NCBI GenBank assembly: GCA_003693705.1
Contig: RBZT01000781.1
Coordinates: forward strand, 1-64,000
DNA length: 64,000 nucleotides
Direction: 5' to 3'
From: Polymyxa betae A26-41
Taxonomy: Eukaryota > Protista > Endomyxa: Phytomyxea
Below the pieces are notes generated by a model. The model was not told the origin of the DNA. It saw nothing but the letters and a program-made list of their open reading frames with translations, and searched no databases. The stretch's first letter is position 1, and each line of letters opens with the position of its first letter. This document shows positions 1 to 64,000 of this stretch, in pieces. A program made the translations under genes and the position numbers.

Positions 1-109
1 CAAGAAGCTCATGTACCTGACCTTTGTTGTCAGTATGATCGAAATAAATAACACTTCCTAATTACGATTATCGTCTTCATTCTGAGCTATAGCTGACATT
101 TCCAAGTGG

Positions 110-182
110 GCTCTGCTAGCTCAGTTGGTAGAGCATTGGTCTAATAAGCCAAAGGTCGTCGGTTCGAGCCCGGCGCGGAGCA
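110..182 (+). tRNA. tRNA-Ile (anticodon AAT, I34 type)
   Basis: Cloverleaf: acceptor GCTCTGC/GCGGAGC, D arm TAGCTCAGTTGGTAGAGC, anticodon stem TTGGT/GCCAA with loop CTAATAA, T loop GTTCGAG, discriminator A; no encoded CCA. Confidence 0.95.
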
Positions 183-186
183 TTCC

Positions 187-192
187 TTTTTT
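187..192 (+). terminator. Pol III oligo-T terminator of tRNA-Ile
   Basis: TTTTTT starts 5 nt after the tRNA 3' end. Confidence 0.75.
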
Positions 193-631
193 GCTATTTT
201 TGCCTCCCATGCTTTAATTAGGCTGGAATTAGTTCTGTAGAGACGCCCGCGTCCAGCTTTGAAAGTTAAGTTTTCTGCGATTTGATTGGCAAATTTGTAT
301 TTATAGGTCAGCCTGACATTATTGATTCGCCTTCCTAACATGAGGGGGAAGTTCAAAAAAGAAACTATTTACATCGGTGAGGCCTTTGGTCTCGACCGAT
401 GACGTTAGTAGATTAACGGTAGCACGATATTGGTGTTGAACACAAGATGAAATGACCACAAGTCAACCACTATCTTGTCGTGGGAGTTTTCTAACTTGCT
501 TAAGAGGCTGCGTGGCGTTTGTGCAAATATTTCTTGAAGGAAGAACGATGCTTCAAGTCTGAATCTGAAGGCAAGTTTAAACACGATCAGAATGCACGCA
601 AGGACCAATCTCCACTTGAATAAAGATAACG

Positions 632-1835
632 ATGATTGACAATGTTCTCTCGACTCCTTTGCGATGGACATCGCCTGCCCGGATCTGGCTTGCAGACTCT
701 GGTTGCTCAAACCACATGATGGCGTTTGATTACCGTCTGAGGCTCGTGTTGCAGCTCATGAGGTTTGATACCCAAGCGCTTCATGTTCCAGATCTTGATT
801 CCGAATCTCTTATCTGTTTATGAAGCTGTTATTGACTATCACCAGCTCGTATTGAACATCAAAGTCGATTGATAAATCAACAAACGATATTTCGCTAGAC
901 GAGCTAGTCCGGCAAATTTGCTGTCGTTCGTGTCAAAACCGTCGATCATCTGGAGTAGGCTCTAGATGATCTAAATCTTGAACGCCCATAAGGGCATCTT
1001 ATCGATTCTACTGTAAGAGCAGGGTCGTGCTTTGCCTGCAATAGATCTGATTACAGTTCTACGAGTTTCTTGACCCCGAGACAAAGGTGCAAGAAAGGCA
1101 TTCCGCTTTTGAAGTTTTCTCGGTAGGCGTTGTTCAGGTCGCGGTTATTCTGCTCAATCGCGTTTGTTGAAAACAAAGCAAATGATGTTGGCAATCTCCT
1201 AACAGAATGCATTCTTCAGATATCGCAATAATCGGAGATCCAATGCGCATAACTTTTTGATGGATAAAAAACAAAGTAGGTAGATTCGTTCTGCGATCAT
1301 TTTGGATTGGATTGGATTGGATTAGTCGTTAACAGGCGGCGCTGTATCCTTAACGCAAGGCGATAGTGCTCAGGCATCGCCTGACTATTTTCCAGGACTC
1401 CTACTTCCACTTTCGGAGCCATTTCATATTTCACACTTCCTGGATCAGTTTGATCACTTCAGCTTTGGAAACTGTCTGAGCCAATTAACGTTTTTCCAGT
1501 TCGTTTGTCGGTGTTCACAATCTGAGTACGAATCCTGAGTGTTAATAATAAGAAGTTATACTTGATGCCGGTATAGCCAGTACTCTTTTTCGTAGTGGAG
1601 CAAAAGATCTGCCCTACTGGCATCTCCCTCATGCCTGAATTAGACATGATTTGCCAATGTTTCATTGAACCAAGGAAAGCTACAGCGAGCCATCCTGATT
1701 ATATGTAGGGTGCTGGAGATCCTGCTGTCTTCGTTCGGTGTCAAATACGGCGACCCTTCGGTTCGTTGTATACAGCCTATCGATTATTTGGTTGCAGTTA
1801 GCCCCAGGAATGCAAGTGATCGTCATCTGGTAGCA
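632..1835 (+). mobile_element. Highly degenerate, internally deleted Ty1/copia pol relic
   Basis: Copia motifs in the expected order across frameshifts and stops: protease WLADSGCSNHM (686-718), LHVPDLDS/NLLSV (779-818, +1 shift), EP../SYSE (1667-1689), WLQLAPGMQVIVIW (1789-1830, like TWxLVxLPxGxxxIxxKW). No LTRs recognised. Confidence 0.7.
1302..1325. repeat. (TTGGA)n microsatellite, about 4 units
   Basis: ttggattggattggattggattag. Confidence 0.8.
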
Positions 1836-2080
1836 CTGCATAGTTTCACAGCGAATGCAGTCAATCCAATTAACAGGATGGAATTCATAGACATCACGCG
1901 AAGCTAACGGTTGAAGCGTTTAAGTAATGCAAACGCGAGTTCAAAATTCAAGAATTATTTCAGAAGGTCCCAGCAACAAACCGCTATCTGCGATGAATAC
2001 ATTGGAGTCCAATTGTTTGAATAATTAGAACACGAAATTAGAAAGACAAAACAGATTTTGCAATTTCGGGGGTTGATCGG

Positions 2081-5000
2081 TTATCTGAATTGCTGTATTC
2101 TTCCAGATAATATAGAATTGCAATCAGCGTGCTGAATCAAACCAGCAGATGCCACAATATCAGAACTTGATTTAAACATGGCGCGATCGCATTCCGAGCA
2201 GCGAGTCGGTTGCAGGGGGTCGATGATAATAGCGGTCGCCTGGAACCGTTGAACTTGTGATAGCAGGTGGATACAGTCACACCGGCTGATTTCTTTGGAC
2301 ATTTGCTGGATACTGAGCTCGTTTCTATAATCCGATATTAACGAGCAAAGCTTTTCTTTCAGCTGCAGTAACAATTAGTCATCCATCAAGTGCCGCAACA
2401 TATCAACAGCAACGATGCAGTAACCAATAAATATCGCAACGATATAAACACAACACATCAAAAAAATTCAACCTGAGGAATAACAGCACCATCTGGGATT
2501 TCTGCAATGAATTTTGCCGGATCAATAAAATCCCTTCTCAGGTGAGTAAGGGCGATGCCGATGCGGTCATTACTTGCCAGCAGCAATGTGAACAGCTGAG
2601 CTCGTAAACGACGAGATCTTTTGTGTTCGACGAACCGAATACCTCCGATGACGTCGCCCTCTTCCACCATCAAATCAAGAGCGCCCGAGTTGTTGCCCAT
2701 CCTCCTCAGTAAATACAGTTGGCATTCGTACAGCTTAAATTCGCTGCATACATGCAGAGCTTCATCAAGATTGTAATGGTTGGACTGTTGAAGAAACAGA
2801 AGGAGTTTGTCGGGCTGAAACTGAGCATATAACGGCACCTGTTTGTTGTGGAGGGCGCGACCTGCTTCTCGATCAAACTCGAATAGAGCATGAAGATAGA
2901 CGTGCAAGTGTTGTGGCGAATCATGCACCTTCTCAACAATCGCTTGCGGCGAAAGTTTAGCGGTAACAAGCAGTCCGACTGCCTTGGCAGCAGAGAGCTC
3001 GAGCAGCTGATTCAGATCGGCTTGATTCAGCAGCTCACGATGGCGCCGCAGCAAGTCGAACACTAATTCGTTTTTGACTCGAAGCAGAATATTCAAAGAT
3101 TCGAGCAACTGAGACGTCTTTTCGTATAGCACAGCGATGCTGACCTGAAAAGTCTCTTTCGACTTCATTTCGTCGCTGGCTGATAAGCATGCCTTGAGAA
3201 TCGCTTCCGGGTTGTAGATCGACGAATCCCATTTTCTCAACAGCAACAGGAGCACATCGGCATCCGATTCGGCGACCTGAATCAGGACCATGTTGTAAAC
3301 AACGGGAGATAGCAGATTGGGCTCTGTGCAGGGAATAACGCTAGCGATAGTCTGTGCTAGAAGCTTGGCGCTATAAATGTACAGGATCCATTTCTCCCAG
3401 AGGGCCATGTTGTTCCCAAGCATACGTGGCGTCGCCTCAGTCACATCGTCATAGCGGCCAGCCTCAAGAAGATTGGTCAGATGCATAATAGCTATGTCGT
3501 CAACATTATGTTTTCTCAGATTGGTAGCAGGATTGAGGGCCAGCTCGGCAGCTTCTTCAATCCTTGAATTGTCCAGCAGGAATGTGATGTGATCGTCATC
3601 GTTTCTTGGTCGGGCAACCACGACATCATATTGGTATAAAAGAAGGATGCAGATATCAATCCTAGATCAAAAATCAATCATAAAATGTCATGTAAGGAAA
3701 ACAATAAAATAAAGTTTAGAACAATGGCATCATTGGTAACTGGAAAGTCATCACCCAGGAACAAAAGTCAAAGCTCGATCGATGGCGACAGCAGCCTCAT
3801 TCAGCTTGATTTGCGAGCGCAGCTCGCCGTGAATTGTCAGAAGGTGAAGTTCTTTGCCGCCTGGCAGCACAGCCAGAGTAGTATTGTCAAAAGGGACGCA
3901 AGCCCTGATCTGATAGGAAGTCTGGAACCGAGCTAAGAGGGTCCCGACGGAATCAACAACTTGCAGGACGTGAACAACATCATCTTGAGCTGCAACCAAC
4001 ATATTGGCAGAGAACCAAGAGAGGCTGGCTCCAAATTCCCTCAAACGCCTCTCCTGCGAAATAAAAGCAATGCGCTCCATAGTGGCTAAATCGAACACCT
4101 TCAACAAAATCATTTAATCAATCTGACACAAGATGATGATAAAGTGTTGGAGAATGATACGAGTATAGCGGAAATAGGAAATGCCCCAAAAATTCAAGTC
4201 AAAAAGCAACGAAAGAGCCAGAAATATGGTACCTTTACTCCGACGTCGTTAGCCCAAGCAATTAGGGAGCCGTTCCAAGCGATAGCGGTGATCTGGCCTT
4301 CACCGCGATGTAGCACGGTATCCTGGTTCGAGAACCAATTGCTGCTATTGAGAATTAGCTCACCGGAAACACCACCCAAGGCCACCGAACGGATCAGGAG
4401 CGCATGCGTTGGACGAAACGCCACAGCCAACATTCGTTGAGGATAGTACAGCCTAAAAGCAAGGATTATTCGGGCGTTAGAAAATATGCAGAACCGAACT
4501 TTGGAAGATGCGATCAAAACATAAGCGATGCTTACATCCAGGGATTCGAGTCCATTTTGAAAACATCTACGATCATAACAGATCCGTCGCTGGACGTCGC
4601 AGCAATCTAATTGCCATTGAATTCGTGGAGAAAGAGAATAATGTGATTCAGGCCTTCATAACCGCTCAACAAACGGACTATAGAGCAAGTGAAGCCAAAA
4701 TAAGAAACAAGCGACACTACAACTTAACTCGAAGAAATTTATTTCTCCTCGTAAATAGTTGTAGATTTTGCAAATTGTTTTCAGAAAAATGTAAAAAAAA
4801 AACAAAACAAATGCTATGATCAAAGCAAATCTGTCAACTTGTTGAAGGCAGTGCTGATTACCGATTCCATGGCGTCGTCGATCGCCAGAGCCATGATTTC
4901 ACCAAACTGATGCTGCATAAAGGCGCGGATACAGGCGCCAGTCTGCTGAAAGATAAACACGTTCCCATGGCGAGTCCCAACCGCCACGAATTTTGAGCAG

Positions 5001-5190
5001 GCACAGACGGAAGTTGCCCCATGACCGGATCTTAGAGCAGCGACAATAGATCCATCAGCACTGAGGTCTGCATCCTGGGATCAGTCAAGCGGATTGTCAA
5101 GTCTAATTATCATCACCTACTTTGACAGTTCAGAAGCGGCTCGTCGAGAGTGCTACTGTCGGCGACGAACGAGTCAGTTGTCATTGTCAT
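2081..5190 (-). CDS. VPS41: Vacuolar protein sorting 41 (HOPS subunit), multi-exon
   Basis: ATG 5190 (MTMTTD..DEPLL); WD40-like exons (VAVGTRHGNV, GEGQITAIAWNGSLIAWANDVGVKVFD); VVARPRNDDDHI; clathrin-repeat region (LYAQFQPDKLLLFLQQSNHYNLDEAL); LKEKL..ISDY tail with degenerate RING. GT-AG introns traced. Confidence 0.9.
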
Positions 5191-5958
5191 CGCCGACCAG
5201 GACCGATCATCGATAGAACGGCAAGAAGGTCAGCAACTAACTGAAGAGGGTTCCGCCGCTACAATCACTTTACGATACCATCCAAGAGAAACAGCAAGAA
5301 CTTCTAAGCTCATGAGTTAACATGAAACACTTGTTAGCTGCATTTTGATGATTATAAGCAACAAACAGACTGCCAATGACGCACGTCCACTTCAGATTGG
5401 CAATGATATTAAACATCAACATAGAGATAGAAAAAATAGGTGGCAGTCAAGAATGCAAAGAACAATACTATGACCATGCACGCCAATGTTATTATCGACA
5501 TATCAAGATGGAGCTGTCGCCAATAATCCTTCTATAATGATAACATTATGTCGGCGGTTGGGAATGCAAAATTCATTTCTTTGATGCAGCAAGAGTCAAA
5601 CAGTAACCGCAGCCAATACAAGCATCTCAATGGCTTGGTGCATGGTAGCATTTCAGATTCACATCAATGACGATGACAATCATCCGACAAGTAGACTTTG
5701 CAATATGTTTTATAATTACTGTCTAAGTATCGAATCAACAGTAATCCTCTAAAAACTACTCATGACAATCTGCCGTTGAACGATGTGAGAATTGCCTTAC
5801 TAAATTGGAATTGTTAATCAGTGGCTGCTTACGCTTGGTCATGTCGCATCAAAATGGCTCATCGTTTGGCCGTTTGTCGTAGCCTTCATCCATAGGTGTC
5901 AAAGGTCCGCGGCGGTGTTCACAACCTCAGTCCTTTCTCATCGATCAAGCCTGCATCA

Positions 5959-6845
<887 letters not shown>

Positions 6846-6927
6846 ACTGTGTCATCATATCGAGTTTATTTTAGAAATTGCTGAGCCAGAACTTTTGTTC
6901 AATTAAATTTCGATGACCCTGCTGCGT

Positions 6928-8606
6928 TCACTTTAGATTGGCTCCGGATGCCTTCTGTTGCTCTTTTTCCAGCCTGGCTTTTAGACGAGCTTCCTTATCT
7001 GCCTTCAGTTTGTCTTCAATGCGTTTTTGACGCACTCGCTCAGCTTCCTGTAAAAAATCGCATCATTTTATCTGAAACGGCTCAATATGTTTTTGAAAAC
7101 AACCCACCTTTTCACGTTTGGCTCGAGCAGCAGCAATCGCAGCTTGTTGCTGTTCGCGAGCACGCTTAGCCTCCAAAGCAGCTTTCACATTTTGCTGACG
7201 CTGAATCTCTTTTTGCTTAGCCTCCTCGCTTGCCTCTTTTTCGCGCTGAGCTTTCCGAGCGACTTTGAGACGTTCAACATAGGCTAGCTTTTCCTCTTTG
7301 GTCATTTTGGACATATCTGTTATTTCTTGATCTCCCAACGCAAGTTTACGAGCTTCCTCTTTGGCTTTGGCGGCTTTCTCATGAACAGATCGAATTGCTG
7401 AAAACAACTGTTAGAACAATTCGATAAAACATTTGATCACATACCATCAGACAATCCATCGTCGGAATCATCGAACATTTCATCCGCCTTTGGTGTGGCA
7501 CCAACAACAGTAAGAGGCTCGTCAATATCAGCATCTTGCTCGTGTTCAATAAGCCAATTGGTCGCAGCCTCCATCGTTTTCGCATTACTCAATATTAATG
7601 CCTTCTCGGCACGGATACGAGGGAATCCCATATCCAACAGCTCGGATAGCAGTTCTTGGTTAATTTTACTGGTTAAACTGGGATCATTTTGGGCCTCAGG
7701 AGCTGAAGCGGATTGCCCGTTATCCAATGACATGGCAATCGCTTTTGCCAAATCATCTTCCACGACCATATCTGCAGGCTTTTTGGAAGGTTCGGGTGAA
7801 TGAGGCAATGGTGCCGTCTCCATTGCTTTCGGCATGAACTGACAATGACACGAATTTAATGACATAGCGGGAAGCCAACCAAGTCCAGTTTTACCGATGG
7901 ATCGGACCATGGCGTCTTTGGGCCATGAGGTTGAGATTTGGATGAAATTGGCTTAGCCTCAGTCGTGGCAGGCATGGATGCCATAGTTTCACGCGCCCCA
8001 GGAAAAAACTATAAAGAATCTCATGACGAGACCAATTATGTGAATGTAATTCCTACATTCGGATCAGCCCAAGGGTTGAAGCGCTTTGGCTGTGCTTTAT
8101 CAGCAGATTTGGAGTTACTACTGGTAGCTGGAGATCCCGACACCAAGGAGTGCCCCTTCGATGAGAAGACTAAACCAAATATAGGTAAAAATAAAGCAGT
8201 ATTATTCATTTAGGAAATTAACCCGAATATTGGCCAACTAAATTCTTGACTTTCTCCTTTAATCCAGGGCCGTTGGCACCACACATCTCGTCCACACGCT
8301 TGCCCTTGACAAAAAAGAGAAAAGTCGGCATCGCATTGATCTTCTCTTGGACAGCTACCGGCTGTTATCTAATCAAAATCTTGCAGTACAAGCCGCAGCG
8401 AGCCAAAATACCTGAGCTGCATCGACATCACACTTGCAGAAGACCGCCTTGCCAGCATAGGTCTGGGCAAGTTCATGGTAGATCGGAGTGATCATTTTGC
8501 ATGGCCCACACCAGGTAGCGGTGAAATCGACGACGACAAGCTTACCACCAGCGCTGTCAAGGACAGACTTGAAGTGTTCGACGCTGGTAATTTCCACGAC
8601 AGTCAT
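6928..8606 (-). CDS. Thioredoxin-SHP-like-UIM-UBA-coiled-coil fusion protein
   Basis: GT-AG splicing joins Trx ([13 protein letters not shown]) in frame to VFSSKGHSL, two PW[AS]DP[NS]F motifs, a UIM ([11 protein letters not shown]), a UBA ([23 protein letters not shown]) and a charged coiled coil ending ..SGANLK*. Confidence 0.8.
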
Positions 8607-8937
8607 TATTCTAGAACGAGCCCTTCAGAAACACAAAGAAACGATGGCTGTGGCTTCGTCTGACCTCGCAATATGGGCACCCTTTCACAATGAAACGAAT
8701 TCACAATGCGAGTAATAATAGAGTGGCGCAGGAGGCCGGCGGCGATCGATTCAACTCGAAAGGAGTGGGTGGAACGCGGCCTCCCCCACGACTTCCATAC
8801 TCCGATTTCAAAAATTTAGTTTTTATTTTTATTCTTTTCTGCCGATATAAATTAATCTCATTTGCAGTTATTGCAAGATTGTCAGGGACTTCCCGATCGA
8901 TCGCGATCTTCTTGTAGATGTTTCGTTGCAACACTGA

Positions 8938-9482
8938 TGATGTTGAAGATACTGATTCTTATCAGTTTGAAGGCCTGTGTTGCTTTAGCGGAGACTTCCA
9001 GCATACAGGATGTTCGGCCAGAGCCGTCCCATGGAATTCCTAAAGAGGCATTTGGTATTATTGTGGTTCTGGTGTTGATGATGCTCAGTATTGTGATTCT
9101 GTATATTAAGTTCCGCCGATTGTCGAGAACAGAATCTGCCGATACTGCAAAGCATCCTGTGATTTTACAAGCGTCAATCGCAGAGCCTACACCTATTGTC
9201 AAGGTCGAAGTTGAAAAGCTGGTTTTGGAAGCCAAATACGACATTGTTGCACACGAATCCAAATCGATAAATTCCCAAGTCCCGAATACGAATCAAGGGA
9301 AACCATTTGCAACCCTCGATTTCGATCAAGCTGGTATTGCTATAAAGAGTTTTGATGAGAATGAATCCCGGAAGAATTCGGACCCGGAACGATCGTTCCG
9401 GAAATTCCGTCTTCGTTCTCTAAGTGATGGCGACAGCGCTCTCCATATTCTTGATGCTGGCGAGCAAGAGACTCAACATTAG
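8938..9482 (+). CDS. Hypothetical single-pass type I membrane protein
   Basis: Signal-peptide-like MMLKILILISLKACVALA, TM FGIIVVLVLMMLSIVILYI followed by KFRR; intronless. Confidence 0.6.
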
Positions 9483-9745
9483 ATCCATGTCTCCAGGCGG
9501 TGCATTCCCATTATGTGGCACATCATCACCAACCGTCTTTATCCTTAATTACCTTCATAATACATAGTGCTGCAGATGGGCTCATTCCTTTCCTTTGGAT
9601 TGTTTTCTTTTGAAAGCGATCGCGAAATCCTGAATACAAATGTTGAAAACCGTGATATTGAGCGCAATCAGGAACTGCTCCCAACCACTCGAATGTCGAA
9701 ACACAAATTTTTTATATATTAACCAATGATTAAATGCAGCAGCTT

Positions 9746-11380
9746 CTACTCTTCTTTTTGATGGATGATAGAAGTACCTCGTCGCACCCACAGTCTAATA
9801 GTATCACGATTGTACCATACAAGCCCTAATACGACCGCAGCGCCGATAACAGAAGCACTGACATTGAAAGCGTGCCATGATGACGATTTCTTCGAGCGCT
9901 TTCGACGAGGTCTGGATGGTCGCTGCGGGTGAGTTTCAGAAGCCACCTGGGCTTCTAACGCCTCCAGATTGATCCCATTCTGATGCAGCATTTCGATGAA
10001 CGATGCATTCTGAGCGGTCGATTTCTTAAAGAGCTCCAGAGCCTTGGCCTTGGATTGAACAAGACCATCGGCGCCGTTGTAATAATAAAGGCCAAGATTG
10101 AACATTGAATCAAGATGTTCTAAACAAAATGAGTAAAAGAAACCGTCAAAAAGTTTTAAACAAACCTTGTTCAGCTGCACGCTGCCACCAAAAAGCAGCC
10201 TTATCAGCCTGTTGTTGCCGACCTGGAAAGTTGTGATAGATATGACCAAGATAGTAAGCAGCTCGAACGTCATCATCAGCCTCAGCAGCTTGAGTATACC
10301 AGAACACAGCTTTATCAAAATCGGCGTCGAAGACTGACAAAGGGTGAGCAAAGAAAACCAAATAGAATGTCGCTGACCAATTCCATGATGGAAAGCATGT
10401 CCAACCTGGAACATGCATTCGGTATTGCCATTCTCAGCCCCAATCATCAGGTAATGCAAAGCCGTGGCCTCGTCCTTCTCGACGCCTGAGGCTTTATTCC
10501 CATCAATATACGTGTTGCCGACACGACTGGCGGCAACTGGATGGCCACAATCGGCAGCTACTTTGTACATCGCAAAGATCTGAGAATAGCAGACGAATTA
10601 AAAGAGCATTTTGAACAACCAAACTTGGCAGCAGGAATCCAAAAAAGAACTAGAAATAAGGCCAGATATTATCGAATAAGCACACAAGAAAAAAATTGAC
10701 GATTAAAATACAACCGGAAAGAAATTCGTACGGCAGTGTGAGATAACATCAAATTTGAAGAAAATTACCTCTTTTGGGTCACTAGACGTCATTTCCAAAG
10801 TCTGAGCATAAGTAAAAGCACGTTCTGGACTAAGAGTGTCTTTGCATGGTGGACCTGGATTCTGACTGTCCTCGAACAGCCGGACCCACCAGGTCGCCAG
10901 ATGCTTATGAAGCTCGAGCTTCAGTATTGACACGGAAGCGCGACGCTCCAGCGTCCATTGAGATTCATCGACATCGATATTCGCCCAGAGCTTGAAGTCC
11001 ACAATCGGTTTGCTAAACTGCTTTAAAGAAACTACCACCGAGTTGACCCCTTGGACAACTTTAATAGAGGACGTCTGGACGTCTTTTGGTAAACTAAGGA
11101 ATACTTCAACGTCGACATCGCATTGACCCCAGGATAAATCGAAGGATAAGAACCCATGATCGAATAAAACTCGAGCACAATCGTAAATGTCAAAGAATTT
11201 ATCTTTATCTATGACGAAGAGCTTAAAGCAGATAATCAATTCGATGCGAGCCTTACGAGCATCAAGCAATGTTCGAACTGAATCGGATCGCTCGCGATCT
11301 TCAATCAGATCAGCTAGACTCAGTATATTAGGTAAAGGCCATTGCTCTTCGAGTTGTTGAAAAGTGATCGTTGTCGCCAT
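9746..11380 (-). CDS. CS (p23/NudC-like) domain + SEL1-like repeats + C-terminal TM protein
   Basis: CS domain (SWGQCDVDVEV..LWANIDVDESQWTLE..LELHK..WWVRL); SEL1 repeats (ECMFQVGHAFHHGIG, AAYYLGHIY, SMFNLGLYYYNG); hydrophobic tail VIGAAVVLGLVWY; 3 introns. Confidence 0.75.
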
Positions 11381-11522
11381 AATCGCTAATGTCCGATCGC
11401 AAAACAGTCCCTTCAAAACAATACGCCACAAAAAGCATCGAATTTTGTACGAATTTTTCGGCAAATTTTGGGAAAAAATTTATAGGAACCGTCCCGCTAA
11501 TGCTTGTCGAGGAGTCCGGCCA

Positions 11523-11532
11523 CGGACTCCGT
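11523..11532 (+). promoter_or_regulatory. Putative promoter element CGGACTCCGT
   Basis: About 80 bp upstream of the RPS3 ATG; the same 10-mer lies at 44638-44647, about 84 bp upstream of the cyclophilin ATG. Confidence 0.4.
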
Positions 11533-11611
11533 AAATTCATCTTATTTCGAGTTGTTTGTTCTCCCTTCTTGTCGCTAGCCCGGTCGTAGCCGTCGCCTTC
11601 GAGATCAAACC

Positions 11612-12456
11612 ATGCCGGGAACTAACATCAGCAAAAAGCGCAAGGTGAGCTTCCTAAAGGCTGTCGTTTTGGTCGCCGAATTTAATCGATTTTTCCTGCA
11701 AAGTTTGTCGCCGATGGCGTTTTCTACGCTGAATTGAACAACTTCCTCATGCGTGAGCTGGCTGAAGACGGCTACGCCGGCGTCGACGTTCGTGTCACAC
11801 CCGTCCGTACTCAGGTCGTTATCCGTGCCACACGTACCCAGAGCGTTCTCGGTGAAAAGGGACGCCGTATCCGTGAGCTCACCGCCCTCGTCCAGAAGCG
11901 CCATAACTTCCCCGTTGGCAATGTGAATATGCCCTTCCTTCTTACTCGATTATCCCTAACAAGTTATTAGGTTGAATTGTTCGCCGCCCGTGTCGAGAAC
12001 CGTGCTCTGTGTGCCATCGCCCAAGCCGAGTCTCTTCGCTACAAGCTTCTGGGAGGTCTGGCCGTCCGTCGTGCCTGCTATGGTGTCCTGCGATACATCA
12101 TGGAGAACGGCGCCAAGGGTGTCGAAATCATCGTCACGGGTAAGCTGCGCGCTGCTCGTGCCAAGGTCATGAAGTTCAAGGACGGCTACATGATCAAGAC
12201 CGGTGACGCCGTCAACAAGTTCATCGACAAGGCTGTCTGCCATATCAACCTGAAGCAGGGTGTGCTTGGTATCCACGTCTCTATTATGTTGCCGTCCGAC
12301 TCCAAGACCGCCGCTCGTGTCACGCCACGCTCGCTTCCCGACGTTGTTATCGTCCCTGAGCCAAAGCCTGAACTGGTCGTGACCGCCGCTCCAGCCTTTG
12401 TTGAGCCTCAGCCTGCCGCTGTCTCCCCGGCTGTTGACACTTCTGCTGCCTTTTAA
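11612..12456 (+). CDS. RPS3: 40S ribosomal protein S3 (uS3), 2 introns
   Basis: ISKKRK|[48 protein letters not shown]. Confidence 0.98.
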
Positions 12457-12489
12457 TCAATGAAACTTGTTTGAAAATTACAATTAGTT

Positions 12490-13614
12490 CTATTTCATTC
12501 GCAGTGCTATGCTGTAGACTTCCTGCCATGATCGAATCTTCCATAATCCGGTTAGATAGCAGATTCGAATAGCAAGGATGTCACGGAACATGGTAATAGC
12601 TCCATCCAAGAGCGAGACTTTGGATCCGGCGATCTCCTGCCAGTGAATTGCCACTTCTTTCATGGGAACTTTGAGCTGCCCAGCGAGGAATATCAACTCG
12701 ACATCAAAGGCCCATCGCATCAGGTGTAAATTTGCGAACAGATCTTGGGCAGTCTTCCTTGTAAATAACTTGAATCCACACTAAAACAGAATAAGTTATT
12801 GGATGAGATATTGAACATCTAAACCTGAGTGTCAAAAATCTGGACGCCTGCAACCAGTGCAACCAGCATGTGAAAGCCGTGCATCAGAAAGTTTCGAAAC
12901 CAATGTCGCTTGGCAATAGCTTCGGACTGAAGATGTGCTCGGGAACCGATAGCAATGCCTTGCCCGCCTTTTTCAATATTCTACCAGAAATAAATTTCCC
13001 GAAGCTGAGGTTTCATATGACGCCTACTTTGATTTCCCGTTCGAGCTCGGTAAGATCAGAAAACCGAGAAGCGCCATCAGCATCAACCATGAGCATATAC
13101 TGGCCTCGAGCGTGTAGCATGCCGGCTTGAACCGCAGCACCTTTACCAGAATTCTTTTCTAAATTAAGAACTCGAACAATATCAGATCCATTAGCATTAG
13201 TATAGCTCTGGGCGACAGTTTCGGTCTTATCGCTGCTCCCATCATTGACGATAATGACTTCGAAAGTCAGATCAGGATTTTTGCGTTTACGTTGATCTAA
13301 GAATCGAAGCGTCTCGTCCATCATTATAGGCATCCGGTCTTGCTCGTTATATGCTGGAACGATAATTGATAAATTCACACTGGGCTCGGGGTCCTGAAAT
13401 AAATTGGGAAAAGGCACACGCTTGCCTTTGTCGGTCTTAAATTCTACTTGCAGCTTCACAGTCGTCGCCGTTGTTATCGACTTGTACAAGGGTTTGAAAA
13501 ACCAGATCAACATATAGGCCTGGTCAATCTGTTATTACTTTCTTCTGATGGCATGCCATTACATACTAAGCCTACTGTCAAACCTCCTGCAGTCAGGAAT
13601 GTGACATTCAACAT
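12490..13614 (-). CDS. ALG5: Dolichyl-phosphate beta-glucosyltransferase (GT2), 3 introns
   Basis: N-terminal TM, SIIVPAYNEQDR, NSGKGAAV, MVDADGA, GSRAHL, DTQ|CGFKLF, RWAFDVEL. Confidence 0.95.
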
Positions 13615-14146
13615 CCCAATAAGATGACAGAGATGACTGGAGTAAGAAGTCGTGGAGAAAGACACTTGGATGCGACAACCTGCTTAAAATAGAAGCGCTC
13701 TGAACTTCTTGAAAGTCCTTTGGATGGTTTTTCCAAGAATAAAGCCCGAGCCGTTGGAGAGAAAACTCTACGAGATTCCAATAGGCAGAGACGTCTCGAG
13801 AATAGTGAACCGAACCGTGAAATGAGGTTCAATCGGCCGGGCGAGAAGCACCCTATTCAGATTCCAGAAGAGACCGCCGTACTAAGTGGTAACACCTTAC
13901 AGATGTGATGAGATTCTATCCAATGATGAGATTTCTACTGGACACAACCGCTAACCTTCGTATCGATCTGATAATATCCAAACGATTTAGAATAATTTCT
14001 TCTGGATATTCTGTCTAACTGCTATATGCCTTACTATACAAGCGGCTAAGACGCGTAATAATCAATACTATTACTGTATTTGTTTATTTTCTTTATCAGC
14101 TAAACTGTCTGATTTCAATGACATTGGTATAATATATTCAACCAAC

Positions 14147-16401
14147 CTAATGAATCTGATTCCGAACCTGGATTTGTGACCATTTCGCAGGCTGGTACTT
14201 TATAGAATGAGCAGGAGGAGTCTCTGGAATTTTCACAGTCAGACGAGGCCTAACTGGTGCCGAATCTCCAGATTGCGGTAGAGTCTTATTCTTCGCTGAT
14301 TCTAACAGAATGGATGGCTTAATTTTCTTGTCTTCCATGCCCTCCATAGGGATCACGATAGTAGGACCTTGAACTGGTCTGTGCTGAGAATTAGGACGCG
14401 ATGAGGATCGGTTGGATTGTAGACACGACTCTTCTTGTTGATGCCCAGCAGCTGAAAGGCCCGGTGCTGAAGCTGATTCGACAGCAGAAGAAGGCGGAGC
14501 AGGACGTGAGAATGCTGCGCCTGTTTGGCCACCAGTTGGCAGCTTCTCAAGTTTAACCTCTGCACGCGGACCACCCCATGTTCGAACTCGGAGTGTCCAA
14601 ACGCCATAGAGCTGAAATAATGCCGACATGATTGGAAGGAATAAAACAATAAATGGATAGCACCATGCGATCTTCAAGCGGTTGATCTTAATTCCAAATC
14701 CAGCTACAAATAGCCAGATTGGAATAAAGATGAGCAAAGCGATGGTAAGAGTGAGAATTGTTCCACGACCAAGCAGTTGCTCCGATAAAAACACGTACAG
14801 AAATAATGGGCCGTTTTTCAGAGATGTAAACAACTGTAAGATCAGAAGTCCTGGGACATGTTTCCACAGAACTGGAGAGCATAACATATGAATCTCGTTT
14901 CCAAGTGTTCCAAGATACCAACGACGCCGCTGTTTCATCAGTCCGATAAATGATGAGCATCCCTAATCACAGATTAGAACTATTACTGGTTTTAACAATA
15001 AGGAATACCTCTGTTTTGCACCGAGCTGCAGAACAGTATCCAATCCTATACTGTTCAGGGCATCTCTCCATTAACAGATGCGTCAGATAACGATCTTCGC
15101 CAAGATGGCATCGAGCAAAATCTAACGAGTCTGTTGAATTTTGCTGGCTGAAGTACTGCTCGGCGACAGATTGAAGAGACTCAAATCGTACGATGGTCAG
15201 CGCTCCAGGCAAACAAGAGACCGAGCCCAAATAGTCTTCTGTGGTTCGCTGCATCATTTGCGACTCGATATATTCAGTATCTTGCAAAATCTAAAAACTG
15301 CCAATTAGTAAGAGCATTCAAATTGAAGTCGGGTCAGACCTTCAAGAAATTATACGTGCCAGCAGTCTTGCAAGTTATCAATCCGGTAAGCGCTTCGCGA
15401 TACTTTCCCGTCATTAAGTCATAAACGAAGTAGTTGATTGCAAATGGATCCAACTGAATATCAGAGTCCATAAACAGCAAAAGTGGCTTCGACGAAGGAT
15501 GGTTGCCATAACGATTAATTAGATAGCGATAGGCGCACATCTGAGCATGACGCTTCCCTCCATGTGGGAAACGACAAGGCGTCACTCGTAGACCATGGTA
15601 TTCAAGATCTTGGACGTGAGGGTAACTTTCCCATTGCTTCGGTGGTTCCTCATTAAGCTTTTTCTCCAGTTGTGCATAGAGCTTCTCCAGTGCATGCTTG
15701 CCTTGTTTTTTCATTGCATGAAGATCGATTTCCGAGGAATTAGATAAGCAGTGCTGGACATTGCGGAATAAGGGAGTGATTTCCTCATCATCGAATGCAA
15801 GAACTAGATGCATTCGATGATTAGGGTAAACAGTCTCGACAACAGAATTAATGGCCGTCATCAGCGAAGGTAGAGGCTCATTATAAATTGGCATCACCAC
15901 AGTGATGTTCGGCAATTCGTTGATATTCCGGTTACGATGTGTCCTTCTTAAGATTCGAAGAAGATTGGAGCCAGTCACTGCTGCAGCAGTGGGCTGGTTA
16001 GCAAGCGAATGTAGAGCGCAACCGATCTTGAACCACGAAGTCATCAGCTGAACAATAGGCTCGTAAAACAGAAATACAGCCCATTTATGGTTAAACACAG
16101 ATCGGGCAAAGATTCGCCCGACAAATAATCGATTCCAATCCACTGTTGAAAGAACTACGAAATAAACAATGGCATTGTAACCGAGGTAGAAGACTAGAAG
16201 GAGGAAAGCCACAATCCTTGTGGACGTCTTGCTCTGTTTTCCTTTCTCGCCTTGAACAACAATGACACATAAGGATGCAGTATAAACCGAGCTATAGACG
16301 AGGGAATGAAAGCAAGCCATGAGCAGGAAAGTCGCGCTGGCTGCATACTCCACATATCTCACGTCGAAACCAACAGCTAGCGATCGTAAATATTCAATCA
16401 T
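14147..16401 (-). CDS. Chitin synthase (GT2), 2 introns
   Basis: VVMPIYNE, GGKRHAQ, FMDSD, CLPGAL, LGEDRYLT and QRRRW motifs; TM segments at both ends; TWG motif near the C-terminus. Confidence 0.9.
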
Positions 16402-16942
16402 CGCGTTTACAGTTTGAGCAGAAAACCGTCCTCACCGCAGGCGATTGGATACCGCCCAGAAAATTCGATTGTGAGGCGTCTCTCTTTGTAACTTCAGGTG
16501 TCCTGAGCCCGGCTCAGAGACAGAAACCCTTTGCATCCAGTCCTCCACATGAAATATCTTCTATGAAGTTACCCTGAACAAGACTGAAAGATAGGGAGAG
16601 TCGGGAGACCTCCTTCTGTCTGTCACAGTGAGTGTAGCCTCATCATGGTCAATCTATTGTCATTGGTATCGCTCAACCAGCCTATATTCTAGACTTTAAT
16701 AGTGTACTGGGATGCGCCCTCTATGTTCTGGGCTTGTCAAGGTAGCTTTGCCGAGGCTTGCTGAAGAGAGATTGCGCCATCAAACACATTCTAGACACAG
16801 GTATATGTCTCTGAAAAGTATTTAGTTGCAAGGTGATAATGTCATAAATTTAAACGAATAATTTAACTGAAAGCGCTGCCGAAACTTAAGTTGATAAAAG
16901 ATTATTAATTGATTTTAGACGAAAAATCGGGCAGGTAGATTA

Positions 16943-18840
<1,898 letters not shown>

Positions 18841-19270
18841 GGCCTGACTGTGTATTCAAGAAGACAACCTTCACGGACGCCGCTGCAGCCAATCATCACT
18901 TTTACTAAGCATTTAAAGATTAGACAATTTCATATGGAAGTGATGTATTGGGGTTACAGTATAAGATCAATATCTTTGTTGACATCTTTTTTCATAAACA
19001 TGTGCTGCCAAATTATTTTAAATGCTGAATGGTTGATTTTGTAGGTGCAAGTAAAGAAAAGAAACACAAGAAATAATTACCGAAGAAACAATTGCCGGAA
19101 GCAAGATGGGAAATGAGTCAGAATCTCTGCAATGACTCAACATATGGTGTTTACTACCAACCAAGGGTTGAAATGGGCTATTGATTCTAGGGAGTGATTC
19201 AACTTACCAGGGAGGATGCCAGAGAGCATCCCTTTCCGATGTTTATTTCGGAAAAAGAAATTCTTTTAAG

Positions 19271-20107
19271 ATGCTTGCTGCTATCGTTTTTGCTCTTGTC
19301 TGCATCAATGCTCCGTTCGCCTTATCCGATGTCCTTGCTGATTATGTTCGCGTTGCAAACAAAAATTTCGAAACCGGTACTGCTGCTGTGCCAGTAACAG
19401 CGCCGAATCAAACTCTTGATGCGTGCGCCCAATCCTGCTCAAGCAAATCCGATTGTCAATCATTCATCTTCAATGGAAACAAGAGCACATGTGTGCTGCA
19501 ACCACTGCGGCGATGTCAACTCCTAGCGATCCGCCCTGTTGGGGTTTCAGCAGAACAGAATTCAGGAGATATCTACGAAAAGAAAGCTTCTGTTTCGATG
19601 GGCAGTAATGACAATTATACGCCACTCTTTAAGAATCAATGCGGTAAGAACTGGTTTCAGTTATTATCACCATATCTCAATAAGATCAAGGAACATATAC
19701 TGGAGCTGAGATCAACAAAACAAGGCAATCGACTTTGTCATCGGGTTCTGACAACGACATCATCACGAAGTTTGCAGGCGATTGCGGCAGCGGCTGTTTA
19801 ACGTACAATGCTTTCATACAGAATTTCGAATCCAACACATTTTTTTAGGATACGGAAACCAACTGCATGCAAATCATTCCTGACCTCGGTTGTTATCACG
19901 ACAATGGCGAACGGCAGTACGACCCTGGATATGACCTGCACTTTGTTTCGAGATTCGATTTACAGCACGCCGGGACACGGGTTCTATTCGATCAGCAACA
20001 CAGCCCAATGTGCTGGAAATCAAACCACAATATATGGTCTGGGAGTACAGGAAACCTCTCAGCTTAACTGTGGCGTTGGCTTATCAGAACGTCCAGTCGT
20101 CGCTTAA
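19271..20107 (+). CDS. Secreted protein with PAN/Apple-like domains, 2 introns
   Basis: Signal peptide MLAAIVFALVCINA; TLDACAQSCSSKSDCQSFIFN...CVL; a second CxxxC..CKSF..CTL unit after splicing. Confidence 0.7.
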
Positions 20108-20596
20108 TGTGTATATAAATGGCAGAAAACATTTATTGTCCACAATATGTAAGCCCAGTGAGCCTGATTTTCGTCAGTTTCCAAATATCAGCAACTGGGA
20201 AGTGGCTTTTCTAACAACAAATGCAACTTGTGCTTACAGTGATGCGATTGTTTTGACCACCATACTGTACCGCTTTAATCAACCTCTACATGTCCTGTGC
20301 TTCAATAACACAGGCAGATTCCGAGCAATAAGGCCATCAATCGCAAAGCCACATTCGCAAAAATGGAGAACCAATTGAACTTAGAACTAATCAACTCCAA
20401 GCCAATGCGCTTTCTCCTTGCCCTGATAGGACTCAAATCTACCAAGGCTGGTTACTACTCCCTGCGCCCGGCCTCCAAGACTTGTAACATTACACCAACT
20501 TGATGCGGGTTAATGAGTGGTGCCTATCAAATCGCTGTCAGAATGACCCATCTGATCCGGACTTGATTTGCGTTGATGCTGATGTAAATTTCAGAC

Positions 20597-23500
20597 TTGA
20601 GATCCACTTTATTTCAGTTCCAGGATCCATCTGCCAGGCACCGTGGCACTCTCCATCCCATGCTTTTGCGCTATATTCAAAGGCTCAAGAGCGAAAGGAA
20701 TCCAGAATTTGATAATGAAACTGTCGCACGAGTCTGTGTTACATTCATCTGGGATAATGATGAAGGGCGATACGTGCAAGTTGGTGGATGCGATAACAAT
20801 CACCATTATTTGAAGAAAACGCGGTTCGATATTATTCGCGCTGAACCTCATTGCCATGCGGCTTTGAGAATGAAAGGTCGCGACGATCATGAAAATTTGG
20901 ACGAATTAAATTCGATATGGGGGTTTGACGTAACCGGCGATATCATTCCATCTTTACATTTGCTCAAAGAATTTCAAGACAATGGGTTTATGAGCTACGA
21001 GAGTTGCTTCGACACCGATCTTGAAGCTATACATTTGTCCCTAAATCTGTTTAAAGGCATTTGCGATGATGAAAGTCCAGCTTTCTCTCATTCTCGTAAC
21101 GCCAGCTTGCAATGGCTTGCCGATTTTCTCCTTCCTGATGGAGAATCCGAGGTGAATTTGCTGTCGGATTGTGAAGATGACATCTCTGCCTTTCTTGACA
21201 GCATCAAACCACCTCTGGTCCCAGAACATGGCCCTATCAAAGGCTTATTGTGCAAATTACTACCTTTTCAAGCTCGTGCGCTAACATGGGCACTTAATCG
21301 TGAGAGAACCCCAGAATCATCTGAGAAAAAGCTTGACGTTCTTTTCGAGGAACTCGTTTGTGATGATCGCAGTCTGTTTATTAACAGGTATACTGGACGG
21401 ATGACGACAGTTCGATTTGTTGATAAGACGGAGACTATTCGCGGGGGAATGCTTTGCCAGACTATGGGGCTGGGAAAAACAGTCGAACAGATCGCTCTTA
21501 TTCTTTCAAATCCAGCCACTGAAGAATGGTTAAATTCTGGAGAATTCGAACGCCATCCCGCCACTCTTGTTGTTTGCCCTCAAGCGTTGCTCGGACAATG
21601 GCAGCAAGAAGTTTCTCGGCATGCTCCACAATTGCGAGTTGCAATTGTTTTTACCCAGAATGACTTCCATATTCTGGACAATTCTGAACTTGACATCATT
21701 CTAACTTCATATGAAATCATTCGTCAGCAGAGTGTCTATCAAACCGCAAATGAGAATCGGCGAACATCGCGTCGTGGACGCTTGTCTATACACCCAGTTC
21801 CATTTCTGCTGACTGAATGGTGGAGAGTTGTACTTGATGAAGCTCAAAAAGTCACTGGAGAATCTGGCGTTACGAATGCGGCTCTTTGCTTAAAAGCGAA
21901 CATCCGTTGGGTTGTTTCCGGGACGCCGATCTGCCGTCGTCTTCAAGATCTGTCTGGTCTTCTTCGATTTTTAGGCCATAATCTTGGAGACCGGTTCTAT
22001 TTCGAAAAGCTGGGCCTGGGTAGCGAGCAGCGTTTACGAGATGTTCTGTCCGTCTTGATGTATCGGCATGGAAAGCAGTGTGTTGAACTTGAGCTTTCGA
22101 TTCCTCCGCTGACAGTTGAAACTGTCTACGTTCAGCTTTCTGACATTGAACACATCAAGTACTCCAAAATGATCCGGAAATGCAACGCTATCAAGAACTT
22201 CTCGGGAATGAAAGAAGAGACGCGAATTGCTCGTCTTTGCCGAATGTTGCTTTTATTGCGAAAAATTTGTTGCTGTCCGTTCCTGGTCGATGGAAGGAAA
22301 GGCGATACGGTTCAGGCATCGGAAGCACTTCCGATCTTTGAGATAAAGAAACGGTTATGCCGCGAAGCCGAGCTTGAAGTGGATATCGCTAGTCGTGTCA
22401 ACATCAAGTGCATCACTCAGCTGGCAACTGCTTTAGCGGTTATTCCTAAAGATTTTGCACGTGCCGAGAAGTGCTTAGAATCGGCACTCTCTATTTCCGA
22501 GAATGCTGTACTGCCGTTTCTAACTAATGAGGGCGATAAAGATTATCACAGTGGAACCCGGCTGGAGCATGTCAAAACACTCTCGGGGCGTGCTGTTATT
22601 CTAGAGTGCCTCGGTCGTGTTGAAGACGCGCGTAGCATGCTGTTAAACTGTCACAATACTGTTGATCAGTATTTGCTGTTGCAACTGTCGAAACTAGAGG
22701 ATGCGCATTCGTCCACATCAAAAAATGACAGCATCTCGGAAATGAGCTTGGAAGACATGTTTGGCAGTTGCTCAACCCGATTCACCCTGGCTATATTCAA
22801 GTTGATGATGGGTAAAGAACCTGCTGAAGCAATTTCCAAGCTTAAAAATTTGAACTCCTTTATATGTTCATATCTCGCTGCATTCGATGACGAAATTGCG
22901 ACTGCTGTCGGGGAAACATCTCAGGTATTGGCGTGTTTAAGAGGGCGTCTGGAGATGGAACTAAAAATCAGCCTGCATCGACGAACGTTATTTCGGGACC
23001 TAATTGCACTACGCATGTCTGTTTTGGAATGCCTCGTTGATTTGACGACGTTGTCACTTATCGATGAAGGTGACAGCTATATCACTGACAGGAGCGCTTG
23101 CAAGAACCTTCTTGATTCCCTTCCAGTTGACCGCGATCGAACTGACGTGGGATTTTTTGCCGAAGACAATAGCGATGAAGAAGACATTCAAGATGAAGAG
23201 AATTTTCGAAAAACTGCTCTTGGAGAAAATCGTACCGGGTTCAGTCTAGACGGTGATACGATAGACCATCTTGTTTTGCAAGGATCGATAATGACAGGGT
23301 TGCTTCGAACGGCCGAGAAACTTCATCTCGATGTGGACGAAGGCACCTTGAAAACGTTAACATCTCGGGTTTCTCTTATAAGTATTGTCGTTGGCAAAGA
23401 GCCCGCTGCAATCAGTTCTCGTTGTTCTTCATGGATTTCTGCAATGTTCGCGGTGTTAAGAACCTGGCTTTATCTACGTCAGATGATTACCGATAATGAT

Positions 23501-24529
23501 GAAAACGACCGTATCGCTGGACAGTGCTGGGAGCGATGCTTCGTTATCCGCGAAGAATTAAGGAATTTGTATCGACGGTCGTTCGATCAGCTTGAAACCT
23601 TTTTCGAAGATATTCGTGCTGGCAAGCAAGATGTCTTTGGAGTAGCTCTCGACGTGCGGCGAGCGGAAGCCGATTTGAAGAAATCGGAACAAGAGTTTCA
23701 TTCCCGGCAGAATGAACATCGGTACATTTCTCAAAAATTCGCAGAAGATGTACAGCCTGATGAGACGCGTATTCATTCTGACGACGATGTTTGTCCTATT
23801 TGCCGGGGCCAGTTGCAGACGCCAATTGTAACGCCCTGTGGTCATGTCTTTTGTTCTCCCTGTCTCGCAAGCTATATGGTATCTGGTCATGGACTCTGCC
23901 CGTTGCGCTGTCGCAGTCGTTTCCAGTTTAAAGACTGTCTACTTATTGACGAGTCAACCCCAGAGCAAAGAAGCAAACGCTTCAAAGGAGAAAAATCCGT
24001 TGATGAAGTTCAGTCGGATTATGGTGCCAAGATCAGCGACTTGTTGAAGAGACTGTTTGCTATTCGTCGTGAAGATCCTTGTGCCAAAAGTCTAGTGTTC
24101 TCTCAGTGGACCGACCTGCTAGACGTTTGCAGGATGGCGCTTGAAGAACACGGCATCGAATGCGTTCAGCTGAAAGGCGACTCTCGGCAGAAGGCGAAGT
24201 GTATCGACAAGTTTTTGAACAGTCCTACAATGACGGTTTTCTTGATCCCAATGGCGCAAGGAGCTTCTGGATTGACGATGGTGGCTGCCAGGTATGCCTT
24301 CATTATGGAACCTGGTCTGAATCCCAGCCTGGAGGATCAAGCTATCAACAGAATTCACAGGATCGGGCAAAAACATACTACAAAAGTAGTCAAGTATATT
24401 GCTAAAGGAACGGTCGAAGAGCCTATCGCCGAAATTCAGGAGAGACAACGCTCGACTGGCCATCAAGCACAAAAGGCCTACACACCTGAAGTATTCGACG
24501 AATCCATTCTCAATGACATCTTTAGATAA
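20597..24529 (+). CDS. SNF2-family helicase with C3HC4 RING (SHPRH/Rad5-like); true start uncertain, probably in an upstream exon
   Basis: 1310-aa ORF: GGMLCQTMGLGKT, WWRVVLDEAQ, WVVSGTP, RING CPICR..PCGHVFCSPC..CPLRC, KSLVFSQW, QAINRIHRIGQ; long helicase insert as in SHPRH. Confidence 0.9.
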   Translation: MRSTLFQFQDPSARHRGTLHPMLLRYIQRLKSERNPEFDNETVARVCVTFIWDNDEGRYVQVGGCDNNHHYLKKTRFDIIRAEPHCHAALRMKGRDDHENLDELNSIWGFDVTGDIIPSLHLLKEFQDNGFMSYESCFDTDLEAIHLSLNLFKGICDDESPAFSHSRNASLQWLADFLLPDGESEVNLLSDCEDDISAFLDSIKPPLVPEHGPIKGLLCKLLPFQARALTWALNRERTPESSEKKLDVLFEELVCDDRSLFINRYTGRMTTVRFVDKTETIRGGMLCQTMGLGKTVEQIALILSNPATEEWLNSGEFERHPATLVVCPQALLGQWQQEVSRHAPQLRVAIVFTQNDFHILDNSELDIILTSYEIIRQQSVYQTANENRRTSRRGRLSIHPVPFLLTEWWRVVLDEAQKVTGESGVTNAALCLKANIRWVVSGTPICRRLQDLSGLLRFLGHNLGDRFYFEKLGLGSEQRLRDVLSVLMYRHGKQCVELELSIPPLTVETVYVQLSDIEHIKYSKMIRKCNAIKNFSGMKEETRIARLCRMLLLLRKICCCPFLVDGRKGDTVQASEALPIFEIKKRLCREAELEVDIASRVNIKCITQLATALAVIPKDFARAEKCLESALSISENAVLPFLTNEGDKDYHSGTRLEHVKTLSGRAVILECLGRVEDARSMLLNCHNTVDQYLLLQLSKLEDAHSSTSKNDSISEMSLEDMFGSCSTRFTLAIFKLMMGKEPAEAISKLKNLNSFICSYLAAFDDEIATAVGETSQVLACLRGRLEMELKISLHRRTLFRDLIALRMSVLECLVDLTTLSLIDEGDSYITDRSACKNLLDSLPVDRDRTDVGFFAEDNSDEEDIQDEENFRKTALGENRTGFSLDGDTIDHLVLQGSIMTGLLRTAEKLHLDVDEGTLKTLTSRVSLISIVVGKEPAAISSRCSSWISAMFAVLRTWLYLRQMITDNDENDRIAGQCWERCFVIREELRNLYRRSFDQLETFFEDIRAGKQDVFGVALDVRRAEADLKKSEQEFHSRQNEHRYISQKFAEDVQPDETRIHSDDDVCPICRGQLQTPIVTPCGHVFCSPCLASYMVSGHGLCPLRCRSRFQFKDCLLIDESTPEQRSKRFKGEKSVDEVQSDYGAKISDLLKRLFAIRREDPCAKSLVFSQWTDLLDVCRMALEEHGIECVQLKGDSRQKAKCIDKFLNSPTMTVFLIPMAQGASGLTMVAARYAFIMEPGLNPSLEDQAINRIHRIGQKHTTKVVKYIAKGTVEEPIAEIQERQRSTGHQAQKAYTPEVFDESILNDIFR

Positions 24530-24709
24530 TGTATCTGTTTAATATACACAGTGTAAATTATCTCCTACTCTTAAGTCTATAAACTCGCAGCTGGTGCTTC
24601 CGGCAGTGATTACTGCATATATTCAGCCTCCCGGCAAGAAGGTTCAGGTTACAGAGGCAGGCTGCTGTCGGATACGGCGGAGCCGCTACTTCGTTAACGA
24701 TTCTGACAA

Positions 24710-25097
24710 ATGGAGGGTCGACCAAACCCAGCTGGGTTCGTGTCGCCCATCCGGCAGTCTTACATGAACAGCAGAATCGCAGAAGATTTGATGAGACTCT
24801 GCAAAAAAGCCGCTCCACCATCTCATACTAACTCAATGCCGGAATCGCATCAGCAAGCGAGGATGTTTAGAGCTTGTGCTGGTTTGATGTAATTGAGTTT
24901 ATTGATTGGATGGCACCGCGTTAACTTGATTTAGGAAACCGGAAATTGAACGAGCAAAGCATCACGTTTGCAAACCTCAGTTTGATGTTTTTCAGCAATG
25001 CATATCGCAAGATCGTTCTATGATGAATTGCAAGCTTCTATTCGAAGCGATGTGGAGCTGCGTTCTTTCCGAGCTGCATGTTTATCGTCAGGAATAA
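24710..25097 (+). CDS. Small twin-CX9C (CHCH-like) protein, 1 intron
   Basis: A 46-nt GTAATT..TTAG intron joins ORF 24710 to KPEIERAKHHV-CKPQFDVFQQC-ISQDRSMMN-CKLLFEAMWSC-VLSELHVYRQE*. Confidence 0.65.
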
Positions 25098-25729
25098 GAT
25101 TGAAGCCGCCTCCAACTAACCGTTCCAGTTATACCATCACTGTCAAAAGCATTGAATAAATCAGGTTTTGTCCTGTTGCTTTAGATTTCTGCCTGCCTTG
25201 ATGAATCTTGTTTTTTACCGAGCACGAGCACTTGATAGATTGAACTTGGGCCTATCAAATATCTGCCCTAATTAAACTGCTTAATCCCCTGTTCACCATT
25301 GCATGTGCTAAAAGGGTTGTCCAGTTTTGAGACCACTGAATTTGATCGCATTCTGTCGATTCGTCCATTAAGGTGAGCATCATATATGTTATTGGGGTTG
25401 GTTGCAATGTTTGGACAAGTGTTTGGTTCATGTCGTTTGCTACGTTTGATCATGTCTTGGCATGGCGCATCGTCATGCCGACACGGTTTGCAGTGGACGT
25501 GGGGTGCCACGCCAGTTGGCTGCTTAGTGGCAGCGGGGTTCCACACCAGTGGCCGAAGCCACTGAGAGAAATCTTTAGACGGTTGCTTAACGCAAAGTCT
25601 AGACTCTCGAGTTTAGTAAGGGTAGCAGCCAGAGAGGCCTCCTTCATTGTGCTTCATACCTATCTAGACTTAGTTTGCTAAACAAGTTCTGGTCTTGAGG
25701 CTAAGTCTTTCTCTCCTAGGTCTTCGGTC

Positions 25730-27077
25730 ATGGCATTCGACGCCGTCACGATTGGTCTGCTGTTGGGTCTAGTTACGGGCAGCATTGCCTCAAAGAATCA
25801 GAAACTGGTTTTTAGTGATGAGTTCGACGAACTCGACACGTTCCGTTGGCAGCATGAGGTTACCCTTGGTGGTGGTGGAAAGTAAGATGTAAGCATCCTT
25901 GCCAATCAAGATGTTTTAACTGTGGTTCAGTTGGGAATTTGAACTCTATTCGAATAATCGCTCAAATAGCTACACTCGAGATGGGTAAGTCGTGCTCTAT
26001 GATTCATTGCATACAACTAATAATCGACAGAGTCCTCTATATTCAGCCAACACTAACTGCTGACATGATTGGCGAGCAGAACTTAAAAAGCGGCTACACC
26101 ATGGATCTTTGGGGAAATGAACCCGGGAATCTTTGTACCGGCAATGCGTTCTATGGATGTCAACGAACTAGCGGTGCTGGAGGCAACATCTTAAACCCGA
26201 TTATGTCTGCTCGTCTTCGTACTTCACGAAGCTTTTCTTTCCGCTACGGGCGAGTGGAAGTTCGCGCGAAAATGCCAAAGGGTGATTGGATTTGGCCCGC
26301 CATCTGGTTCCTCCCTCAATGTAAGGCAGTTGCAACGATTAAAGAGTCCAGATCTGATGTGCTTTGCTAGGGTCGGCGTATGGTCAGTGGCCTGCGAGCG
26401 GTGAAATTGACATGGTTGAGTCCCGTGGAAATGCAAAGTCTTACCCGGGTGGTGTTGATAAAATAGCTTCGACTTTACATTGGGGTCCATGGGCAGCTGA
26501 GGATCAGTGGCCGCAAACGCATGGAGAATACCAGTTGCCCGAAGGCGACTTTTCAGACGATTTTCATTTATTTGTTCTAGACTGGAGCAAAGACCGCCTC
26601 TATACCTACGTTGATGATCCTAAGAACATCGTTCTCGATGTCCACTGGAACGGTGATGTTTATTTTTCATCTTTGACGATGGTTATGCTGACTTGTTTAT
26701 AGGAACTGGCCACTGGGGACTTGGCGGATGGGATGACAATCCTAATATGAAGAATCCATGGGAAGGTCGCGAATCTAATGCTCCTTTTGATCAAAAGGTA
26801 GTTTTTTTCCAACTGCTATTCCAAGTCGCCCACGGTCATGTAGTTCTTTATGATTCTTAATGTCGCTGTCGGCGGAACGAACACTTACTTCCCGGATGGT
26901 GTCGGTGGGAAGCCATGGCGGAACGATGATCAACATTCAGTTAATGCATTTTGGGCTGCCAAAAACCAATGGTACCCAACTTGGAATGGAGAAGACGCTG
27001 CGATGAAGATCGATTATGTTCGCATCTATCAAGACGAGACTGTCCTTGACTATGAGAAAAGAGATGAATTTATCTGA
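25730..27077 (+). CDS. Secreted GH16 beta-1,3-glucanase (beta-glucan recognition protein-like subfamily), 5 introns
   Basis: Signal peptide, LVFSDEFD, GGGNWEF, YGRVEVRAKMPKGDWIWPAIW, catalytic WPASGEIDMVE, LNVAVGG. Confidence 0.95.
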
Positions 27078-27670
27078 GGTTATTGGCATTCCTAATGAGC
27101 ATCTTAGCAATCTATATTAAAAGTCAAATTGGAAGTTAAAAATCAAACCTTTGCTATAGTTAATAAATCGATACATAAACTTCGTTTCTCAATCAGCTTT
27201 AACGGGTATCATAAAGTTTCATTTAAAAGAACGAGAATATCGTATTACGATTGCTGCATCCAAAACAGAAGCGACCATTTAAAACTGAAGTTGTGAAACA
27301 AAATGAATCAAAATCTACTATTCACCCGAGCGACATCTGCGTATTTTTTAGATGGCCGATAATGTTTGCAAACCCATCAATTTAAATCGATATATTACAA
27401 GTCGCCATGAGTTTTCCACTGATCATACGTTCAGTTCTTTTCCATGCAAGAAATGTAACAAAACATTGTCGCTTCTCGAACGGTATGAACAGTTTTCATG
27501 ATGCCTTTATGATTCCTGAAGATGGATCCGGAATCAGATCGGCAGATCTGCTTTAGTAAATGATTTTCAAAATGCATACAGGCACTGTACTATCGCCAAA
27601 TCTCCGATCGCCCGTCTACTCAAAATTCATTTCAAACGCTAGGACTTCTACTCACAAGCTAGATCTTCCA

Positions 27671-28882
<1,212 letters not shown>

Positions 28883-28932
28883 CAATGTTAATATGATATG
28901 ATGTATTCTATGGAAACAGTTTGAAAAGCCGC

Positions 28933-29658
28933 TTAGATGAAGCCTCCATAGCCAGCGCCATACCCTCCAGGATAGCCGCCCAGACCATAACCCCCCATAC
29001 CAAAGCCGCCCAGACCAATGCCACCCAGACCATAGCCGCCCAGACCATAGCCTCTCATACCATAGCCGCCCAGACCAATGCCACCCAGACCATAGCCTCC
29101 CAGACCATAGCCGCCCAGGCCATCGCCTCCAAAACCGGCACCGCCTAACCCACCAATACCAGCTCCTAGAGCACCAAATCCTCCAGGACCACCATATCCT
29201 CCAGCTCCGCCAAGGCCTGCAGCTCCACCAATTCCTCCAGCTCCGCCAAGGCCTCCAGCTCCACCAAGGCCTCCAGCTCCACCAAGACCTCCAGCTCCGG
29301 GAAAGTGATATTTTGTATACAACCCTCGTGGGAAGTTCCAGACTCGTGTTTGAACAATTTGTCCAGGGCCTGATCCTGGACCACCTCCTCCAGGACCTTC
29401 AGCAGGACCTGGTGCAGGTCCTGCTGGACCCCCTCCAATTCCTCCTGCAGCTTGGCCATTTGTACCTGGTCCGGTAGCAGGTGCAGCTGTTATCGCAGGT
29501 GCTGCAGGTGCAGCCGGAGGTGCTGCAGGTGCTGCAGGGGCTGCTGGTGCTGCTGGTGCTTGCAAAGCAACAAAGCGTTTATTGTGATCATGTTCAGCTG
29601 CAGTGATTCCAAGGATAATTGTGATCGCTAACAACACCAACGAAGCTTCTCTCATCAT
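28933..29658 (-). CDS. Secreted Ala/Pro/Gly-rich protein with GLGG[YI] repeats (cluster gene A)
   Basis: Signal peptide, HDHNKRFVALQ, (APA)n, GGAGGL and GLGGY repeats; intronless, 241 aa. Confidence 0.85.
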   Translation of the reverse strand: MMREASLVLLAITIILGITAAEHDHNKRFVALQAPAAPAAPAAPAAPPAAPAAPAITAAPATGPGTNGQAAGGIGGGPAGPAPGPAEGPGGGGPGSGPGQIVQTRVWNFPRGLYTKYHFPGAGGLGGAGGLGGAGGLGGAGGIGGAAGLGGAGGYGGPGGFGALGAGIGGLGGAGFGGDGLGGYGLGGYGLGGIGLGGYGMRGYGLGGYGLGGIGLGGFGMGGYGLGGYPGGYGAGYGGFI

Positions 29659-29712
29659 CGTTGATTATGGCTGTGAATTGTTTAGACGACCGAAACGGCC
29701 GCCATTCCATCG

Positions 29713-29724
29713 GTGGTCGGTCGG
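29713..29724 (-). promoter_or_regulatory. Putative shared cis-element CCGACCGACCAC upstream of cluster gene A
   Basis: Identical 12-mer at 31150-31161 upstream of gene C; related GGTCGGATGTCGG at 30545-30557 upstream of gene B; all 52-59 bp from the ATG. Confidence 0.5.
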
Positions 29725-30157
29725 ATAATTCTTTCAAGCGTCTTCACCTTGTCTTGAAAAAACCGATTGAATACCAGGTCCTTTGCTTCGAATTTATTGT
29801 CTTTAACAAATTTGTAATCTTATTTTCGCTGTTTTCTTGAATTCTATTATCCTACGTTTTGTATCACATCATCATACCACACGAAGCGTCATAAAAATAT
29901 CGATGTCCGCCGGCGACATTATTTCTATTGCAAAGACAGAATACATTCGTTGGAAAGTTTGTTTACTACGCCTCGAGCATTGCAAAGTGACAATGCTAAT
30001 ATGGTACTACTTGAAAGGTCATCTCTAGCATCTGATATGCCATATGTTCTACTGAATATTGCACGTAAGCAGTGACAAGTTTAGCAGTAGAGCACTTCGA
30101 CTGATTTCCAAATATTTATGGTGAATGTCTGCTGATTAGATCCCAAAGGCGCCTCTT

Positions 30158-30493
30158 TCAGATCGCGTTATTGAAGGAATCAACGCCTCCATATCCACCG
30201 CCAACGCCTCCATATCCACCGCCAACGCCTCCATATCCACCGCCAACGCCTGTCCCGCCAGTGGCCGTCGTCGTGCCTGTCGTGTAGCCGGTCGTCCCGG
30301 CCCCTGTGAACTCAGTGCCTAGATCGGTTTCCCCCAGGCCAACGTCGCCAACAGCACCTCCTTGTACGGCACCTCCTTGGACGGCACCGTATCCAACTTG
30401 AAGAGCGACGAAATCGTTCCGCTGCAGCGGCTCTAACTCGTTAGCGTAAGCAAGCGCTGCCAGGAGAACGATGACGAGTGCTGAGCCGAACAT
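30158..30493 (-). CDS. Secreted Gly-rich protein (cluster gene B)
   Basis: MFGSALVIVLLAALAYA-NELEPLQRNDFVALQ, then GGAVQ repeats and 3x GGGYGGV. Confidence 0.8.
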   Translation of the reverse strand: MFGSALVIVLLAALAYANELEPLQRNDFVALQVGYGAVQGGAVQGGAVGDVGLGETDLGTEFTGAGTTGYTTGTTTATGGTGVGGGYGGVGGGYGGVGGGYGGVDSFNNAI

Positions 30494-30800
30494 GACGATT
30501 TGTAAATGAATGGAACCGGGCAAGAGCTTGTCGGATACCGACCCGGTCGGATGTCGGCACTTTCTTGTGGCGAGCTATTAACAGGTCAGACTTCTCTTTT
30601 GCTGCAGGTAAACCATATGTTCGACGTTCCGACATAGCTATAACCGACATTCTATTCTGTCATTTGGGGGGATTACACGCTTGCATCCAGCGATGTCAAT
30701 TATCCAATGCTTCTAAGTAACCCGCTTCTGTATGCTAGAAAAGTACATTATTGCAGTAATTTATTGACGTCAACCACAACGAGAGCTGCATGATTCATAT

Positions 30801-31091
30801 CTACCAGAATGGATATCCATATCCCCAAGGTCTCCATCCCCATAATCGTCCCCATGGATAGAAGGGATAACCCCAGCCAAATCGTCGAAAACCTAATCCT
30901 GGCCACCATTGTAGGGATTGAAATTCTTTAGCATTTGGCTTGTTAGCTGGGTCGACGTTCGATTCCAGAGGAGCGAACGCTGGCGGGTTTGCTTGAGTAG
31001 CAACTTCAGATGCCTCTAGCGAAGCAAACTGGAAATCATTGGCGTCTGCCAAGGCGGCGACAATGGCGACCAGAATGATCGTCTTCAGCAT
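30801..31091 (-). CDS. Secreted precursor with Trp/Gly/Tyr/Arg-rich C-terminal peptide (cluster gene C)
   Basis: Signal peptide, pro-region with FASLE/FAPLE/FQSLQ, core WWPGLGFRRFGWGYPFYPWGRLWGWRPWGYGYPFW. Confidence 0.85.
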   Translation of the reverse strand: MLKTIILVAIVAALADANDFQFASLEASEVATQANPPAFAPLESNVDPANKPNAKEFQSLQWWPGLGFRRFGWGYPFYPWGRLWGWRPWGYGYPFW

Positions 31092-31483
31092 GATGAATGA
31101 ATTTGGTTCGGGTCGGGCGATGAGCTAGCAACAAGGCCTGGAACCGGACGTGGTCGGTCGGCATGTCGGGGATTTCCCACTATCGTGATCGTCCTGTTGA
31201 ATGTAGAATATTCTCCTCCTTTTTACAGAAAAAAAAATCTGCCTCTTTGTACTCTACACAGCACACTGAAATGATCTCTTTTCTAATGAAACGCGGTCAG
31301 CTTGCTCCTCTTGCAATATTCCATTCGTGCATCATCATCAATCCTTTCGTTGCAGTCTCAATAAAAATCGGTATCTACGTTGGCTCTATAGTCGTAATCA
31401 CAAAAAACCCCTTCATGGGGTCAGATGTTATCTCTATGTTCACAGTCTCATTTTATTCAGTCCAATTGGAGGCAGCTTGATCA

Positions 31484-31897
31484 TTAGTACCAGTAGGGAG
31501 AACCACCCCAACCTCCTCCCCAACCTCCTCCCCATGGATAGAAGCCTCCACCATAGAATCCGCCACCCCAACCCCATGGGCCACCACCCCAATATCGGAA
31601 TCGTCGGTATCTCCAGCCTCCTCCAAAGCCACCACCAAACAGTGGCCATTGTAGAGCCTGGAACTTCTTGTGCTTGTCATCATGTGCGGCGCCCGCTTCC
31701 AATGGAGCGAAATTCGGCGCTTGTTCGTTGGCTTCAAGCGGGCTAAAGTTCGGTGGGTTGGCGTCGACCGGGCTGAAGTTCGGCTGATTGACGTTTGCTT
31801 CCAGCGGCTGGAACTGCTGCTGGTTTGATTGTTGTGTGGCGTCGTTGGCTAGGGCCAGACCCAGCAGGGCGATGGACAACAACACGACGGTCTTCAT
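31484..31897 (-). CDS. Secreted precursor with Trp/Gly/Tyr/Arg-rich C-terminal peptide (cluster gene D)
   Basis: MKTVVLLSIALLGLALA, repeats FQPLE/FSPVD/FSPLE/FAPLE/FQALQ, core WPLFGGGFGGGWRYRRFRYW...PYWY. Confidence 0.85.
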   Translation of the reverse strand: MKTVVLLSIALLGLALANDATQQSNQQQFQPLEANVNQPNFSPVDANPPNFSPLEANEQAPNFAPLEAGAAHDDKHKKFQALQWPLFGGGFGGGWRYRRFRYWGGGPWGWGGGFYGGGFYPWGGGWGGGWGGSPYWY

Positions 31898-32312
31898 CGT
31901 TAAGATCTGAATTCGTGAGTGGCGACCGGATGGCGACACCGACTAAAGTCGTCGTCCGAAGCTCCGATTCGCTTCATTCCGTTGAATGCTCTTGAACTTC
32001 GGTCAATGGTATGATCTCTCCGAAGACTTAATTGTCGTTCTGACGGCAGCAATGGTGTTGAAGCTCGGGCTATGTGGATATGTGGCAGAAGGTGTCCTTT
32101 ACAAAACGAATCTAAAACTGTTTTGTAAAAACTATGATCCGCGAAAGCAATCAGCACCTTTAAATGCCACGAAATGAAATCGCATTCATTTTTAGCAGAC
32201 TTTCGACAAAATCACAAAGCTCGTGACTTGAACAAAATCAGAACAGCATTGTCTCCGAAAATCAACAAAGCCACATGTCATAAAACCAAGATAGGCGATG
32301 GTAAACAGTAGG

Positions 32313-33484
32313 CGGTTTCCTCTTTTAAGCTCGCGAGCTTGCAAACTCGCGCAGCCCATCCGCGCACTTCCAGACTCGCGCACTTCCAAGCTCGTCTACA
32401 TTCGTTTGATTTCATCAAAATACGATCATACAATAGAATCGCAAAAGGTTCCATCTAAAATTGTAAATTCTCCTTACTGCCGAGCGTATGCAGCCATTGA
32501 CGATGTCTGTATAAGAACATCCTCTATCTTCATGGATTCATCAAAGGAATGTCGAAGACTCCCGATTATTCCTGAATATCTGTTTACCTTTCTGCATGAA
32601 AGAATTGACTGCGTCTTTGTCAGTACCGAAAGCCTTTTGTTTTGCTTTAGCTTTCATTCGATAGAATAGGCCAGCATCGAAAGCAACGTTGGGCCACATA
32701 TTTCGAAGAATTCCGACTATTAAAGGCGCAGAATCAAGAATAGAAGATTTCTCGTCAGCGCTTATTTCAGAATCGCGGGTCTTAGATAAGATGCCATCGA
32801 TAACAACCGCTGTTGAAGAATGGCTGTATTTTAGATTTAGACCAAGATAATGGTCTCAACTAACAAAATCGAATGTAAAAGGAACATTAAATGTGCATTT
32901 TTCCTTTCCAGATAGTCTATAAAAGCTACCGCGTTCTACAGCATCGTCTCTATCGAATAACTGCTGTGCTCTTTCACCATCCATCTTGTGGCCTGTTCGT
33001 GCATCCAAGAATCCTTTTTCAACAGCTATGTACTGCATAAATGGGAGCACACAAGTGTCAAAGAGTGAAAATTGTCGAAGTGAAATATCGAGACAGAACA
33101 ATTCGTTAATTTGTCCAAACTTTGATGTACAGCCGATACTTCAATTTGCAGGCCGCAAACATTCTTCGGCGCAGACGAAGCACAATCAACCTCATTCAAA
33201 GGAGATAGCCCGAATGGCCCAGACTTGGTTGCAGCCGTAGATTGTTTCTATACGAGGAAATGGGCCTGTCGGACGCTCTGGTCTGGGATCGGCCCTATTC
33301 TGTCTTGTAATAGAACCAGATTTTTGCCACAGCCATGACAATTTTCGAATCATTATGAAGAAAAAAGAAAACATTTATTGCTGAGATCAACCGAATGTAG
33401 ACGAGCTTGGAAGTGCGCGAATCTGGAAGTGCGCGGAGGGGGCTGCGCGAGTTTGCAAGCTCGCGAGCTTAAAAGAGGAAACCG
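32313..33484. mobile_element. Non-autonomous Mutator-like (MULE) DNA transposon
   Basis: About 105-bp TIRs (32313-~32418 and ~33378-33484, starting CGGTTTCCTCTTTTAAGCTCGCGAGCTT); 9-bp TSD with 1 mismatch, AACAGTAGG (32304-32312) / AACCGTAGG (33485-33493). Confidence 0.9.
32430..33101 (-). pseudogene. Truncated MULE transposase fragment
   Basis: Across stops and a frameshift: CTFNVPF..LNLKYSH (WRKY-GCM1/FAR1-like finger remnant), then SFDESMKIEDVLIQTSSMAAYARQ*GEFTILDGTF, matching the first catalytic Asp (DxT[YF]); it ends next to the left TIR. Confidence 0.7.
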
Positions 33485-33916
33485 AACCGTAGGACATTAC
33501 GCCACGGCGAAAGGTTAGTCCGAAAGGCGGAAAGGTTCCGAAATTGAAAGTAGGAGCTCCTGATCTATACGATTCATATCAGGGGGCTAGTTGCAGAGAA
33601 TCTCTGCCCGGATGTCCAGCAACATCCAATCAAATGCTTCCAGCCTAGGGTTAGGGTTCTGGCAGATTTTTTCAAACCCGTATTCGTATGAAAGCCCCAA
33701 GACCTGGAAGCTGACTGGCATCCGATTGAGGACCTCGGCACATTCTTCCTTCAAGCTTGGGCACAATATCTGTCACAGGCTCGGCTGGCTCGCAATAAGC
33801 CTGAGAAATTCGACTTTGCTTTCTGCAGCTTTTTGAGTAGAAATATGCGCGGACTGCAGAAGACTCTAAACAAGAACATAAAAGTGCTTTATAGAGCCAT
33901 TTTTAAATCAATCGCG

Positions 33917-35094
33917 ATGAGCCAAGCCAGATCGCTGTCTCGTAAATGGAGCCGCGATGAAGATCGGGCCCTGCTAGATATGACCGTTCAAGCCGGCGAA
34001 AACTTATCTTCTCGCTGGGCCATGATCGCCGCGGAGATGGAGGTCCGCTTTCCAGGCAGGCGACTTTACACTCCTAGTAGCGTCAAGCAGCATTATAACG
34101 GGTTGAATTTGGAGGGTAGTGGCGGCCAGTATTGGACCCGACAAGAAAGGCAAACGCTGCTGATTTTATGTCAGGATAATGATGACGCTGTTTGCGATTG
34201 GGTCGATATCGCTGAACAGATGCAGATGATTTTCGATGATAAGAAAAAGTTTACGGTCGAGCTCGTGAGAAGGCGATATCAGGCCTTAACGAAACGCGCT
34301 AACGATGATGAATTGAAAAAAGACGGAAGGCGTCGCTCACTGGAAACTAGCAATCCTCCCAAGAGAAAGCGGTCGGAGTCTCTAATTGAGGCGATTCGTC
34401 CAGCGATCGTTTTGGGCTGTGACGATGGCGAGTTTGTGCCCGTATATGAAGAGTGCGACGCTGGTGTTGAACAAACCGTTAAAACCCTTGCAAAGGATGC
34501 TGATGAACGCACGAATGGCCTGAGGTCTTTAACAGAAAGCAATCGAGCTTCAAATCAAGTAAACGAATTACTGCCGATGGAAATGGTTGTTTACCACGGT
34601 GACGCTACGTTTGACAAGACGCTGCGGTAATCAATGTGCATGAGGCTTCAGCAGAATGTAACGCGCTTTTCAGGATAGCTCATGAATATATTGAGCAGCA
34701 TATGCAAGCGCTGAGGAAAACTATAAAACTAATCGAGACGTGCCCGGATTCGCTAAACGAGGCCATCAGAAACCTGGAAATTGAGGCACTTTCTGATGAT
34801 GAGTGTGATATGATTGTCCAGTGGTCCGTTGCCTGTGATTCGAATAACTCATCGAGATGGCTGGAATACGCTCGGCATTGTGACGTTAACGATCGCCAAC
34901 TTTGGCCGGTCATCGTCCCTCAGTGCACGCTTTACGTGATCCAGTTGATCGCCTCAGGCCGAGTGGCAATTGTACCTGAGAGGGTTCAATCCGATATGGA
35001 TCGGCTTCACATCCGTTTGAGACAGCTCTATTTGAGGAAGCACTCGCCTCTGTATCGCCTTGTGGCGAACCAGGAAGCTGCACTGCCAAGTTGA
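33917..35094 (+). CDS. Myb/SANT-like domain protein (two repeats), 1 intron
   Basis: KWSRDEDRALL..RWAMIAAEM..VKQHY and YWTRQERQTLL..DWVDIAEQM..VRRRY; NLS-like PPKRKR; a GT-AG intron at about 34627-34673 joins the two ORFs. Confidence 0.75.
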
Positions 35095-35298
35095 ATCAAT
35101 CGATTAAATATTTCGCTTCCATCATCTTTTAGCTGTTCAACTGTGCTTATTAATTTTCGACACGTGAGCTTTCTACATTGGCAATTACTTGTAATGTCTT
35201 TATTGTATGTTTCAGTTTATCTGGACTGGAATTTGAGAGTTTGGTTCAAGGAATCATAATTTTTATGTGCCAGTTGGCCCAAAAGGAAACGACTTTCA

Positions 35299-35333
35299 TC
35301 CGAAGCCTTGGCATTTTCCGAAGCCTTGGCATT
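35299..35333. repeat. Tandem duplication, about 18-bp period
   Basis: tccgaagccttggcatt occurs twice adjacently. Confidence 0.8.
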
Positions 35334-35702
35334 GGTAGCCAAGCATGGCATAGTGTCAATCAAGTAATGACCCTCTAAGCCGAAGTTTGCCTGGGGTTGG
35401 TGGTTTTCAGGAAACTTTGGGGACAGCTAGAAAGCAAGGCAGGAACGTGTTGTAGGGAATTATATTGCTTCTTCAATAACAAAATGAACGTTTCAGTTTC
35501 GTCATCACAGCCCGCGATCACGTTCGCCTGTTGAATCACGCCAGGCGTATATGCACATGGCGTTGGAACTACAGAAGACAATACAAGAACTAATTTGTAC
35601 AGAAATATGTCAATTAATTCTGGCTGCATATTGCTTTTGGCCTTGGGAGACTGCGATAGACAAGAAGAAATACTGTGGGATCATGAAGATCAGCATAACT
35701 TC

Positions 35703-36188
35703 TTATTGGTGAAATGAGAATATGAAATATAATTTTTGGAATAAAAAACTCATAAAGGCGGCTAGCTGAACGCTTCCGAACAGGTCAATTCGAAAAATGA
35801 CATTTAACAAATCCGTCCACCGTCTCACTGGATTTTCTTCAGTTGCAACGAGACCCCAGACCCCAGCAACGATGCCCAGTATGAAGACAAAAATCGCGAC
35901 CGAAACAAAAATCCATTGCCATTTCCCAAATTGAACTGTGCTATATTCAGAAGATGAGCAGAGCAGCAGAGCATCTGGATAAATTTGAAAAATGATGGAA
36001 TTTTGATTACCCGGTTTTCGCAATAGTGACTCTAGTGCTCCCAGACGACTTTGGATGCCGCCGATCTTAATGTTGAGAGCGTTGACAGTATCTTGATCAT
36101 GCGCCGTCTCTAGTTGCTTCTCAGCGGCTTCCAACTGGACCTCGAGTCTTCCTATCTTCGTCCGCCAATCCTTTAAGGACGACGACAT
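35703..36188 (-). CDS. Hypothetical protein, N-terminal coiled coil plus TM segments (possibly decaying)
   Basis: 161-aa ATG ORF; heptad-rich N-terminus; hydrophobic WIFVSVAIFVFILGIVAGVW; the same frame continues hydrophobic past the stop. Confidence 0.4.
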   Translation of the reverse strand: MSSSLKDWRTKIGRLEVQLEAAEKQLETAHDQDTVNALNIKIGGIQSRLGALESLLRKPGNQNSIIFQIYPDALLLCSSSEYSTVQFGKWQWIFVSVAIFVFILGIVAGVWGLVATEENPVRRWTDLLNVIFRIDLFGSVQLAAFMSFLFQKLYFIFSFHQ

Positions 36189-37215
36189 TACTACAATAAG
36201 AATGAGGAGACTCCGATAGGGTTAAAAAATACAGCAAATTGTGGCCGCTGCATCATTTGACGCATAGCTACGACGCCACGGTAAAAATGCCATTTAAAAG
36301 ATGGCGTGTTTCCGCTTATGAAAGATCTTCAGATCGATTGAACGCAATAGGCCGTATCGGGTCGATCAATATGACCAGCTAATTAGGCAGCAAATTGATG
36401 GACACTTCGGTCATGGTCACGAAGTATCATCTGACAGTGATGGAATGAAATTAGATAAGAAAAGAAAGAGAAGATTCGCTCGACTTGATTGGTCAGGTGA
36501 TCGGGCCGGTCAATTAAACGCATGTGCGACTGGTGGCTGAGCAAGGTTTGATGCCACATCAAGCTTCGTTCGCTGGTCATGACACGCGCGTGACCCAAAA
36601 GTGAGCAATGTGGCAGTTCGCCGATTCTTACCGTTGTACAACCTTTTTTGTTCATTGAAATCGTCGACGTGTTCGACAAACCCGTATCTCCAACAAGATC
36701 AGGTCAGTTCTCTAGCAGTTTGCGTTTCTCACATTCGCTTATCTTCCATTTCAGCAATTCCGAACAAGATGCCGGAAATGTACCACGAAGGATACAGTCG
36801 CACGCCCAGAACGAAACAGATCTCGGCAAATATCTAGCACGTCTTCTATTATGCTACAGACAGCTGCAGCTGCTTCCACGCGGCAAGCTTCACTGAATCC
36901 TGTCCCAGAGATAAAAAAGAAATAGAATCGATAATGCCACTTGTTAACGCGGTATGGCTTCTGTGTAGTTATTGCAGATCTTGAAAAAAGGGGTCCACAT
37001 TCTGGGCTGACTTGCCTGAAGACAACGCCGTGTTTGAATTCGTTTTTGTGTTGCAGGTCTTGAACGAAGTTCTGGTTGCCCATTCGCCTTGAAGATACAA
37101 TAAGAACTTTCAACTAAAGAAGGCGTGAGGGTTCATCTTCGGGAAGTCATCTTCTCCTGATAAACCAGAAATTGGTTTAGAGCCTTCAAATCCAGAATGG
37201 ATGTGCCGGTGCTCC

Positions 37216-37333
37216 GCACATCAACTTGGTCTGTTCTCAATGGGGAATCAAGTGGATCTAGGAGAACATATCGGGCACATCAAATTGGTCTGTTCTCAAT
37301 GAGGAATCAAGTGGATCTAGGAGAACATATCGG
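37216..37333. repeat. 59-bp tandem duplication (2 copies, 2 mismatches)
   Basis: Units 37216-37274 and 37275-37333. Confidence 0.92.
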
Positions 37334-37613
37334 AAGGACAGAAAGAGCCGCTTTGAAGCCTTGTGGTCCTAACGTGGCATTGTTTGTGGTCCGTTGGGCT
37401 TTAAAATATTCGAAATGCACAAAGCGTACCATAAAAGGCTACAATTGGCAATCCACATCTGCTGTGTAGAAAGCACATAGCGGTTAATGGCCGAAATGAC
37501 TTGATCTTTAGAGTTAGAAAGAATTAACGACCTAGCGTTTGTCAAAACGTTAGGGTTTGGCTCTTAACAGTGATAAAAATTATAAATGATGCTGGCTCGA
37601 CAGAATTGGGATG

Positions 37614-39014
37614 CTAAATTAATTTAATTGATGATAATCCTCGATTTAAAGATGACGGCTTCGGGGCCGGTTCGATCTCGACAACTATCTGGTCAGTTGA
37701 AGCGAGTCTAAGATTAGTGATCGCCAAAGTCGCATCCGACTCGAGGCGTTTCTTGGCGAAATCGATCAACGCGGTGAATCCGTGTTTGCAAGCTACAGCT
37801 GCTAAAACATGACCGGCGATTTGATCTAATGCTGCGCTCAACGGCTCCGTCCAGAATCGGATTGTAATGGACGACTCAAGACGATGGCGAAGAATTTGGG
37901 TTAAGAAACCGGCTTGTATGGGAAGTAGAACACCCGAGTACTCTATTACATGAGACTGAACAAGTCTCGAACCATTGGATGTAGGTGCTTTAGCCGGACC
38001 TGTTGTTATCTATATCGTATCATTGATCACAGACGTATAAGTTAAAAACTTGCTACCTGATTGAAGACGGGTGCCAAACAACGTACGGCAGCATTTACAA
38101 ACGGGACAGGAGAGACTATTATAGGCACGTCTCCTAAATAAGCAGTAAGAAGTCAACAGACTGTCATGTGCAAGCAAGGTTACACACCGAGAAACTTCTT
38201 ATTAATAAAATACTCGAAAAACATATGCAGATTGCGTCTTCCCTCTATATATAAAGCAGATTCTTCGGTCACATCTAGCAGTAATCTCTTGTCGTCATCA
38301 CGAGTCTTTATCAAAGGCATAGAGAACTGCAAGACATGAGCGGAAATAGACATCAAAACGACAGCATTACCTCGATATTATTTGCTGAGAGGTCTTTTCT
38401 AATCTCTGATGTGGACCTTGAAATGGTTACGGTCCCATCAGCAAACAATACTGCAAACTTGGCAGCTATCACATAGATATAATCGGCTACTCCTTGCCTA
38501 AACATGTAATATACCGAATGAAAGGATTGCTCCCAGCGTACTCGGCGCTCATTTTTGGATTCCTCAATCATGGTATCGGGATGGGTCCAAGACATCAAAG
38601 ATGCTCGAAACAAAGCTGCTAAATCATGATCGTTGTGACGCTCAGAAGGCGCTAAGGTTTCGTTTCTGACAAATAACTCCATCGCTCGAGATGTTATTTG
38701 AGAGCCTGTAGTTAAAAACCTGTCACAACCAACACGACAAATTGGGATATGGAGATAAACATACTTTGATCTGTGAGCCAATCAAGCGAATCCGGCGAAC
38801 AAATCCTAACTTTGGTTTTGAGAGTGAAATCGATTGGAATGCAGTTAACTCTAAGAGCACCATCGTCCTCGGGCTGTTGCTGTTGCGACTGCTGAGTCGA
38901 GATGTGAAAAGAGTACGATTTAGACAGCGAGCGCCCAATGGCATCCAGACGTCCAACCGAACCTTGGCCTAAGCGTGCGGAAAACGGTGCCCGCGACGAA
39001 GGCGCCGTCGTCAT
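37614..39014 (-). CDS. DONSON: DONSON (replisome/CMG assembly factor), 4 introns
   Basis: PIDFTLKTKVRICS..LDW, WEQSFHSVYYMFR..YIYV..FAVLF and DVPIIVSPVPFVNA resemble recalled DONSON blocks. Confidence 0.8.
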
Positions 39015-39352
39015 GGTTATTTAGAGCGCGCGCAAAACAAAGATTGTTTGTTTTTGGGAAGTCTCATTTTCAATCTTGTCGCTTTTTCAGTCAAGCCTCC
39101 GTCTGAAGCGTCCAATCTGGACAGATCGCCAAATATCGGAAAAAAATTCCTTGCAAATACTGGGGATTAGGAAGGAACCCGAAATAGGATTCACCTAAGT
39201 AAATCAGGACACAAAGAGTTTATAGACTTCAGGATCATTGCCTAGCTTGCTAAGAATCTGCCCGCTATCAGTAGCAGTTTCTCAGCACGTAAGCCTCATA
39301 GTTCGCTTCTGGGGTGCTAAGGAGCCAGTGCTGCTATGAGTAGACCGCCACC

Positions 39353-39400
39353 GAATCCGACGTCTGAAGCCAGCCAGCGAATCCGAGGTCTGAAGCCAGC
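39353..39400. repeat. Short direct repeat in the DONSON/dolichol kinase divergent intergenic region
   Basis: GAATCCGA[C/G]GTCTGAAGCCAGC occurs twice. Confidence 0.65.
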
Positions 39401-39523
39401 TGCCAACAATGCAGAATGATTCATTTAACAGATGATAGGTGAACTACGTTACGAAGGAGATGACCTTCCTGTGAGTGCTTTTTGTGTCTACTTCAGTTCA
39501 CGGCTTGACGCTCGGCAGTCCTA

Positions 39524-41303
39524 ATGGACGGTGCCTTAATGCGAGCCGTCGAGGCGCTCTGCATTGTCGGCGCTGCGCTCATGCTGAACACAAGTGGAGC
39601 TGTTCGATGTGCTGTCGGTGCTGTCGAGGCAGCAGCGCTGATGCTGGAGCTGACGACGACGAAGAACAGCACGCATCCATTTAGGTGAGCTTATGCTGGG
39701 TTTCTGGACTGATTGTGACATTTCGTTTTAGGCCAAATAGCGGCCGAGGACTTTGTATAGCCTTGGCAATTTTACCATTAGTGTTCGCTTCTCAGTTAGC
39801 ATTGAACGGCTCTGCCGAAGATAGTCATGTCGCATTTTTGTTTAGGCTTTCAGTGGCATCGGCAATAATATTTTCATTGCAATTACAAAGAGGGAGTGAT
39901 TCTCATTTTATTCACGACAAGATAACAATCGTTGCATTAGCTATTGTAGCAACTTTGACATTCTGTATGTGGATTGAGGCCTATTGAATGATCAAAAGAT
40001 TCTGACGTACTTTAGCATATTCCGACCTACTCAGAGGAATCATTCTTGTGTTTATGCATTTGCTCTTCGTTCGATTATTGGTCTTCTCCCTTCCCTATAC
40101 GTTCACATTTGGTGAAGCGTACGTGGCCGCGTTCTTCTTGGTGTTAGTCCTATACAATGGAATCGCAAGCCTCATTGCTTCGGTTCGTTTTGCGCTGTCG
40201 GAGTGTAATCTCTGTTGATTTCTGTGAATTAGGCTTTCGCCTTTCTTCCTTCATGGTGTTTACTTCACCCTGTTATTATCTTAACCAATCCTTGGGCTTT
40301 TCTAGCGCAATATACTCTCCTGACGTTAGCAATGATTGTGTTTGCAACATCACCATTAATGCCGAATCTGAAGTCTTCCAAGACTGAAGACTTTGACGAA
40401 AGAAACGTATCAGAATTCTGGGCCAGATTTCTGTTAATCGGCGCTTTTGCGGATGTAGGACTGTTGTTCGGGTTAGATGAGGAACCGTTTTCTTTTGTGA
40501 TGAGATCAATCTTCGAGCAACCGGCCAGATCAAAGGTATATGGCTGCCTAGCTTTGGTGAACTATTTTCTGACATTGGTTTTCAAGCTGTTTTTAGGATG
40601 GCTGGTAAGCATTGCATTCAGTCTAACATTGTTTAAAAGGATCGAAAACTGGTTACAATGCAGAATCATTATTTCCAGGAAGCTGTACCATTGCCTTATC
40701 ACATTCATTGTGATTCCAGGAATCCTCGTTGACATCCAGTTCCTTGCGATCGCTTTCGTTGTGTCGCTCAGTGTGTTCATTGCTTGCGAACTAATCAGGA
40801 TTTCACAAGCCTCTAAATTCTCGGCGATGCTTCAGCAGTATATGGCTGTTTATGTCAATGGCAGTCAAGAGCCTGCTTTGGTTGGAAGGGATTGTGGTCC
40901 TGTTATTCTCGCTCATGTTTACCTTCTCGTCGGCTGTGCTCTCCCTGTATGGCTGCATCTACCATTTGTTGGTGCAAATAATCTTTTGTCTTTGGTTCCC
41001 TCGTTTGCTGGCGCAATTGCTTTAGGTATTTGTGATTCTGCTGCAGCATTCGTTGGTGTCCGGTTTGGTACATCCCGCTGGCCGGGTTCAAAGCGAACGT
41101 TTCAAGGTAGCCTTGCTGCATTTGCGTCTGCCTTCATATCTCTTGAGCTCTTGAATATCTGGGTTTGCAATCATTCTATTTCTGTCAAGAGCTTCTTACT
41201 GCCTGCACTGGGCCTCTCAATTATGGAAGCATCTCTTGATCAAGTTGATAACCTCTTTCTACCGCTCTTCTTTTATTCTTCTCTCAACATCATAGCACGA
41301 TGA
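39524..41303 (+). CDS. DOLK: Dolichol kinase, multi-exon
   Basis: Multi-TM; SRKLYH, RDCGPVILAHVYLLVGCALPVWL, GICDSAAAFVG..G..RWPGSKRTFQGS, QVDNLFLP. Confidence 0.9.
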
Positions 41304-41461
41304 CATATTAAATCTACATTCAGCTCTGCAATTTGTATAAACAATGTATATAACTACATAGATGTATTTAATACAGTATAAAATAGATTAATTAAGAGAT
41401 GGTATACGTTGGTCGGCAAAGTCTTTTACAAATCCTCGTTGGTGACTCTAGTTGCGACTTT

Positions 41462-43165
41462 TTAGTTCTTGTAATGGCGATTTCCCGCATTTGAGAACAG
41501 GAGAGTTTGCCTAGCAGTGGGTTGTTTGCCCTTTTTAGCCTTTGACAAAGGCTGTGCTGACTGAGACCCAACCACCGACGAGAACGATACCGCCGTTCTG
41601 TCAGATGTCACCATAGAGTTTTGAGCACGTGGGCGGGAAGGCAGAGGCTCCCAAGCCTCTGACGCCATGAGCCCTTTCTCGGCCACCGCCGACCATGCAC
41701 CAACGCTCGCTCCAGACGTAGCAGGTTTAGGAGCATTCCCGATCGCAGGCCCAAACTCCTCAAGATTAGCGAATCCAAAAGGATTTGCATCTGGGATGGG
41801 GGCTGCATTTCTGATGCGTTGCCTTAATTCCATCTCGCGCTCCTGGTTGAGAGCTTTCATTTTTTTCTCATCCCTCTTTTCCTGAGCATTGTGCTTGGCG
41901 CGAAGTTTAGCTTGTTGATTGAGCTCTTCACGGAAGTGATTCAATGTACTTTTCTTTACAAGAGACTTCAGCTCAATATCACATAAAGAATAATTTGTTG
42001 CGATTGGAAGATGACCAATGAAACGATACTTTGAGCGGAAACCTTCTGTCTGCCGAATGCGGACGACATCCAGGATTGGAGCAGTAATTTTACAGGGAAG
42101 GTTTTCAACGCTTCCAAATTCGTGCACGAGACACCGGAAGCTCAGGGAGTTAAGAAACAGGAGTTGCCCATCCAATGATTGATAGAAATAATATTCTCGT
42201 TCTTCGCAAACATTCAGAACATTATGCTCACTAGCGGAAACCGATAAATTCCTAATCGACCTCGCTATATCTTGGGACGGCGATGCCATCAACTTTTCAA
42301 CACAATCTAGGGCCTGTATTTATGTTAGCAGGGTATATAAATAATATATCCAGGGCAGACCATTTGGAAAAACGGTATTTCATCACGCTCAGCGGTAAGT
42401 AGGGCGTTGACGATATCATCTTGTTCCTTTTGATAGACAGGGCGTAAATCAAGGCCAACGATTATCGATCGGAACTGAAATGGGCTGTTTGCTTCGACGG
42501 GAGCTAAAGGCAACACTTCCGAGCTGGAGCTCAGTCGACGACATAAACTGAAAGTCACGTTGTCTTTATCCTTGTACGAAGGGTACGTGTCGAACGTTAG
42601 GCAACGCAGATCGCCAGTATAAACAGGCTCGGCGCATAAGACACATCGAGCATAGTTACGCTGAGACAGCGAAAAATAATGCAAAATGCATTTTAAGCAA
42701 GTAGAATGGCCACCTAAATCAGAGTTAAACTATGTCCGTTTTTTGATTTAAAAGTTCAACGTCAAGATTGGCAGATGAGAAAACTAACATTTTGTAATTC
42801 GTGGAGCGATCAAAGCATCGAGACAGATTGGGCAATATGGAGGGTGTTCCACAAGTTGGTTGACGAGGATGACTTTATCCCAATCGATCGGGTCGTCAAC
42901 AAAACCAACGGAACTCACATCCTCGCTTTGGCTGGATTTTGAGGAAAGAGCAAACCGAAAGTTAGCCCTTACATGGCGTTTCTTATTGAATGGAACAGCA
43001 GGTCTGAAAAGAAGTCATAAACCCGTTCGTTCGCTAAATCATCTTCCTTAAGTACCGTAGATGTCCACGACGAAAGGAATTTTCAAAAACAGGTTGGACA
43101 GGAAGCGGGTACGAAAAATTAAGCAACGAGTCAGCGGGGGAAGCACGGCGTCTCGACCCGCTCAT
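41462..43165 (-). CDS. RNF10: RING E3 ligase, RNF10/Mag2-like, multi-exon
   Basis: DSLLNFSY, FNKKRHVRANFRF, CPICLD..APRITK|CGH..C..CILHY, YYFYQSLDGQ, RSKYRFIGHLP. Confidence 0.85.
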
Positions 43166-43441
43166 AAGAGCGGAATCGCTTGGAGACCAATGGTTTCCAG
43201 ATCTGAGAAATGATCTGAAGCGAAAAAAGTCGGCGTCGCTGATTTGATCGGACCTGACAGAGGCCGCTCACCAAAGAAAAGTTCGAGAAAAAATCGGGAA
43301 ATTTGCGCCTTTGACTGTTGAGCACTTTTGGCTGGTTGTTCTATCTTGCAGTTGCTGGGAAAAGAAGTCACTGCTGAGTAATGTTACTGACTCTATCGCT
43401 GTTATCTGCCTGCTTGCCTGCAGTCGAGATAAGAAATCAGT

Positions 43442-44386
43442 ATGACACAGCAGGTCGAGATCCGTTCGATCCAATCTCATGAGATTGATGCCTTTATTTC
43501 TCACTGTGTATCTGTGTTCGGGGACCGAAACCCCCGCTCCTATTTCGAATCGCATCTCTATGATGATCCAAAGGCACTCGCCGAAATGTCTAACATCATC
43601 GTCGGAATCGATCATGGCATTGCGGCTGCACTTCGAATCGTTCCTCGTTTGCTATATTGCAATCAACATATTGTTAGCGTTGCTGGAATAGCTGAGGTAT
43701 CGACCCGAGAAGATTGGCGTCGGAAAGGACTTGCTTCTCAACTTTTATCGTATGCCTCTAAATCCCTTGTCTCGTATACGTTCTCGTTATTGCATTGCAA
43801 TTATAGCCGCCTTGGAGACTTTTATGAACGTCGCAACTGGCGTTCAATTGCGTTCGAGCATGTTATAATGCAAAGTGAATACGATGTCTCGGATTGTCAG
43901 ATCAAGACGCTTAAGCTTGCTGATAAGGGTATGGCTGCAGCAGCTCTTCGCTTATATGAACAGTACAGTTCGAGGTTTAATGGCCCCGTTGTTCGGGATC
44001 TTGAATATATGCAAAACTGGGTGGTAGCTCGCCATCGCCGCCTCAACGTCAGTTCTCTTGCCATTTTCACTAACGAAGGCTCTCTTAACGCTTATGTGTT
44101 CGGACGCGTTGTAAATTCTATGATTGATATCGAAGAGTTGATCGTTGGAAACGGTGTGTCGTTATCGAATATCTGCAGTTTATTGAATAATATTGACCCC
44201 AAAGCGAATCGGTTTAGAATGCCAAAGATCGTGGCTGCAAATCTAGGCCTACTTACCGATTCAATGGAAGCTGAGCGTGATTTGGGATGGATGTATATGG
44301 AGGCATCATCTATGAAGGATGGACTCGAGAATGTATCCCAAATGATTGGCGAACAGTTTCTGTTCTGGGCCACGGATGCTTTTTGA
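43442..44386 (+). CDS. GNAT acetyltransferase (Eis-like), intronless
   Basis: Acetyl-CoA motif AGIAEVSTREDWRRKGLASQLL, DFYERRNW, second GNAT-like half (GPVVRD..Y..W), C-terminal FW.TDAF. Confidence 0.8.
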   Translation: MTQQVEIRSIQSHEIDAFISHCVSVFGDRNPRSYFESHLYDDPKALAEMSNIIVGIDHGIAAALRIVPRLLYCNQHIVSVAGIAEVSTREDWRRKGLASQLLSYASKSLVSYTFSLLHCNYSRLGDFYERRNWRSIAFEHVIMQSEYDVSDCQIKTLKLADKGMAAAALRLYEQYSSRFNGPVVRDLEYMQNWVVARHRRLNVSSLAIFTNEGSLNAYVFGRVVNSMIDIEELIVGNGVSLSNICSLLNNIDPKANRFRMPKIVAANLGLLTDSMEAERDLGWMYMEASSMKDGLENVSQMIGEQFLFWATDAF

Positions 44387-44730
44387 GGTGTTTCCTTGTA
44401 CAGCACAAATTGTTATGAGGCTGAAGTCAAATACACTTGCTGCAATTTCTGCCCATCACAACTCACTCAACGGTCACAACGGTGATTCGTACAATCGGAA
44501 TTTGGCATGTGAATTCAAGCTCAAATCGGATGAATTTGTTGGAATTCCAAGGGTTTCAACGGCCTGCCTTCCACTAGAAGGTAATGTAGGTGGGCGCAGC
44601 CTTCAGCCACGATAACATGGAGTGTTACGGCGGCGGTCGGACTCCGTCCACTCCGTCGCGCTAATTGCTTCATTTATCATTGTGATTGCATTCTCTCAAC
44701 ATTCGTCTTCTTCGCCGATTCCTCTCAACT

Positions 44731-45333
44731 ATGTCTGAAGCAATTACTGAGCAGTGCTACTTCGATGTCAAGATCGGCAACAGCGAGAAGGCCAAGCGCG
44801 TCGTCGTAAGTCGCATTTTCTGAATTCGTTATTTTTCGTAACAATCCTCTCAGTTCAAGCTTTACACCAAGGATTGTCCTAAGACCACCATGAACTTTGC
44901 TGAGTTATGCAAAAAAGGGGTTGGCGAAGGATACTTAAACAGCAAGTTCCATCGTATCATCCCGGGCTTCATGATTCAGGGAGGAGACTTCACCAAGGGT
45001 GATGGCACCGGAGGTGTCTCGATCTATGGCTCCAAGTTCCCGTATGGAATCCGTTTTGTGTTTTCAATCTGAGACTGATGTTCGTTCAGTGACGAGAACT
45101 TCAAGTTCAAGCACACCAAGCCTGGTCTGCTTTCAATGGCTAACGCTGGCCCCAACACTAACGGGAGCCAGTTCTTTATCACCACCGTCCAATGCCCCTG
45201 GTTGGATGGCAAGCATGTCGTTTTCGGTGAAGTCGTCGAAGGTATGGATGCCGTCATGGAGCTGGAAAAGCAGGGAACCCAGAATGGCAAGCCCAAGTCA
45301 GTCTGCCAGATTGTCCAGTGCGGCACCCTGTAG
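44731..45333 (+). CDS. Cyclophilin-type peptidyl-prolyl isomerase, 2 introns
   Basis: [43 protein letters not shown]. Confidence 0.97.
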
Positions 45334-45464
45334 ATTTATTGCAAGCAATTGTTAAGTTGCAAATAAATGATTGATGGTTGATTGCAGAAAATGAGTGATT
45401 CCTTCTTTTGATTCGTGTGATTTAAAATTGTTCTTGATTTGGAAATGATCGATTAGTTAATGGT

Positions 45465-45623
45465 TCAGATTCGATTGTCAGCATCAAACTTTTTCCAATT
45501 CCAGTTGAAGGAACGCCTGATTGGCGGGTCGATAAAAGCTTGTTGTGCCTCTGACGTGCTAGAGTCAGCAATAAAAGCAATGATAAGGAGAAGGATCATC
45601 AGCAGAGAACCAATGGATGGCAT
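45465..45623 (-). CDS. 52-aa secreted peptide precursor (below the ORF-track cutoff)
   Basis: MPSIGSLLMILLLIIAFIADSSTSEAQQAFIDPPIRRSFNWNWKKFDADNRI*: signal-like N-terminus, dibasic sites around SFNWNW. Confidence 0.55.
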   Translation of the reverse strand: MPSIGSLLMILLLIIAFIADSSTSEAQQAFIDPPIRRSFNWNWKKFDADNRI

Positions 45624-46563
45624 TCGGGTTGAGGCAATCGTAAGTACAAATAAGCTTAGTTAGCGGCGACAGATCCGTCTTCAGTTCGGGGTCGGACGAA
45701 TAAATAAAAGTTCTAATCGTAAATCAGTTTCCAAAATGGGATAGTTGCCTGATACATGTTGAATGCAACTCCCTTTCATGTGACTCAACGTGAGTCATCA
45801 GTTTAGCAAGAGAGATTTCCGGAGCTCTCTAGCAGCAACAATTGATTTGCATATAAGGCCTTTCAGTGCCGGAAACCGTATGGCGTCCAACTCTGAAACT
45901 ATTGTGATTGAGAAGATGCAACCTTCATTAGGATGCCTTCGGGTAAGGACTCAAAGTTGACCAGAAGCTCAAACTGTAATACCTTACAGATTCAGTGACT
46001 AAGAATTTAGAGCTTAAACCCGGTTAGGATTCACAGATCGGTGCACGAGACTCTTGAATCTCACAATTTTCATCCCTTGGATGTAATAGAATCATGCAGA
46101 CAATGCCACATCGGATCATCTGAAACTCTTTTGACTCATGATGGCAGAGGTAACCTGTCGTTTTATTTTTCTAGGAAACAGTAAACTTGATGCTTGCTAA
46201 GATTAATCGCATAAAGATAGGAGCACATCCTGTTATTAAAAACAAGGAATAATAAAAAGATATCAGACGAACTGGTAGCCCTTGTGAAAATTGGCCCAGG
46301 CAGCATCGTAGCAAAGGCTTTTGCAACGACGAGAGATTGGTGGGCTGCGCCATGATTAGTCTATAGATCAATCTTAAGGCAAGATGAACGAAGTGGGAAC
46401 CCTCAATATGGCTTAGTGCAACCCAACCCTTATTGACTGTCGGCCAATTCCACGCAGCACAGTCCATGTAGCCACATGTATGCGACCTTCTTCGCTCTCA
46501 CTTTAGGTGCCTACAATATTTCCAATCGGTCATAACTTATTCATATTTTGGTTTCTGCTGCCG

Positions 46564-49400
46564 ATGGCATCTGCCGTCGCTATTGATAATTCGGACCTCT
46601 TGGCGGTAACCTGGACAGCCTTGGCTGGCGGGTTGATATCGGCCGCATGTGCCGGCCTGTATGCGTATCAAGTGCTATCCATCCAAATCGATAAGAAACA
46701 ATACCCAAAAGCACACTCAGCTTATTTAAAGATTCAACAAGGTGCCCAGACGTTTCTTAAGTCTGAGTTCTCTGTTTTATCCGGCTTCGTTATCATTGTC
46801 TTCCTTGGTCTGCTTGCTGTGAACTGGCAGACCTCGGTTGCCTTCGCTGTTGGTGCCTGCCTTTCTGCAATCACAGCCTACCTTGGTACATAGACTACCT
46901 ACTTGAATTGCTCGCAGGCTCTAACAATGTCGAATAGGGATGTCTATTGCAGTTCGTGCGAACTTGAGAACAACTTTGGCGTGCGCTGGGGAGAATGCAT
47001 TAAGTCAGGGACTTCGTGTTGCATTCAAGGTAATTAATCAATTGTCCATGTTTTGATGCTTGCCCATTGTCTACTAGTCAGGCGCTGTTATGGGGTTGAC
47101 AGTCGTAGCGACTGGTATTTTTGGCGTCACCACGATGTTTCTGATTTTTTCGTCTTTCTACACTCCCCACCAATGTTGGGTCTACTTAGCTGGATTCGCT
47201 GTTGGCGCCTCCAGTATCGCGCTGTTCGCTCGAGTCGGAGGTGGTATCTATACCAAAGGTACGGTATTCTCTTTTAAATTCTACAGCTTTCTGACGTCCT
47301 GTAGCGGCGGATGTCGGTGCAGACCTTGTTGGCAAGATTGAATCTGGCCTTGAAGAAGATGATCCTAACAACCCGGCGACAATCGCTGATAATGTCGGAG
47401 ACAACGTCGGTGATGTTGCCGGTATGGGCAGCGATTTATTCGAAAGTTACGTCGGATGTTTAATCGCTGCTGGAACGCTGTCTCGCGCTTTCGTCGCTTC
47501 CGATTTAGTGAAGCAATCCGGGGAATTCAGCGAATTGTCCGCCGCTGCATTGCCTCTTTGGGTTGCAGGCCTCGGTGCAGTTTGCTCGTAAACAATGTTG
47601 CTTTGGTTATCTCCACAGTTAGTGAAGCTTCATAGGGTCATCGGAACTTTTTTGGTTCGTATTCGAAGCACATTTGCGGCACCAGCTCCTCCAGACGAGG
47701 GCTATAGCCAGCAGGCCCTGTTCAACTACGAGGCAAGCTTGCGTCATCACAACCAACGTGTTGTCGAGTCATTGCTTCGAGCAATGCGAGTTGGAATTTA
47801 TGGGGCATCGTCATTGGTTCTAGGAACGTCGCTTCTTGCTATCTGGGTGACATTCGGATTCAATGCAATCGGCTTCCGGTTATATGTCTGCATCGTTACC
47901 GGTATCGTAGTAGGAAACTTTATCGGTTTCGTTACAGAATTCGCTACAAGCTATACATGTAACTAGGCTTTCGACTTTCACTGATGTGCTTTAACCCGTT
48001 ACTCAGACTGGCCGACTCGCTCGATCGCTCGTAAATCTGATACCGGTCCTGCCACAGTTGTAATCCAGGGTCTGGGCATTGGCATGCTTAGCACAGCTGC
48101 TCCTTTGCTTGCTATTGTCGCCGCTATTTTAATTTCGGTAGAGCTTGCTGAAATATATGGTAATACGCTATACCTATACGGTTGCAAATGCTTAAGATTT
48201 CATTAGGTGTTGCCATTGCTGGCGTTGGTATGCTATCTACTCTCGGAGTCTCGCTTGCAACTGATGCATTTGGGCCTGTCTGTGATAACGCCGGTATATC
48301 TGTGATCGTATGTTCCATCATTGGTATTTACCGGCTACAGGTGGTATCGCTGAAATGGCTGAAGAAGAGTTCGACCAGACTGTTCGAGAGACGACTGATG
48401 CCCTTGATGCCCTTGGAAATACAACCGCTGCTACTGGCAAAGGTTCTTAGCTTTACCTTGTATTTTTTAATTGTCACGTAATCCGATTGTCACAGGTTTT
48501 GCGATCGGGTCTGCAGTGCTTGCGGCCGTAGCATTGATGTCAGCATTTGCTAATGAAGCCATGCTGGTTGTCGGTGATGTACCCCTTATGGATCCTGTGG
48601 TATTGCCAGGGATCTTATTGGGTGCTTTGATGCCGTACATCTTCGCAGCCCTCACAATGATGTCTGTTGGAAGGGCTGCAGAGTCTATTATGTTTGAAGT
48701 ACGAAGACAAATTATTGATGAAAATATTCTGAACGGCGGCCGTGCTGACCACACCCAATGCATCAAGATTGCCACTCAAGCATCTCTACTAGAAATGCTC
48801 CCACCTGGCTTGATTGCTGTTTTTGCTCCAATCATTACCGGATTCTTGCTGGGCACGAAAGGTTTATTGGGAATGCTCGTCGGTTGTATCGCGAGCGGAT
48901 TCCTTCTGGCTATAAAAATGTCCAATGCAGGCGGAGCTTGGGATAATGCCAAGAAATATGTTGAAAAGGGGAATTTGAATGAACCAGGTGTTAACAAGGG
49001 TAAGCGCACCCCCAATCATGATGCTGTTGTTGTTGGTGATACGATCGGCGACCCTTTCAAGGATACCTCGGGTCCTGCTCTAAATCTGTTGATCAAATTA
49101 ATGACCGTTGTGTCACTGGTCTTGGCGTCAAAGGTGATATCTCGTCTTTGCGATACTGCAAATCTAAGTCTCTTGTTGCAGTTTTCCAAAGAGGCTTGGG
49201 TTAACTGGCCTTATGCACTTGGCGCTACCGCTCTCATGATGCTCATCCTTTATACTCTTTTTTGGTTCATGTCACGATCATCAAAAAGAGAGAAGGCGGC
49301 GCGTAAAGCTGTCCAGACCAAACGACAGCAACGTCCCAATGATGTTGAATTCAATGCTATCAACAATCATGAAGCTAATGGGGTCCAGATTCCTTGCTAG
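46564..49400 (+). CDS. Membrane-integral ion-pumping pyrophosphatase (K+-dependent type), 9 introns
   Basis: [104 protein letters not shown]. Confidence 0.97.
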
Positions 49401-49546
49401 GATTGTCTTAATACAAATTCACTTATTAATTCTGTCGTTTCGCTAGGTGCTGCGATCAGCTTGAATTGAGTTCATTAAATAGTACATAAAAAGCCAGTTA
49501 TATGCCAAATTCATATCGCCTTTATAAATAATTTGTAGATTGATAA

Positions 49547-50031
49547 TCACTTCTTTGCCCTCGATTTGTGTTTGTTGTACTGAGCTCGAGGTTGCCGATT
49601 TCTGGAGTGAACTCGGTCAGTGCAGTGATCAGCCTTCCCAGCTTTTACGCATCGAGCGCATGGTCTGTTGCAATCGCATCCCAACTTGTTTCGATGGCAT
49701 TCAATGCAGGCGATTCTGACAGGACTTATAAAGTTTTTAAAAGATGTTGACACACAACTAATTACCGTGTTTGATAACGCGGATGAAGTGGCGCTCTGCA
49801 GTCCGGCGTCGTGGTCTGGTTGGAGTCCTTACCGTCGTCATTGATTTCAACAAATTGGACAAACTGAAAAGCAACATCGCTAGCATGTCTGCAGACAGGC
49901 AGTTCGTTACTGGCCAACGCAAAGCATAACGTTTCATCAAACAAGGTTTCAACGGCACCAACGAAGCGCGGCATTCGCCGAATCCAAAAACAGGTTTCAT
50001 TGCAGGACTCCATAGATTCTGCCAGCTTCAT
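49547..50031 (-). CDS. Small protein with C-terminal Zn(II)2Cys6 cluster, 1 intron
   Basis: ACIECHRNKLGCDCNRPCARCVKAGKADHC (Cx2Cx6Cx5Cx2Cx8C); a 41-nt GTAATT..TAAG intron links it to an upstream exon starting MKLAES. Confidence 0.7.
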
Positions 50032-50153
50032 CGCGACCTCCGAAGAATTACGAATGCTGAGAACAAAGATATGATTGTGACGAATCGGCCGATTCTGCTT
50101 GACGAACAACTGCGTGTAACGTAACAGCCACGATTATATTCATACAATCGAAT

Positions 50154-51394
50154 TCAGGCAGCATCACCTTCCCTAGGCTCGAGCCTATTAACCAATTCGG
50201 TCAGCTTTTCCAGAGCGACGTTCAGGATCTGCTTCCGCCCAATAGAATCCTGGCTGCTTGGACCACCTAATGGAGCTTGCCACACGAGAAAGCCGTCGCA
50301 CTTCCGGAAGCCGACCGCCTTCAACAGTTCGATGGCGCTAGGATATGGTGATACTTTTTGCTCATAAGTTGGACTGGCGACGCTTATTCTATGATACCGT
50401 GTCGATTCCGAGCCGGTCTCGACCAGGTTTTTGATGTAAATCTTGAGAACCGAGATCGCAGGGAGAGATTCAGAAGAACTTTCAAGTTCGAATAAGGCTT
50501 GCTCCAAAGCAGTATTAGCAGCAGCGAAATCAAACGTCGAAGTTGGTGTAGCAGGAGTTGATGGTGTCGTTTCTAATAAAGCTTGAACAGCTGGTGATAA
50601 CGTGCCTGGTCGTGATGAATAATCAGAGGCCAGCGGCTTCGAAGGCGTTTCCGTCTTTGCAGGCGGATTCGTCGACAGCAATTCGATTTTTGCTGTTAAC
50701 TTCGTCACTAACGCTTGAAAATCTTCCGATTGCTTTTGTAAAGATTCGATTGTAGCCTGGTTGCTCTGCTTTATCTCAAGCAGCATGTCCTTCAAGCTAT
50801 CATCGGCTTTGGGCTCCTTTGAACTCGGGAGAACCTTCTCAGCAAGCACATGGCGATAGAGATACGCAATACCGCCGCCTGCAGCTAGGACAGCAGCTGC
50901 CAGTGCCGAATATAATGGCAGACGGCTTGAGGTCTGCAATGGCGGTTGAAGCTGAGGTACATAGGGATAATACAGCATGGGCATTGGTTGCTGTGTGGTA
51001 TACATTGGAAGTGATGGTGCTTGTGGTGCTGATGCTACAGGCTTCGATGGGGTCTGCTGGCTCCTGCTGGTAGCAGTCTCGATCGTGCCGTTCTCAATGG
51101 CGACTGCATCCGGCGAATTCGGGTCAATTTGTCGGAAGGCACGACAAATTTCGTCTTTCGTCAGGCCTTTGGATTGCAAAAAGGAGACTTTTTGTTGTAA
51201 AGGAGCAGTGGCGACTTTCGGATCTGTCAAAACGTTAGCAGCTTGACATAATCTAAGATGATTAAGATACGATGCAGAAAAGCGACAGCGTTCTTCATCC
51301 GATCATCTTCTGGGGTGGTTCCATTAGGGTTCAATGGAGCTGGGGCCGGGACGGACGGGGACGCTGTCGTCACGAATCGATCGGGCTGTGCCAT
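50154..51394 (-). CDS. PEX14: Peroxin 14 with C-terminal PUB-like domain, 1 intron
   Basis: RMKNAVAFLH|HPKVATAPLQQKVSFLQSKGLTKDEI (Pex14_N), hydrophobic segment, coiled coil, then LKIYIKNLV..RYHRISV..YEQKV..AIELLKAVGF. Confidence 0.85.
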
Positions 51395-53002
51395 TGCAGA
51401 CTGCTACTAAGCACCTTAGTAATAAGGCGGCAGTTAGCAGAGCATTGTTGCGCACTTGCGACAGGGTTCGGGTGCCGCCTGCTGGAAGTGGAATGGCGCC
51501 TCTCTCACACACTAATTATATAACAGTTTTAATTTCGGTCATTATCGCCATAGGACGATAACTTGTAAATAGCAAGTTCACCAAAGCAAACGCCCGGTTT
51601 TTTAATTCGAGCGCGAAATGGATAACACCTATGTATGCCGCAAACCTCGCGATCTACTGACTGATGTCTGAACCTAAACATTTGGTGGTCATTAAGGCTG
51701 GAATATTAAAAACGACTATCGGTTTGTTTCCGTTGCATTGGTGAACCAGTGAGTGATATACCATTACTGCTACACTCTCCTGATCTATACCGCTTGGCCA
51801 AGCCTGCCTCAATTTGTACAGGGTTTTGTCGAGATCGTCTTTGCTATCTATCCTTTTGAATGATTTCAATCAAACATGAGCGAACGACAGTCGTTCCACT
51901 GAACGAATTTTAATGCCATTCATCGTTGCTGGAGGCAACGTCACGTACATCCCTAACAATAAAATCTGTTTATGCATGCGAATATGGATTCTTGACGAAA
52001 GTCGTGATAAAGTTCATCAAAATAATCAGCAATGTACCTGTTAATATAATGTGGCGTTCGGGCGCTAGACCCAGCTCCGTCTCTGACACGCTGATGATAG
52101 TGAGGCGGACAATAAAGAAGATTGAGTACTGCAAGAATTACACAGCCTGGCGAGAATTTCTACGAAGCCCTTGAGCAGATCCGTCAGAACAAAATAAGTT
52201 GGTAGTAACGGTGCATGGAATTAGAAAGCCAGCAAAGTTGCAGAGGCTGGCGCCCAAATCTATCAGGACCTTTTTCCTTCCAGCTGTTGGCGATCTGATT
52301 GTTGAATACCAAGCCGTCTATCAAGATGACAATGATGAAAACGGTCATAATCATTACGGTTTCTGATTCTTTAATGAAAACAAAGTATCGACAGATCAAG
52401 TTCGAAATATTGGCAAACACGGCTTGCGAGCCACTGTCCAAGCTCATCCCGAGATATCCGACGCCCGGCGATTGCATGGAATGCAAGAGTGTCGGTTCGT
52501 GATCGAGTCGGTAAACGGCAGCTTGGAGGCGGCAGCCACAGATCAGGCGTTCGTTCGTCATGATCAGCAGGAAGTACGTTTCATATTTGCATCGTCGGTT
52601 GTCACTGAAGTGTCAGACATAAGACGTTCTTCCAATGTTTGCTCTGCTGTATTCCAATAACCGGTCAAAAATCAAGTTTGTTTAATCGTTGAACAGTTAA
52701 AAAGCAAAAACACCTAACATCTACTGTTGCAGGACGATAGCGATGCATATTCTATCTCGCTGTTTTCCTCTTACAGCAGTGCAATTTGATGATGAACAAG
52801 ATGAACTGGACTGCGATATCGAGTTATAAACTGCTATTCTTGCAATGTCGCATCTTCACTCATCACCTGAATGACAATCTCTATAACATGGGCACCCTAC
52901 TCCAAGTAAGGCGAACAAGTTTTGGTGGCGGCCTCTGATGATGAGGAGGGCTTTTTATCATTTGGTGAACATAGACCATAGTGGCGTTAAGTGCCTTTTC
53001 AT

Positions 53003-54259
53003 ATGAAGATGGATGGTCTCACCGACCTGGCTAGCGAGGATGTCGGCGGCACTGTCCTCTATGCCAGCACCGGTTTGTCAATGCCTCAATCGCTGTCGTC
53101 GCCCTCAGCACCGACACAGAATTCTTCGGCGAAGCCAAGAATCTTCTGAAGCCCGGCCGAGGTATTTTCGATCCCGAGACGTATTCGCTGAATGGAAAGA
53201 TCATGGATGGATGGGAAACCGCAAGGCATAGGTAAGCAAGCTGTTAGATATGGTTCTCAACTGTTAATGCATTCAGTTTGTACAATGAAACCCGAGGAGG
53301 TTCCGATTTCTGTATAATTAAGCTTGGCATCGCAGGCATCATCAATGTAGTCGATATCGATACACTCTGGTTTACTGGCAACTATCCAGAGGCGGCAAGT
53401 AGGCTTTCTGTTGTCCATATCTAACTAGCGTGTTAAACGGGTGTTTAAAGTGGTTGAGGTCACGACCGCCCCTGCAGAATCGTCCTGGGTGGAGCTCCAT
53501 CTCAGCGCCAACTGGACCACGATCGTGCCCAAATCGCTGCTTGTTGCTGGAACAGAAGGTAAAGGGCATAATTTATTCGAGGTCCAAGAGCGTGGACGAG
53601 CATTTAGTCATGTTCGTTTGACGATGTTTCCTGATGGTGGCATCTCTCGACTTCGTATCTATGGGAGACCTGTCCCCGACCTCGAACGATTACGATCGCT
53701 GGGCGTAGCCGTAGATCTGGCATGCGTGATGAACGGGGGAAAGGTTGTTAACGCCAGCAATATGTTCTATTCGCACCCGGATAATCTCCTGCTACCGAAT
53801 CCAGCCAAAAACATGGCTGGTGGTTGGGAGACGCGACGTTCGCGACAAGCCAACCATGAGGATTGGGTTATTATTGAACTCGGTATCGGTGCGTGCGTAT
53901 GAGAAAGCGAAATATTAAAGCGTGTGTTAGGGGCGCCTGGAATCCTGTACGCTATCGAAGTCGATACGTCGCATTACAGAGGCAACTTCCCATATGCGTT
54001 CTGCATATATACGGCACTGTGCGGCGAGAACGGGAACGTTGATTCTGTGAAATGGGATATAACAATACCGACGAGTAAAGGTAAACAATCAAGACAATGG
54101 AGTATTTGTTGCTGAAATTGTTTACATTTAGGTAAACCGCACGCCCGCATGCTTTTAATTCCAGAGAATGACAAAGCTGTGCGAATCAGTCATGTTAAGT
54201 TGGTTATTATCCCCGATGGTGGAATATCCCGTCTACGGGTGCTCTGTAAAACCTTTTAA
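53003..54259 (+). CDS. Allantoicase, multi-exon
   Basis: Duplicated allantoicase domain: MDGWETAR / [18 protein letters not shown] / [21 protein letters not shown] / [10 protein letters not shown]. Confidence 0.93.
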
Positions 54260-54703
54260 TGTAGCGTTCAAAGTGTTTATAGTTTCACTGATTCAGAAAT
54301 CAAATTGATAAGCAACATCCAGCAAAAGCTGATTCCACCTTGACTTCTCTGTACATGTTTCCAAAATCAGAAATTCCCTGGATCAGGTCTAACCATTCCA
54401 TTAAGGTTGGCATGGATTCGTGTTTCTCGAAGCAGACGGCCTTTCCGTCTGCAACGAACAACGAGCGCCATTGAAATGCTGCGTGAAAGACGCGTCGCCC
54501 TTCGTACAATGCAATCTAACTTGTATCTGTGACGTTCAGCAACCCGTCAACGTTGCAGATGGTGTCAGGCGGAACCCTGTCTTGTTCGTCCTTGCAAAGC
54601 ATTTGCCCTATTTGTTCTTTCTAAATCCTGTTTATGGAGTCTGATGTTGCGGCAAAATCCTCTCCTGCAAGATCCCGGCGTTTTCTATGATCTGAAATCG
54701 GGG

Positions 54704-56346
54704 ATGGATCGCGATGCTGAGTCGATGCCGGAGAGGGCAGCATCGCATGATTGTCAATCAGAGATTGGGCGAGTGATACAGTTGGCTCTGGCATTCTGCG
54801 TCATTTTTATGCCGTTTAGTGGTTCGTTGAACTCGAAAGTTTCTCTTCTTTTTAATAAGGATATTGTAGCTACACAGGTGGCTATACTTTTGTGGAATGC
54901 AATGAAAGGCTCTGATCACTGTCGATTCGTTAGAACTTTCAAACTTCGCAGGCGGATCCGATAATGGGCGCTAGGGCGCTTTCACTTCTCTATGTGACAT
55001 TCACGTAAAAAATCTTCCCGTGCCAAAACAACGCTAAATGATCTGTTTAGAGTAGCGAATTTGCTCTCTGGTCAAATCGTTCAGTTTATAGGTTTACGTG
55101 CAAGCATGTTTCTCGGCTCGCTGTCGTACGTAGCGTTCGTGTTCTCCAACATTGAATATAAGCACTGGATGGTGTACTCATCATCGGTATTGCTTGGATT
55201 GGGAGCAGCTATGCTTTGGACAGCGCAGGGTGCATTCGTCACTCGAGTTTCAAACCTGCATGATATCACTACTGGAAAATTAACCGGATCGAGCTTGGGT
55301 TTTTTCAATGGGATTTTTTTCGCCATTTTCCAAGCTAACCAGCTTTTCGGCAATTTGATCATTGCTTTCATGTTCCAGTTCGATCTCGACATCTCAGCGA
55401 TCTTCAAGGTAGAAAGCTTTATATGCCGTTAAGGCGAGAATCGTAAAGTTCGATAGATCTGCTCCTTAATATGTGGCGTCGGTTCGCTGCTATTACTATT
55501 TGTACGCCCTCCTCCGGTTTCCCCAGAGAAGCCTCCCTCTTTGAGTTCAATGTTGAAGACAGTAGTTTCTCAATTCAACGATTTTCGCCTGCTGCTTCTT
55601 GTTCCGTTCATGCTGTTGAACGGCGTTACGATTTCCTTTATTGTTGGTGATCTTGCAGCTTTCGCATCGACCAACCGAACAAGGTCAGGAATTACTTGGT
55701 AATTAATACGCATCTTACCGTATTTAGGTTTTTGGTGATGGCTGTTTGGGGAGCATTTGATGCCCTGGCATCTATCGGGTTTGGGAAGCTTTCGGACCGC
55801 ATCGGTTAGAAAGCTCACTTCAATGCAGATTTGAATTGACCATGCTTGCCAGGCCGGGCGCCTGTGATAGCTCTGGGAATCGGGATTCACACCATAGTAA
55901 CAGGCCTGCTACTGTTGGATGAAGAGGTTCGGGTGATGAATGAATGGCTGTTTATACTTGCGTTCGGATTTGGATGTGTTGATGCTGGTCGGTCTGCTTT
56001 TCTTTGCCAAATCGGATATTGAAGCGTATGTCAGTATATAATACTACCATTTATGCTGCTATGGGGAGCATGTTTCCTAATCCAGAATCTGCTTTTGCCA
56101 GTAATTTTATTTAGAAGTCTAGGTTGAAGCTAAACTTCATCAGATTTCAAATTATTCCAAAGCGGGATGATAGCTGCCGCATTCTTCTACCGAGAGTACA
56201 CAGACCTTACATTCCGGTTAAATATAATAGCAGGAATTATATGCATGGCTTCAGGTAGGTCTTTGGAGCATACTATTAATTGTGATATATTTAATCTTGC
56301 CCCAGCTTCCCTGTATGTATTAAACAGAAGAAATTGCTCGCTCTGA
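54704..56346 (+). CDS. UNC93-like MFS membrane protein, multi-exon
   Basis: FMPFSATQNFQTS, LGLGAAMLWTAQGAFVT, FNGIFFAIFQANQLFGNL, GKLSDRIGR, AFA..KLFQS. Confidence 0.85.
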
Positions 56347-56472
56347 ACGGGCTAGGTGCTCAAATAATATTGTGTAATATACCTATGCGAAAATATCACC
56401 TGAGCACAACGTATAGTAGCAAGATGTTCAAAACTTTTATAGAAGAAATCTGTAAGGCAATCCTGAACGAGA

Positions 56473-57036
56473 TTACAGATACGGTGAGCCATGCATTCCT
56501 CGGGTTGCCTGTTCCCCTTCTGTAGCTGTTTCCAGGTATGCACTGGTACAGATTTCATCGAGATTTGCCGCCTTAGTGCTTGATTTCCCTTTCCGTTCAT
56601 ACAGAATCAATCCGGTAGTAGATGACAAGATGGCAACCGAAATGGATATCGCCTTGACGAAAAATTCAGCTGTTATCATAAGAGATTGGTCACTGGCACT
56701 CGTCCATCGCAATGCTGCTGTTAAGCGTTCGTAATTCCTCGATGCGATTTGTGAGTACAAAAACACGCAAATAGCTTCGATGATGGATAAGAAGATTGTC
56801 AGAATATGAGCAATTACCAGCCATGTGATATTCGCCGTAGTATTTCGTTTTACACTTAGAATCGCTACTGACTCCAGTACAAAAGCAATTCCTGTAGTGA
56901 AGATAACGGTAAGGACGCAGATATTCTCGACGCTTCCAAAATCTGCATATCCAGGCCATGCTGTACAAAACACCAGCAATATCACGACGAAAAGCAGCTT
57001 GATAACAAGCAGTAGCAAAGCGCGTGGTTTGGACAT
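56473..57036 (-). CDS. Hypothetical protein with about 4 TM segments
   Basis: 187-aa ATG ORF with four long hydrophobic stretches. Confidence 0.55.
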   Translation of the reverse strand: MSKPRALLLLVIKLLFVVILLVFCTAWPGYADFGSVENICVLTVIFTTGIAFVLESVAILSVKRNTTANITWLVIAHILTIFLSIIEAICVFLYSQIASRNYERLTAALRWTSASDQSLMITAEFFVKAISISVAILSSTTGLILYERKGKSSTKAANLDEICTSAYLETATEGEQATRGMHGSPYL

Positions 57037-57297
57037 TTAATATAGAAGGTTTGGAAATAAATCGATAGATCGGTGCTGGGGCTAAGGCAAATCCCAAATA
57101 AAATCACTATGAGCCTATCGACAGATGCTTCCGGTTGCCATTCTATCGGAACGTGACTCATGACTGGTTTTTTGTAGCTGCTTGAAAAAACTCTTCCTAA
57201 AATTGACAGGATACCGCGATGAGGTACAGTACGACCTTCGTTTGCAACCGAATAAAATATCGGGCGATTTTCGATATCTCTTCCTAATTTATCTGAA

Positions 57298-58672
57298 ATG
57301 GGTCGGAAGTTCAAGAAAGGTTTCGATACAATCAGCCGTGATGTTGCTGATAAGCAGCAGCCCTCGTTATCAAGCCGTCTGCGTCTGTGGCTAAGCAGCA
57401 GCCCGACGACATTTACCGCCCATAAACGCAATGCCATGCGCGCATTAGTAAGCATTGAGGAACTGCATAAGCAATGCAATGCTAGTTCGCTTGCACGCAA
57501 TCTGGACGAATGTCGTCGTGAACGTCAAGCGTACATGCGGCGCTCAAGAATATATAAAGAGAACGACACCATAGTCAAGTTAGTGGCCGTTAAGGTGCAG
57601 CGAGAGGTGCATCAGAATGCACACGACATGATAATAACGGCAACCGAGACTACAGCCAAGCACCATGAAGCCGCTATTGAGCAGATTACTAACGAGCATC
57701 AGGCTTATATGGAAGAAGTAGGCTTAGAAGCCGAGCAGAAAATAGAGATAGCTACAGCTATCCAGACGCAAGAAATAGCAAACGATGATATCATCATGGA
57801 AGAAGCGATTGATCAGTCGATAGAACTGCTGGATCAGGTCAAAGACGATGTCGAACGAGAAGAACAGCTAACCACTATCAGTTTTCAACAAAGTTCACAA
57901 CAGCAAAGAACAGTAGCTCGCAACGAATTTGACAATTTGAAATCACTGCTTTCTGCGAAGATTGCCGATCTCGAAGCGGTTCGCATTTATATGGTTTCCC
58001 AGCATGATTGTAACTTCTGTTCAGGCATACGAAAAAATGAGAGAAGACCATGAAGCCAGAAATGCTCGTGACATTAAGCAATATCGTGACTTAGTTGCCT
58101 CTGATGCGTTTCTAGCTAGTGAGATTCGCTCGAATATGAAGAAAGTCGCCAGAATCCGAGGTCGGTTCGAGAAGCTTCGCATGGCGAATGTGGATTTCCG
58201 CGAAGCTGAAGCCGCCCAGCAAGAGGCCTTACGACAACGAATTTCTGTCATGAGAAGAGCGTTTCGCCGTTTGCAAAGTTCGGTAACGCATTGGAAGCGA
58301 GCGTCAGAATCACAAGTGAAAGAGCTCTCGCTGATAGCGTTCCAAGAAAGGACAAAAATGAAAGGATTTGTTAGCAAAACCGCAAGGATCTTGAAGAGAT
58401 GGGCGGTCGCTTCGAAACTGGATACGTTCGAAGGGGCTGGGGAGACGTTTGATAAGCGAACATCAAGGAGGAAATGGGAGCTGCATCTTCTCAAGCAGCA
58501 GCTGCAGCAGGCCCGCGAGAGACATCAGAAGCTTCTGGGAGAGCTGAATCGAGCAGCTTTTGAGAGCGGCGTCCCATTACAGAAAGTGATTCAGGTGCGG
58601 GATCTGGTATCAGCACTTGGTGCTGAAGGCGCCAGAAGAGAAATGGTGAAATCAAAGAGTTGTATGATTTAG
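57298..58672 (+). CDS. Coiled-coil protein, DRC2/CCDC65-like (nexin-dynein regulatory complex), 1 intron
   Basis: Two coiled-coil ORFs joined by a GT-AG intron; YRDLVASD..ASEIRSNMKKV and KTARILK..SKLDT resemble recalled DRC2 blocks. Confidence 0.55.
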
Positions 58673-58976
58673 AGTTCAGATATAGCAGAATATAGATGGG
58701 TAACGTTAACCTGTTATTGGACAGAAAGCACCGTAGAGTCTCATATTAGAGAATCCTATTCTACGTATGATTTACTGGAATGGCTGGAACCAAATTCGTT
58801 CCAATGAGGAATCTCTAAAACCTCCTGGACTTTATATTAATACCTTTGGGCTTAGAAAGCGGTATTTAAAATAGTTATTCCTTGGTTGGGCTTTGTGGTT
58901 CCTTGCTCAAATTTTATCGTCCTTTGCCGTATACTAGCGTTTATAGAATCAAGAATTATGGTTTTATGGTTATAAT

Positions 58977-61649
58977 CTACCAAATGATGCATTTTTCGTC
59001 CGGATTCAGACTCGAACCTGTGGCACACTGGAAATCGCTAGCGAAATCTTTGCTGTTCATCAGCGGAACATGAACGCGAGCCCTAAAACATTACAACTAA
59101 ACAAAAAATGGCTGTTGTATGGTCATCTGCGGCTTACAATGGAGGGCTATGTGGATCGGTAGATAGCTGACTGATAAGCGATTCTTTCGTCTGTATCTGG
59201 CACCAACTGAAACTTGTTAGAAAATCTCTATTAGAATAACAACACTGAAATTTACTTCTGAGCCATAGCGATCCAGAAAAGTTTGCGGTTGCTAATCCCT
59301 GGAATGAATTCATTTTCTGGGTTGTCGTCCTGCATTTTTAGGAACGCTTGGAAGGCAGCTAAATCAGTTGTAAGTGTTTACAGTCGCGAAATGTTAACAA
59401 AACATGAAACCTGAGACTCCTCCATTATCAGCGATGTTTTCTCCCATAGTCAGCTCCGGTTTGATGTGGAGGCTACCTTCAAACTCGAATGAAGCGTATT
59501 GCTTGCCAAGGCATTTAGATCGTTCCTTAAAACGATCTGCTACCTAACATGAATATCAATAAAAAATTACAGATGATCACATGCGTGATACCTCTTGAGG
59601 CCACCATGGGTTCAATTTGCCTTCGCCATCATACTGGCGGCCCTGATCATCGAATGCATGAACAAGCTCGTGGCCCATCACCCTAGATTCCCATTGTAGT
59701 ACAGACGATGTACAGATGCAGTTCGAATTACGTTCCGATGCCGCCGTAATTCAAAGCAAGGGGCACTGATTGTTCTGAAGTGAAAAATGGAAGTTGCAGG
59801 ATACCGGCAGGGAAATTGATCGAATTCAGAGTGGGCTCATAATAAGCATTCACGGTGGGAACTGTCATTAGAAATCGATATGGATCAACTGTTTCGGACA
59901 GGCGCTCGATATAATCGTCGAGTATGAGCTCCCGGGATCGCAAAACGTTCTCTGCGAATTTGTCAAGATCGAGGATCAAGGGACTATAGTCCATCCAAGT
60001 CTTCGGATATCCCATTAGAACTTTGATTTTGTGCAACTGCAACACGCTGTCAGACGATGTCAAAGATGAAGCAACATGAAGCCAAACTTTGTCGATTGCG
60101 GCTTGCTGAGTGGGTTTATCCATCCACGAAACATGATTCAAGGATTCCTTAAATTCATCAATGACCGAATCAACAATTGAAACCGCCAAACGTTTTTGCT
60201 TGTCAGAGAAATCGATCTGCTTTAAAAAACGTTGGCCTAGATCATCGCCCAGTAAACGATCCACAACATTGATGCACTGCTTCCAACGAGGCTGTTGCTA
60301 AACACATGTTCCTGTTAGAGCAGCAAAATCAGCACCTGATGATCTCCCATACCTCTTTAATGCCGCGAAGTTGTTTGGAGAAGAAATGGAAATGTTGGTT
60401 TCGAACATTCCTTGGTAGAATGTTCGACATGGAGACCATCGTACGAAGCATAACCGCGTCTTTCAGCAAAGGAAGAGGAGTGGATCTTAAGAGTTCTCCC
60501 ATTTTCTTCAGAAAATCAGGATCCTCAACGTTCACATAGCTGGATTCCGATAATGACGAGAAACCCATGTTCTGAAGGTAGACAGAGAAATCAAGACCGG
60601 ACTCCTTGGTGCAATTCTGCACCGAACGAAGATTGTACGTTGCCATCGGGTCTCGCAAGTCTTCGTTTGGTTTCGTGAACTGAGCAATTCGAATTTCTAG
60701 ATCGACAACATTGTGGATGGCAGCATCAACACTGATGTCCGATTGCGACATTTTCAAACTGGCCATCGGTTGGATACGCTTGAAATGTTCAATAAGCTCA
60801 GCAGTGCGGTTGGTGTCAGGGTCAACATAACGGAATCGATCTCCCATCGTCAAACCAGCCTGATGGACCGTAACGATATATCTGGACGTGTCATTCGAAT
60901 CAACCTCGACAGCAGTGTTGAAGAAGAACCCTTCGTGTCTAAAGGTCGCGTAAGCAAACAATCTATTCCAATCCGAAACCGTACTTTCGTTCCATCAAGC
61001 CCACATGAGAGAATAATTCGTTCACGTTGGAGATTGAGGGGATTCCCTTAATCTGCTGGAAGAAAGGATCAATTCCAGATTCCTCAATGGCACTCTCGCC
61101 CATGCAAGATTGCCACATTGTCCCGACGCGGTCGTCACCTGAGCTGCTGGCCGCTTTGACAATATCCAACAGGATGTTGATGTTGCGATCATCAATCTCT
61201 GTGAAAGAGCGGGCGTATCTATCCTTATCAGCTGGAAGTGTGGCATTGCTTATCCATCCACCACAGGCGTACTAGCCAAACAAGCGAGTAAGCTACCGAG
61301 CATACAATATGATTGTGATTTCTACATATCACTCTGGACTCACCTCATAGAAATTATTACAGGGATCTGCTGACAAATTCATGGAGGTTTTGACTTGTGT
61401 TGCAATATCAGAGCCAGTATTATCTCCCAGACGCGTAGATATTGAGGAGGTTGACCCAGTTCGAATGAAAGCAATGAAGACGCCGAAGGCACAAAGCATG
61501 CCGATGAAGATCGACAATGCAAACCATGTATAAACAGGCGAAACTTTATGGTAAGGAGAGCGCGCCCTGGACTCAAGCGACAAGATATCGTCGCTGTCAT
61601 GATCGCCAGGCAACAGATGCTGGCGCTCCCGTAGCGGCTCCATTTGCAT
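58977..61649 (-). CDS. M13 (neprilysin/endothelin-converting enzyme-like) type II membrane metallopeptidase
   Basis: N-terminal [35 protein letters not shown] zinc motif, [10 protein letters not shown]-terminal CIIW*. Confidence 0.95.
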
Positions 61650-63389
61650 TGGCGATGACAATGGCTAACACTAGAATAGCCGGTCGGTCGGTCGGTCGAA
61701 TGTAGTCACTCTCTGACCCTGGTAGCTGATGACGACAGATCTCAATGTGAATGTGGATGAACCTGCACGCCCTTAGCAATGAGATTACAACGAGAGCAGG
61801 GTATCGGGCTTATCCGTACAACTTATGCTATTAAGCAGACGCGTACACCCATGATCAAGTGATGATGGGCGATCTACACCATTGAAAGAATAAGATCGCG
61901 TATGTAGTTGGGCTGTCGCCCAATCAGTCCCTGCTGTCAATGGACGTATTGATTGCAATGACGGAAGTGAAATGCTTTGTCTCCAAAACTCTGTGTTAGG
62001 TAACGTTAATATCGGAAGCCATAACAAGATCATGTTCAGCTCTCGGACAACGCGATGGTATCACATTCATTTTTTTGTTTGAAAATCCCCAACAACATGA
62101 AAATTGTCAAGGGCATTGTGGGAAATTCTGTCGCCTCACATTTTGAAAACATGTCGCGTCTCTGGCCGCAAATTGCTTTTCAGTAAAGTAACGCTTTGCA
62201 CGCTTGCGACCTTGCGGGTGCCAAATGTCTCAGATTGCGTTTTTCACAGGCAGTCCACCTAACACGAGTTATGAACATTGAGATTACATACACTCAATAC
62301 AGTATAATATATTATATCTAAAGATTCCTCCAACAATTCGAAACTCGAAATGTACCCGAATGTATTCTCAAAATCCATTCCTTGAGGCTAACTCGCCCAC
62401 AAAAAACCCTTTATTGATAGAGTTGGGATTGTTTGGCAACGAGTTGTCAGTAACGACATCCCAGTCCAACAGAATGCAGGTCCAAATGAATTGTCATGGT
62501 GAACCTCGCAAATGTTGCGGCGAAAACCAAAACCCTAACCCTGAAACAAAAGACTGTCGGTTTGCTGTGCACGAGCAGATCAAATTGTCCTGATTTCTAC
62601 AACATTGCCAGTGTATTTGAGTTTGAGAGTTTTGGTGAAAAAACGGAGCCTACGGCCACGTTACAGTCGGCGGGATACCGTCACGAATCCGGGAATCGGA
62701 CGGCCTGATTTTAGGAAAAATTTGGCAGTCAAAAAAGTAAAGCTGCGAAAAATTAAGCTGCGAGAATGACAACATTAGTTTTTGTTTTTGCAATTAGAAA
62801 GGCTTGCAATATACGCAGGTTAAGAATGTTCGGATACTTTCAAATCCGGACAGCTTTCCAGAGTCGATGTTATGTGATGAACTGATGAACTTCTTCCAAA
62901 GCACGACTGAGCAGTGGCTCTCCTATGGTGACTTTAGCTTCAAAGGACATCGTGTTGAGCCCAGATTAAGCACAGGAATAAACATCCAATTGTACGCATC
63001 CTTTTCCTTTCTGAATTTATGTATCTTTCTGGTGTACTGGTTTAAATTTTTCACAGCTCGAACCTATTTCCACATGGACTTAGAAAAATCACTCTATAGA
63101 ATGTTCCTGCGCATTCAGATTAAGAATAACTCGTGTGAGCTGACCATCAAAAAGCTCTGTGGATGTGACGCAAGAGAGTGCGTTCTGTCTGATTCTTTGT
63201 ATTGATTGTGCAGCCGAAGCCAGGCAAATGGGCCTAATCTGGTGCCGGCATGGCTGTCCAGTCGTCAACAACTGTGGCCGTGCCATGCCACGTAGAACGA
63301 AGGAGCATCTCCACGTTGGGATGAATGCTCGTTTATAATGTTAAATGAGAGAAGCTTGTTGTGAGCTCTTTGGGATTCATTCGATTTCG

Positions 63390-64000
63390 ATGAACATCGC
63401 CTACATTGTCGTCTTGCTGCTGGTCGGGCGGATGGCATCGGCGGCGGACCCACTGCCGACGATCGCGTCCGAAGATCTCGCTGCTCATTTCGAGCAGCAG
63501 CAGCCTGGTACTTCACAGCGAGTTCTTGTTCAGCTATATAACGGCAGCTCCGGTGTCAATCTGATCCTCCCCGTTACTCTATTGAAGGTCCCATCTAGAC
63601 AACTTCGTTTAAATGTTTAACATGCAATGCAGGGTTTGAATGGTGGCCCTCGTCTAGCGGTTACTGCAGCAATTCATGGGTAGCTGCGAATATCTGCAGT
63701 CAACCTTAAAGGAACTAAATAGCGTTTTTAGAGACGAAGTGACTGGCGTCGTGGTCCTCCAGAACTTCCTCGAGCAATTCGATATAGAGCAGCTTCGTGG
63801 TGATATTATCGTCATTCCAGGTCTAGAATCCTTAACCCTAAACTCTCCTGCTGATGACCGACAGTTTTGAATCCGTTCGGGTTCGCACGCTATCAGCGCG
63901 GCGGCTTCGCTGGCAAAGACTTGAACCGCTCATTTAGGGACGGGTCGTTGACTGGCGAGGAGAAGCACTACGCTGATCGATTGTTGCAAATGCTGAAGTC
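63390..64000 (+). CDS. Signal-peptide-bearing M14 succinylglutamate desuccinylase/aspartoacylase-like hydrolase (runs off window)
   Basis: After splicing: GPRLAVTAAIHG|DEVTG (HxxE), LRGDIIVIP|VLNPFGF, GKDLNRSF; N-terminus MNIAYIVVLLLVGRMASA. Confidence 0.8.

What the first reader, a model, noticed from the sequence alone, without database searches (positions are those of the whole stretch)
28933..31897. Tandem cluster of four secreted precursor-like genes sharing an F-x-x-L-[QE] motif before Gly/Tyr/Trp-rich cores
Seen: four co-oriented intronless genes in an otherwise intron-rich region. Each has a signal peptide, then a pro-region with F-x-x-L-[QE] units (A: FVALQ; B: LEPLQ, FVALQ; C: FASLE, FAPLE, FQSLQ; D: FQPLE, FSPVD, FSPLE, FAPLE, FQALQ). 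The last unit always ends in Q and sits exactly where composition switches to a low-complexity core. A and D also share HD..[KR]F.ALQ. The cores are unrelated to each other, so the leader is the conserved part. Inference: a dedicated protease or sorting signal that matures a set of structural or bioactive peptides, conceptually like the aspartic-protease S-phi-x-E/SFLQ sites of apicomplexan secretory cargo. Cleavage at L|Q would expose Gln for pyroglutamate formation. Candidate resting-spore wall, cyst-coat or penetration-apparatus system.
Basis: partly seen in the sequence, partly recalled or inferred. Interest (0 to 1): 0.85.

Follow-up and report, generated by a model that had tools for sequence, protein, structure and literature searches.

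The report
Conserved junction motif in secreted precursors
Seven small secreted proteins of what is very probably the beet-root parasite Polymyxa betae (four in this tandem cluster) carry the tag F-[Q/V]-[A/S]-L-Q exactly where a short leader meets a glycine/aromatic-rich tail, so it most likely marks where the leader is cut off, and that can be tested directly in an organism that cannot be cultured.

Summary
Four minus-strand, uninterrupted ORFs (A-D) each have a signal-peptide-like start, a short neutral or acidic pro-piece, and F-[QV]-[AS]-L-Q exactly at the switch to a low-complexity core. One correction: the cores of C and D are homologous, not unrelated.

I checked 130 other in-frame occurrences of the motif and close variants across the 27-Mb genome, covering the codon classes scanned. 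Three more unlinked genes (E, F, G) have the same layout and unrelated Arg/aromatic-rich cores, giving seven members.

The only clear outside relative is a 116-aa metagenome protein. It keeps the C/D core and F-Q-A-Q-Q-W at the junction. Nothing matched in Pfam, and the motif strings appear in no relevant paper.

Best reading: a lineage-restricted pre-pro-protein set whose junction motif is a maturation signal.

Earlier scan notes had flagged what are probably genes E and G separately on other DNA. None mentions the shared motif.

The parts
28933..29658 (-). Gene A, 241 aa. Signal peptide, 12-aa pro-piece ending in FVAL, then a 209-aa core starting with Q: (PAAP)n, a unique middle part and GLGGY-type repeats. 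Core is 43% Gly with net charge +2.
   Evidence: tandem repeat arrays at 28972-29127 and 29172-29298
30158..30493 (-). Gene B, 111 aa. Signal peptide, 14-aa pro-piece (one LEPLQ unit, then FVAL), and an 80-aa Gly/Thr/Val core with three exact GGGYGGV repeats. The core is acidic (net -5).
   Evidence: 21-bp repeat x3.4 at 100% identity, 30181-30251
30801..31091 (-). Gene C, 96 aa. Signal peptide, 43-aa acidic pro-piece with two internal F-A-[SP]-L-E units, junction FQSLQ, and a 36-aa Trp/Gly/Pro/Arg core (22% Trp, net +4, pI 10.4).
31484..31897 (-). Gene D, 137 aa. Signal peptide, 65-aa acidic pro-piece with four internal F-x-P-[LV]-[ED] units, junction FQALQ, and a 55-aa Gly/Trp/Tyr/Arg core (net +4). 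Paralogue of C.
29560..29574 (-). Junction motif FVALQ of gene A
30398..30412 (-). Junction motif FVALQ of gene B
30909..30923 (-). Junction motif FQSLQ of gene C
31649..31663 (-). Junction motif FQALQ of gene D
31727..31783 (-). 30-bp tandem duplication inside the D pro-piece that produced the repeated N-F-S-P-x-[DE]-A-N units
29713..29724 (-). CCGACCGACCAC, 55-66 nt upstream of the ATG of gene A. One of only two copies of this 12-mer in the whole genome.
31150..31161 (-). CCGACCGACCAC, 59-70 nt upstream of the ATG of gene C. The second and last copy in the genome.

Best explanation
The cluster is the largest locus of a small, lineage-restricted set of seven pre-pro-protein genes. A-D lie here. 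E is at G000:C340:17784-18266(+), F at C587:28294-28662(+) and G at C903:25571-25819(-).

Shown: each gene is a single ORF with a signal-peptide-like start, a 12-65 aa neutral or acidic pro-piece and the pentapeptide F-[QV]-[AS]-L-Q. Immediately after it comes a low-complexity core of aromatic residues (Tyr/Trp/Phe) spaced by Gly or Pro. Five of the seven cores are strongly Arg-cationic. The one core with a held model (E) is predicted disordered.

Inferred: the pentapeptide is the recognition element of a secretory-pathway endoprotease that removes the pro-piece at this junction. If the cut is L|Q, every product starts with Gln, which the genome's membrane-anchored glutaminyl cyclase could convert to pyroglutamate. 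The pro-piece would keep the sticky or cationic core harmless in transit.

More speculative: the released peptides are co-deposited outside the cell as a self-associating material held by cation-pi and pi-pi contacts. That material would be a matrix or cement of the resting-spore or cyst wall, hardened through its 6-18% tyrosine by the parasite's several tyrosinases.

My odds: about 0.65 that the motif is a cleavage signal, about 0.4 that the products are a structural or adhesive material, and 0.35 for both together.
For: - The motif sits at the composition switch in 7 of 7 genes.
- Of 130 in-frame occurrences of FQ[AS]LQ, FVALQ, FVSLQ and FQAQQ outside the cluster, only E, F and G lie 35-37 residues after a Met that starts a hydrophobic segment and run into a core with at least 60% G/Y/W/F/P/R. 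The background for such a context is 7.9e-4 per position, giving P(3 or more of 95) = 6e-5.
- The genes are otherwise unalignable. Six own-genome protein searches found only the query itself, so the pentapeptide is selectively retained.
- The outside relative P0001 keeps F-Q-A-x-Q-W at the junction and the RRF/WG core.
- Pro-piece charge is 0 to -5. Core charge is +4 to +14 (pI 9.8-11.6) in C, D, E, F and G.
- A 12-mer unique in the genome lies at the same distance upstream of A and C. CCGACC or its complement lies within 200 bp upstream of A, B, C, E and G. Both suggest co-regulation.
- Enzymes present: glutaminyl cyclase PF05096 (128 + 73 bits) with a hydrophobic anchor in the upstream ORF; at least six A1 aspartic protease loci; tyrosinase hits at seven loci.
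- P. brassicae has a secreted tyrosinase fused to a chitin-binding CBM18 module (bioRxiv 10.1101/2020.12.23.423615).
- The held model of E has mean pLDDT 0.35.
Against:
- P0001 has Q in place of L, which fits neither a hydrophobic P1 (L|Q) nor a hydrophobic P2 (LQ|x).
- P0002, a weaker architectural relative, has no such motif and shows KKPKE before its WWGG core.
- One further secreted Gly/Tyr-rich ORF (H, on C944) has neither a pro-piece nor the motif.
- Core B is acidic and core A is nearly neutral, so 'acidic pro-piece masks a cationic core' does not cover all members.
- No match was found in the protein collections, so conservation in other plasmodiophorids is unknown.
- The presence of cyclase, aspartic proteases and tyrosinases is generic and not linked to these genes.
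Confidence: 0.35

Rival explanations
1. Same maturation at the junction, but the products are secreted antimicrobial, microbiome-directed peptides rather than building material. They would protect sporosori or zoospores from soil microbes or clear competitors.
For: - An anionic pro-piece precedes a small cationic core in C, D, E, F, G and P0001.
- A conserved leader with hypervariable cores is the classic layout of antimicrobial and toxin gene families.
- By composition (my knowledge, not a tool test), C resembles Trp-rich peptides, D and F resemble nematode NLP/CNC Gly/aromatic peptides that also start with Q-W, and G resembles Pro/Arg-rich peptides.
- An earlier scan note independently read what is probably gene G this way (s1-690340).
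- Tandem repeats at up to 100% identity in the cores show fast turnover.
Against: - A (209-aa GLGGY-type core, nearly neutral) and B (acidic) do not fit, yet they share the leader motif and the upstream element with C.
- No homology to any known antimicrobial family.
- No activity or expression data.
Confidence: 0.3
2. The motif is not cleaved. It stays on the mature protein as a sorting signal to a regulated secretory organelle, or as a docking or cross-linking handle (for example a Gln donor), at the N-terminal side of the core.
For: - The two Gln flanked by hydrophobic residues look like good acyl-donor sites (my knowledge).
- The invariant positions across all eight sequences are F and the last Q rather than a classical P1/P1' pair.
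- Pro-pieces can be as short as 12 residues.
Against: - Only one marginal transglutaminase-core match in the genome (24.9 bits).
- The charge contrast between pro-piece and core is better explained by removal of the pro-piece.
- C, D and P0001 tolerate large length changes in the pro-piece by tandem duplication, as expected of a part that is discarded.
Confidence: 0.15
3. The pentapeptide is a passive relic of a common ancestral leader, or acts at the nucleic-acid level, with no role as a protein signal.
For: - All seven may descend from one leader, since the signal peptides align at 23-37% identity.
- The set is small and lineage-restricted.
Against: - Everything around the motif has diverged beyond detection while the five residues persist.
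- The codons differ between copies: TTT/TTC, CAA/CAG, GCT/GCC/GCG/TCC and CTA/CTC/CTT/TTA/TTG. Conservation is therefore at the amino-acid level.
- The motif always sits exactly at the junction.
Confidence: 0.1
4. Some or all of the ORFs are not genes, but open frames that arise by chance in Gly-codon-rich repetitive DNA.
For: - Overlapping ORFs exist in other frames and on the other strand of A and D.
- None of A-D is in the 15-billion-protein collection as an exact sequence.
- No expression data.
Against: - Only the reported frames start with ATG plus a signal-peptide-like segment plus the shared motif.
- C and D have an outside homologue over their full length (E 2e-14).
- E is held letter for letter in the ESM Atlas.
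- AATAAA follows the stops of C and D.
- A shared upstream 12-mer lies before A and C.
Confidence: 0.03

Closest known systems
Amphibian-skin and cone-snail type precursor families (conserved signal and pro region, hypervariable mature peptide)
   Same: A conserved pre-pro leader with a fixed junction element is followed by cores that are unrelated in sequence. Acidic pro-pieces precede cationic products. The genes occur in tandem clusters as well as dispersed copies.
   Different: Those families use a dibasic K-R site cut by furin/Kex2-type convertases. Here the junction is the non-basic F-[QV]-[AS]-L-Q, and a dibasic pair precedes it in only 2 of 7 genes. There is no sequence homology. The organism is a rhizarian plant-root parasite.
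Caenorhabditis NLP-27..34 / CNC (caenacin) Gly/Tyr/Trp-rich peptides
   Same: Small secreted Gly/aromatic/Arg-rich peptides encoded in tandem clusters. Several start with Q-W, as the C and D cores do, and the F core has a similar G-Y-G-R-G-M texture. This comparison is from memory and was not tested with a tool.
   Different: In the nematode peptides the core follows the signal peptide directly or is cut at basic sites, and no F-x-x-L-Q leader is known. No homology was detected.
Apicomplexan maturation and export sites: PEXEL/TEXEL (RxLxE/Q/D, plasmepsin V/ASP5) and S-phi-x-E sites (ASP3, plasmepsin IX/X)
   Same: A short linear motif containing Leu and Gln/Glu, downstream of a signal peptide, read by a dedicated protease in the secretory pathway. 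Pepsin-like proteases are present in this genome.
   Different: The defining Arg (PEXEL) and Ser (S-phi-x-E) are absent from all seven junctions. The spacing of L and Q differs: they are adjacent here, whereas PEXEL has E/Q/D at P2'. The cargo is low-complexity peptides, not folded effectors or organelle proteins.
Tyr-rich wall precursors that are processed and cross-linked (Eimeria GAM56/GAM82 oocyst wall proteins; schistosome eggshell Gly/Tyr proteins with tyrosinase)
   Same: Secreted Tyr/Gly-rich low-complexity precursors in a parasite that builds a very resistant wall. Phenol-oxidising enzymes are available: tyrosinase hits at seven loci and a CBM18-tyrosinase in P. brassicae.
   Different: No homology. 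Those proteins are larger and lack this junction motif. Wall localisation and cross-linking are untested here.
GGLGY-type self-assembling proteins (lamprin, moth chorion) and mussel foot protein 3-like Gly/Tyr/Arg/Trp adhesives
   Same: A has about ten GLGGY-type units (15-bp period). The E, F and G cores share the Gly/Tyr/Arg/Trp make-up of small adhesive proteins (from memory).
   Different: The resemblance is in composition only. It is convergent at best and was not tested.

Membership tests
PEXEL/TEXEL export element | Arg at P3 (R-x-L) | tested here: not met
   P3 is Q or V in all seven junctions (F-[QV]-[AS]-L). Arg occurs two residues further upstream in A only.
PEXEL/TEXEL export element | E/Q/D at P2' after the Leu | tested here: not met
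   Gln directly follows Leu (P1'). P2' is A, V, W, W, Y, T or F.
Apicomplexan S-phi-x-E (ASP3 / plasmepsin IX-X) sites | Ser before the hydrophobic residue and Glu/Gln at the fourth position | tested here: not met
   The residue before F is R, D, E, K, Q, P or D, never Ser. The spacing is F-x-x-L-Q, five residues.
Apicomplexan S-phi-x-E (ASP3 / plasmepsin IX-X) sites | Cleavage by a secretory pepsin-like protease | not testable with these tools
   At least six A1 protease loci exist, but no link to these substrates can be shown.
Kex2/furin-processed precursors | Dibasic (K/R-R) site immediately before the mature peptide | tested here: not met
   Every core is preceded by L-Q. K-R (A) and K-K (D) lie before the motif in only 2 of 7 genes.
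Conserved-leader / hypervariable-core peptide families (as a kind, not a homologous family) | Leader conserved while the cores are unrelated | tested here: met
   The motif and signal peptide align. Except for the C/D pair, the cores give no hit to each other in own-genome searches.
Conserved-leader / hypervariable-core peptide families (as a kind, not a homologous family) | Anionic pro-piece, cationic product | tested here: inconclusive
   Met in C, D, E, F, G and P0001. Not met in A (+2) or B (-5).
Nematode NLP/CNC Gly-aromatic peptides | Detectable sequence homology | tested here: not met
   No hit other than P0001 and P0002 in 1.84 and 5.8 billion proteins. Pfam gave none.
Tyrosinase/peroxidase cross-linked Tyr-rich wall precursors | Tyr-rich secreted precursors plus an oxidising enzyme in the same organism | tested here: met
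   Cores have 6-18% Tyr. Tyrosinase hits over the Pfam cut-off at seven loci.
Tyrosinase/peroxidase cross-linked Tyr-rich wall precursors | Products located and cross-linked in the wall | not testable with these tools
   Needs proteomics or immunolocalisation.
Transglutaminase substrates (loricrin/SPRR-like handle) | A transglutaminase in the organism | tested here: inconclusive
   One marginal PF01841 match (24.9 bits, E 3.4e-4). Oomycete-type enzymes were not searched.

The most novel reading that the evidence does not exclude
Plasmodiophorids have their own non-basic pro-protein maturation code, F-x-[AS]-x-Q at the pro/core junction, possibly giving pyroglutamyl N-termini. A dedicated protease reads it to arm a co-regulated battery of disordered aromatic/Arg-rich peptides. 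These peptides would form a so far uncharacterised extracellular material of the infection cycle, such as the resting-spore wall matrix, the cyst or adhesorium cement, or the Stachel.
Probability: 0.25. Interest if true: 0.8.

Novelty: new variant of a known kind. Interest (0 to 1): 0.6.

Why it matters
Polymyxa betae is the soil-borne vector of rhizomania virus and cannot be cultured. Almost nothing is known about what its decades-resistant spores, its cysts or its attachment and penetration apparatus are made of.

A five-residue tag that picks out seven secreted, compositionally extreme proteins gives three things:
- a short candidate list for those materials, or for an antimicrobial coat;
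- a precise, falsifiable prediction for mass spectrometry, namely N-termini at or next to the motif, possibly pyroglutamyl;
- a substrate motif with which to look for the responsible protease.

If the motif is conserved in Spongospora and Plasmodiophora, it would be a lineage-wide processing code outside the dibasic and PEXEL-type rules.

Tried and rejected
**No expression evidence**

**Searches that found nothing beyond the known genes**
- Pfam on A-D: nothing.
- Exact look-up of A-D in the 15-billion collection: absent.
- Word-indexed search with D: nothing. The C+D+P0001 profile found only P0001 and the marginal P0002. The profile of all eight leaders found only P0001.
- Two metagenome scans, with the C/D/P0001 alignment and with E: no confirmed locus.
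- Own-genome protein searches with A, B, C, D, E and F: no paralogues.
- Own-genome search with the leader profile found only 4 of the 7 known members, so it is too insensitive for a census.

**Ideas tested and dropped**
- The internal F-x-P-L-E-A unit as a genome-wide signal: 7 matches, 3 of them in D, against 12 for the control. The two other sites I fetched are not in secreted contexts.
- 'All secreted Gly/Tyr/Trp-rich proteins carry the motif': the word patterns GGYGG, GYGYG and GWGGG are at chance level genome-wide, and they turned up one secreted Gly/Tyr ORF without the motif (H).
- Transglutaminase handle: only one marginal enzyme match.

**Weak leads**
- ESM Atlas: the nearest cluster to D is an oomycete 'glycine-rich protein' set at 0.88, below the level that counts.
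- Literature: the motif strings occur in no relevant paper, and there are no papers on plasmodiophorid glycine-rich secreted proteins.

**Limits of the census**
The two glutaminyl cyclase exons were read separately.
Full report
**Identity of the genome.** The window is contig C351 of a 27,085,814-base assembly in 1,001 contigs, with about 45% G+C. The published draft of Polymyxa betae has 1,001 contigs, 27,085,946 bp and 45.1% G+C, and was assembled from purified sporosori (PMC6328671). I therefore take the organism to be P. betae, a plasmodiophorid root endoparasite and virus vector. This is an inference from assembly statistics, not a sequence identification. That assembly was binned from a mixed sample, so contamination cannot be formally excluded. 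However, the seven genes discussed lie on four contigs of 27-157 kb.

**The observation.** Four ORFs lie head to tail on the minus strand: A 28933-29658, B 30158-30493, C 30801-31091 and D 31484-31897.
- Each runs from ATG to stop without interruption and starts with a hydrophobic, signal-peptide-like segment ending in a small-x-small site.
- The last unit (FVALQ, FVALQ, FQSLQ, FQALQ) lies exactly where the sequence turns into a low-complexity core.
- The DNA pattern for F[QV][AS]LQ occurs 5 times in the window against 1.21 expected, and 0 of 100 shuffles reach 5. Four of the five are these junctions.
- The flanking LDH gene is split into separate ORF pieces, so 'intronless genes among intron-containing ones' is fair.
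- The cores are built from young tandem repeats: 21 bp x3.4 at 100% identity in B, and 15- and 60-bp periods in A. Part of the repeated pro-piece of D is a 30-bp duplication.

**One correction.** C and D are paralogues through their cores as well. They share RRF, FYPWG and WG..WG, with 53% identity over aligned columns in the MAFFT alignment. BLASTP alone aligned only the leaders, at E 1e-6.

**Is the motif private to the cluster?** This was the key test. Protein searches of the whole genome with A, B, C and D found no paralogues. I then listed every place in the genome that encodes FQ[AS]LQ, FVALQ, FVSLQ (Leu as CTR/TTR) or FQAQQ in any frame. I fetched the DNA around each place and read each occurrence in its own frame.

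Of 130 in-frame occurrences outside the cluster, three stand out, and only three:
- E at C340:17784-18266(+), 160 aa
- F at C587:28294-28662(+), 122 aa
- G at C903:25571-25819(-), 82 aa

In each, a Met starts a strongly hydrophobic segment and FQALQ lies at residues 35-41. What follows is an Arg-rich aromatic low-complexity core:
- E is Tyr/Gly/Pro-rich and then Arg/Gly/Phe/Trp-rich.
- F is Gly/Tyr/Arg/Met-rich.
- G is Pro/Arg/Tyr/Trp-rich.

The chance of such a context at a random in-frame position of the same loci is 7.9e-4. That figure is inflated, because the three genes themselves were counted in the background. It gives P = 6e-5 for three or more hits among 95 sites. E and F also have no paralogues; G was not used as a query. 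So seven genes share a junction pentapeptide while the rest of their sequences cannot be aligned, apart from the C/D pair. The codons of the motif differ between copies, so the conservation is at the protein level.

**Limits of that generality.**
- The internal F-x-P-L-E-A unit is not used elsewhere: 7 matches genome-wide, 3 of them in D, against 12 for the control. The two other sites I fetched are not in secreted contexts.
- Searching from the composition side with GGYGG, GYGYG and GWGGG words recovered A, B, D, E and F. It also found one further secreted Gly/Tyr-rich ORF (H, C944, locus L120) whose core follows the signal peptide directly, without a pro-piece or the motif.
- The motif is therefore the mark of a small set. 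It is not a mark of the whole secretome, nor of every glycine-rich secreted protein.
- Relaxed variants were not exhaustively scanned.

**Relatives elsewhere.**
- A profile of C+D against 1.84 billion representative proteins gave a single hit, P0001. It has 116 aa, E 2e-14, and comes from a 1,090-bp contig of a JGI sample.
- P0001 has the same signal peptide end (A-A-N-E), similar F-x-x-L-E / x-P-L-x-A-N units, the junction F-Q-A-Q-Q-W and the same core landmarks (RRF, WG..WG). The mature part of the C/D family is thus under constraint, and at the junction F, the second-position Q, the last Q and the following W are invariant, while Leu is not.
- P0002 is a weaker relative: E 1.4e-3, hhalign probability 97%, on a contig of 63% G+C. 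It has the same overall plan but K-K-P-K-E in front of a WWGG core and no motif.
- Profiles of all leaders found nothing else. Pfam found nothing. The metagenome scans found nothing.
- Eukaryotic genome assemblies of other plasmodiophorids were not searchable here, so absence from them is not shown.

**Mechanism.** What is shown is the anatomy.
- Pro-piece: 12-65 residues with net charge 0 to -5.
- Core: net charge +4 to +14 with pI 9.8-11.6 in C, D, E, F, G and P0001, +2 in A and -5 in B.
- Common to all seven cores: aromatic residues spaced by Gly or Pro.
- Fold: the held model of E is disordered, with mean pLDDT 0.35.

An acidic, length-variable, duplication-tolerant segment in front of a sticky or cationic product is what discarded pro-pieces look like. 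I therefore read the pentapeptide as a maturation signal (about 0.65).

The position of the cut is open:
- L|Q would leave Gln on every product. That fits the presence of a plant-type glutaminyl cyclase whose upstream ORF carries a hydrophobic anchor and of at least six pepsin-like proteases.
- LQ|x would suit a papain-type enzyme with Leu at P2. An earlier unchecked note reports secreted cathepsin-L genes (s1-693171).
- P0001, with Q for L, fits neither rule cleanly.

The presence of all these enzymes is generic evidence only.

**What the products do.** Two readings remain close.
- Material reading (about 0.4). The only property common to all seven cores is the 'aromatic stickers on Gly/Pro spacers' make-up of self-assembling proteins. 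A carries GLGGY-type repeats. A and C share a 12-mer found nowhere else in the genome, at the same distance from the ATG. CCGACC-type elements lie upstream of A, B, C, E and G. Tyrosine is 6-18% of the cores. The genome has tyrosinase hits at seven loci, and P. brassicae secretes a tyrosinase with a chitin-binding module.
- Antimicrobial reading (about 0.3). Five cores are small and cationic behind anionic pro-pieces, and they resemble Trp-rich, Gly/aromatic and Pro/Arg-rich peptide classes. That resemblance is from my own knowledge and was not tested.

Expression stage and localisation would decide between them.

**Comparison with known systems.** The junction is not a PEXEL/TEXEL, because there is no Arg at P3 and Q is at P1' rather than P2'. 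It is not an S-phi-x-E site, because there is no Ser. It is not a dibasic convertase site, because K-R or K-K occurs upstream of the motif in only 2 of 7 genes. As a kind, it matches the conserved-leader / hypervariable-core precursor families, but with a new non-basic junction element and in a rhizarian parasite. Earlier notes had flagged what are, by length and description, genes G (s1-690340) and E (s1-658705) as isolated oddities. The link through the motif is new.

**Verdict.** The finding is a real feature and was correctly observed. Its interpretation as a shared maturation or sorting signal is strengthened by three independent genes but remains biochemically untested. It is a new variant of a known kind. 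Interest is moderate to high, because it yields sharp and inexpensive tests in an organism where cell-biological handles are scarce.

Noticed in passing
G000:C944, locus L120 (minus strand, ORF of about 120 aa): Secreted Gly/Tyr/Leu-rich ORF (H) whose low-complexity core follows the signal peptide directly, with no pro-piece and no F-x-x-L-Q. It is a natural negative control for the motif set.
   Followed up: partly
G000:C496:30737-31512 (minus), loci L117/L118: Plant/bacterial-type glutaminyl cyclase (PF05096; two exon matches of 128 and 73 bits). An upstream ORF carries a hydrophobic anchor, so it is probably an enzyme of the secretory pathway.
   Followed up: partly
G000: C846:218167-218700, C761:111078-111605, C467:53740-54225, C908:4491-5036, C991:25710-26178, C189:19480-19623, C596:48473-48592: Tyrosinase (PF00264) hits over the cut-off at seven loci in a 27-Mb genome, which suggests an expanded phenol-oxidase set. 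Two of the matches contain in-frame stops, which may be introns or broken copies.
   Followed up: no
G000:C375, locus L128 (minus strand, about 190 aa): Secreted protein with three Cys-rich hevein/CBM18-like repeats and Gly/Asn/Pro-rich linkers. It was found through a GYGYG word and is probably a chitin-binding wall or masking protein.
   Followed up: no
G000:C621, locus L119 (minus strand, open frame longer than 490 aa): Long open frame with a His-rich start followed by a Lys/Asn/Ala/Ser-rich low-complexity body. Its start lies outside the fetched piece.
   Followed up: no
G000: C73:3756, C314:4044, C593:2923, C628:53429, C754:11671 (loci L052, L060, L071, L075, L089): Near-identical long open frames on at least five contigs share a stretch containing FQSLQQL. 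This is a multi-copy gene or mobile-element ORF family, unrelated to the secreted set.
   Followed up: no
G000: C123:3721, C448:366, C695:10128, C988:34116 (loci L010, L017, L033, L041): A second dispersed repeat family: short, near-identical ORFs of about 60 aa that contain FVALQ by chance.
   Followed up: no
window 20597-24529 (+): A single 1,310-aa open frame. By eye it has SNF2-type helicase motifs and a C3HC4 RING finger, suggesting a Rad5/Rad16-like protein. It is uninterrupted, unlike its neighbours.
   Followed up: no
window 25939-26702 (+): Two adjacent ORF pieces of a glycoside hydrolase family 16 gene (marginal Pfam hit, 22.2 bits) lie just upstream of LDH and the cluster.
   Followed up: partly
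L007 (ENA metagenome contig of P0002), about 20 nt upstream of the ATG: The 63% G+C contig that encodes the weak relative P0002 also has a CCGACC element just upstream of its start codon. This is anecdotal.
   Followed up: no
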